Source: an uncultured Devosia sp.
Lineage (GTDB): Bacteria; Pseudomonadota; Alphaproteobacteria; Rhizobiales; Devosiaceae
NCBI GenBank assembly: GCA_965650545.1
Contig: CBFGPB010000001.1
Location: 1-40,698 of the forward strand
Direction of reading: 5' to 3'
DNA: 40,698 nucleotides
A program made the translations under genes and the position numbers. How positions within the stretch are numbered: position 1 is the first letter of the stretch; the number at the start of each line of letters is the position of its first letter. This document shows positions 1 through 40,698 of this stretch, piece after piece. The notes below the pieces were generated by a model. The model was not told the origin of the DNA. It searched no databases and worked only from the letters and a program-made list of their open reading frames with translations.

Positions 1-41
1 GGGGCTGTAGCTCAGTTGGGAGAGCGCGTCGTTCGCAATGA
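1..41 (+). other. attP core: 5' half of tRNA-Ala(CGC), not a complete tRNA
   Basis: GGGGCTGTAGCTCAGTTGGGAGAGCGCGTCGTT-CGC-AATGA gives the acceptor 5' strand, D arm and anticodon arm of tRNA-Ala. No T arm (GTTCGA) or CCA follows. A tyrosine integrase is encoded in the genome. Confidence 0.85.
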
Positions 42-55
42 TCGGCTCCCCTTTT
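1..55. repeat. Terminal direct repeat, identical to 40644-40698; most likely the circular-assembly overlap (genome 40,643 bp)
   Basis: Exact 55-nt identity. Both copies continue into the same non-tRNA sequence (TCGGCTCCCCTTTT), so they are not attL/attR. 55 is a common assembler k-mer. Confidence 0.9.
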
Positions 56-57
56 AT

Positions 58-70
58 TTTCAAGCACTTA
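58..70 (+). promoter_or_regulatory. IHF-like site beside the att core
   Basis: TTTCAAGCACTTA vs consensus WATCAANNNNTTR, one mismatch, in an AT-rich patch. Confidence 0.5.
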
Positions 71-122
71 TTATAACGTGTCGCGCGATTTACTGTCGGA
101 ATGACGGGTTTTTCGCGCGATC

Positions 123-398
123 TTATCTCCCTGGGGAGCGGCTGCTCGGTGGCCGTGGGGTCGGCCCCTGGAACAGCCCATCGATGCGATGCTCGATGCG
201 CTCGAGCGCCGTCTCGATCCGTTGCAGACCTTCGGACATGCCGGCCTTGGTGACATAGGTTTCGGCAGCATAAAGGCGATGGGCCTCGAGCGATCGGCGC
301 AGGGCCTCATGACGGGCATGGAGCCAGACCACCACGGCCACAACGGCCGCGCATATGGTCAGCAGGGCCAGAAGAACATCCCAGGTAATAATGCCCAT
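123..398 (-). CDS. Small membrane protein (N-terminal TM helix + coiled coil), holin-like lysis-cassette protein
   Basis: Hydrophobic LLALLTICAAVVAVVVWL; last gene of the lysis cassette, TGATG-coupled to the o-spanin. Confidence 0.6.
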   Translation of the reverse strand: MGIITWDVLLALLTICAAVVAVVVWLHARHEALRRSLEAHRLYAAETYVTKAGMSEGLQRIETALERIEHRIDGLFQGPTPRPPSSRSPGR

Positions 399-709
399 CA
401 GTCAGTCGCTCCAGCCAGGCCGCGCTGCAGCTGGCCATAGAAGTCTACGATCGCGCCCTTTTCAACGCGGCAGGCGCTGAGTTCGCTCCGATCGCGGGCC
501 CAGAGGGTTTCGGTCTGCGCCTGGCTCAAGGGTCCGGGTGGCAGTGAGACCGGCCGCGGCGTTTCGCGCGTCACCTGTGGCGGCAGGCCGGGCAGCAGGA
601 TCCGCGCGCTAGCGGATGGTGTTGAGGCGCTGCACGCTGCCAGCGCCAAGGCACTCGCGGCCAGCATCAGGATCTGCAGTTGCCGCGTTGTCGATGCCGG
701 CAAGGGCAT
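398..709 (-). CDS. o-spanin (Rz1-like lipoprotein)
   Basis: Lipobox LALAAC, Pro-rich body, C-terminal Cys; overlaps the i-spanin 3' end in another frame. Confidence 0.8.
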   Translation of the reverse strand: MPLPASTTRQLQILMLAASALALAACSASTPSASARILLPGLPPQVTRETPRPVSLPPGPLSQAQTETLWARDRSELSACRVEKGAIVDFYGQLQRGLAGATD

Positions 710-947
710 TGTCTGTCTCCAGTCGGTCAAGGGATAAGCGATCGGCCGCCCGCATGAGCTGGCGCTCGGCCTCGGTGATGGCCTCGCGGTTGGCCTCTTC
801 GGCTTCGCGCCGCTGCCGTTCGCAGGCCCGCTGGGCGTCGTTGATGCCGTCCTGGTACCCGAGCGCCCGGACATAGGCGCCAAAGCTGCCCAGAGCCCCC
901 AGAACGGCCAGAATGGCCAGGCCAAGGATGATGGCCCGGCTAGACAT
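609..947 (-). CDS. i-spanin (Rz-like)
   Basis: MSSRAIILGLAILAVLGALG TM anchor, coiled coil, C-terminal 'ECL...VQRLN'; follows the endolysin. Confidence 0.8.
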   Translation of the reverse strand: MSSRAIILGLAILAVLGALGSFGAYVRALGYQDGINDAQRACERQRREAEEANREAITEAERQLMRAADRLSLDRLETDNALAGIDNAATADPDAGRECLGAGSVQRLNTIR

Positions 948-1578
948 CGGCCGGGCGCCGCAGCAGCTTGAAAGCGATGAAGCCGATAAAGGCCACCACC
1001 AGCAAAACCAGCACCACCCCGAGCGCGATTTGTACCGGGCCATTGCCCTGGGCCAGCGGGGCGGCGCCTGTCACCACGGCGCCGGCGCCAGGGAGCAGCA
1101 CCTCGGGGCGGTTGAGCCGGTCTGTGATCGTCTCCGGCCTGGGTTCCGTGGGAAAGCCCGGCGTCGGCTTTTCGGTCCTGGGCCAGGGCGTGCCCCAGCT
1201 GCGGGCCGGGCCGGTGTCGATATGGATGAAGTTGCTGCCCGGATAGGTGCCGATCCCGGTAAAGCCCACGGTCCGGGCCATCTGCATGAAGTGGTGCGGA
1301 TCCTGGTTGGTCATCACCACGTCGAAGGCCTTGCCCAGCCGGTGCTGGCTGTTCTTGGCGGCCCCGGGCAGGCTGGCATTGTGGGCTGCGGAGCGATAGG
1401 CCGAGGTGATCAGCAACGGCTTGCCCAGGATGTTGCGCAGCTTCTGCAGCTTGTCCATGCTGGGCTCATCGATCATGAGCTCGCCCTCGCGCTTGCTGGC
1501 CATCTCCTCGGGGGAGAAGTTCGGCCAGCGCCATTCGCTCATCGGGAATTCACCGTAATGCCTGTAAACCCTGCCCAT
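940..1578 (-). CDS. Endolysin, peptidase M15A family, with C-terminal membrane segments
   Basis: ITSAYRS, SQH..GKAFD and FIHID Zn-peptidase motifs; C-terminal hydrophobic IALGVVLVLLVVAFIGFIAF. Confidence 0.85.
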   Translation of the reverse strand: MGRVYRHYGEFPMSEWRWPNFSPEEMASKREGELMIDEPSMDKLQKLRNILGKPLLITSAYRSAAHNASLPGAAKNSQHRLGKAFDVVMTNQDPHHFMQMARTVGFTGIGTYPGSNFIHIDTGPARSWGTPWPRTEKPTPGFPTEPRPETITDRLNRPEVLLPGAGAVVTGAAPLAQGNGPVQIALGVVLVLLVVAFIGFIAFKLLRRPADV

Positions 1579-1606
1579 GCCTGGCCTCCAACCGATCGAT
1601 GGACCA

Positions 1607-1635
1607 AGGCTAAGGGCCGGGCCGCGCGGTCAACC
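1607..1635 (-). promoter_or_regulatory. Putative late promoter (TTGACC-N15-TAGCCT) upstream of the endolysin
   Basis: Same architecture at four late-gene leaders. Confidence 0.55.
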
Positions 1636-1654
1636 GGAGCGCGGGCCTGCCGGC

Positions 1655-2680
1655 TTACGCAAACCTTGCGTCGACAGTGATGGCGCCGCCGGCGCTGGAA
1701 TAAAGCAAGCACGCATTGCCAGCCACCAGAGGCGTGCCGGTGACGCTCGTGAGCACCCGGCAGGCGTCGAGCGAAGCGCTGTCGGCTAGATGCGACGAGA
1801 CGGTCTGGCCGGTGCCGGCAGCGTTCAGGGGCGCAATGCCGGTCGGAACAGTCACCACCGGGGCGACACGCTTGGGGCGGTAGCGCAGAGGCCAGATCAT
1901 GGCCGAAGTCGAATAGGCCTGCCCGACGCCGGCATAGCCGCCGGCGCTGATCGTGATCACTTCGAAATGCCGCTGGCACAGTTCAAGCTCGACGGCATAG
2001 GGCCGAAGCGGGCTGATATCGTCACCCTGTTCGGAAGCGTCGCCCACCACCAGCTGCGCGTCCGTGGTCTCGTAATAAGTACCCGATCCCTGGGCCGAAC
2101 TCACCTCGACCATCACGCGCAGGCCCTCGGCCGTGCCATCGTCCGGGACGTCGGCAACCACCTTGGCGGTGTACCAGTCTGCGGCGCCGGTCCCGGTGGG
2201 CAGGTCCGCATTGGCAACCGTCTGGGTCTGCAGGGTGGACCAGCTGCCGCCCGTCATGGTGTCAGGCGTGGCGTTCTTCTGGATCCGCACCAGGAGCGCA
2301 GAGGAAAACGAAGCATTGCGCCGGAGCTTGACCAGAAAGGTGACCTTCCTGCCCTGCAGCACGTCGACATCACGGCTTTCGAGCGCCTGGTGAATATTGC
2401 CGTAGCTTGCCGCCGCCCCCTGGGTCATGCGAAGCGCAGCCACGCATCCCAGGGGCAGGCCCGCAGTTACGCGGCTGGCCGTGAACGTGCCACCCCCGGA
2501 AATGTACCATCCGTCGGATGCCCAGCCAGCGCCCGCCTTGGGCGACGCGATCTGCCAGATATCATGCTGGGGGTTCATCAGCTTGTTGCGGAACCCACCC
2601 AAAAGGCCGATCCCCAGCGCATCGCCCAGGGCGGCGAAAGCCGCTAGTGAAGCGGCCGGGTCTTCTACTTGCCAGCTCAT
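1655..2680 (-). CDS. Secondary tail fibre / receptor-binding protein
   Basis: RNKLMNPQHDIWQ ... ELELCQRHFE motifs typical of phage fibre carbohydrate-binding domains; real start MSWQVED at 2680. Confidence 0.7.
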   Translation of the reverse strand: MSWQVEDPAASLAAFAALGDALGIGLLGGFRNKLMNPQHDIWQIASPKAGAGWASDGWYISGGGTFTASRVTAGLPLGCVAALRMTQGAAASYGNIHQALESRDVDVLQGRKVTFLVKLRRNASFSSALLVRIQKNATPDTMTGGSWSTLQTQTVANADLPTGTGAADWYTAKVVADVPDDGTAEGLRVMVEVSSAQGSGTYYETTDAQLVVGDASEQGDDISPLRPYAVELELCQRHFEVITISAGGYAGVGQAYSTSAMIWPLRYRPKRVAPVVTVPTGIAPLNAAGTGQTVSSHLADSASLDACRVLTSVTGTPLVAGNACLLYSSAGGAITVDARFA

Positions 2681-2841
2681 TGCGAAGCTCCATAGGTGAA
2701 GGGCAGACCGGCAAAGGTGAAAGCCTGGCCGCCATAGGTGAACGAAAACTGGACACCGTCGCCAGGGCTCCCATCGGCCCGGCCCACTGGCCACGCCACG
2801 CCGAGGCGGATCGGCCGGCCAATCCTCGAGAACACGCTCAT
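2677..2841 (-). CDS. 54-aa small protein not in the ORF track; possible fibre adaptor
   Basis: MSVFSRIGRPIRLGVAWPVGRADGSPGDGVQFSFTYGGQAFTFAGLPFTYGASQ; ATGA overlaps with both neighbours. Confidence 0.65.
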   Translation of the reverse strand: MSVFSRIGRPIRLGVAWPVGRADGSPGDGVQFSFTYGGQAFTFAGLPFTYGASQ

Positions 2842-3152
2842 TGCGGAATGCGCTTGACTTCGACGGTGATGGCTTCCGTGCCGGGGCTGGCCATGTCGGC
2901 GCGGATCCAGCCAGGGGGCAGCTTGAAGTTGCGCGCACCCGGCGCGGTGAAGCTGACGCTGTCCGCGTCATCGTCGAGCACGCGCGGCGTTCCATTGGGG
3001 GCGGAGGCCCATTCCAGCGTCACCGTGGCCGTGTCGAACGTGCCGGAAACGAAGATTGTCCCCTCGCCGCCTGCCCAGTATTCGAGCGTGCCCGTGTCCC
3101 CGGTCGCGGCACTAAGCAGGGTGATGAGGCGGTTGCCGTCGAGTGCGGTCAT
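2838..3152 (-). CDS. Hypothetical beta-rich structural protein (fibre-associated)
   Basis: SGTFDTATVTLEW motif; position in the tail region; own promoter-like motif. Confidence 0.65.
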   Translation of the reverse strand: MTALDGNRLITLLSAATGDTGTLEYWAGGEGTIFVSGTFDTATVTLEWASAPNGTPRVLDDDADSVSFTAPGARNFKLPPGWIRADMASPGTEAITVEVKRIPQ

Positions 3153-3184
3153 GGTGCTTGCGTCCCGGTTCGTTCAGTGTTGCC

Positions 3185-3213
3185 AGAATGCGGCGATGCG
3201 GGTTGGGTCAACC
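3185..3213 (-). promoter_or_regulatory. Putative late promoter (TTGACC-N15-CATTCT)
   Basis: Recurrent motif in a short intergenic gap. Confidence 0.5.
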
Positions 3214-3216
3214 ACC

Positions 3217-5505
3217 CTAGTGCAACAGGGTGAGGCAGATCGTGACCTCGACATCGACGGTGGCTGAAAAGCTGGCGCCGGTGGTGAGGTTGAGGAAGAG
3301 GTTGTTGTTGACGCCGATCTTGGGCACCTTGGTCGCCGCGCTCGGCGAACCGCCCCCAGCGTCGCGATTGTTGGCGATTACGACGCCGATGCTGGGGGAG
3401 CCGCCGCCAACTGCCGCGCCGCCGGCGTCGAGCGTTACCGTGCAGGTGTCGCCCGAGGCGGCAGCCTGCTTGTTGACGCGGATCCATTCGACCACATAGT
3501 CGCCGCCGACAGGCCGCCCGCCGAGTGCCCCCGAACGGGACCAGGCGTCCACGTTTGCCGAAGCCCCCGGGTTCACGAAACTGTGGGTGATGAGCACACG
3601 CTCACCGGCATAGAGCTTCTGCGTGAAAGAGCCCGAATTGTCGTTGACGATCTTCCCGGTGCCGAGCGACGACACGTCGACCTGGTCGAATTCGTTATGG
3701 TCGCAGTCCGGATAGGCATAGATGAAGTCGGGGTTGTCGCTCGACAGACCTTCGCCGCGGATCTGGCTGAACTTGTTGCCCGCGCAGCGAAGCTCGAAAA
3801 CCTCGTAAGTGCTGGTGGCATCGGGCACCACAACCCAGGGCTCCTTGAGGGTGAGTGTCGTGGCCGTGTTCGACCTGATCTTTCGGGTCTGGCCCGCGCC
3901 AGTGCCGGTGTTGATGCGGACGGCGCCATTGACATAGGCATTGGTTGACCATGCCTTGCCGGTATCGATGAGGGTCAGTTGCCCGTTGGAACCGGTCGAG
4001 GTGCCGGACGAGACCGCCGCATTGCCCCCGAGCAGGACATAGGCATCGTTGATGCTCTCGCCCGTGACCTGTGACACCAGGTTCTGCAGGCCCACCTTGA
4101 AGTCGAAGATCACTGCCAGGGAGGCGGCCCGGGTAATCGGTCCGATGATATTGGCATTGGGCCCGCTGGATCCGCCGGCCCAGGCGCCGCCATGGAACTG
4201 GAACGCGATCTGGGTGCGGTCGGTGCCGCCGAACAGGCCGCGGCTTTCGAAATGGTTGAAATAGGGCGACGTGCCGGCATTGCCCTGGCCGTAATAGATC
4301 CGGCCGCCGACGCGCCGGTTCTGCGCATTGATCGAGAAATGCGAGTAGGAGAAGCTGGTGACATCCACCACGATCTGCGGGTCGGTTCCCGCGGCCGAGG
4401 ACAGCACCTCGAATTCCTCGAGCGCGCAGTCGGCATAGGTGTTGAGGGAATTATAGGTGTCCGTATCGCCCGAGAAGGCGATGCCACCGGCAGCGTTGAC
4501 ATAGCGGATGAATGTGGCGCTCACACCCAGGCCGACGATCTTCACCCGGCTGCGCCGAAGGTAGATCGTGCCGGTGATGCGCCCGGTGCGCCCGGGCAGC
4601 ATGACCGTCATGGGCAGGGCCGAGCTGTCTATCGTCGCCTGGATCGCCGCCCTGTCGTCGGTGCTGTCGTCGAACCGGGCGCCCCATTGCAGCACGCTGC
4701 GGGCATGGCCGGGCACCAGGTTCGCCCTCGCCTGCCCGCTGATCCCGGAAAGGTTGATATAGGCGCCACCATCATGGGTTCCAGTCGCGGCCGCCACGAT
4801 CGTATAGGTGTTCTCGCCCCCATCGCCGGCTGCGTGATAGCCCAGCGTCTCCACGACCATGCCCACCTGCAGGCTGGTGCTCGCCACCATGTCGCCCACG
4901 GTGTTGAACACGGTCGGGCGAATGCCCAGGGCCGTCCTGGCCGCCGCCGCATCGGCCGAGCCCAGCACGCCCTGCATGTAGGCACTGGCCGCGATTTCGC
5001 CGTCCGCCAGCACGTCGACGAATTCGATGCGCGTGCCATCGGCGGACCAGCGCCAGAATTTTCCCGGCACGGCCGGGTCGAGTTCGACAGCCTCGGCGCC
5101 ATAGGCCAGGCGCAGCGCGCGGTTGGTCTCGCGCGCCAGCTCCTGGGCAATGATGATGAAACGGTCCATGTCATCGTCGATGGCCCGGGACTTGAACTTC
5201 CCGTCCCGCACCACCGAAAGCACCCGGTCGATAGCGGCCGCGCCCACGCGCAGGTAGCGCTGCCCGGCAACGGCCGCCGTGACCAGCGCTACCGTGCCAC
5301 CACCCGGCTCGCCGGCGCCGGTGAGCGAATAGTGCAGTCCCTCCTGCAGCTCCGCGCCGGTCAGGTCATCGGCATCGGCAAAGCGCACCACCCTGATGTC
5401 GTCATTGTCCTGGAAGGGGAAAGGCACCGAAAAGCTGGTTTCGCCCCCCACGGCAGTGGACAGGCGGAAACGCGGATCGGCGTTGATCGGCAAGACTTCG
5501 GACAT
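3217..5505 (-). CDS. Tailspike/tail fibre: T7 gp17-like N-terminal anchor + pectate-lyase-like beta-helix
   Basis: FSVPFPFQDNDDIRV...YSLTGAGEPGGGTV...IDDDMDRFIIIAQEL anchor; WGARFDDSTDDRAAIQATID beta-helix start. Confidence 0.85.
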   Translation of the reverse strand: MSEVLPINADPRFRLSTAVGGETSFSVPFPFQDNDDIRVVRFADADDLTGAELQEGLHYSLTGAGEPGGGTVALVTAAVAGQRYLRVGAAAIDRVLSVVRDGKFKSRAIDDDMDRFIIIAQELARETNRALRLAYGAEAVELDPAVPGKFWRWSADGTRIEFVDVLADGEIAASAYMQGVLGSADAAAARTALGIRPTVFNTVGDMVASTSLQVGMVVETLGYHAAGDGGENTYTIVAAATGTHDGGAYINLSGISGQARANLVPGHARSVLQWGARFDDSTDDRAAIQATIDSSALPMTVMLPGRTGRITGTIYLRRSRVKIVGLGVSATFIRYVNAAGGIAFSGDTDTYNSLNTYADCALEEFEVLSSAAGTDPQIVVDVTSFSYSHFSINAQNRRVGGRIYYGQGNAGTSPYFNHFESRGLFGGTDRTQIAFQFHGGAWAGGSSGPNANIIGPITRAASLAVIFDFKVGLQNLVSQVTGESINDAYVLLGGNAAVSSGTSTGSNGQLTLIDTGKAWSTNAYVNGAVRINTGTGAGQTRKIRSNTATTLTLKEPWVVVPDATSTYEVFELRCAGNKFSQIRGEGLSSDNPDFIYAYPDCDHNEFDQVDVSSLGTGKIVNDNSGSFTQKLYAGERVLITHSFVNPGASANVDAWSRSGALGGRPVGGDYVVEWIRVNKQAAASGDTCTVTLDAGGAAVGGGSPSIGVVIANNRDAGGGSPSAATKVPKIGVNNNLFLNLTTGASFSATVDVEVTICLTLLH

Positions 5506-5532
5506 GCGGCAGCCCCAGTTCTGGATGCTGCC

Positions 5533-5561
5533 AGCCTGGGGCTCGCCGGGTAGGGTCAACC
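5533..5561 (-). promoter_or_regulatory. Putative late promoter (TTGACC-N15-CAGGCT)
   Basis: Recurrent motif, 28 nt upstream of the tailspike ATG. Confidence 0.5.
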
Positions 5562-5687
5562 GGTCTTTTCCTTGCCTGTTGCCCCCACAAAGGTGCTGTA
5601 ATCCACAGGCAGGTGACCTTTTCAGGCCAAAACCAACTGTTTCCTGTGATTTCTGGCGTTGACGCGCCCCCTGAATCGACTAACTCT

Positions 5688-5892
5688 GATCGGGTCGACT
5701 GCCAAAAAGCAGATCGGCCGCCCCGACACAGGGGGCGACCTTCGAAAGGGGGTGATGGCTATGCCACCCACATAGTGGGATCTGTGAATACCCCGGGCCA
5801 CGATCGGGACTGGCCTCCCGGCTTGGTTCGCAGCTCGCATAGGTTAGGCGGGCATCCGGCGGCGGCAGGATTTCGATCCTGTCGCCGTTTTC
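5688..5892 (+). ncRNA. Putative structured sRNA resembling the rhizobial BjrC1505-type RNA
   Basis: Promoter TTGACG(5659)-N16-TAACTC; hairpins GGTCGACTGC-caaaaa-GCAGATCGGCC and CGCCCC..GGGGCG; GAAAGGGGGTGA SD-like motif followed by a 4-7 codon ORF; ends in a terminator. Family assignment is from memory. Confidence 0.5.
5858..5891 (+). terminator. Intrinsic terminator
   Basis: GGCGGCAGGAT-TTCG-ATCCTGTCGCC followed by GTTTT. Confidence 0.75.
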
Positions 5893-6000
5893 CATGGTGC
5901 TGCCAGTCCTCACTCGCCGCACCATGGGGGAAGTTTGCACTGCGTTGGCGCGTCCCGTCAATTAGCGCATGCGCTATTTCGCGTATTTTTGTCCACGCCC

Positions 6001-8511
6001 TCAGGGCGCCGCTGCCGGCGCCAGCATATTGCCCATGTCCGGCGCCCGGCTCGGGGTCGCCTTGCCCTTCTCCCACCAGAAGCCCTGGCCGAAATCGCGC
6101 TGCCAGGTCCGCTGGCTGCGCTTGAAGCTGGCATTGGCCTCGGGGTCGACCAGGAATTGCGCCTGGTCAAGCACCAGGCGCTCCCAGGCCAGGCGCAGAT
6201 ACCAGATATTGCCGCCTGGCACGTTGCCCCGGGCGAACTGCACGAGCTCGCGGCCGAACTTGGCCTCGTGGAGATCCTTGCCCTGCACAAGCTCCATCAT
6301 GTTGCCGATCGTCAGCTGCCGGAAATCATTGGCGCGCTGCATCAGCGGTCCGGCCACTGAAAGCTCGATCCCGCCCCCGAAGCGGTTCACGTCCGAAAAC
6401 AGGAAATCGCCATAGAGGCCGAAGCCACCGCCCTGCATCAGGGCGGCCGCCCAGAAATTGGCCGAGGTCATGGGCTGCGGATCGCGGCCGCCGGCGACGG
6501 ATTTGAGCTGCATGGAGAGGGCACCGAACACCATGCTGGCCAGCAAGAGGCTCCCGGCATAGGCAGCGGCCCCGGCAAAATCCTTGCCGGCGATGCGCCG
6601 ATGGATCTGGTGGCCATGCAGCATGGCATAGGCCGCGCCGAAACTCTTGAACTGGGCAAAGCTGCGCAGCAGCTCGCCGCCCACCGTGCCCGGCTGGTTC
6701 TGGTCGAGCAGCAGCGTACGGCTGCGATGTCCGCCCGAGGGCACGGCATATTCGGTCAGCACATGCACCATGGAGAGATATTTCTCGGCCAGCTTGGGGC
6801 TGAGCGCTGCGACATCGGTGGGGCGCATCATGGTCAGCCCGTCCGGTGTCTCATGCAGTGCAGCGCGACGCATGAAATTCCAGTCCGCCTCCTTGAAGCC
6901 GAACCGGGTCAGCGTGTCGCGGAAAGTCGGGTGCATCCCCGCCCAGTCCTTGCCTGCCTGGTTGGCCATTTCGTGCAGGAACGCCATGCCGAAAGCATGC
7001 TTGCCTGCCTGGGTGAAGGGGGTCAGGCCCGAATAGGTGAGCACCCGATCGCCCAGGAAGCCCATCCAGGCCGGGCCCTGCAGCGTGCCGACATATCGCG
7101 CCTGCTTCTGGAACACATGCACGGCGTTGTCGAGGATGAGCCCGGCCGCCACCGCCTCGCGCCGTCCGGTCGGTGTCATGGCACGGACATAGTCGCCCCA
7201 GATCCCGCCATTGATCCCGGCAAAGCCGCGGGCGATCACCTGAGTGCCGAAATCAGACATCGAGGTCAGGGCCGCGCCGCCCAGCGCCGTCGAGGTGATG
7301 AAGCTGCGCGCGCCGCCCAGAACATTGGCGACCGTGCTGCCCACCGGCGTCGTGAGGCTGCCGCGCAGCGAGCCCCAGACAGCGTCGATGCGATTATGGT
7401 AGCGGCTGGCCCGGGCCAGCGGATCGCCGGAACCGGCAAAGCGGGCTTCCTTGCCGGCTGCCTTCAGCTGCGCCTGCTGGGTCACCAGCTGCTTGAGCCA
7501 TTCGATGGTGCCATTGGGGTTCGGCCCCAGCACCTCCATGGCGGCAATGTCGCGGGACATCATGTTGATATGGCCCATCATGGCACCGAACGGGTCGCCG
7601 CCGCCCCCGAAATCCTTCTGGTACGCCATCCAGTCGTCGGCAGATTTGAACACCAGAAAGCGATGCTCGGCATGCTGGTTGGCGAGAGCCCCGCGGCCCT
7701 GCCCTTGGCGCAGCGGCTGGCGCTCGTTCCACCCATCGGTGGCGATGCGGTCCCAGATGGCGCCGAGTACCTCGTCGAGCTCGCCTGCCGTTACCTCGGC
7801 GCCGGTCAGCGGATGGGTCATGCGGCTGGGGTCGAGCCGCGGCTTGATCTGGGCAATCCAGCCCTCGCGGCCGATCCGCCGCAGGGCCTGCGGATCGTGC
7901 CGCTGCGGCAGCCCCCAGTTCTCGAGCTTGCCGATGGCGCCGCCGGCGGCGTTGAACCGCGTGCGCAGCCACTCGGCCGTCTTCGTCCAGCTTTCGGCCA
8001 GCCCCTTGGCGGCCAGGTCGCCGCTGTTCTCGCCGAACAGCTCGCGCACCACGTTGGGCAATTGCGCCCGGTTGTGGCGGGTCAGGTCGCCGCCCCAGGC
8101 GCCGCGCCGAAATGTGTAGAGCAGGCTCTCCATCATGGCATGGGCCATGCCGGTAATGGCCGCCTCTCGGCCCGCGACGCTCTCGAACCTGGCTTCGCCA
8201 TTGTGCTCGAGCAGAAAGAGGGCGCCGCTCGCCACGTCGCGCTGCCCGCCCGGCGTCTTGTGCGTACGCAGATCCTCGGCGATGCGCCGGATACTGGCGA
8301 TCGACAGTTTTGCCTTGCGCTTCTGGTGCTCGGTTTCGGCTTTCAGCAGGGCCTGCAGCTGTGCCTTGGCCTCGGCATCGGCCGTCGCGTCGCTGTCGAG
8401 CGCCGCGCGTGATCGGGCCCGGTTGAATTCCCGCGCCAGCCGGGCGGCATCCTCGCCCGTGATCTCGCCGGCCTTGCGGGCCTCCTCGAGGCAATTGTTG
8501 ATCGCTACCAT
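6001..8511 (-). CDS. Internal virion/ejection protein (T7 gp16-like position)
   Basis: 836 aa helical protein; WGLPQRHD and GELLRSFAQFKSF motifs seen in podovirus ejection proteins; lies before the tail fibre. Confidence 0.75.
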   Translation of the reverse strand: MVAINNCLEEARKAGEITGEDAARLAREFNRARSRAALDSDATADAEAKAQLQALLKAETEHQKRKAKLSIASIRRIAEDLRTHKTPGGQRDVASGALFLLEHNGEARFESVAGREAAITGMAHAMMESLLYTFRRGAWGGDLTRHNRAQLPNVVRELFGENSGDLAAKGLAESWTKTAEWLRTRFNAAGGAIGKLENWGLPQRHDPQALRRIGREGWIAQIKPRLDPSRMTHPLTGAEVTAGELDEVLGAIWDRIATDGWNERQPLRQGQGRGALANQHAEHRFLVFKSADDWMAYQKDFGGGGDPFGAMMGHINMMSRDIAAMEVLGPNPNGTIEWLKQLVTQQAQLKAAGKEARFAGSGDPLARASRYHNRIDAVWGSLRGSLTTPVGSTVANVLGGARSFITSTALGGAALTSMSDFGTQVIARGFAGINGGIWGDYVRAMTPTGRREAVAAGLILDNAVHVFQKQARYVGTLQGPAWMGFLGDRVLTYSGLTPFTQAGKHAFGMAFLHEMANQAGKDWAGMHPTFRDTLTRFGFKEADWNFMRRAALHETPDGLTMMRPTDVAALSPKLAEKYLSMVHVLTEYAVPSGGHRSRTLLLDQNQPGTVGGELLRSFAQFKSFGAAYAMLHGHQIHRRIAGKDFAGAAAYAGSLLLASMVFGALSMQLKSVAGGRDPQPMTSANFWAAALMQGGGFGLYGDFLFSDVNRFGGGIELSVAGPLMQRANDFRQLTIGNMMELVQGKDLHEAKFGRELVQFARGNVPGGNIWYLRLAWERLVLDQAQFLVDPEANASFKRSQRTWQRDFGQGFWWEKGKATPSRAPDMGNMLAPAAAP

Positions 8512-8521
8512 GGGAAATCTC

Positions 8522-10408
8522 CTAAAGCCTGCAGACTGCCACGACGCGCTCGAGCTGCGCCGCCCGGTCGATGGATTGGCGGATCCCCTCGGCCGTCATC
8601 AGCTCGTCGCCAAAGGGCACGGCCAGGTCACCCAGCCCCTCTTCATCAGCCCAGGCCACCAGGGCCTCCATATCCCGTTCCCAATCCGCCATGAGCTCGT
8701 CGGGCAATTCGTCCATGGCTTCGGGCGGCCGGCTGCCCAGCCCGTCGAATTCGGCCGCCGGCGCCGGAAGCGTCCGGCTCACCCCGGCCATGTCGCTCAT
8801 GGCCCAGTCCAGTGCCGTGCGCAGATCCTCCCCCTCATTGAGATGCAGGTCCACTGCAGCCCGAATGGCGCGGTCGGGAGCCGTGCCGCCGGCCATTTCC
8901 AGCGCCTGGCGCACCGCATTGGCGGCATCGAGCCGGGCCTGCGGTCCTGCCGCCGTCCAGCGGGCCTCCGCCTCGCTGATATCGGCCATGCGGGCCAGAA
9001 TGTCAGCATCGCGCATGCCCGCGAAATCGACGCCCCGGCTTTCCCAGTACGTGCGCTCGGCACTGATATCGCCGCCAGGTCGCCTTCCCTGCTCTTCGGC
9101 CAGGGCGTCGATAAACGCCTGACGGCTCACATAGCCATTGCCATCGTCGATGTCGCTGCGACCCCCGAAGGCGGCCCGCATTTCGTCCACCGGGATATTG
9201 TCGAGATCGCTGTGCCCGCCCTTTCGGAAGAGCCCCGGCATGTCCTGAGCGGTCAGCCCCATGGCGCGGAGCTCATCGGCCATTGGGCCGTCCGGGTCGA
9301 CACCCCCGATCCGCGCCACCTCGCGCATGACCGGCCGCTGCGACGGCCCTGCGCTAGCTGCCGCGATGCCGCCGCGGATCGTTGTGAGCGTTTCGGCAAA
9401 GCTCTCCGGATTGGGGGCATAGCCATCCACGCGCTCGGGCGCCATGGCATCGACAATGCGGTTGACCTGCATGTCGTCGAGCGCCATGGGCTGCGCCGGA
9501 AGGGGGCGCGCCTCGGGAGAGGACACCGCGCGCAGCTGCGCCTCGGCATGCGACAGGGCTAGCTCATGCCGGCCGGGCGAAAATCCATCGGGGATCTGCG
9601 CATCGACCAAAGCCAGCATATCCCCGGCCTGCGCGGCGCCCCGCAGGGGTGAGGCGAGCATGGCGGCGCCTTCGGCCAAGCTGCGACCCCCGGCGCCCAG
9701 GAAACCACCAAAGGCAGCGGCAAAGCCGATATTGGCCAGCGCCTGGTCCCATCCGGCATCGAGGCCCGCCCGCGCCCGCCACTCCTGCACCGCCGGCTGG
9801 ATCGCGGCTTCCGAGACAGCATTGACCCCGGCTTCGCTGGCCGCCGTGGTGAGGATCCGGCCGATGGCGGTACGCGCACCGCCCGGCCCGCCGCCCAGGG
9901 CGAGCGAGCCCACCTGCAGCGGGTCGCGCAGGCTGGCCGCGCCGGCACCGGCAAACATGTAGATGAACTTGTCCCACCCGGGGCGGCTTTCCATCAGGCG
10001 TGCGGCATTCTCGTCGGCGCCGCGTGCCAGCTCTATGGCATAGGCAGCCGGATCGAACTGGGCCCAGTCACCCGCGGCATCGGCCGGGAAGCGCGCAGCC
10101 TGTTCGCTCATGAACTGGGCGAAGCGCGTGCGGGCGGCCTCTACCGGCGTCGGCCCTTCCGGGTCGAGCCGGTTGCCGATATTGGCCACCATGAGCGGAT
10201 TGGGTGGCGCTTCCTGCCCGGTGCCCGCCTTGAAGCGCCGCCGCCATTCCTCATAGGCATCGACCAAAGCTTCATGGGCCGAGTTGGAATTCTCCACCAG
10301 CCGCTGCTGCTCGAAGAGCGCGCCGATGACGTCGCCCGGTTCCGCCACGCCGCCGCCCGGGCGTGTCGCGGGCTGGAATGGGTCGGGCGCGAGCCAGAAA
10401 TTCTCCAT
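8522..10408 (-). CDS. Internal virion/ejection protein
   Basis: Ala/Gly-rich amphipathic segment (GFAAAFGGFLGAGG); synteny. Confidence 0.65.
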   Translation of the reverse strand: MENFWLAPDPFQPATRPGGGVAEPGDVIGALFEQQRLVENSNSAHEALVDAYEEWRRRFKAGTGQEAPPNPLMVANIGNRLDPEGPTPVEAARTRFAQFMSEQAARFPADAAGDWAQFDPAAYAIELARGADENAARLMESRPGWDKFIYMFAGAGAASLRDPLQVGSLALGGGPGGARTAIGRILTTAASEAGVNAVSEAAIQPAVQEWRARAGLDAGWDQALANIGFAAAFGGFLGAGGRSLAEGAAMLASPLRGAAQAGDMLALVDAQIPDGFSPGRHELALSHAEAQLRAVSSPEARPLPAQPMALDDMQVNRIVDAMAPERVDGYAPNPESFAETLTTIRGGIAAASAGPSQRPVMREVARIGGVDPDGPMADELRAMGLTAQDMPGLFRKGGHSDLDNIPVDEMRAAFGGRSDIDDGNGYVSRQAFIDALAEEQGRRPGGDISAERTYWESRGVDFAGMRDADILARMADISEAEARWTAAGPQARLDAANAVRQALEMAGGTAPDRAIRAAVDLHLNEGEDLRTALDWAMSDMAGVSRTLPAPAAEFDGLGSRPPEAMDELPDELMADWERDMEALVAWADEEGLGDLAVPFGDELMTAEGIRQSIDRAAQLERVVAVCRL

Positions 10409-13138
10409 CTACTGGCCCACCCCGCCCGGGCGCCAGAAGACCGGTGGCTGCAGCGGATTGAATGCGCCGCCCATGGGCCTTTGCGCCTGCATCTCGCGCA
10501 GCTGGCTCACGTCCAGCACCCAATGAGTGCCATCCGGGGCCTGCAGGAATTGCGGATCGAAGCCATTGGGGTCGCCCAGGGCGACCCGGTACTGCCCGTT
10601 GCCCACGGCCACCAGCCGCGCCTGCTGCACTTGCCAGGGCTGGACGGCCACGCCATTGCCGCTGGCGATCGGTGGCAGGGCCGCCAGGTCCTCTGCAGTG
10701 ATTCGTCCGACAAGGGCCTGCAGCTCCTCGGCTGGCATGTCCGGCGGCGCCACCGTGGCAAAGCCGTTGACCTGGGTCATGCCGCCAAACTGCACTCCAT
10801 TGACCGTACGCGCGCCCAGGGCCCTGTTGACCGACTTCTCCCAGATGGCAAAGGCAGCGGAGCTTTCATCATCGACATCGGACGGGTCGAAGCCCATGGC
10901 CGCCGCCTGGCCCTCGAACAGGATGGAGGCGACATTGAGCACTGCCGCGCGGGTAGCCGGATTGGCCGCCAGCGCCCCGCCGAGCACGGCACCGCCGGCA
11001 TTGGCCATGGTCCCTTCGCTCGGCATCTTCACACTGATGGTCTTGTCGCGCCGCCCGGCCAGCACACGGCTTACCTCATTGGCGACCCCGATATCGCCGC
11101 CGGCCGCCGCGATGCCCGCCACATAGGCCAGCTCAGGCCCGGCGTCGCCCAGCTCGCCGAGGGCGCGCCCGGCGTCGTCGCCGAAATGCTCGCGCACCGA
11201 CAATGCAAACTGGGGCAGGAATTCGGGCTGGGCATAGAAAGCGGCCGCGAGCTGCTGACGCTCCTCCTCGCGGAAATACTGGGGTGGTGTGCCATACATG
11301 GCGGCCACCGCCTTGCCCTGCTGCGCGCGCAGGGCCAGGCTCTCCGGGTTGGATGGGTCCACCGGCTCGAGCGCAATGGCACCGGCCCGCGCCGCCTGCC
11401 CCAGCGGATCGGTCTGGCGCTCGAGCAGGATCTCGTCGCGGCGCTTGAGGGCCTGGGCAAAGATCTCGCTCTGCACCACGAAGTTTGGCGAGCCGGGAAC
11501 CGGCGCCAGGGCGGCCAGCCGGTCATTGAGCTCGGCCGGCGTCTCGAGCTCCATGCCCGCCGTGGCTTCCCACCCCAGCCGCGCCCGATCGCGGGCCTCT
11601 GACCAGGCCGTGGTGTCCATGCCCAGGGCGGCCAGGCGCGCCGGGTCCAGATCATTCGCCGCCGTGTCGAGCCCCACGCCGGTCGTGGCGATCGAGGCGA
11701 TGTCGGCCTCCATCAGGCCCTCGATGCGGGCGCGCTCGGCCTTGGTCTCCGCTGTCAGCCGGTTCTGCGCTGTCAGGGCCTGGGCATTGAGCTGGTCGGC
11801 AAGGGCCTTGACCTGGGTAAAGCCCAGATCGGTCACCGGCCCTTCACCCTTGGCCCAGTCGGTTAAAAGCTGGTTGGCGAAGTCCTGCTGGGCCTGTGGC
11901 GTGGGCAGGCTGGCAAAGACACCGTTAGCGCGGGCATAGGCCAGCGTCGTGTCGAGCTTGGTCCGCTGCGCCTCGGCCTCGGCCGGGGTAATGACATTGG
12001 CGGCCTCGGCATGATCGATCTGGGTCAGGAGCCGGCTGGCCTGGTTGCCCAGGATCGTCTCTGCCTCCGGATTGGCACCGAGCAGGTAAGCCTGTTTCTC
12101 GATGTCGCCCAGCTGCGCGGCATAGCCTTCCGAATAGGCGCTTGCTTGTTCGGCCAGGAGCTTGGCCTCGTGCCGCTGCGCCACGGACCGCATATAGGTC
12201 TCGCTGCGTTCGGCAAAGGTGCGGTCGAACAGGTCGCGGACGCGCGGATCGCCGAAATTCTCGTCCTGGCTGTAGCGGTCGCGGATCTCACCCAGGGCAT
12301 TGGCAAATCCGGCAGGATCGTCCTGATACTGGTCGAAGGCCGCGCCAATATCGGTTGAGACCCCCTGCTGCAGGCGCCAGCCATAGGTGCGGATTGCCGC
12401 CGCGTCGAAGGCATCGCCATAGATGGTGTTGTCGTTGCGCAGGGCCAGCGGCGTCGGGTTGAGCCCTCCGGTCGCGGGCGCATGGTCATGACCGGCGCCG
12501 CCCCGGGCTGAAGCGAGTTCGATGTGCCAGTCCTCATTGGCCAGCGGAAAGGCCAGGCCGAACTTGCCGGCATTGGCATGCACCCATTGCCGCGCCGCGT
12601 CGCTGCCATAGGCCAGGTCATAGGCATCGCCATGCTGGTGGCGGCTCTTGCCCGGCGGCGCCACCCATTTGCGGGCCTCGGCCTCACTGCCATATTTGGC
12701 CAGCGCTTCGGCGTAGAGCTCTGACTGCCGCTCTGCCGATCGATAGCCGGAATTGAGTGTTAGCTGGCTGCGGATATTGTCCGGCGCCGCGGCAAAAAGG
12801 GCAGCCAGCGCGCCGCGGAACTGCGGCTGGATGCCGGCAAGATGCGCTTCCTTGCCCGCCGGCACATGCGGGCTGAGGTCATATTCGCCTTCCGGCGCTG
12901 CGGCCGCTATCGCGCTCTGCCGCTCGAGATAGCCAAGGCCTGCCGCTTGTCCGGCATTGAGCCCGGCCATCTGTCCCTCATTGGCGGCCGCGCGGTCCGC
13001 CATGGCCTTGAGCCGCCCGGAAACCGAATTGCCAAGAGCGGCCAGGGCCTGCATGGCCTCGCCGCCACCGACAGCGAAATCCGGCGTCTGGGCGATCTGG
13101 GCGCGCCCCTCGAAACGTTGAATGGGTCGTCTTGCCAC
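10409..13138 (-). CDS. Internal virion protein with an M15B (VanY-like) peptidoglycan peptidase domain
   Basis: SGYRSAERQ..VAPPGKSRHQHGDAYDL..EDWH in the N-terminal quarter of a 909-aa helical protein. Confidence 0.8.
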   Translation of the reverse strand: MARRPIQRFEGRAQIAQTPDFAVGGGEAMQALAALGNSVSGRLKAMADRAAANEGQMAGLNAGQAAGLGYLERQSAIAAAAPEGEYDLSPHVPAGKEAHLAGIQPQFRGALAALFAAAPDNIRSQLTLNSGYRSAERQSELYAEALAKYGSEAEARKWVAPPGKSRHQHGDAYDLAYGSDAARQWVHANAGKFGLAFPLANEDWHIELASARGGAGHDHAPATGGLNPTPLALRNDNTIYGDAFDAAAIRTYGWRLQQGVSTDIGAAFDQYQDDPAGFANALGEIRDRYSQDENFGDPRVRDLFDRTFAERSETYMRSVAQRHEAKLLAEQASAYSEGYAAQLGDIEKQAYLLGANPEAETILGNQASRLLTQIDHAEAANVITPAEAEAQRTKLDTTLAYARANGVFASLPTPQAQQDFANQLLTDWAKGEGPVTDLGFTQVKALADQLNAQALTAQNRLTAETKAERARIEGLMEADIASIATTGVGLDTAANDLDPARLAALGMDTTAWSEARDRARLGWEATAGMELETPAELNDRLAALAPVPGSPNFVVQSEIFAQALKRRDEILLERQTDPLGQAARAGAIALEPVDPSNPESLALRAQQGKAVAAMYGTPPQYFREEERQQLAAAFYAQPEFLPQFALSVREHFGDDAGRALGELGDAGPELAYVAGIAAAGGDIGVANEVSRVLAGRRDKTISVKMPSEGTMANAGGAVLGGALAANPATRAAVLNVASILFEGQAAAMGFDPSDVDDESSAAFAIWEKSVNRALGARTVNGVQFGGMTQVNGFATVAPPDMPAEELQALVGRITAEDLAALPPIASGNGVAVQPWQVQQARLVAVGNGQYRVALGDPNGFDPQFLQAPDGTHWVLDVSQLREMQAQRPMGGAFNPLQPPVFWRPGGVGQ

Positions 13139-13141
13139 GGC

Positions 13142-13696
13142 CTAGATACCCCGCTCCAGCACGTCCATTCCATAGTTGAGCCCGGCATCGGCCGCTCCGG
13201 CCAGGCCGGAGAACAGGCCCTCCATGCCGCGCCGGCGGATCCCGCGCGCCCGCACCTTCAACAGGGCCCGCCGGTATTCGTCCTGGTCGCGGTCGATATT
13301 GAGCTCTGTCGTGGCCTCGCGCGAGGCCTGGCTCCGGGACGTGCCGGCAATGCCGCCCCCGGACACGTCGACGCCGCCGGCGGCGAAGGCCACGTCATTC
13401 TCGCCGAGCACGCGGAACAGCTCCCGGCGCATGCTGTTCTGCCGCTGCGTAGCCGCGAGGCGCTCCTGCCCCGCCTGCAGCTCGACCTGGTCGGCCTGCT
13501 CATTGGCCGAAGCAAGGGCCGAAATACCGGTGCCCACGGCGCCGATCGCCGCGATCGCCGAGGCAATGGCCTGCAATGACTGCAGGGCAGTTGCCGTGCT
13601 TGCAGCGGCCGTGCCTGCAGCTGCGGCCGTGCCAGCGGCTGCGGTGCCGCCCGCTGTCATCATCGCTGCCGTTGCTGTTGCCAGTATCTCCGCCAT
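13142..13696 (-). CDS. Small internal virion protein (T7 gp14-like)
   Basis: Ala/Thr-rich hydrophobic N-terminus, AFAAGGVDVSGG motif; TGATG overlap with tail tube B. Confidence 0.7.
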   Translation of the reverse strand: MAEILATATAAMMTAGGTAAAGTAAAAGTAAASTATALQSLQAIASAIAAIGAVGTGISALASANEQADQVELQAGQERLAATQRQNSMRRELFRVLGENDVAFAAGGVDVSGGGIAGTSRSQASREATTELNIDRDQDEYRRALLKVRARGIRRRGMEGLFSGLAGAADAGLNYGMDVLERGI

Positions 13697-15756
13697 CAGA
13701 GCTGCGCCTCCGCCGTCACGCTGCGCACGGTCAGCCGTCCGGGCCGTACCTGCGAAATGGTCCAATAGGGTTCATCGGCAAAACCGGTCAGGCCCCGGAT
13801 GGTGATCTCGCCGGTAACGCCCTGGTCGAGCTCGGGCACGTCCGCCACCATGCCGAAGCGAAGGAGGTCCACGTCCTGCAGCGCCTTGCCATTGACGCTC
13901 ACCGCCAAGCTCGTCGTATCGATCACCGAGATCTTGAGGCTGTGGATCCGCGCCTTGCGCTTCAGCACCGTATTGGGCCCGATGTCGCGGCTCTGCGGCA
14001 GACTTTGGGCGACCGGCGCCGCCCAGCTTCCCACTGTCCAGGTCTCGACGGCCACGGGCAGGGTGATCGCCCCGCCCGAAACCGTGAACGGCCCGAAGAC
14101 ACTCCCATCGGCAATCACCCAGATGCCGCTGCGGCCATTGAACCGGCTGCCGCAATTGACCGTGACGCTTGCCGGGCTGTTCGTCCCGCTCACCGCCTCG
14201 TCGAGAAGCAGGCCATCTTCCTGGCGCTCGAGGCGCCGGCCGCTCGGGCGCTGGATGAGCCAGCTCACCTCGTTGCGGCCATTGACCGAAACTGCCTTGA
14301 ACAGCCCGGCTCCGCTGGTCATCCGGCCAAAGCCGGTCACCTCATACTCGCGCAGCAGCACCCCGGACACGGCTGAGCCATCCGCCTGCACCAGCATCAG
14401 CTGATGCCCGTCGCTGGAAACAGTGGAGCGGCGCACGGCCATGTCCCTCACGCCGGTCACCAGGTGCGCGGCATAGAGCGAAAAGTCCAGGGCGGCAAAA
14501 TTTCCTTCCACATCGGTATAGCGCAGCTCGGACAGCACACCGCCCGATCGATGGGAGAAGAGGGCCGCGCCCTCGCTTTCGACAATCGGGACGCCCCGGG
14601 GCGTGCCATGGGTCGAGGCCTTGACATGGTTGGGCGCCTCGGTGGCGGCCAGCGTCCGGCTCTCGAGCCAGTATTCGGCCTTGCTGGTGAAGATCAGCAG
14701 ATTGAGATTATCCACGATGCGCTCGATGCGCTCGCCGGCGGCGGCATTCATCGGCACCAGGGCGGGCCCATCGGCGCCGGTGAAGCGCTCGTCATAGTTG
14801 AAATAGTCGGCCAGGCGGGAAAAGGCCCAGGCGCGGCGCAGCCCCTTGAAGCCGCCAATGGCCAGGCGCTGCCCGTTGGTGAAACAACCGCATTGCGGCC
14901 AGCCCCGGTCGGCGCTCCAGAGCGGCTCGCCCGGCGCCACACCCACAACGGTTTTGCGCGAAATGATCGCGGCGTCGGTCTTGTTGATGACCCGGCCCGA
15001 TACCGCCCAACCGTCGCCCTCATTACCGGCGCCCGAGAAGACGATATTGACCTTGTCGGCAACGCTGGTCACGGCTACGGCACCCGGCGACACGTTGGGC
15101 AGGTCGAGAATGGCCGGCTCGATCAGATTGACCAGGTCTGCGGTGGTGCTGTCATAAAGGATTGCCACGGTGTCCTGGCCGGAAACGGTCAGCACGAACA
15201 CGCTGTCGGCGTCGGTCAGCCCGACGAATTCGATCTCCCACACGGCCGCCACGCCGTTGGTATAGGGGTCACCATTGATGTCGGCGCCATAATCCCAATT
15301 GGGCACGCCGGTCCAGGGCGCGTTGTCGACGCTCCAGTCGGTCGGGCCTGCATGCTTCAGCCGCTTGGTCTCCAGGTCCTCGTGAAACAGCAGCATCGTG
15401 TCGTCGAGCTGGGCCGTGGTGATCTCGGGCAGCATGGCAGCCGTCAGGCCGGCGATGCTCACTGTGTCGAGGAGGCTGGTTTCGCCCCAGATATCGACCG
15501 CGCCATCGCGCGCCACCACGTCATAGACGACGCCGGTCGACGCCTCGAAATTGAAGAGCCGCGCAGCGTCGGCCGGCACGCTGCCGATATCGCGCAGCCC
15601 ATCCCGATTGCGAAACCCACCCTGCGGCGAAGCCTCGATATTCTCGGCCCTGGCCAGCCCCGTCGAATAGGGTTTGAGGCCCGTCCGCTCGTGCAGCAGC
15701 GGGTCGAGCTCGAGGGAGTTGAAGGCGGCCTGCAGGCGTCCGGGACGGCCGACCAT
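13696..15756 (-). CDS. Tail tubular protein B / nozzle (T7 gp12-like)
   Basis: QAAFNSLELDP..R, NIEASPQGGFRNR, WSADRGWP, LLIFTSKAEY motifs. Confidence 0.9.
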   Translation of the reverse strand: MVGRPGRLQAAFNSLELDPLLHERTGLKPYSTGLARAENIEASPQGGFRNRDGLRDIGSVPADAARLFNFEASTGVVYDVVARDGAVDIWGETSLLDTVSIAGLTAAMLPEITTAQLDDTMLLFHEDLETKRLKHAGPTDWSVDNAPWTGVPNWDYGADINGDPYTNGVAAVWEIEFVGLTDADSVFVLTVSGQDTVAILYDSTTADLVNLIEPAILDLPNVSPGAVAVTSVADKVNIVFSGAGNEGDGWAVSGRVINKTDAAIISRKTVVGVAPGEPLWSADRGWPQCGCFTNGQRLAIGGFKGLRRAWAFSRLADYFNYDERFTGADGPALVPMNAAAGERIERIVDNLNLLIFTSKAEYWLESRTLAATEAPNHVKASTHGTPRGVPIVESEGAALFSHRSGGVLSELRYTDVEGNFAALDFSLYAAHLVTGVRDMAVRRSTVSSDGHQLMLVQADGSAVSGVLLREYEVTGFGRMTSGAGLFKAVSVNGRNEVSWLIQRPSGRRLERQEDGLLLDEAVSGTNSPASVTVNCGSRFNGRSGIWVIADGSVFGPFTVSGGAITLPVAVETWTVGSWAAPVAQSLPQSRDIGPNTVLKRKARIHSLKISVIDTTSLAVSVNGKALQDVDLLRFGMVADVPELDQGVTGEITIRGLTGFADEPYWTISQVRPGRLTVRSVTAEAQL

Positions 15757-16373
15757 CAGCGCACCCGGGTCAGGAAATTGCTGCCCCAGTTCGCCTTGCG
15801 CGGCGGCGTCGAATAGGCATCGGCCTTGATCGCCGCGCCCATCTCGCCGCCGCGGAAGTCCTGCGACGGGCTGCCATAGGCCTGGCTGCGCAACTGGTCG
15901 CTCAAGGCCTTGTCATGGGCCATGGCGAGGCAAAGATGGCTGGCCAGGCTCGTGATCGTCGCCTTGCGGAATGTCGGGCTCCAGCGATGCACGGGTGGCC
16001 GGTAGCGGCACATGGCATAGAGCGGGTTCTTGTCGGCATGCACCTGGTCGCCGATCAGCACATAGCGGTCGAAGCGGACATCGGGAGAGGTGATGTCATC
16101 GGTCACATAGATGGGCGGCTCGATGCGCTCGGGCGGCAGGTCGAACACATAGGTGAAGCCGGAAAGCGCGGTCGCGCTGTCGTCGACCGAAAGCGGGAAG
16201 ATCTGGCGCGAGAAGGAAAAGAGGTAGATCCCGAGATTGAACTCGACCACGCTCTCATAGAGCAGCGCGGCGGACTGGCCATTGCCCAGGTCCTCGTCGA
16301 AACTCTGCGGCGCGTCTTCGCCGAACATGGCACAGGCGGCATTGACGATGTCGAGATCGGTGGTGAGCGCCAT
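15756..16373 (-). CDS. Tail tubular protein A / adaptor (T7 gp11-like)
   Basis: TDLDIVNAAC..GE, YVFDLP, WSPTFRKAT...LA. Confidence 0.85.
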   Translation of the reverse strand: MALTTDLDIVNAACAMFGEDAPQSFDEDLGNGQSAALLYESVVEFNLGIYLFSFSRQIFPLSVDDSATALSGFTYVFDLPPERIEPPIYVTDDITSPDVRFDRYVLIGDQVHADKNPLYAMCRYRPPVHRWSPTFRKATITSLASHLCLAMAHDKALSDQLRSQAYGSPSQDFRGGEMGAAIKADAYSTPPRKANWGSNFLTRVR

Positions 16374-16488
16374 GGTTTAGACCCTGGGGATTTCTAACCG
16401 GTGGCGCGGCCGAGAGAACCGCGCCACCACCCTGCCCGCCAGCCGACCCCAAGGGAGGCGGGAAGGGGAGCTGAAAGAGGCAGCGCCT

Positions 16489-17139
16489 TTAGTCGGGCAC
16501 GATCGCCGTGGCCACGGCGCCCAGGGCCGTAATGGCCTGCAGCAGCCAACCGGTCGCCAGATGCTGGCGGCAGATATAGAGCTGGGTATGCGTCAGCAGC
16601 GCCTCGGCCGAACCGTCGCTGTCCACATTGTTGATGGTCTGGCCCGAGGCCGCCGGCGTGCGCAGCTCGCAATTGGTCGAGGGCAGCACCCAGATCCAGA
16701 TTTCCCGGCCACGCGTCGCCGCCGTCGCCGTGGGAAGGGTGACAATGTGGTTAGCGTCGGCGCTGGTCACCTCCACGAAATCGTCGGTGCCCAGGATCAG
16801 GCCGGTGGTCAGGCCATCCGTCGTGGCGGTGATCGACCGCGGCACGCCGCCCCGGTCCTCGCCCGAAGGCACCAGCACCACATGGGAGCTGACGATCGAC
16901 ACCTGATAGGTGGCACGGCCGGGCGTGCCGTCCAGGTCGAAGAGCACGTCGAAGAAATCGCCGGCCTTGATCTTCTTGGCCGGGGTGAGCAGGGCGTCGA
17001 AATATTCGGCCGCCTCGATCTGGGCCTTGGTGTCGTTGGTGACATAGGTGTGCCACTGGGGCCGGCTGCCGGGGCTCGGCGTATTGCTCGGGGTGCCCAT
17101 GAAGGCGATGGACTTGAAGCCGCTCGAATGGAACGTCAT
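16489..17139 (-). CDS. Head decoration / minor capsid protein with a C-terminal extension
   Basis: Directly after the capsid gene; YVTNDTKAQIEAAEYF..GD motif plus a beta-rich tail. Confidence 0.6.
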   Translation of the reverse strand: MTFHSSGFKSIAFMGTPSNTPSPGSRPQWHTYVTNDTKAQIEAAEYFDALLTPAKKIKAGDFFDVLFDLDGTPGRATYQVSIVSSHVVLVPSGEDRGGVPRSITATTDGLTTGLILGTDDFVEVTSADANHIVTLPTATAATRGREIWIWVLPSTNCELRTPAASGQTINNVDSDGSAEALLTHTQLYICRQHLATGWLLQAITALGAVATAIVPD

Positions 17140-17232
17140 CGCTGTTTCCTTGAAATCGGCGGCGGGCAGGGCCCGGGCCGCGCATTGCGTTCTGCCCGGC
17201 CGCTGCCGGCCGGGCGCTATTCGGGGATCGTG

Positions 17233-18120
17233 CTAGACGATGACGGTTGCCGCGTTGGTGGAGAGGCGGAAGCGCTTGATGCCATTGCCCTCCTGCAGCG
17301 AGGTGGCGCAGCCCTTGGCCTTCATGTTGAAGCTCCAGCCACCGCCGCCGCGCATGTAGTTGTTGTACTGGGGCGTCATGGACATATCCTCCTTGTTGCC
17401 CCAGCCCATGGCCGACTTGTGCCAGATGAAGGCGTCGCACTTGTTGGCTTCCGGGACCGGATAGAACCACTCGGCCTCTTCCTCGAGGTTGAGGAACCAG
17501 GTGCAGCCGTTCCAGAACCGGCTTTCGGTGGTCATGTTGAAGGGCAGGTTGCCCGGCCCGATCCACTCGGCCGTCGAGAAGGCCTTGTTGGCGAGAAGGT
17601 TGTACCAGGCGCGCGGCGGCAGGCCGCAATAGATCTGCCCGTCCGTGAGCTTGGTGGCCACAGTCACCGCTTCCACCAGCAGCATGGCCTGGGGAGCGGT
17701 GAAGGCGCCGCCCGAGAAATCGAGACCGCTGTCGACGCTGGGGGCGGCAGCCGCCATCACGTCATAGATCTCCTTGTCGGTGGCACGGCCAAGGGCCATG
17801 GCGCCGCTCTCATAGACGATCTCGTTTTCCTCCGGCTTGGTGCGGTCCATGTCGAAGTCGGAGATCTCGTCGAAGGCCTGCCAGGTCTGCAGCGTGGCCT
17901 CGAACTTCTTGCGGTCGCCGCCGCCGGGCACCGGATCGGTGTCACGGTCGATCTTGCGGGCAATGGTCTTGCCGGCCAGGTAGAACACGGCCTTGTCGTT
18001 CTGGGTGAAGGTGGTGGCCTGGGTCACCGTCGAGCGCAGCCGGTTGCCGCGCGTCTGGTAGATGTGCATGGCCCGGTTCTCGTATTCGGTACGGAACCAC
18101 TCGGGTGCCTGCGTCGTCAT
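17233..18120 (-). CDS. Major capsid protein
   Basis: FRTEYENRAMHIYQTRGNRLRSTV, GAMALGRATD..I, FIWHKSAMG; size and position. Confidence 0.9.
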   Translation of the reverse strand: MTTQAPEWFRTEYENRAMHIYQTRGNRLRSTVTQATTFTQNDKAVFYLAGKTIARKIDRDTDPVPGGGDRKKFEATLQTWQAFDEISDFDMDRTKPEENEIVYESGAMALGRATDKEIYDVMAAAAPSVDSGLDFSGGAFTAPQAMLLVEAVTVATKLTDGQIYCGLPPRAWYNLLANKAFSTAEWIGPGNLPFNMTTESRFWNGCTWFLNLEEEAEWFYPVPEANKCDAFIWHKSAMGWGNKEDMSMTPQYNNYMRGGGGWSFNMKAKGCATSLQEGNGIKRFRLSTNAATVIV

Positions 18121-18150
18121 GTTTCGCTCCGATGCTTGGGAAAACACCGG

Positions 18151-18224
18151 GGTGTCGGAGTGGCCGCGCCGCTATCCGGGTCCGCTTGGTGTCGGAGTGG
18201 CCGGAAGCGTCTGCAGGTCCGCTT
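18151..18224 (-). repeat. Two 37-nt tandem units in the capsid 5' UTR
   Basis: GGTGTCGGAGTGGCCG-N12-GGTCCGCTT at 18151 and 18188. Confidence 0.85.
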
Positions 18225-18243
18225 GCCCTCATGTGCTGGCTTC

Positions 18244-18271
18244 ACGCTAGGCGTGCGGGCGTCGGGTCAAC
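18244..18271 (-). promoter_or_regulatory. Putative late promoter (TTGACC-N15-TAGCGT) for the capsid gene
   Basis: Recurrent motif immediately after the scaffold terminator. Confidence 0.6.
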
Positions 18272-18360
18272 TGCGAACCGAAAAACAAATCGCCCCAGTG
18301 GGGCGAATTGCGGTGAGCAGGCCATGAGAGCTGCGCTCGAATGGCAAGGCGGGGCGGACA

Positions 18361-18385
18361 AGAAAAACCCCGCCGGAGCGGGGTC
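18361..18385 (-). terminator. Intrinsic terminator after the scaffold gene
   Basis: Minus strand GACCCCGC-TCCG-GCGGGGT-TTTTCT. Confidence 0.75.
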
Positions 18386-18403
18386 AGTCAGGGAGGAAGG
18401 TTT

Positions 18404-19348
18404 CTAGCGGCCCTGGGCGCGCCTCTGGCCGCGCTGCTGCATGCCCTCGGTATAGCGGCGGCGCAGCTCGGGGTCATAGCGCTTGTCGGCGTCCTGATGG
18501 TTCTTGTTGCGCGGATCGATGCGCGGGTCGCTGGTGAGCTTGTCGAGATCAGCGTCGCTGAGCGGACCATTATCCACGCCCTGGCCCGAAACGACGATGA
18601 TCCCGGCCTTGGCCATCCGCCCCATCATGGCGCGCAGCAGCGCCTGGCCGCCGGCTGTATCGGTCAGTGCCTTGAGCTCGGCCGAGGCATCGGCCTTGAG
18701 CTTTTCGGGAATGCCGTCGAGCTGGCTGATCAGGCCATTGGCAAAGGCCTCATTTTCCTTGAGCTGCTGGTTGATTGCAGCGGCGTCGGAAATACCGTGT
18801 TCGGATCCATAGCGAGTGATTTCCGCCTGCGGGTTAAAGGGCGGTGCGAGGAGCCCCTGCTCGGCCATTGGCCCATAGAGATCGTTGATGACACCATTGA
18901 GCTGGGCATCGGTCAGGCCATGCTTGTGCGCAGCCGTGCGGGCCAGCGCCAGGGCAGGGTTCTTGGCCGGATCGGCCCCGAAATAACCCTTGATCTTCTC
19001 GCCCGGGTTGAACGTGTAGTCCTCAGGCTTGGCCGGCGCCGTGCCGCGGCGCGCAAGGTCATCGCGCATGCCGGTGAAGCGGGTGTTGAGCTCGCCATAG
19101 CCCTTGAACAACTTGCCCAGGGTTTCCTCGGCACTGGTGCCCAGGAATTCGGGCGGGATGGCAAGGTCCTTGGGCGGAGACCAGGCCTGCTGCTGCTGGC
19201 CACCGCCTTGCTGCTGCCCGCCGCCCTGCTGCTGCTGTTGCTGACCACTGCCCTGCTGCTGGCCACCGCCGCCGGCACCCTGTTGCCCGCCGTCACCGCC
19301 GCTGCCGGCATCTGCCAGCCCATAGGCCACCTGGGGGAAAATTCTCAT
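18404..19348 (-). CDS. Capsid scaffolding protein
   Basis: G/Q-rich N-terminus, IPPEF..KLFKGYGEL, APAKPEDY; between portal and capsid. Confidence 0.75.
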   Translation of the reverse strand: MRIFPQVAYGLADAGSGGDGGQQGAGGGGQQQGSGQQQQQQGGGQQQGGGQQQQAWSPPKDLAIPPEFLGTSAEETLGKLFKGYGELNTRFTGMRDDLARRGTAPAKPEDYTFNPGEKIKGYFGADPAKNPALALARTAAHKHGLTDAQLNGVINDLYGPMAEQGLLAPPFNPQAEITRYGSEHGISDAAAINQQLKENEAFANGLISQLDGIPEKLKADASAELKALTDTAGGQALLRAMMGRMAKAGIIVVSGQGVDNGPLSDADLDKLTSDPRIDPRNKNHQDADKRYDPELRRRYTEGMQQRGQRRAQGR

Positions 19349-19728
19349 TGGTCCATCTCTCGTTTGGGGGGCTGATCGGCGTCACCGCGCCCATGCGCGA
19401 TCAGCTTCAAAATCATATGGGCGACGTTGTTCTGGCCCTCGCGGAACTGGGCATACATGGCCGTCTGTTCCATCGTGAGGCCCATGGAGACAGAGGGCGG
19501 GACTGCACGGTTGAGCGTGACATCGACCAGCGCCTGCAGCGCCTCCTGGCCCTCGGGGGTTTCGGCAAAGCCGCGCCAGGCGGCAGCCAGCCGTTCCTTG
19601 CGGGCTTCCATCTTGGCCTGGAGTGCCTTGACCTGGTCTTCGCTGAGACCCGGCTGGGCATTGAACCACTCCCAGCCGCCCTTGCCGGCGCCCGAAATCC
19701 ACGCCTCAAGCGCGCCCTGGTTGATCAT
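19345..19728 (-). CDS. Bbp19-like protein
   Basis: FAETPEGQEALQAL...FREGQNNV motif; ATGA overlap with portal. Confidence 0.75.
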   Translation of the reverse strand: MINQGALEAWISGAGKGGWEWFNAQPGLSEDQVKALQAKMEARKERLAAAWRGFAETPEGQEALQALVDVTLNRAVPPSVSMGLTMEQTAMYAQFREGQNNVAHMILKLIAHGRGDADQPPKREMDQ

Positions 19729-21284
19729 GCTGCAGCTCCCGGCATTTGTCCGGTCATGGCGCCGGCGGCGGCCGCGGCCAGTTTCATGGCCTGTTCCTCT
19801 TTCTCGATCTTTTCGCGTTTGTCGCTCGAGGTCTTGAACTTCTCGGGCACACCCATCATGGTGGCAGCCTCGAGCAGCACGGCCTCGATCTCGGCAATCT
19901 TCTGCGGGTTGATCTGGGCCGCGCCGCAAACGGCCAGCACCATTTCGAGCCACTGCATGATGTTCTTGAGCCGGGCGGCTTCGCGCGCGATGGCGAGCGG
20001 GCTCTTGACGCGGATCTTGGTCAAGAGATGATCGATCTTGATCTCGCGCGGCAGCAGCTGCTTGTTATAGGCCAGCTCCATGGTCCGCCGCACGGCGGGC
20101 ACCACCACCTCGTGGATCTGCCGCCCGAAGGCGCCCAGGTGATCGTCGGCCATGCGCTGCACGCGCTGCAGGATCTCGGTCGGCGATTTCACCGCCGCAT
20201 TGTCGGTCGGCAGCCCATTGTCCATCAGGATGTCGCGGACATTGTTCTGCATGTTCTCGATGACCAGCATCGACATGTCGAGGCGCGGATCGGGGAAGCG
20301 GGAAACGCTTGGGCCCATCGTCCCGCCATTGCGGGCGACCTTCCAGAACGCGCCTGGCTCGAGCGGCGACAGGTCCGGATTGAACACCCCGTCATCGACG
20401 GCGGTATAGATGCCCAGCATGGCAATGGCCGCCGCCATGAGCTGGATGCGCTTGGCGGTGTTGAGCGTCTTGATCTCGGGCATGGCGAGCATGGCCAGGC
20501 CCCGGCCATAGGTCTCGCCCGGCACGCGGATATAGCGCGGCGTGATCCAGGGGCAGGTGCGGTTCTCGTCGGCCCAGATGCGCTTGTCCGGCTGTTTGGG
20601 CGACCAGACAATGGTGCGCCAGCGCTTCACGCCCTGGCTATTGCGCTCGAGCACGGTATCGACATGCACGTCGATTTCGGCTTCCGGCTTCATGTCGCGG
20701 ATGGCCTTGTCGAACTCGCCCTTGGGCCAGCTCTCCATCAGCACCCGGACCGTCATCTTGCGGTCCCAGTAGATGCCGGAGATCTTGTTGTCCGGGCCGC
20801 CCTCGAGCATGACCTCGTCCATCGCCACGGAGATCGGGCTCCAGAGCTCCTCGATGTCCTCGGCCGGGTTGCACAGAATGGCGCCGGTGCCGGCCACCAG
20901 GTCGAGGGCCATTTCGTGGAAGGCCATGTCCCAGTCGCCGGTATCGAAGAAGCTCTGCAGCACGTCGCTGACAATCTCGAGCTCGGCGGCGTGCCGCTCC
21001 CTGGTCTTGGGATCGCGCACATAGGGCCCGGGTTCGAGCGCGAAATTGCGCTGCTCGGGCGGCCACAGGTCCTGCTGGTACTTGCCGGCAAAGCGCATGG
21101 CCGAGGTCATGGCCGTGCTGTCGAACACCTGGTCGACGCGCTTCTCGCCCGTGCCGCTGTCCTTTGTCCCCTTCCTCAGGGGGATGGCATATTGATAAGC
21201 CTCGTCGAGGAGGGGCTGGAAGCGGTCGCGCTCCCTCTTGGCCGCCTCGCGGCGAGCCTTCAGCTGGGCGGTGGTCAGGGCCAT
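19725..21284 (-). CDS. Portal (head-tail connector, T7 gp8/Bbp21-like)
   Basis: FDSTA, DLVAGTG, RYIRVPGETYGRGLA..A.P.IK.LN, SPTEILQR, SPLA. Confidence 0.92.
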   Translation of the reverse strand: MALTTAQLKARREAAKRERDRFQPLLDEAYQYAIPLRKGTKDSGTGEKRVDQVFDSTAMTSAMRFAGKYQQDLWPPEQRNFALEPGPYVRDPKTRERHAAELEIVSDVLQSFFDTGDWDMAFHEMALDLVAGTGAILCNPAEDIEELWSPISVAMDEVMLEGGPDNKISGIYWDRKMTVRVLMESWPKGEFDKAIRDMKPEAEIDVHVDTVLERNSQGVKRWRTIVWSPKQPDKRIWADENRTCPWITPRYIRVPGETYGRGLAMLAMPEIKTLNTAKRIQLMAAAIAMLGIYTAVDDGVFNPDLSPLEPGAFWKVARNGGTMGPSVSRFPDPRLDMSMLVIENMQNNVRDILMDNGLPTDNAAVKSPTEILQRVQRMADDHLGAFGRQIHEVVVPAVRRTMELAYNKQLLPREIKIDHLLTKIRVKSPLAIAREAARLKNIMQWLEMVLAVCGAAQINPQKIAEIEAVLLEAATMMGVPEKFKTSSDKREKIEKEEQAMKLAAAAAGAMTGQMPGAAA

Positions 21285-21287
21285 GGA

Positions 21288-21488
21288 TCAGCCCAGATTG
21301 ATTTCGCCCGAGCCGCCCAGGCCCTGGACGAAGGTCAGAAGGCCGCGGCCGCGACGCCGTGGGGAACCGGTCGGCTGCGCCGCGCCCTGGTCAATCTCCG
21401 CCTGCTGCGCTGCCAGCTGCGCCAGCGACGTGCGCTGCTGGCTCTCCATTGCCCGCTTCCCGCGGCCCCCGTCCAGAAGATCCGGCAT
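21288..21488 (-). CDS. Small virion protein preceding the portal (T7 gp7.3-like position)
   Basis: RRRGRGLL..LG C-terminus; GAGGT RBS. Confidence 0.55.
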   Translation of the reverse strand: MPDLLDGGRGKRAMESQQRTSLAQLAAQQAEIDQGAAQPTGSPRRRGRGLLTFVQGLGGSGEINLG

Positions 21489-21870
21489 ATGCCCATACCT
21501 CGCCATGTTCGCTGCGCTCCGCGAACACGAAGCCGGCGGCCCGGCAGATGCGGGACCCGGCCTCGGACGTGCAGAGCGTCACGATGGCACGGTATGGCGC
21601 GGCGGCGAGGGTCAACCGGATCGCGCGGACAATGGGCAGCATCAGCGCGGAAGCCTCGGGCCAGAAGTGAAACCAGCTTTCCGCCTGGCCCGGCCCGATC
21701 GGCGCCAGTCCGGCAAGTCCCACGAGGCGCCCCTCATGCCGGATTGCCCAGGTCTGGCTGTCGTCGAACACCTCCCGCATCACGGCCCATTGCAGCCGGC
21801 TCGCATGGGCATGACCGGCCATCTCCGCCAGGTCGAGCAGGGTCGCCGCGTCAGTTTTAATTTCACGCAT
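21391..21870 (-). CDS. GNAT-fold (T7 gp13-like) protein
   Basis: WAIRHEGRLVGLAG..AESW..SRICRAAGF. Confidence 0.6.
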   Translation of the reverse strand: MREIKTDAATLLDLAEMAGHAHASRLQWAVMREVFDDSQTWAIRHEGRLVGLAGLAPIGPGQAESWFHFWPEASALMLPIVRAIRLTLAAAPYRAIVTLCTSEAGSRICRAAGFVFAERSEHGEVWAYAGSSGRGPREAGNGEPAAHVAGAAGSAAGGD

Positions 21871-21873
21871 TTT

Positions 21874-22230
21874 TCACGCGGTTTTGCGGCAGAGCGCGAG
21901 CGCCGCATCGACATGGGATCTGAGTACCAGGAGATCAGCTTCCTCCCAGACGAGAAAAATGTCCTCGTCATCGAAGCATCCATCACGCCCGTAATCGGGG
22001 TTCATGGGGAAACTGGCGCCATCATCGAGCATGAGGGTCAAGCGGCCCCATTGATTGCGCTCCCCATCGATGTCGCCGCCAGACTCGATCCAGCACAGCT
22101 GCATTGCTGTGAAATCATCTCCAGTTGTGTCGCCCTTGACTTCCGGAGCCTCGAAATACCACGGCTTGCCCTTGGCAAAGATTGTCCCCGCCGGCATCTC
22201 CAGGAACTCGCCACGCTTCAGAATTTTCAT
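21874..22230 (-). CDS. Hypothetical phage protein
   Basis: ATGA overlap with terL; acidic globular composition. Confidence 0.7.
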   Translation of the reverse strand: MKILKRGEFLEMPAGTIFAKGKPWYFEAPEVKGDTTGDDFTAMQLCWIESGGDIDGERNQWGRLTLMLDDGASFPMNPDYGRDGCFDDEDIFLVWEEADLLVLRSHVDAALALCRKTA

Positions 22231-23945
22231 CTTCCCAACCCCACCTTGTGCGGATCGAAACCACCCGCCTTGCCCCAGCCCGTTGAGCCGTTCCTCTGGC
22301 TCGACCAGCCGCCCTGGCCCTGCCCCCCGGCTGCCCGGCCGCCCTGGATCGCCTGCATGACGAACTGGTGCCCGCGCATGCCGATGATGAGGTACTGCCC
22401 GGCATCCATGAGGTCGCTCCAGGGATGCAGCTTTTCGGGCAGGTCCTCATATTCGTTGCCGCCGCTCTGCGGCCGCTTCTTGAACCGGTACCGCCCCGCG
22501 ATCGCCGCGATATATTGCACGCAGGCCGGGGAAATCAGGAGCGACGTGTTCGGCTCGAGGAAGCCGCGCAACTCGGCATCGACAGCGCCGGTGCGCAGCG
22601 AGATCTCGTTTGATCCATTGCCCGGGATCAGCGCTGGCACACCCAGCACCTGGCTCAACAGTTCCATGGCATTGAGCTCGCCGGCCTCCTTGTCGGCGCC
22701 GAACTGACTGGCAGGGTCAACGAACAGTTTTACCCGCCGTTTGGCCACATTGCCGAAGCGCTCATTCATCAGGTTCTTCATGCCCTCGCCGAACCGGCCA
22801 GTGCCGACGCCGTGGCCCATATAGAGCTCGGCCAGCATGGCAATGCGCCCCGGTGTCCAGACCTGCCCGAACATTGCCGCCGGCGACAGGCCGCCCTTGG
22901 AGATGTCGGCGCCGATCCCGAGATCCACGTCGCGCTCCACCAGCTGCGCGGAGGCCACATGGCGCGGATGGTCAAAGCTGGGATGCACCGGCTTGCCGGC
23001 CTGGGAGTGGCCGAACTTGTTGTCGACCATGCGATGGACGAAGCGCTCGTCCTGGTTCTCGATGATCCGGTCGTAATAGCCCGGCTCCAGGTTGAAGAGG
23101 TTCTCCGCTTCCGGAGACCGGCCGCTGGGCTGCTGGAAGAAGGCGCGGCCCGGCGTGCGGTTGGTGATGAGCGTGTCATAGGTCCAGTTGTCGATCGTCG
23201 GGGCGTTCATGTCCCCGATCACCGTGGCCAGCCGGTTGCCGCTCACCAGCTGCTGGTTGCGAGACAGGGCTCCCCTTGCCCATAGCTCCTCCTGCAGCTT
23301 TTCGATCTCCTTGGGCGATAGCAGCAGGTTCGGCATGGGCCAGCGGCCGACGCGCTGTTCCATGTCGTCGAGCGCACCCTCGGCATGGGTGTCGAGCTCA
23401 TTGAGCCAGCCGCCGGAATATTCGCGGCCCTTCATCAGGGTCTCGATGCTGTCTTCGCCCAGGCCGGCAAATTCGGTGATCGCCTCGATGCGGACCCCGT
23501 CATGACCCATGAAGCGCTGCCGGTGGATCAGCGGCCGATCATTGCCGCCCGTGACCATGGCGCCGGGATAGGTTTTGGGGAACCACTGTTTCCAGCTCTC
23601 GAGCACGGTCTTTTCCGCCGATCGGAACGTATCGCGCAACACGATCCATCGGCACATGCGGGTCGGCCTGCCGTCTTCGGGATGCCAGGCGATCGGCGCC
23701 CTGGTCGCGGCCAGGTTGCGCTTGAACACGCATGTCGTGGTCTTGCCGCCGCCCAGTGGCCCCATCAGGATTCCGGTTGGGGAAACATCATTGAGGAAGG
23801 CTTGCGCCACCGGTCCGGGCGGCACATACATGAACGGGTTGAAGTCGCCATGATAATCGAGCTCGAGCGCGAGCTGGCGGACCTTCTCCTCGGCCGCTTC
23901 GCGGAGGTCGACCCGGCTGATGAGATTGGCGATATGCCCGCTCAT
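22227..23945 (-). CDS. terL: Terminase large subunit
   Basis: Walker A GPLGGGKT, WLNE Walker B, DMN coupling motif, RNase H-type GAD, VDPA, HPWSDLMDAGQY. Confidence 0.92.
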   Translation of the reverse strand: MSGHIANLISRVDLREAAEEKVRQLALELDYHGDFNPFMYVPPGPVAQAFLNDVSPTGILMGPLGGGKTTTCVFKRNLAATRAPIAWHPEDGRPTRMCRWIVLRDTFRSAEKTVLESWKQWFPKTYPGAMVTGGNDRPLIHRQRFMGHDGVRIEAITEFAGLGEDSIETLMKGREYSGGWLNELDTHAEGALDDMEQRVGRWPMPNLLLSPKEIEKLQEELWARGALSRNQQLVSGNRLATVIGDMNAPTIDNWTYDTLITNRTPGRAFFQQPSGRSPEAENLFNLEPGYYDRIIENQDERFVHRMVDNKFGHSQAGKPVHPSFDHPRHVASAQLVERDVDLGIGADISKGGLSPAAMFGQVWTPGRIAMLAELYMGHGVGTGRFGEGMKNLMNERFGNVAKRRVKLFVDPASQFGADKEAGELNAMELLSQVLGVPALIPGNGSNEISLRTGAVDAELRGFLEPNTSLLISPACVQYIAAIAGRYRFKKRPQSGGNEYEDLPEKLHPWSDLMDAGQYLIIGMRGHQFVMQAIQGGRAAGGQGQGGWSSQRNGSTGWGKAGGFDPHKVGLGR

Positions 23946-24340
23946 TCCCGACCTCCGCAGTTCTGTTCCCCGACCCGGCGCGCGGCGACCCCAGACACGG
24001 GCGCGAACACACCCCACACCCCAGCCCTGCCCCGAGGGGACACGCCGCCCCGCACCGGCCCCCTAGGCGAAAATCCGGAACGGTGTGAGCGCCAGCGGCC
24101 CCAGACCGGGGGGGCACCCCCGCTTTGGGGGAGGGGGGTCGAGGCCCCCCGGGGGTCGAATTTTCCCCTGGGGGAGAGGCGCGACCAGGTCGCGCTGCCC
24201 TGCGCCAGGTCGAGGTGCCGAACAGGGGGGACGCCCCTCAAGCGCGCGTCATTTTGAATGACGCGCTCGCCTAGCCCTAAGTCGTTGCGATTGCTGCGCT
24301 TTCCGCCCTCATGCGACGGCTGGCCGTGCGACGCGCTCAT
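23942..24340 (-). CDS. Possible low-complexity ORF bridging terS and terL, over the putative packaging-signal region
   Basis: ATGA overlaps at both ends; the underlying DNA is G/C homopolymer runs and palindromes. Confidence 0.35.
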   Translation of the reverse strand: MSASHGQPSHEGGKRSNRNDLGLGERVIQNDARLRGVPPVRHLDLAQGSATWSRLSPRGKFDPRGASTPLPQSGGAPPVWGRWRSHRSGFSPRGPVRGGVSPRGRAGVWGVFAPVSGVAARRVGEQNCGGRE

Positions 24341-24885
24341 TCGTCACCCTCTAAGTCATTGATTTCACTGGCTTCTGGCATCTGACCGACCGACATCACC
24401 GCCCTGCCCTCGATCAGCTTGGCGGCCTCGGCCATCTGGTTCGTGCCCGAGGCCACCACCAGGATCGGCAGGCGCTCATCGGTCACCACCACCTCAGTCG
24501 GCTTCTTGCCGTGCAGGTAGGGCATGAGGTCGACGGCCGCCTTGCGCTGCAGGTCGATGATGTCGGGAATGCTGGGCAGCGACACCATGGTCAGCTCCCC
24601 AACCGTTGTCCTGGGCAAGCCCTCGGCGTTCTCGGCCGCCATGGCCTGCAGCGCGCGTGGGTCCATCGTGATGATTTCGGCCAGCACCTGGGCGGGATCG
24701 CGATAGCCCATGGCATAGAACCACTTCTCGAAGTCGACCGACTTGCGGTTCCGCGCGCCCCTCGGCCTGCCGACGCCCCGGCGCTCGCCGGCCGCCGCCA
24801 CCGCGTCGAAAAACCCGGACGGCGCGCGCTCATCATCCCCTTGGGAACCATCATCTGAGCCGAAAAGGTCAGGATCGTCAGCCAT
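24337..24885 (-). CDS. terS: Terminase small subunit
   Basis: GRPRGARNRK and AAVDLMPYLHGK motifs; upstream of terL. Confidence 0.75.
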   Translation of the reverse strand: MADDPDLFGSDDGSQGDDERAPSGFFDAVAAAGERRGVGRPRGARNRKSVDFEKWFYAMGYRDPAQVLAEIITMDPRALQAMAAENAEGLPRTTVGELTMVSLPSIPDIIDLQRKAAVDLMPYLHGKKPTEVVVTDERLPILVVASGTNQMAEAAKLIEGRAVMSVGQMPEASEINDLEGDE

Positions 24886-24930
24886 TTAGCGCCCATCCCG
24901 AATATTTAATGGGTTTCGACCAGGGCGCGC

Positions 24931-25161
24931 TGTCACACTGGTGTCTCGCCTCTGTCTCAACTGCAAGCGATTGATTTTGCTGCGATATTCAGAAGAAAAG
25001 ACACTTGTGACAATGTGACAGGGGTAGAGGGTCACGTACGCGCGCGCGCGCGTATATGTGAGGCTAAGGGCTGTCTCATCTGTCACAGCGTCACAAATCA
25101 CGATTTCGCCTGTTAATTCAGTGCCTTGGGGTGAGACAACGGGTGAGACAGCAGTGTGACA
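24931..25161. other. Putative replication origin: iteron array
   Basis: Twelve TGTCWC-like hexamers (ten exact) in four triplets of alternating orientation around a (CG)7 palindrome; two IHF-like sites; downstream of primase/helicase. Confidence 0.65.
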
Positions 25162-25609
25162 CCCGGACCCGGTGGAGCCGCACCGATCGGCCCCGTATCA
25201 CGCTGGCATGGGTCCGCTGGCCGTCAACCGATCGATCTTCGCTCGCCAAGGGGTGTGGGTGCGGGCGAAAGGCTGATCGCAATGGGGTGCGGGCGGGGTT
25301 CATGCCGATTTTCTGGCTATTGCTGGGGTGTGGGAGCCGAGGCGGTTGGCCTGGGCCAGAGCGATAGACGTACGGAAGCGGTCGCGCTGCTGCGCAGCAC
25401 GCCCGGGTCAGTTTGCCTGTCCGCCTGACGGCGGACGACTGGCGACGCGCAAGCGCGCCACCAGGGAAGAATATGGAAGCCGATCGAAGGCGCCGGCGGC
25501 GCGCGACAAGGTGCACCCTCGAGGCGACACGGCAAGGCGCCACCTCGCCCAGGCGGTGCCTGGGCGCGCCCGATCGGGACTGGTCGGCCGGCGCTGCCGG
25601 CCTCGAAGG

Positions 25610-25876
25610 TCACCCTGACACCTCGCGCAACCACACATTCAGCATGTGGATATACTTGGACCGCTGCCCGGGACGGGGCATGAAGCGCAAATCGTGCTCT
25701 ACTTTGGTGACGACATAGTCATGGCGGTTCGAACCTTCTTCTACCGCCGCTTCTAAGGTTGCATCTTGCCAGTAGTGCAGCGCATCACCCACGCATGGGC
25801 GGACCTCGAGCTGCGGAAAGTGCCAGTCGTCGAGTTCTTCCCCGGTATCGGCATTCCACCAGTTCACGTCGATCAA
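25610..25876 (-). CDS. Hypothetical protein
   Basis: Lower-GC ORF, TTG start with GGAG RBS. Confidence 0.6.
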   Translation of the reverse strand: MIDVNWWNADTGEELDDWHFPQLEVRPCVGDALHYWQDATLEAAVEEGSNRHDYVVTKVEHDLRFMPRPGQRSKYIHMLNVWLREVSG

Positions 25877-25919
25877 GTGCTTTTCTCCTTCTCCAACCAG
25901 GTGTCCATGCGCCTCCGCA

Positions 25920-27800
25920 TCACCCCTCCTGCCATTCCTTCAAATCCGCCAAGCTGATGAAGAGGCACCGCCGCTGCACGCCGCCGATGCGGATGCGGTT
26001 GTCGGTCCTGTTCGGGTCGCCCTTGCCGCTCTTGGCCAGGATCTTCTTGAGCACGATATGCTCGGGCGCCTGGCTCAAGGCCCAGCCCCAGCTGCCATTG
26101 CTGCCCCGCCCGCCCCAGGAGCTCTCGGACATCAGCTTGTTGATGTCCTTGCCCTGCTGCGGCACGCAAAGGGTGAGGCCTGCCCCGGCTCGGCCGGGCT
26201 CGAGCACATGCAGTCCGGCGATCTCGAGCAGCCTGTTGGCCTCCCTGATCATGGTCTGATCGGTGAGCTCGATGTCCTCGAGGATGCGTCCCACCGTGCG
26301 CCGCTCGCCCTTGTTCCAGGCGTCGACCTGGCTGGTGAGGATCTCGTCGATGCACTTGGACCAGTTCGGGGTCTTGCCGCTCACCTCTGGCGCCGCATCG
26401 GCCGCCAGCATGGCGCCCCAATGGCCTAGATTGTCGATCGGATAGCCCAGGGCTTCGAAACCGGCATCGCCCAAGAGCAGATGCGCGGCCGCCAGGAACG
26501 TGCCGAACGTGTTCTGGCCGCGGCTGTCATGCCCGTTCTCGCGCAGCACGTCGCGATAGGCCTGGTAGAGCCCGTCGAAATCCTCCCAATGATCCATCAC
26601 CCGGCGCAACAGCCGCGGGCCGATGGTCTCGGCCGCCGTGAGGGTCGGGACTTTCGCGGCCGCATTGGTCAGCGGCCGCAGCTGCAGCAGCGCCAGGCGG
26701 CTCATCGATGCCGGAGGAATGGGAGGCGGGTTGATGGCGGAAAAGAGGAAGGTCGAGCGCGCCTGGAATTCCACGCCCTGGTGGTTGGCGCCGCCACGGA
26801 TGCGGATCGAGCCCGAGGCCGCGTCGCGGGCCATCTTGATGATCTGCGCGGCCTGGTCCTGCCCGTCCTCGCCCTCGAGCTCGTCGATGCCGATGGGCAG
26901 CGCGTCATGGCCCACGATCTGGTAGAGGCCGGCACTGGTGGCATTGGTCGTCGAGATCATGAAGCGCCCGAGAATGGTCTTGAGCAGGCGCTGCAGCTCC
27001 GATTTGCCGCTGCCGGCGTCGCCGACCACGAACACGCTCGGCCGCCAGTCCAGCGCGGCGCCCATGAAGGCCACGCCGATCCAGCCCAAAGCCAGCATGG
27101 CGTCGGTTTCCCCGCGCACGAAATTCCAGCTGGTCAGCGCCCGGAACACCTCGAGCGCCGGGTTGTCATCGTCCAGCACTTCATCGCCCCAGGGCACGAT
27201 GGCCTTGGGCCGGCGCACATAGAAATGCTCGCCCAGCTCGCCCGTGCCTTCCTCGTGGCCGTCGACGAACAGCACTTCCCCGCAATGCAGCACCAGGCGG
27301 CGCCGATCGTCGAGCCAGGCGCCGCGGCCGCGCACCTGGTCGGTTGGGTTCCATGGGCCGCGGCCGGCGCAGGCAGCGAAGAGGTCGCGCCGGGCTTCCT
27401 CGGCCTTGAAATTGGTCACCGTGCCGCCCTTGCCGAAGCTCGGCCAGGCCCAGCAGAGGAAATCCTCGTGGGATGCGAACAGCTTCTGCATCCGCTCGAC
27501 GCCCATGGCCTTGTCGCCGGTGTTGAACACCTGGCCAAGCGTGTCGATCAGGTAGTAGTTTTCCCCGTCATAGCCCAGCGGCCGCACCGGGCAGTCGGCC
27601 GGCAAATGGCCGGTATCGTCCTTCTCCGCCTGCGGGTCGGTCTTCCACTGGCCGGGCAGCACCCCCTTGTAGGGCGATCCCTTCTGCGGCCATGCCGGCG
27701 CGGCCGTCTTGGCCTTCACCTCGGCGCGCTTGCGCCCCGCCTGGGTAATGGCGCGGATCCGTCTCTGTCCGGTCTCTGTCTCGGGCCGTTGTTCGGTCAC
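25920..27800 (-). CDS. Replicative helicase/NTPase (P4 alpha-like, SF3/AAA+)
   Basis: Walker A GDAGSGKS, Walker B IGIDE, FLFSAIN, SR finger. Confidence 0.85.
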   Translation of the reverse strand: MTEQRPETETGQRRIRAITQAGRKRAEVKAKTAAPAWPQKGSPYKGVLPGQWKTDPQAEKDDTGHLPADCPVRPLGYDGENYYLIDTLGQVFNTGDKAMGVERMQKLFASHEDFLCWAWPSFGKGGTVTNFKAEEARRDLFAACAGRGPWNPTDQVRGRGAWLDDRRRLVLHCGEVLFVDGHEEGTGELGEHFYVRRPKAIVPWGDEVLDDDNPALEVFRALTSWNFVRGETDAMLALGWIGVAFMGAALDWRPSVFVVGDAGSGKSELQRLLKTILGRFMISTTNATSAGLYQIVGHDALPIGIDELEGEDGQDQAAQIIKMARDAASGSIRIRGGANHQGVEFQARSTFLFSAINPPPIPPASMSRLALLQLRPLTNAAAKVPTLTAAETIGPRLLRRVMDHWEDFDGLYQAYRDVLRENGHDSRGQNTFGTFLAAAHLLLGDAGFEALGYPIDNLGHWGAMLAADAAPEVSGKTPNWSKCIDEILTSQVDAWNKGERRTVGRILEDIELTDQTMIREANRLLEIAGLHVLEPGRAGAGLTLCVPQQGKDINKLMSESSWGGRGSNGSWGWALSQAPEHIVLKKILAKSGKGDPNRTDNRIRIGGVQRRCLFISLADLKEWQEG

Positions 27801-27942
27801 TCAAAAAATTCCTGGCGAGGGGAGTGCCGGCGGCCCGAAAAAGGGGTCGCCGGTTGACAATTGACGCGTCAATTTCGCGGGTGATTTGCCCCAAAAGGGC
27901 AAAACGCGGTTGGCCTGGGCCAGAGCCACCCAAGATTTCAGG

Positions 27943-28797
27943 TCAGGTCTGCTTACGCTTGCCCCTGCCGCCGCGATTGACCGGCGGCTTGACCGGCGCC
28001 TCGCCGACACTCAGGGGTGCGGGCTTGGGCGCCCGCCGCCGGCGGTTCCGGTCGATCGACTTCTCCACCGCGTTCCTGGGCGCGCTTCCGCCCGGCCGCC
28101 CATCGCCGTCATGGTCGAAGGCGGCCGGATTGGCGCCGTTGAAGGCCACGCGATCGGCATCGAACTGGGCATTCTCCGCCTCAGCCGCGGCCCGCATGGC
28201 ATCGTCCTGGGCGTCGCGCTGCTTCTGTTCCTCCTGGCCCCGCCGATAGGCGCCCGAAAGCCTGAGGCTCTCGACATGGACAGGGTCGAGGTCGCCAATG
28301 CCGGGCAGCTCCTCGAAAATGCTGTCCTCGCGCTTGAGCGTGGTGGCGACGCTGGCCGGCCTCGGGCGATTGGTCTCCTCGAGCGCCAGCTGGTGCGCGC
28401 GCAGATCCCGATACTGGGCCAGCGTCACCGCCACGAAAGCTTCCCAGGGCTGGCGCTGCACGAAGCTCATGCCCGCCCAGCCCCAATTGGGCACCAGGCC
28501 CCATTCCACCGCCTGCCGATAAAGCCATTCGCCCTTGTCGACGCCCTTGGCGCAGACATAGAGCCCGAGGCGGTCGAGCGTGGCCTCGATCGCGGGCAGG
28601 ACATCATCGAGATTTTCATCCGGCTCCGCCTGCACCCAGCCCGCCGGCGCCGCGGCATTGGCTGCCGGCCAGTTGAGAATGGGCGCTGCCGGGCTGTCCT
28701 GCTCGCCCCACAGCAGCGCCGCCACCTGGGCGGCGGCCGTCTGGCCGATATTGGTGGCAAAGCTGGCCGCATCGATATCCATCACTGTGCGCTCCAT
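27943..28797 (-). CDS. Hypothetical protein with C-terminal DHDGDGRPGGS motif
   Basis: Long ORF within the operon; DxDxDG loop. Confidence 0.65.
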   Translation of the reverse strand: MERTVMDIDAASFATNIGQTAAAQVAALLWGEQDSPAAPILNWPAANAAAPAGWVQAEPDENLDDVLPAIEATLDRLGLYVCAKGVDKGEWLYRQAVEWGLVPNWGWAGMSFVQRQPWEAFVAVTLAQYRDLRAHQLALEETNRPRPASVATTLKREDSIFEELPGIGDLDPVHVESLRLSGAYRRGQEEQKQRDAQDDAMRAAAEAENAQFDADRVAFNGANPAAFDHDGDGRPGGSAPRNAVEKSIDRNRRRRAPKPAPLSVGEAPVKPPVNRGGRGKRKQT

Positions 28798-28799
28798 GC

Positions 28800-29231
28800 T
28801 CAGGCCCTCCGCCTCAGATACCAGGATGGTTCGTTCAGCGATCCATGACGAAGGAGGCCATCGGTCGGATAGCTCGCGCCGTCTCGCCGCTCGTGCCGAG
28901 GCCGTGGCAAACGATCCTCATAAGCATCGCTATCGCTCACCGGATCAAACTGGCGGACCCGTGCCTGATATCCCTGCAGATGCGCGATCTGCAGCTCGGC
29001 AGCATGTAGGTTTTCGCGCAGCATGTCGTTGTTGGCCTGCAGATCTTTGGCGGACTTTTCGACATCGACCAGCTTGATGTTGAGGTTGGTGATCTCATTG
29101 GACTGCGATGTCGCTCGCTCGCGAAGTCTGATCATCTCTGCCCGGGCTTCGACCACCGGCCCTTGGAACGAGGCGGGCAGTTCCTTGAGCACATCACCCA
29201 GCCGCTCGAGCAAATCCTTTTGCTCACTCAT
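28800..29231 (-). CDS. Coiled-coil hypothetical protein
   Basis: Heptad pattern; operon context. Confidence 0.65.
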   Translation of the reverse strand: MSEQKDLLERLGDVLKELPASFQGPVVEARAEMIRLRERATSQSNEITNLNIKLVDVEKSAKDLQANNDMLRENLHAAELQIAHLQGYQARVRQFDPVSDSDAYEDRLPRPRHERRDGASYPTDGLLRHGSLNEPSWYLRRRA

Positions 29232-29243
29232 TTGCCTATCCCT

Positions 29244-30377
29244 TCATGGTTTGAAATTGAGCACATCATTGGCGTCCTTGCCCCATTCCGGGGGCATGGC
29301 GATTTCTTCCACCGGCTTGCCGAACTGCCGGAAATGCACGATGGCCCGCTCGAACAGCTCCACGGCCTGGGGCTTGTCCCAGTCATTGTCGCGGGCGATC
29401 AGGTAGCCGCGCACGCAAGCGAGGTCGGGCACGCCCAGATAGCCCGAGAGCGACCCGGCCGCGTGCACGCGCAGGCTCGGATCGGCCTGGCCGAAGGTCA
29501 TGGCGTCCTCGATCCCCTCGGTCACCAGCAAGTAGTCCTGGACGCCGGCTTCCGCAGCCTCCTCGCAATTGAGCCCCGATGGCCCGCGCGTCACACGGAT
29601 CACCAGCCCCTGCGTGTCGGGAAACATCAGCTTGGCCGATCGACCGACCTTGCGCCCATCAGGCTTTTCCTCGAACCAGCCGCGGCGCAGCGTCTGCAGC
29701 TTGGTTTTGCCGTCCGGCTCGAGGAATGTGTAATGCACCGCGCCCAGGCGCCCGTGAGCGTCCAGCATGGCCGAGAGCATGGCCGGGAACGCCTGGGCCC
29801 GCCGCCCGCCTTCCCGGATGGGCCAGAAGTCGCAATCCGCCCGATAGCGAAAACTCGGGCAGCGATTGGGTAAGGCCGCCACGTCGATGCCACGGCCATT
29901 GAGATAGATCTCGGCCGGCGTGCCGATAACGGTCTCGCTCGCGGCAAAGAAAGCCTTGCGCGCCCGCTCGCGCGCGGCCTTGCTGTCGGCCTCGGCCTGC
30001 GCCTCCATGGCCGCGCGCTTCTCCTGGCCTTTGGCGATGAGCTCCTGCCGGGCGCGCGGATCCATCTCGCGGATCCCGTAGCGCTGCTCGACCCATTCGA
30101 CCGCCCGCATGCGGCTGTCGGCATTGACCGTGCCGACCAGGCCTAGCGCCACCAGGTCGATCGCGTCGCCCTGTTGGTTGCCGGCAAAATCCTTGAACGC
30201 ACCCCCGGGCCAGACCTTCATCTGCCCCATATCGGCATTGTTCCGCCACTTGTTGGCCACCTGCCAGCTGCCATTGCGGTTGCGTCGGGTCTGCTTGGCC
30301 CCATGCCCGAACAGCTCGGGGACAATGTCCCCAAGGTTCAGGATCACCAGATCCTTGGCACGGGCAAAGCGGGTCAT
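29244..30377 (-). CDS. TOPRIM primase (P4 alpha/Toprim_3-like)
   Basis: GDAIDLV, YLNGRGI, FPAML, VHYTFL, TEGIEDA, ARDND. Confidence 0.85.
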   Translation of the reverse strand: MTRFARAKDLVILNLGDIVPELFGHGAKQTRRNRNGSWQVANKWRNNADMGQMKVWPGGAFKDFAGNQQGDAIDLVALGLVGTVNADSRMRAVEWVEQRYGIREMDPRARQELIAKGQEKRAAMEAQAEADSKAARERARKAFFAASETVIGTPAEIYLNGRGIDVAALPNRCPSFRYRADCDFWPIREGGRRAQAFPAMLSAMLDAHGRLGAVHYTFLEPDGKTKLQTLRRGWFEEKPDGRKVGRSAKLMFPDTQGLVIRVTRGPSGLNCEEAAEAGVQDYLLVTEGIEDAMTFGQADPSLRVHAAGSLSGYLGVPDLACVRGYLIARDNDWDKPQAVELFERAIVHFRQFGKPVEEIAMPPEWGKDANDVLNFKP

Positions 30378-30781
30378 TCCGCCCCCCGCCATGGCTGGGA
30401 GAGTGCGGCGGCGATGGCACCCCGCGCTTCCGGGTCAAGGAAATATCCATTGCCCCAAACTGTCTGGATGGCGTTGCCGATATTGGCGCGCTTGAGCTTG
30501 GCCCTGACCTTGCAGACATAGACGTCGACGATCTTCTCTTCGGCCTCATAGTCATAGCCAGCCTCGGAGAGCACGTTCATCGCATTCTCCTTGGTCATCA
30601 GCCGGGAATTGATGAGGTGCAGCAGGATCCGCGCCTCATGGATCGTCATCCGAAACGCGCGCTGCGCCTCGGCGATCTGCTCGGTCGTCATCAACAGGCC
30701 GAGTTCGCCGCGCAGCCACAGGATTTCCTCCTGCAGCTCCTCGATGCGTTGCCGATCGCTCTTGGGCGCGCCTGCCTTCAT
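30374..30781 (-). CDS. CtrA-like OmpR winged-helix DNA-binding protein without receiver domain
   Basis: KIVDVYVCKVRAKL..IQTVWGNGYFL closely matches the CtrA C-terminus (KIIDVFICKLRKKL..IETVWGRGYVL); N-terminal coiled coil. Confidence 0.8.
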   Translation of the reverse strand: MKAGAPKSDRQRIEELQEEILWLRGELGLLMTTEQIAEAQRAFRMTIHEARILLHLINSRLMTKENAMNVLSEAGYDYEAEEKIVDVYVCKVRAKLKRANIGNAIQTVWGNGYFLDPEARGAIAAALSQPWRGAE

Positions 30782-31746
30782 CTGGTGTACGCCACCACGT
30801 CGAGCTGCCTCAGATGGGGCAACCGGCCCTGCACGATCTTGACCTTGTCGGCGCCGCCCTTCCAAGCAAAGCGCGGGTTGGTGGTCATGCCGTCGAGGCT
30901 CTCATGCAGATACCGCCCCAACTCATCCATCAGGCACATGACCTGCCCGGGCGCTGCTACGCCCGCCGCCGCGACAGCTGGCGCTGCAGGCGCCGGATCC
31001 GGAAATCGGCTCACCGGCGCCGCCGCCGGTGCCTCCGGCCGCATGATCGTGGCGCTTTCGAGCTTCATGCCGCGATGGACGAAGTCTACCCGCTCGCCCT
31101 CATCTTCCTCCTCGGCCGCTGCCATTGCCGCCAGTTCTGCCTCGTCCTCGGCGCGGTCCTGTTGGTCGGCGACATCGGCCACCGACGCCCCGGACACCTC
31201 GGTCCAGTCCACGTCCACCGCGTCCTCATCGGGGGGCAGGCCTTCGGCTGCACGCACTGCATCGAAATCTGCCTCCTCGCCCTCGACCGGCTCGAAGGCG
31301 TGCGCCGGCGGCGCGGGGAGCTGCGGCAGGGTTTCGAGAACCTCGCCACCCCGGTCGGCGCCCTGGTGCCACCGGATATCATCCGGGTCGGCAATTGCCT
31401 GGCTGGGCGGCACGACGCCACGCAGCACATAGGTCAGGAATTCCCGGGGCGGCACATTGATGGCCTCGGCAATATAGATCATCGTCTTGCCGAACAGCTT
31501 TCGTGCCTTGTCGCGCTTCTCCGGCGTCCAGGCGCCTTTGAGGGTAGCGGGGTCCGGGGTGCCCGTGGGCCGCTTGTTGCTGCTCAACCGGCACTGGACC
31601 AGGATGGTCGCGGCCTTGCTGGCCGTCACCCCGAGCAGCGGTGCCATGTCGGCCGCCGTGAGCCCGCGGGCATGCAGAGCCCGAACAGCGTCCCGCATGC
31701 TCGGATAGCCTACACCTTCGACGGTGACAGGATTGCTGTTCGCCAT
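30778..31746 (-). CDS. HTH protein with GcrA-like helices and an acidic linker
   Basis: LHARGLTAADMAPLLGV and WTPEKRDKARKLFGKTMIYIAEAINV. Confidence 0.55.
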   Translation of the reverse strand: MANSNPVTVEGVGYPSMRDAVRALHARGLTAADMAPLLGVTASKAATILVQCRLSSNKRPTGTPDPATLKGAWTPEKRDKARKLFGKTMIYIAEAINVPPREFLTYVLRGVVPPSQAIADPDDIRWHQGADRGGEVLETLPQLPAPPAHAFEPVEGEEADFDAVRAAEGLPPDEDAVDVDWTEVSGASVADVADQQDRAEDEAELAAMAAAEEEDEGERVDFVHRGMKLESATIMRPEAPAAAPVSRFPDPAPAAPAVAAAGVAAPGQVMCLMDELGRYLHESLDGMTTNPRFAWKGGADKVKIVQGRLPHLRQLDVVAYTR

Positions 31747-32060
31747 CACTGCTTCTCCTGCTCGCTGAGTGCCACCCGGCTTTCCACCTGGTGCGGCAGC
31801 TCGGCCTGCACCCGGGCGATGAACTGGCGGCGCCGATCGTCCGGCAGCATAGCCAATTGCCCGGCCAGCACGTTGAGAATGCCGCCTAGGGCTGCGGTAA
31901 AGCTGGGCTGGCCGCCTTCTTCCCTGAGGTCGATCGACACGCCATCCACGGCGCGCCGCGTCGCCCGCTCGAACGCGGCCACCTGGCCCTTCTCGCTGTG
32001 CCGGCACTCATAGGCGCGCATGGCCTTCTGTTCGGGGGAAAGGATCAGGGACTTGATCAT
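31746..32060 (-). CDS. Hypothetical protein
   Basis: Translationally coupled on both sides. Confidence 0.6.
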   Translation of the reverse strand: MIKSLILSPEQKAMRAYECRHSEKGQVAAFERATRRAVDGVSIDLREEGGQPSFTAALGGILNVLAGQLAMLPDDRRRQFIARVQAELPHQVESRVALSEQEKQ

Positions 32061-32239
32061 TTCGCCCTCCCTGCGGCCCGGCGGACGCGCCAGCGCTTAT
32101 GCGCACGCGTTCCGGGGTGCCGGCTGTGGCGGGGCCAGGTGCCAACGGGCAAAAGCGGCGGCATGGATGAGAGCGCGGCCAAGGCCATGCCGATCATCTG
32201 GCTATAGGCGTTGGCGTCCGGTTTATAGCCGAGCATCAT
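32057..32239 (-). CDS. Small hypothetical protein
   Basis: GGAGG RBS; ATGA overlap downstream. Confidence 0.5.
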   Translation of the reverse strand: MMLGYKPDANAYSQMIGMALAALSSMPPLLPVGTWPRHSRHPGTRAHKRWRVRRAAGRAK

Positions 32240-32244
32240 GGGGT

Positions 32245-32517
32245 CTAGCCTCCTTCGAAAAAGCGCTCGAGCCGGCTGAGCTCGGCGTCATAGTGCGGGT
32301 CGTCGCGCCGGTCCTCGACCGCGCGCAGGGCTTTGGAAATCGCCTGCTTGCTGCATCCATAGGCCCGGGCTGCCAGGGCGCCCGGAACGTTGCAGCAGGT
32401 CACCAGGAGATATTGCGCCGTGGTGGCGTGGCGCTCGGGCGGAATGGCCGAGGCGGCCACCATGGCCCGCACCGCCGTGAGCATGCCGACGCTGGCCCGC
32501 TCCATCACCGCGCTCAT
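32245..32517 (-). CDS. DnaA domain IV-like HTH protein (GafY-like)
   Basis: AQYL...ARAYGCSKQAISKALRAVEDRRDDPHYDAELSRLE matches small alphaproteobacterial DnaA-C-like proteins. Confidence 0.6.
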   Translation of the reverse strand: MSAVMERASVGMLTAVRAMVAASAIPPERHATTAQYLLVTCCNVPGALAARAYGCSKQAISKALRAVEDRRDDPHYDAELSRLERFFEGG

Positions 32518-32828
32518 TTCTGGTTCTCTGTGGAAGAGGTGGCGGAGCCAGCGCCAGGCTCGCTGCCACCAGCGCGGCCTGGCACCGTAAAAGGGAAGGC
32601 CTCGGCCTCCCGCTTGCGCTCCCCCTCGAGCGTGCGCAGCGCCATCTGCAGGGCCTTGATGCGGCGGTGAAAGCCCAGGCCCGAGCGGCGCATGCGCTCA
32701 TAGGTGCGCCGGCTCATCCCCGCCTTGTCCGCCAGGGCGTCGACGGTAAAGCCATTGGCCAGCCGCCGCGCCTCGATGGCGTCGATCTCGGCCCGCTTGC
32801 CCGGTTGATACGGCCCCCTTGCCCCCAT
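32514..32828 (-). CDS. XRE-family HTH protein
   Basis: RRLANGFTVDALADKAGMSRRTYERM. Confidence 0.75.
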   Translation of the reverse strand: MGARGPYQPGKRAEIDAIEARRLANGFTVDALADKAGMSRRTYERMRRSGLGFHRRIKALQMALRTLEGERKREAEAFPFTVPGRAGGSEPGAGSATSSTENQK

Positions 32829-33124
32829 CAGTCCCGCCCCGCCCCCGCAAAATTGCTCATCGCCTCGCGCCAGAATTCGAGCTCGCGCGCCATCGAACCG
32901 GGCAGCATTCCATGCGCGTCGCGCACCGCCAGCAGCGCGACCAGGCGCTGGTTGATGAAGGCCTCGCCCGCCGCAAAGCTGAGCCGGCGGCAGGTCGTGC
33001 GGATCTCGCCACCATGCTCGAGCACCAGGCCATCGCTCAGGCGCAGCAACATGGCCGCCCGCTCCTGGTCGCTGCCGGCAACCACAAGCTGGTCGACGAT
33101 GGGGAGATTGACGCTCTCGGTCAT
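32828..33124 (-). CDS. Hypothetical protein
   Basis: LPIVDQL..A..DQERAAMLL..D motif; coupled downstream. Confidence 0.6.
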   Translation of the reverse strand: MTESVNLPIVDQLVVAGSDQERAAMLLRLSDGLVLEHGGEIRTTCRRLSFAAGEAFINQRLVALLAVRDAHGMLPGSMARELEFWREAMSNFAGAGRD

Positions 33125-33125
33125 G

Positions 33126-33788
33126 TCAGGCCGCCGGCGCATCCGTCATGGCGAGCACACGCTCGACCAGGGCAACGATCTTTGGATTGATCCCGCGCCA
33201 GAATTCGACACGGGCGGCATCGGCGGCGGCATCGGCGGCGGCATAGGCGGCGGCATAGGCGGCACGGGCGGCGGCACGGGCGGCGGCATCGGCGGCGGCA
33301 TAGGCGGCGGCATAGGCGGCGGCATCGGCGGCGGCATAGGCGGCGGCCAGCAGAGCCTCGCGCGCGTGAGCCGCACTCGTCGCATCGGTGATTTCGGGCA
33401 GGGCCTCGAGCTGCTCGGGCCACCCGTTTATTCCGGCCGCACGCAGTGCTGCGGGCGCGAAAATGCGCGCGGCACTGTCCGCGAGCGCATAGGCGCGACG
33501 CACCTGAGCGTCACGCGAGACCACTGAACCCGTTATTTTGGGGATCAGTGGCAGCATGATTTCCGTGCGCAATTCGTCGGGCAGGGCGTCGTTCCAGGCG
33601 CGCATGAAAGCGCCCACGATCTGGCAGACGCAGTCGGGCCGGTCCGACCATTGTTCACCGGCGACATAGCTCACCGCCTCCATCACACACATGCCCTTGT
33701 CCGGGCCGGCATGGCCGCCCCGATCGAGCTTGGTGATTTCAGCGAGGCGGGCTGGGTTGAGGGCGATCTGGGTTTCGGCAGGCGTCAT
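33126..33788 (-). CDS. Hypothetical phage protein with AAA[Y/D/R] repeats
   Basis: CVMEAVSYVAGEQWSDRPDCVC N-terminal domain plus an Ala-rich repeat. Confidence 0.75.
   Translation of the reverse strand: MTPAETQIALNPARLAEITKLDRGGHAGPDKGMCVMEAVSYVAGEQWSDRPDCVCQIVGAFMRAWNDALPDELRTEIMLPLIPKITGSVVSRDAQVRRAYALADSAARIFAPAALRAAGINGWPEQLEALPEITDATSAAHAREALLAAAYAAADAAAYAAAYAAADAAARAAARAAYAAAYAAADAAADAARVEFWRGINPKIVALVERVLAMTDAPAA
33212..33347. repeat. Imperfect 12-bp tandem repeat (GGCGGCGGCAT[A/C])
   Basis: About 11 units, in frame. Confidence 0.9.
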
Positions 33789-33847
33789 GGCAGGACTCCA
33801 CAAGCGGGGGTTGAGGTGGCAGACTGAGGGGAAAGGGGGAGGGACTT

Positions 33848-34135
33848 ATGAGATACCTGGGATGCGCAGTGGCGGCGCTGCTGTTGGCGGGCTGCACCTC
33901 GACGGGCACCGCGCCCAATGTGGCGCTGGCCCCACAAGGGCCGCCACCGGTCATGAACCCAGCCACACCGGGCCCAAGTGCCAATGCGGCCTATCAGTGG
34001 TGCCTGGACGACGCCTCGCGCAAGGCATCCTCGGCTACCATTGCAGGCCGAGCCTACATCCGCGGCTATATCAAAGGATGTATGACGGACTTGGGCGCTG
34101 ACCCGGCGTACACGCTGGTTTTGCTGCAGTACTGA
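33848..34135 (+). CDS. Lipoprotein, candidate superinfection-exclusion moron
   Basis: MRYLGCAVAALLLAGC lipobox, GGAGG RBS, opposite strand to the surrounding operon. Confidence 0.7.
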   Translation: MRYLGCAVAALLLAGCTSTGTAPNVALAPQGPPPVMNPATPGPSANAAYQWCLDDASRKASSATIAGRAYIRGYIKGCMTDLGADPAYTLVLLQY

Positions 34136-34137
34136 AA

Positions 34138-34443
34138 TCACCGCAGCCCCGCATCGCGCATGTGCCGTTCGGCCTCGCGGCGCACGCCTTTCATGGCGCG
34201 CTCCATCTCAAGCGTCCGGTCGAGCTTGGATTGCAGGTGCTGCTGCGGCTTGGGGGCGCCCCGGCGGATAGCCTTGCGGTCACCGGCGTCACGCTGCGCC
34301 AGCCACGCCTCATGGGCCTTGAGGCCCTTGAACATGGTCGTTTCGCTGATCCCGGCGCGGCGCAGCAATTCGGCCCGGCTCAGGTCCAGTTCAATGCGCT
34401 CGGCTTCGTACTCTGCCCAGCTCTTGGGCTTGATGACACTCAT
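34138..34443 (-). CDS. cro: Cro-like HTH regulator
   Basis: LSRAELLRRAGISETTMFKGL; divergent from the repressor. Confidence 0.7.
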   Translation of the reverse strand: MSVIKPKSWAEYEAERIELDLSRAELLRRAGISETTMFKGLKAHEAWLAQRDAGDRKAIRRGAPKPQQHLQSKLDRTLEMERAMKGVRREAERHMRDAGLR

Positions 34444-34475
34444 GGGGAAGCACCGCTCCGCAAATCACTTCGGTT

Positions 34476-34514
34476 GCTTCATATGAAAAATTATGATTTG
34501 GGTAATCGTGTCAA
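34476..34514 (-). promoter_or_regulatory. Leftward (cro) promoter/operator
   Basis: TTGACA (34514-34509), TAATTT, and palindrome TTCATATGAA at 34478-34487. Confidence 0.6.
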
Positions 34515-34555
34515 TAGGACGTGGCGCGGCGTGTTTGTATGGAGTAGCGCAGCCT

Positions 34556-35200
34556 ATGCTCCGGGTCGTGAGCACCACCGAACCGACATCCCTGCGCAGA
34601 CGGCAGCTCGCCTGGCTTCAGGCGATGCTCGATTTTCGCATGTGGAATGTCACCCGCATGGCACGCGAAGCCGGGGTCAGCCAGTCCACTCTGGCCAAAT
34701 TTCTCAATGATCCCGAGAACATCGCCCAGCTCTCCACCAATACTGTGGAAAAGCTGGCGACCGCCGGCGGCATCCGTCCTTACGAGACCACCCCGACCAT
34801 GCACCCGCGCGGCCTTTCCGACCGGGAAGCTGAGCGCTTCGAAGGGTTTAACGACAACCCGGCCTTCTCCAAATTGATCGGGGCGCTTGCCGCTGGAAAC
34901 TCCGTGGTTCCTTGGGTTTTGAACACAAGGGCGCTTGAAGTCTTCGGCTATCTCCCGGGCGACGTGCTCATGGTGGATCTCAATGCCACCCCGCGCGATG
35001 GGGACGTGGTCTGCGCCCAGCTCTATGACCGGAATGGGGAAGCCGAGACGGTTTTTCGCATCCTTGAACACCCCTTCCTGGTAGCCGCCACGCTCGACCG
35101 GGCGACCATCAAGCCACTCCTGGTCAACAACGACACCGTGGTGGTCCGCGGCGTCGTCACCAGCTCGCACCGCCCCAGGCTGACGCAGCTGGCCTCGTAG
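34556..35200 (+). CDS. cI: CI-like repressor (HTH + degenerate S24 domain)
   Basis: VTRMAREAGVSQSTLAKF HTH; YLPGDVLMVD..P.DGDVVCA..VRGVV S24 fold. Confidence 0.85.
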   Translation: MLRVVSTTEPTSLRRRQLAWLQAMLDFRMWNVTRMAREAGVSQSTLAKFLNDPENIAQLSTNTVEKLATAGGIRPYETTPTMHPRGLSDREAERFEGFNDNPAFSKLIGALAAGNSVVPWVLNTRALEVFGYLPGDVLMVDLNATPRDGDVVCAQLYDRNGEAETVFRILEHPFLVAATLDRATIKPLLVNNDTVVVRGVVTSSHRPRLTQLAS

Positions 35201-35264
35201 CTCTTTAGCTACCCCTTTTCCCCCTGATTTTTCGCAAACCTGCCATCACAAATTATGGCCTCGG

Positions 35265-35280
35265 TGTTTCACGTGACACG
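35265..35280. promoter_or_regulatory. parS-like site
   Basis: TGTTTCACGTGACACG, 14/16 to the chromosomal parS consensus TGTTTCACGTGAAACA. Confidence 0.55.
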
Positions 35281-35343
35281 GATTTCATATGAAATCTGTT
35301 GACAACTATGAAGCACTTCATAATTCTTACCGTGACTTCATAG
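35281..35343 (+). promoter_or_regulatory. Rightward early promoter with operators
   Basis: Palindromes GATTTCATATGAAATC (35281-35296) and TATGAAG-CA-CTTCATA (35307-35322) flank TTGACA (35299); same TTCATA half-site as the cro side. Confidence 0.75.
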
Positions 35344-35362
35344 CAAATCACGGAGAGATCGC

Positions 35363-35692
35363 ATGGATGGGGTGGCCCATCGGCTCCTGGAGCCGGACAA
35401 CCTGATCAAGTTCAACCTGGACGGCTCGATGACCTGCAGCGCAGGCCAGGTCGCCCACCTGCTCGGTCTTTCCGAGCGCATGTTCAACCGGCAGCGCGCC
35501 GAACTCAAGGCGGCCGGCTTCCCCGACAAGCTGCCGGGGGTCAACAAATGGTCCCGCCCGGCCGTGGTGGCCTGGATCAGCTCCAATGGCCAGACCACCG
35601 TCGCCACCCCGCGCGGCGCCGGCATCGGCGATCCCGACGTGGAAGCCATCGCTGCCGACCTCGAGGCCGACTATGGCAGGAGCGCGGCATGA
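35363..35692 (+). CDS. Excisionase/AlpA-like winged HTH
   Basis: SAGQVAHLLGLSERMF..GFP....KWSRPAVVAWI. Confidence 0.75.
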   Translation: MDGVAHRLLEPDNLIKFNLDGSMTCSAGQVAHLLGLSERMFNRQRAELKAAGFPDKLPGVNKWSRPAVVAWISSNGQTTVATPRGAGIGDPDVEAIAADLEADYGRSAA

Positions 35693-36087
35693 GCACCCAC
35701 CACCACTTTGATCTGTCATCGATGCGGAGTGCAGACACCGCGCAACGTGCCGCTCTGGCAGCCAAACTGCGAGCCGACGCAAATTCCGCCGAAGAGTTGG
35801 CAGCCGCCGAGTTTCTCATCTCGATGCAGGAAGCCACGTCAAAAATCACACTGGCCTTTACCCAGGCGATCAACGCCGGCGCCGACATTCAGTCCATTGC
35901 CGATAACCTCGGCAATGGTGTCGCGGCAATCAAGGCCGGTGCCGTGCGCAATTTGGCGCGCTTAGGCGGGCGAGAGAGCGTCGAGCAATATCTCGCCTCC
36001 GAAGCAGCCACGCTGCACGACATCTTCACCGATCGGTTTTCGGGCACTATCGCCCGCCATTCTCCCATGCCTGGGGGACACGCCTGA
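35689..36087 (+). CDS. Hypothetical protein
   Basis: ATGA-coupled, helical. Confidence 0.6.
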   Translation: MSTHHHFDLSSMRSADTAQRAALAAKLRADANSAEELAAAEFLISMQEATSKITLAFTQAINAGADIQSIADNLGNGVAAIKAGAVRNLARLGGRESVEQYLASEAATLHDIFTDRFSGTIARHSPMPGGHA

Positions 36088-36368
36088 TGTTCTCCGCCGC
36101 CCAATCCCCCATTGTTGCCGCCCCGCGTAAGACCCTCACCGCCAGCCAGCTTGACGTGCTGCGCGAGATCGACCGGCTCGGCCGTGCCTACAAGGCGCGC
36201 AATGGCTGGATGCTGGGCGGCAGGTTCCGCAAGGCCGCGACCTGCGCGGCCTTGGTCCGCCTGGGCCTGGCGCGCGAGGAATTCCGCAATGGCAAGCACC
36301 TCCTGGTGCTGACCTATGCCGGCCGCGCCGCCGTGGCCCCGGCCGCGCCACCCCTGCGGGACGACTGA
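36087..36368 (+). CDS. Winged-helix-like hypothetical protein
   Basis: LTASQLDVLREI...ALVRLGLA...LTYAGR. Confidence 0.6.
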   Translation: MFSAAQSPIVAAPRKTLTASQLDVLREIDRLGRAYKARNGWMLGGRFRKAATCAALVRLGLAREEFRNGKHLLVLTYAGRAAVAPAAPPLRDD

Positions 36369-36616
36369 CCCTTTCGCGCGCCTCCTCCTGTCGTTGCGCA
36401 AGCACGACCAGCGAGAGGGGCGCGCGATCCGGTGGTGCCGCTTGCCCCGGCGGCACCACCGAAACCCACCCCACCGGCTCACGCTCTGGCGCCGTCCCTC
36501 GCGCCGCTGCACCTCCACCGGTGGCACCCTGATCCGGCGGAATGGCCCTGCCCATTGTTCGCCTGCGTATCCGCCGGATCGACCTTTCCAGCGCAGGAGC
36601 ACCCCGAGAGATGTTC

Positions 36617-37873
36617 ATGGGCAAGATCACCGTTCAAATCCCCCTCGTCACCTGGCGCGATGGCCGGCCCCGCTTCTCCCCGGGCCCGCGCCTGCGCAAG
36701 GCCCCGTTCAATTTCAAGGGCGAGGATCTGCGCCATGGCCGCACCGGCCCCTGGTTCACCCTCGACCAGGCCATCGCCTGGAGCCAGGAGCGGCTAAAGC
36801 TCATCGCCAGCCTCGAGGGCGCCACGCCCAAAGAGGCGCGACAGATCCGCGACGGCGCCGTTGGCGACACCAATGGCCAGCTCTTCGAGCGCTTCTTTTC
36901 CTCGCCTCGCATGAAGGGCAAGGAGGAGCGCCAGGGCAAGAAGGTCCGCGCGCCCCTGGCCGACAACACCGTCAGGAACTATCGCGGCGGCGCCAACCTG
37001 GTCGAGCGGCTGGACAATGGCCGCATCTGGCATGCGCCGGCGCTCGCCACCACGCCCCGGGTCTGGGCCGGGGTGTTTGACCGGATCGAGATCGAAAGCG
37101 GCCTTGCCAATGCCCGCAAGGCGCGCTCGGCCGTCTCGGCCATGTTCACCTGGGCGCGGGCCAATGGGCGCTTTAAGGCGCCGCACCCGATCGCAGCCAT
37201 CGAGGAGCGCCTGCCCACGCTCGAGGCGCGCGTCCGCTTCGGCTCCGTCACCGAAATCGAGCACCTGGTGCGCGCGGCCGACATGCTCGGCCGCCCGGAG
37301 ATCGGCGACGCCATCATGCTCGGCGTCTGGACCGGCCAGCGCCAGTCCGACCGGCTTGCCCTCATCGATGGGCAGGAAACCAGCGACGGCATCCTCTTCC
37401 GCCAGGACAAGAAGCGCGGCCAGCCGCTGCTGATCCCGCCCAGCCCGCAGCTGCGTGCCCGTCTGCTCGCCATCCGCATCCGCCGCAAGGACTGGCCGGT
37501 CGACTTCCGCGAAATCATCATCGACGAGCGCGCCAGGGCGCCCTTCAAGCGCGACTGGTACAACCACACCTTTGCCCGCGTCCGCGCCTTCGCCGCTACC
37601 GGCAAGGGCAAGCACGAGCTCACCGGCCGCCCGGTCGAGATCACGCCCATGCCCTCCCTAGCCGATCTGCGCGACCAGGACCTGCGCGACACCGCCGTCA
37701 CCTGGCTGGCCCTTGCCGGCTGCACCGTGCCCCAGATCGCCAGCATCACCGGGCACTCCCTGGGCACGATCGACACCGTCCTCAAACACTATCTGGGCAT
37801 GCACCCCGAGCTGGCCCGCTCGGCCATTGCCGGGCTGGTCGCCTGGTTCGAAAGCCAGGAGACAGGCAAATGA
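36617..37873 (+). CDS. int: Tyrosine integrase
   Basis: TGQRQSD (Arg), QDK (Lys), DLRDT, IASITGH, HY catalytic motifs. Confidence 0.92.
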   Translation: MGKITVQIPLVTWRDGRPRFSPGPRLRKAPFNFKGEDLRHGRTGPWFTLDQAIAWSQERLKLIASLEGATPKEARQIRDGAVGDTNGQLFERFFSSPRMKGKEERQGKKVRAPLADNTVRNYRGGANLVERLDNGRIWHAPALATTPRVWAGVFDRIEIESGLANARKARSAVSAMFTWARANGRFKAPHPIAAIEERLPTLEARVRFGSVTEIEHLVRAADMLGRPEIGDAIMLGVWTGQRQSDRLALIDGQETSDGILFRQDKKRGQPLLIPPSPQLRARLLAIRIRRKDWPVDFREIIIDERARAPFKRDWYNHTFARVRAFAATGKGKHELTGRPVEITPMPSLADLRDQDLRDTAVTWLALAGCTVPQIASITGHSLGTIDTVLKHYLGMHPELARSAIAGLVAWFESQETGK

Positions 37874-38091
37874 GCGCCCCGGAACTGGAAGGCACCACGA
37901 TCGACGTTTTCATGACCAGCGAGGAAGAGCGCATCCTCTTGAAGATGGTGCGCGCGCTCCCGCAAAGCGACGCCAGGAGCGCCCTGAAAATCGTGCTGAC
38001 CCTGGCCGCCAGCAGCATTCTCGCAAGCGAAGCCGCAACAGAGCCTTGCCTCAAAATCATAGAGGGCATGGTGCGGAAGGGGCGGCCATGA
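37870..38091 (+). CDS. Hypothetical protein
   Basis: ATGA-coupled. Confidence 0.6.
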   Translation: MSAPELEGTTIDVFMTSEEERILLKMVRALPQSDARSALKIVLTLAASSILASEAATEPCLKIIEGMVRKGRP

Positions 38092-38309
38092 CCGCCGCCG
38101 TCCTCTCCCTCACCGATCGGCTGCCGCCCGAGGCGCCGGTGCGGCGCGACCTGACGCTGCAGTTCGTGGCCTATGTCCATCTCCTCAGCGAGCTGGCGAT
38201 CAACCTGCCGCCGCCCTCCCCCTCCGAGCTCATCGATGCGCTCGTCCACGAAACCGACCCCGCCCGCCGGCAACAGCTTGCCGACGCCATCGCCAGGAGC
38301 GCACCATGA
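38088..38309 (+). CDS. Hypothetical protein
   Basis: ATGA-coupled (MTAAVLSL). Confidence 0.55.
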   Translation: MTAAVLSLTDRLPPEAPVRRDLTLQFVAYVHLLSELAINLPPPSPSELIDALVHETDPARRQQLADAIARSAP

Positions 38310-38620
38310 CCAAGCCGATTGCGCCAGCCACGCGCGACCTGATCGAGATCGCCATCGAGAAGATCGAGGACCAGATTGCCGCGCTCGATCGGGAGCACCC
38401 GGTCGACGGCCGCAGCGGCAACGACGCCTGGGACGCCTACCGCAAGGCCACTGCCGCCATGGGCTCGCGGATCCGCCACCTCATCCCCGGCTTCGTGCTT
38501 GATCCCAAATGGGACGCGGCCGTGGCGCGCTATTGTGGCATCCGGTCCACCAGCACCAGCGGCGTTCTTGGCGCTTTGCACAACTGGTGCACAGCCGCCC
38601 GCAAGAGGCTGGAAGCATGA
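38306..38620 (+). CDS. Hypothetical protein
   Basis: AGGAG RBS, GIRSTSTSG..GALHNW motif, ATGA-coupled. Confidence 0.65.
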   Translation: MTKPIAPATRDLIEIAIEKIEDQIAALDREHPVDGRSGNDAWDAYRKATAAMGSRIRHLIPGFVLDPKWDAAVARYCGIRSTSTSGVLGALHNWCTAARKRLEA

Positions 38621-38745
38621 CCCGCCGCCCCGACGACGCCGATCGGCGCATGTTCCGTCACGGCCTGTTCTGGGGCGCCGCCTTGTTCGGCGCCGCCTGC
38701 TGGCTGCTCTATCCCGTCATCACCCAGCAATGGCACCTGCTATGA
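38617..38745 (+). CDS. Small single-TM protein
   Basis: GLFWGAALFGAACWLLY; ATGA-coupled on both sides. Confidence 0.5.
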   Translation: MTRRPDDADRRMFRHGLFWGAALFGAACWLLYPVITQQWHLL

Positions 38746-39062
38746 CCCCGCCCATTCCGCACTGGTCCACCAGCAAGCGCGCCGGCGTCCTGCCGCCCCG
38801 CCTCGATGCGCTCCTAGAGGCGGCCGCCGCGGCCGGAGAAGACAACCGCGCCCTCAACTATACCGGCGCCCCCGATCGCCAGCTCTGCGGCTTTGCCGAC
38901 CCGTCCGCGCGCACGCTGCGGATCCACAGCGTTGGCACCGCCCACGCCGCCGCCCGCCGCGGCCTGGTCCAGTTCGTTGGCTCGATCGACCAGGGCAATC
39001 TGCAACTGCACATAACCGGCCTCGGCCTTAACGCCCTGGCGAAAATCAGGAGGAAGTCATGA
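38742..39062 (+). CDS. Hypothetical protein (wHTH-like C-terminus)
   Basis: AAARRGLV...ITGLGLNAL; ATGA-coupled. Confidence 0.55.
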   Translation: MTPPIPHWSTSKRAGVLPPRLDALLEAAAAAGEDNRALNYTGAPDRQLCGFADPSARTLRIHSVGTAHAAARRGLVQFVGSIDQGNLQLHITGLGLNALAKIRRKS

Positions 39063-39070
39063 CTGACAGG

Positions 39071-39469
39071 TCACTTCTTCTTGCAGGCGCCTATCTCTGG
39101 CCCGAACGCGTCCCACGCATCTTCCTGTCCGTAAAACGTGTCGAAGGGGCTCATTTCCGAAGGCCAGAGCCAATGGTCTTTTGGCACAAACTCCGCAGCC
39201 GTTTGCGCATTCAGGGCACGAATATAGTCAGCACGCACGACAGCCCTTGCCGCGTCTATTGCCCTTGTGGAGCAGCAGCCTGTTTCACACCAGTCCCACC
39301 GCCTGGTGAATTCCTCTTGCGATTTTGCCAGCGTCACGCAGGCTGGCAAGTGCGGCTGGCGCTCTGGCTGGCAAATGCCCGGCGTGTCCATCTCCACCCA
39401 GTCGAGCATCTCCAGCGCTGCTGTCGGAGACGCCATCAGCATCATGGCGCTGATCACCCAAAATCTCAT
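39071..39469 (-). CDS. Secreted Cys-rich protein (moron)
   Basis: Signal peptide MRFWVISAMMLMASPTAA, six Cys, lower GC, opposite strand. Confidence 0.65.
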   Translation of the reverse strand: MRFWVISAMMLMASPTAALEMLDWVEMDTPGICQPERQPHLPACVTLAKSQEEFTRRWDWCETGCCSTRAIDAARAVVRADYIRALNAQTAAEFVPKDHWLWPSEMSPFDTFYGQEDAWDAFGPEIGACKKK

Positions 39470-39472
39470 CTG

Positions 39473-39587
39473 TTGACACCTTCCCCAAACGCGCGCAGTC
39501 TTTCATCGCTTCGCAGAGATGTGAAGTCCGGAATGGAAGCCGGTTGCAGAGGCGCCCGACGCGCCACGCTCTCGTGAGCGCGTTTTT
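39473..39587 (+). promoter_or_regulatory. Promoter and c4-a1b1-type leader with terminator
   Basis: TTGACA-N17-CAGTCT; hairpin CTTCGCA..TGTGAAG; TGGAAG (39534) and GCAGAGG (39546) target boxes; ACGCTC-tcgt-GAGCG + TTTTT. Confidence 0.75.
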
Positions 39588-39590
39588 CTA

Positions 39591-39662
39591 TGGTCGGGCG
39601 TAGTGGGAGCGCGCAAGCGCTGCCGGTCCTCTGCCGGTCTTCCAACCCGCTACGCCTGGCCG
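39591..39662 (+). ncRNA. c4: C4-type antisense RNA (P1 c4 / P4 CI family)
   Basis: Closing stem GGTCGGGCGTAGTGGG/CCCGCTACGCCTGGCC, GCAA-loop hairpin, CCGG-TCCTCTG-CCGG hairpin, single-stranded CTTCCAA; complementary boxes both upstream and downstream. Confidence 0.85.
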
Positions 39663-39707
39663 CCCTTTTGGAAGGGGGCGGTCGGTCTCAGTTCAGAGGA
39701 TCGACCC

Positions 39708-39935
39708 ATGACCAAAGACCCATTCGACATACTCGACGACGCCATTGCCCACGCCAATGACGTGACCCGTCTCATGTCCTACCTGCAGGACGTATCCTCA
39801 ATGGAGGATCGCTGGGCTAACCGCGAGGGCGAAATGCGCCTCGTACAGGACCTCACCCGCCAGCTGCACCGCGCCCGCCGCGCCTTCGACTTCGCCTTCA
39901 AGCTGAAAGCCGCCAATGACCGGAGGGCGTCATGA
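39708..39935 (+). CDS. Small C4-regulated protein (icd/kil position)
   Basis: Its RBS (CAGAGGA) is the downstream C4 target box. Confidence 0.7.
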   Translation: MTKDPFDILDDAIAHANDVTRLMSYLQDVSSMEDRWANREGEMRLVQDLTRQLHRARRAFDFAFKLKAANDRRAS

Positions 39936-40465
39936 CCCACGGCGTTAAGTACTTTGTCTGGCGCGACGGCAGACCCCGCTGGTCTCCGGGCGCCAACACG
40001 CGTGCGAAGGGGTTCAAAGGGCAGGACCTGAAAGACGCCGACGGGGACTGGCTCACCATGCCGGAGGCCTTGAAGGCCGCTCACGATCTGAACCTGGCTG
40101 CCGGCATCATTTCAGAATTGCCGACCTTGATCGACACGCCCCATGTGTCCAGCGCCGCCGCACGCCGCAAGGGCTACGTCTACTTTGTGTTGGTCGCCGA
40201 GAGGGTGAAGATCGGCTTCACAAGCAACCCCCAGAACCGACTGGGCAACCTGCAGGTGGGGCTATACGAGACAATCGACCTTTACGTGGCTGTGCCTGGC
40301 ACCCAATGGGACGAGCACCAGGTGCACGACACGTTGGCCAGACACCGCCTGAAGGGCGAGTGGTTCGAAGCATGCCAGCCGGTCATGAACCTCCTTCTGC
40401 GGTCGGTCAAAGCCCGCCGAATTGTGCTGGGCAAGACCGCTATTCACATCGATTTCAAACGGTGA
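39932..40465 (+). CDS. Integrase-N-like domain fused to a T5orf172/GIY-YIG domain
   Basis: WRDGRPR.SPG..FKG.DL..G.W.T shared with Int; GYVYFV..VKIGFT.NP.NRL..LQ...E...H......L.GEWF. Confidence 0.8.
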   Translation: MTHGVKYFVWRDGRPRWSPGANTRAKGFKGQDLKDADGDWLTMPEALKAAHDLNLAAGIISELPTLIDTPHVSSAAARRKGYVYFVLVAERVKIGFTSNPQNRLGNLQVGLYETIDLYVAVPGTQWDEHQVHDTLARHRLKGEWFEACQPVMNLLLRSVKARRIVLGKTAIHIDFKR

Positions 40466-40488
40466 ACATTCGCAGAACCAGACGCCCT

Positions 40489-40576
40489 CGTCGCTTGTGC
40501 GACCATGCGACGGGGGTGAAACGAGAACGATTTTGTACGATGGACCCGTCGCACGCCGTCGCACGTCGCATCGCAC
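40489..40576. repeat. GTCGC(A) direct/inverted repeats, candidate integrase arm-type sites
   Basis: CGTCGCAC at 40547 and 40557, CGTCGCA at 40564, TCGCAC at 40571, inverted TGCGAC at 40498 and 40506. Confidence 0.55.
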
Positions 40577-40604
40577 AGTGCCATTTTGTTCCGGCATTCC
40601 GGGC

Positions 40605-40633
40605 TTGCAAACCACTGCCCCGCTTGCTATCTC
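40605..40633 (+). promoter_or_regulatory. Sigma70-type promoter in front of the tRNA half in attP
   Basis: TTGCAA-N17-TATCTC ending 10 nt before tRNA position 1. Confidence 0.65.
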
Positions 40634-40643
40634 GCGCTACGAT

Positions 40644-40698
40644 GGGGCTGTAGCTCAGTTGGGAGAGCGCGTCGTTCGCAATGATCGGCTCCCCTTTT
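40644..40698. repeat. Second copy of the terminal repeat (= 1-55)
   Basis: Exact match to 1-55. Confidence 0.9.

Follow-up and report, generated by a model that had tools for sequence, protein, structure and literature searches.

A predicted GIY-YIG nuclease with an integrase-type head encoded beside the attachment-site arms of a temperate phage

The window, the whole stretch of 40,698 nucleotides that was analysed, encodes beside its phage attachment site a small protein in which an integrase-type N-terminal head is joined to a T5orf172/GIY-YIG nuclease domain. The open reading frame (39932-40465, forward strand, with the stop ending at 40465) specifies 177 residues. We give about an even chance to the reading that this fusion is an att-arm-guided nuclease that cuts related phages in their att region, its gene spreading through homing or marker exclusion. 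New here are a code that links one head residue to the arm motif, four co-varying C4 switches and several types of head.

The window comprises the complete circular contig of a temperate phage, with 55 nt common to its two ends. Its junction was identified as attP because of this end repeat, the first 41 nt of which are identical to the 5' part of the host tRNA-Ala(CGC) gene (G000 C222). The right end reads, on the forward strand, as a repressor-like gene (34493-35200, with an HTH and a UmuD/S24-like part), an HTH gene of the xis type (35363-35692, weak matches), two small genes and the integrase, followed by further small genes, a reverse-strand gene (39071-39469), a C4 RNA, a 75-aa ORF, the fusion gene, arm-like repeats and the core (Table 1). 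Arm-like hexamers start at 40469 (TTCGCA), 40490 (GTCGCT), 40498, 40506, 40548, 40558, 40565 and 40570, and exact GTCGCA on either strand occurs five times in 40466-40644 against 0.08 copies expected from the window average. The original prediction that the gene ends about 25 bp from these repeats was borne out by the GTCGCT copy, 25 bp past the stop, the TTCGCA copy lying closer still. Its figure of 2.8 kb to the true integrase is correct as the distance from integrase to att core, whereas the integrase and the fusion gene are 2.06 kb apart.

Table 1. Features of the right end of the window.
Feature	Position	Strand	Basis or remark
Tyrosine integrase, 418 aa	36617..37873	+	PHROG 1 integrase, E 1e-22
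Integrase N-terminal ~60 aa, predicted arm-binding domain (position of the whole gene)	36617..37873	+	Ser after WRDGRPRF motif
TTGACA, possible -35 box of c4 operon promoter	39473..39478	+	By eye
Upstream C4 target sites b1 (TGGAAG, 39534) and a1 (GCAGAGG, 39546)	39534..39552	+	Complementary to C4 loops
C4 antisense RNA	39586..39667	+	Rfam RF01695, 66.3 bits (gathering score 45)
Downstream C4 target sites b2 (TTGGAAG, 39668) and a2 (CAGAGGA, 39694)	39668..39700	+	Complementarity
75-aa ORF, icd position	39708..39935	+	Stop overlaps fusion start (ATGA)
Fusion protein, integrase-type N-terminal head, residues 1-60	39932..40111	+	Ser18, predicted arm-specificity residue
Fusion protein, T5orf172/MUG113 GIY-YIG domain, residues ~79-160, and variable tail	40166..40465	+	Y84, K93, R103, E128, H132, E143
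GTCGCA-type repeat cluster, both orientations, predicted integrase arm sites of attP	40469..40575	.	Sequence repeats
attP core	40644..40684	+	First 41 nt of host tRNA-Ala(CGC); at 1-41 again through circular overlap

Several other features of the phage were observed. The attP holds the 5' half of tRNA-Ala(CGC) (window 40605-40684 and 1-41), unlike the usual 3' part, and in the integrated state an intact tRNA would rely on upstream phage DNA. A possible promoter (TTGCAA, 17 nt, TATCTC) was seen by eye 5' of the tRNA fragment, and the consensus promoter scan called none there. The reverse-strand gene at 39071-39469 encodes 132 residues with a signal-peptide-like start and several Cys, faces the early operon just upstream of c4 and had no family match; it is possibly a lysogenic-conversion or exclusion gene. 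A 12-nt tandem repeat at 33201-33374 encodes runs of AAADA/AAAYA in the reverse-strand ORF 33126-33803, and a poly-Pro frame is open on the same strand of this repeat region.

The head of the fusion resembles integrase N-termini in sequence and in predicted fold. An alignment with the start of the phage's own integrase had been claimed earlier and held up: residues 1-64 gave 25/68 identity (E 2e-9), and in a tblastn search of the whole 2.84-Mb assembly with the same residues the window integrase was the sole other significant match (E 4e-7; the next was 0.32). Profile-profile comparison of 13 fusion proteins with 91 integrase N-termini joined the two groups over 59 columns (P=99.8%, E 1.8e-29). 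AlphaFold models of the fusion head and the integrase head had the same order of elements, and arm-binding domains ranked highest among the N-domain matches of both with modest scores, namely the lambda and HPI arm-binding domains for the fusion head (Z 4.0 and 3.9) and lambda Int, lambda IntDBD and the HPI arm-binding domain, as ranks 1-3, for the integrase (Z 4.7, 4.1 and 4.0). AP2/GCC-box domains were also among the fold matches (Z 2.8-3.5). Foldseek returned no match at E<=0.001 for the full fusion model, a PDB sequence search with the integrase N-domain profile returned unrelated weak rows only, and neither an HTH or excisionase match nor a PADLOC call was obtained for the fusion protein (P0001). 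Linker residues 66-77, with pLDDT under 50 in the model, are predicted to be disordered. The motif residues of the head were conserved and under purifying selection.

A simple history of the head was rejected. The window head is no recent copy of the phage's own integrase, which ranked 116 of 133, and with the window included this explanation failed for five of nine loci, in which the own integrase ranked 39, 41, 58, 112 and 116 of 133. Only the heads of L001 and L098 ranked their own integrase first (1/133).

A T5orf172/GIY-YIG domain stands in place of the recombinase core, as had been proposed. The C-terminal part scored above the cut-off with both MUG113 (PF13455, 33.7 bits against 22.3) and T5orf172 (PF10544, 26.4 against 20), and its top four fold matches were GIY-YIG domains (Z 4.5-5.5, rmsd 2.7-3.4, 61-66 residues). 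Residues Y84, K93, G95, R103, E128, E143, W144 and F145 were invariant in 75/75 aligned homologues and H132 was present in 73. Among 98 further fusion proteins outside the alignment, R was found in 98, the Y..K.G motif in 97 and EWF in 96, the two proteins without EWF being short and apparently cut off. E143, from its position, is the presumed metal ligand. Y84, K93 and R103 aligned with Tyr63, Lys73 and Arg84 of Hpy188I in a weak match (E 0.075), and the helix-1 Tyr/His present in many GIY-YIG enzymes is missing. In the sole close pair, L098 and L099, dN/dS was ~0.03 in both domains, and dS was similar to that of the neighbouring int (0.35 against 0.26). Such a ratio shows selection but not for which role, and it fits a domesticated function equally well.

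Three functions had been put forward for the protein, a decoy or directionality factor, a nuclease and an antirepressor, and the invariant catalytic set favours the nuclease, its activity being a prediction. A non-cutting factor that competes with Int for arm sites, with the GIY-YIG part merely adding DNA affinity, would agree with a cognate arm specificity, with co-expression with int and with the two broken copies among 18 (L044 and L099), in which a stop at or before the catalytic Glu leaves the head intact. We hold such a factor to be highly improbable, since it fits poorly with catalytic residues that stay unchanged in more than 170 proteins with unconserved linkers and tails, and since the xis-type HTH gene (weak matches) already lies upstream of int.

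The specificity of the head appears to be readable from one residue. The arm-code set was drawn from 129 integrase loci (L003-L208); the RTCnnA motif was callable in 40, none of them a fusion locus, and the other 89 gave no arm call or were excluded because of too little downstream DNA, no clear repeat, another head type or a fusion. In these integrase-only loci the residue after PR[W/F] predicted the arm motif: E went with GTCGGA (14/16), V or I with GTCTCA (7/9), Q, S or N with GTCGCA (5/7), L, T or F with GTCACA (6/7) and H with GTCCCA (1/1). Mutual information was 1.78 bits, a value reached by none of 10000 permutations and the highest excess of 14 positions, among loci in which kin are not independent. 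The residue before W in WRDGRPR integrases also carried a signal for the arm motif.

The fusion proteins followed the same code. Their residue agreed with the arms of the carrier in 4/4 clean calls (S/GC in the window and L044, V/TC in L133 and I/TC in L145) and in 7/7 when L001 (E), L002 (V) and L131 (Q) were read by eye, the strict arm caller returning CG, not GG, for L001 and nothing for L002 or L131. If loci are independent, four matches are expected by chance in less than 1% of cases, the class frequencies being 25-29% among 48 fusion proteins. The GC class was found in only one of the ten nearest non-cognate integrases of the window and of L044, yet both heads have S. Because the specificity residue thus matches the carrier's own arms against scaffold similarity, the fusion head, read from its sequence, seems tuned to the arm class of its carrier. 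The counter-example is L097, whose head comes from a different family than its own integrase. The idea of an effector addressed to arm sites is supported as a prediction by profiles, by modest fold matches and by the residue-arm match, with this one locus against it; the narrower idea that the architecture belongs to the window's integrase family fails, both at L097 and through the other integrase heads that occur.

Genomic context was compared at 18 distinct loci with DNA (the window, L001, L002, L044, L097, L098, L099, L100, L131, L133, L145, L217, L221, L222, L223, L224, L226 and L227). All 18 had a tyrosine integrase in the same element, which in L100, L131 and L223 lay at the other end of the record. 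In ten loci the start of the fusion gene coincides with the int stop or follows it closely. In five others a structured-RNA and small-ORF cassette lies between int and the fusion gene, and in three (L100, L222 and L223) the gene seems to be on the far side of att relative to int, its 3' end pointing away from the arms. Downstream of the gene a tRNA-type att core was found within ~180 nt in 10 of the 15 int-side loci, in another four the record stops at the gene, and L224 has no tRNA core but an AT-rich stretch that resembles att. The gene remains beside the arms even where 0.4-2 kb separate it from int, and the first arm copy lay -67 to +33 nt from the stop in 10/10 loci examined, the motifs being chosen by eye. 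One contig (run X4) has the same int 3' end, C4 cassette, gene start and core as the window. The reading frame passes through the arm repeats in L001 (10491-10558, where it stops inside the tRNA core), L097 (8524-8585), L217 (10112-10141) and L226 (6355-6408), and the tail was therefore probably recruited from att DNA.

The presence of the gene is patchy. Among type-1 integrase loci with a located core the fusion was found in four of 49 and was absent from 45, and even this fraction likely overstates the carriage rate because the loci were gathered with fusion-derived patterns. These data bear on whether the nuclease has been domesticated at the phage's own att, where a nick beside its own arms, once the C4 switch opens, would prevent (re)integration, promote excision or initiate recombination-dependent replication. 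A specificity residue that follows the carrier's arms, the two heads that are closest to their own integrase, the ten int-coupled genes and the low dN/dS of the L098/L099 pair are consistent with such a role. We nevertheless regard domestication as unlikely: absence from 45 of 49 loci, two broken copies of 18 and the non-cognate L097 are the pattern of an accessory and not of a core gene. Decay, patchy presence, a fixed place beside the arms and a head that reads the arm class of its carrier suit a gene that would cut the att regions of relatives and enter them during their repair.

The fusion gene of the window lies in a cassette whose layout, by its sequence elements, appears to be that of P1 c4-icd-ant, with the fusion gene in the 'ant' slot. 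Fold and complementarity placed the antisense elements of C4 at 39628 (a', CCTCTGC) and 39639 (b', CTTCCAA). The a2 site overlies a Shine-Dalgarno-like GAGGA 5' of the ATG at 39708, and 68 of 20000 flank shuffles reached the same number of hexamers matched both upstream and downstream of C4. Translational coupling of the 75-aa ORF and the fusion gene is predicted because the stop of one overlaps the start of the other. The ORF had no family match, some searches using the longer 39603 frame, and the consensus promoter scan called no promoter for c4. In L002, L131 and L145 the C4 loops have different sequences and their targets differ correspondingly, giving co-variation in four loci including the window. 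C4 would, by inference, repress the operon in the lysogen.

The original prediction of C4 control and of the 'ant' slot stands for this phage, given the RF01695 match, the target sites and L193, where an ORF between C4 and the att arms was read by eye as Bro-N-like. It does not extend to the family: C4 precedes only four of the 18 loci (the window, L002, L131 and L145; five with L133), and ten are coupled straight to int, which makes the C4 cassette one of two expression settings common in the family. The upstream RNA of L131 (101-176) had weak IsrK and C4 scores and that of L145 (7661-7745) a weak sRNA-Xcc1 score; both have full C4-type target pairs despite these weak Rfam scores and may be diverged C4-like switches. 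The upstream RNA of L133 (7590-7790) had no Rfam match, C4 included. Two similar small icd-position ORFs (L218:3180-3395 and L100:1-255) lie at opposite ends of one provirus record.

Position in an ant slot raises the possibility of a functional antirepressor, by which a superinfecting phage with a different C4 would derepress the resident, either by binding its repressor or through att DNA damage and SOS. Besides the place behind C4 and an icd-like ORF, the Bro-N-like ORF in the same slot of L193, C4 loops that differ between phages and the HTH and UmuD/S24-like parts of the window repressor are in keeping with this possibility. The protein itself has no antirepressor-family domain (no Bro-N, ANT, KilA-N or Rha match in Pfam, PHROG or NCBIfam), ten of the 18 loci are coupled to int without a C4 cassette, and the SOS route would still require the activity proposed for an arm-guided nuclease. 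An antirepressor is thus, in our estimate, improbable.

Fusions of this kind were detected well beyond the window and form a family of over 100 clusters. With a single sequence as query there were 14 matches, the query included, and ten of the others were full-length fusions. With a profile there were 212, and 79 of the 125 proteins examined scored for both domains. Among 50%-identity representatives 127 clusters matched at E<=1e-30, and 98 of 109 new proteins combined an integrase-type head with the nuclease. Members came from Rhizobium, Aminobacter, Mesorhizobium, Methylobacterium, Devosia, Rhodopseudomonas and Ochrobactrum, and the head types matched different integrase families, designated WRDGRPR (the window), GYWxP, DRHG and a fourth found in P0087 and the L097 integrase. 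Matches in the phage GenBank collection were confined to the nuclease part (13 records, none at 80% cover), and a type-2 query gave one nuclease-only match each in phages and plasmids. Neither 400 class genomes nor 400 order genomes had a full-length fusion besides the window, and one of 242 family genomes did. None of the 242 other family genomes had the window integrase at E<=1e-40, and they yielded no gene-less close relative, empty allele or conversion tract. Single-protein scans with P0025 and P0058 found no locus. One 116-aa protein (P0114) has the head without a nuclease and may be a cut-off integrase, and P0214, P0217, P0220 and P0222 join the nuclease to further N-terminal heads.

With 78,671 clusters at E<=0.001, T5orf172 is a very common domain that is fused to many heads, and on a tree of the nuclease domain the head types of the fusions were intermixed. 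This was a quick tree that cannot count origins because only 12 of 160 branches were well supported and several rows were half-filled. Abundance and intermixing would be expected if T5orf172 were a passenger that recombines with nearby DNA-binding genes at the recombination-prone prophage end, the specificity of the head mattering little. This explanation is very doubtful in view of the conserved head motif under purifying selection and of a specificity residue that matches local arms where scaffold similarity predicts otherwise; moreover, standalone T5orf172 matches mostly had no integrase in the DNA examined around them.

T5orf172 was also found joined to excisionase-like HTH heads, in L230 (5506-6336), L242 (5785-6246) and L258 (5668-6243), where the genes sit just upstream of the integrase, and in proteins P0113 and P0123, which gave weak TIGR01764 matches. 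Judged by sequence, these probably represent the parallel capture of a second att-binding domain. A wider view, which we put forward tentatively, is that of a family of att-homing endonucleases, selfish GIY-YIG genes of alphaproteobacterial temperate phages that capture integrase and excisionase-like heads. Under this view at least four integrase head types would have been taken up in repeated captures, one residue would go on matching the arm motif at each locus, and related prophages would have their integration module cut and converted.

For the arm-guided nuclease itself the following course of events is proposed. The integrase-type head would bind the GTCGCA arm repeats and tether the GIY-YIG domain, which would nick or cut beside the arms; its likely targets are related phages or prophages whose arms have the same motif. 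Pairing of C4 with a2/b2 would keep the small ORF untranslated in the lysogen and the coupled nuclease silent, and expression would be permitted in early infection or where the C4 encountered has a different specificity; at int-coupled loci the nuclease would be made together with Int. If a rival's att region, once cut, were repaired with the carrier as template, the gene would be copied into it, perhaps along with the att-int module. Self-cleavage needs explaining because the head matches the carrier's own arms, which Int requires kept; these may escape through a missing cleavage motif next to the arms, occupancy by Int, or timing. Cutting of rivals and homing use the same chemistry, so a single judgement, evenly poised, covers both. 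The three loci of 18 in which the gene seems to lie across att, the non-cognate head of L097, the absent helix-1 Tyr/His and fold scores of only Z 4-5 count against the arm-guided reading, as do the match of the head to its carrier's own arms, the absence of a gene-less close relative among the 242 family genomes, an arm code drawn from 40 of 129 partly related loci, and the strict arm calls for L001, L002 and L131.

If this reading is true, phages in conflict target one another's attachment arms, and some of the mosaic exchange of int-att modules would be explained. From the residue-to-arm code, binding can be predicted for both integrases and nucleases, and in vitro tests are easy with a two-domain nuclease so small and with a code that can be read. 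If the wider att-homing view is true, a 55-residue head with a one-residue arm code could re-aim a 177-residue nuclease.

The titles and abstracts covered here yielded no description of an integrase-head T5orf172 fusion; the gene tables of PMC10448857 could hold one. In the parts of the published accounts drawn on here, the nearest system is Odn (Gp88) of vibriophage ICP1, a T5orf172 protein with a borrowed N-terminal head that is a proven site-specific nuclease and that cuts DNA while keeping the catalytic Arg and Glu without the helix-1 His/Tyr (PMC8263062). Its RepA_N-T5orf172 relatives are covered elsewhere (bioRxiv 2023.03.23.533998; PMC10448857). The fusion likewise keeps Arg and Glu, lacks the helix-1 His/Tyr and joins T5orf172 to a borrowed DNA-binding domain that recognises, by prediction, short repeats. 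In contrast to Odn, its head is of the integrase arm-binding type and not RepA_N, the predicted target is att arms and not a replication origin, and the carrier is temperate, has the same repeats itself and encodes the fusion beside its predicted binding sites. If the arm-guided reading is true, Odn-type borrowed specificity extends from replication origins to site-specific recombination sites.

Among other nucleases, T4 SegG and the T5orf172 homing endonucleases of ICP1 are free-standing, and the T5orf172 heads described there are mostly Zn-finger (CapR, DUF723, DUF4397) or RepA_N (PMC10448857, as far as that account is used here). I-BmoI follows an anchor-and-tether model, and monomeric GIY-YIG homing endonucleases nick each strand in turn (PMC3664794). 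The fusion shares with the free-standing T5orf172/GIY-YIG enzymes an anchor, a flexible linker and a nuclease, as well as patchy, sometimes broken genes with shuffled heads; it differs in its integrase-type head, and its homing is a proposal from sequence. HNH-AP2 (IPA-HNH; PMC10448857) also joins a nuclease to a three-stranded-sheet DNA-binding head, with another nuclease fold and domain order, whereas the fusion head is related in sequence to integrases of the same phage group. Hpy188I is an active GIY-YIG restriction endonuclease with Lys in place of the YIG tyrosine (PMC3045582), a replacement it shares with the fusion; its specificity comes from the nuclease fold and it has an extra helix-1 Tyr. 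The agreement of its Tyr, Lys and Arg with those of the fusion is that of the weak alignment given above.

The cassette of the window resembles the immI operon of P1 and P7, in whose a/b target-site layout C4 has an upstream and a downstream pair of targets. That operon, c4-icd-ant, specifies C4, Icd and Ant, as partially drawn from its published account (PMC8201110). C4, target pairs on both sides, a small coupled ORF and then a cargo gene are found in both; in the window the cargo is a nuclease fusion without an Ant-family domain, and most members of its family have no cassette. By analogy, then, the fusion would work like Odn and the free-standing homing endonucleases, yet it is no Odn, having no RepA_N head, and homing is what we propose for it.
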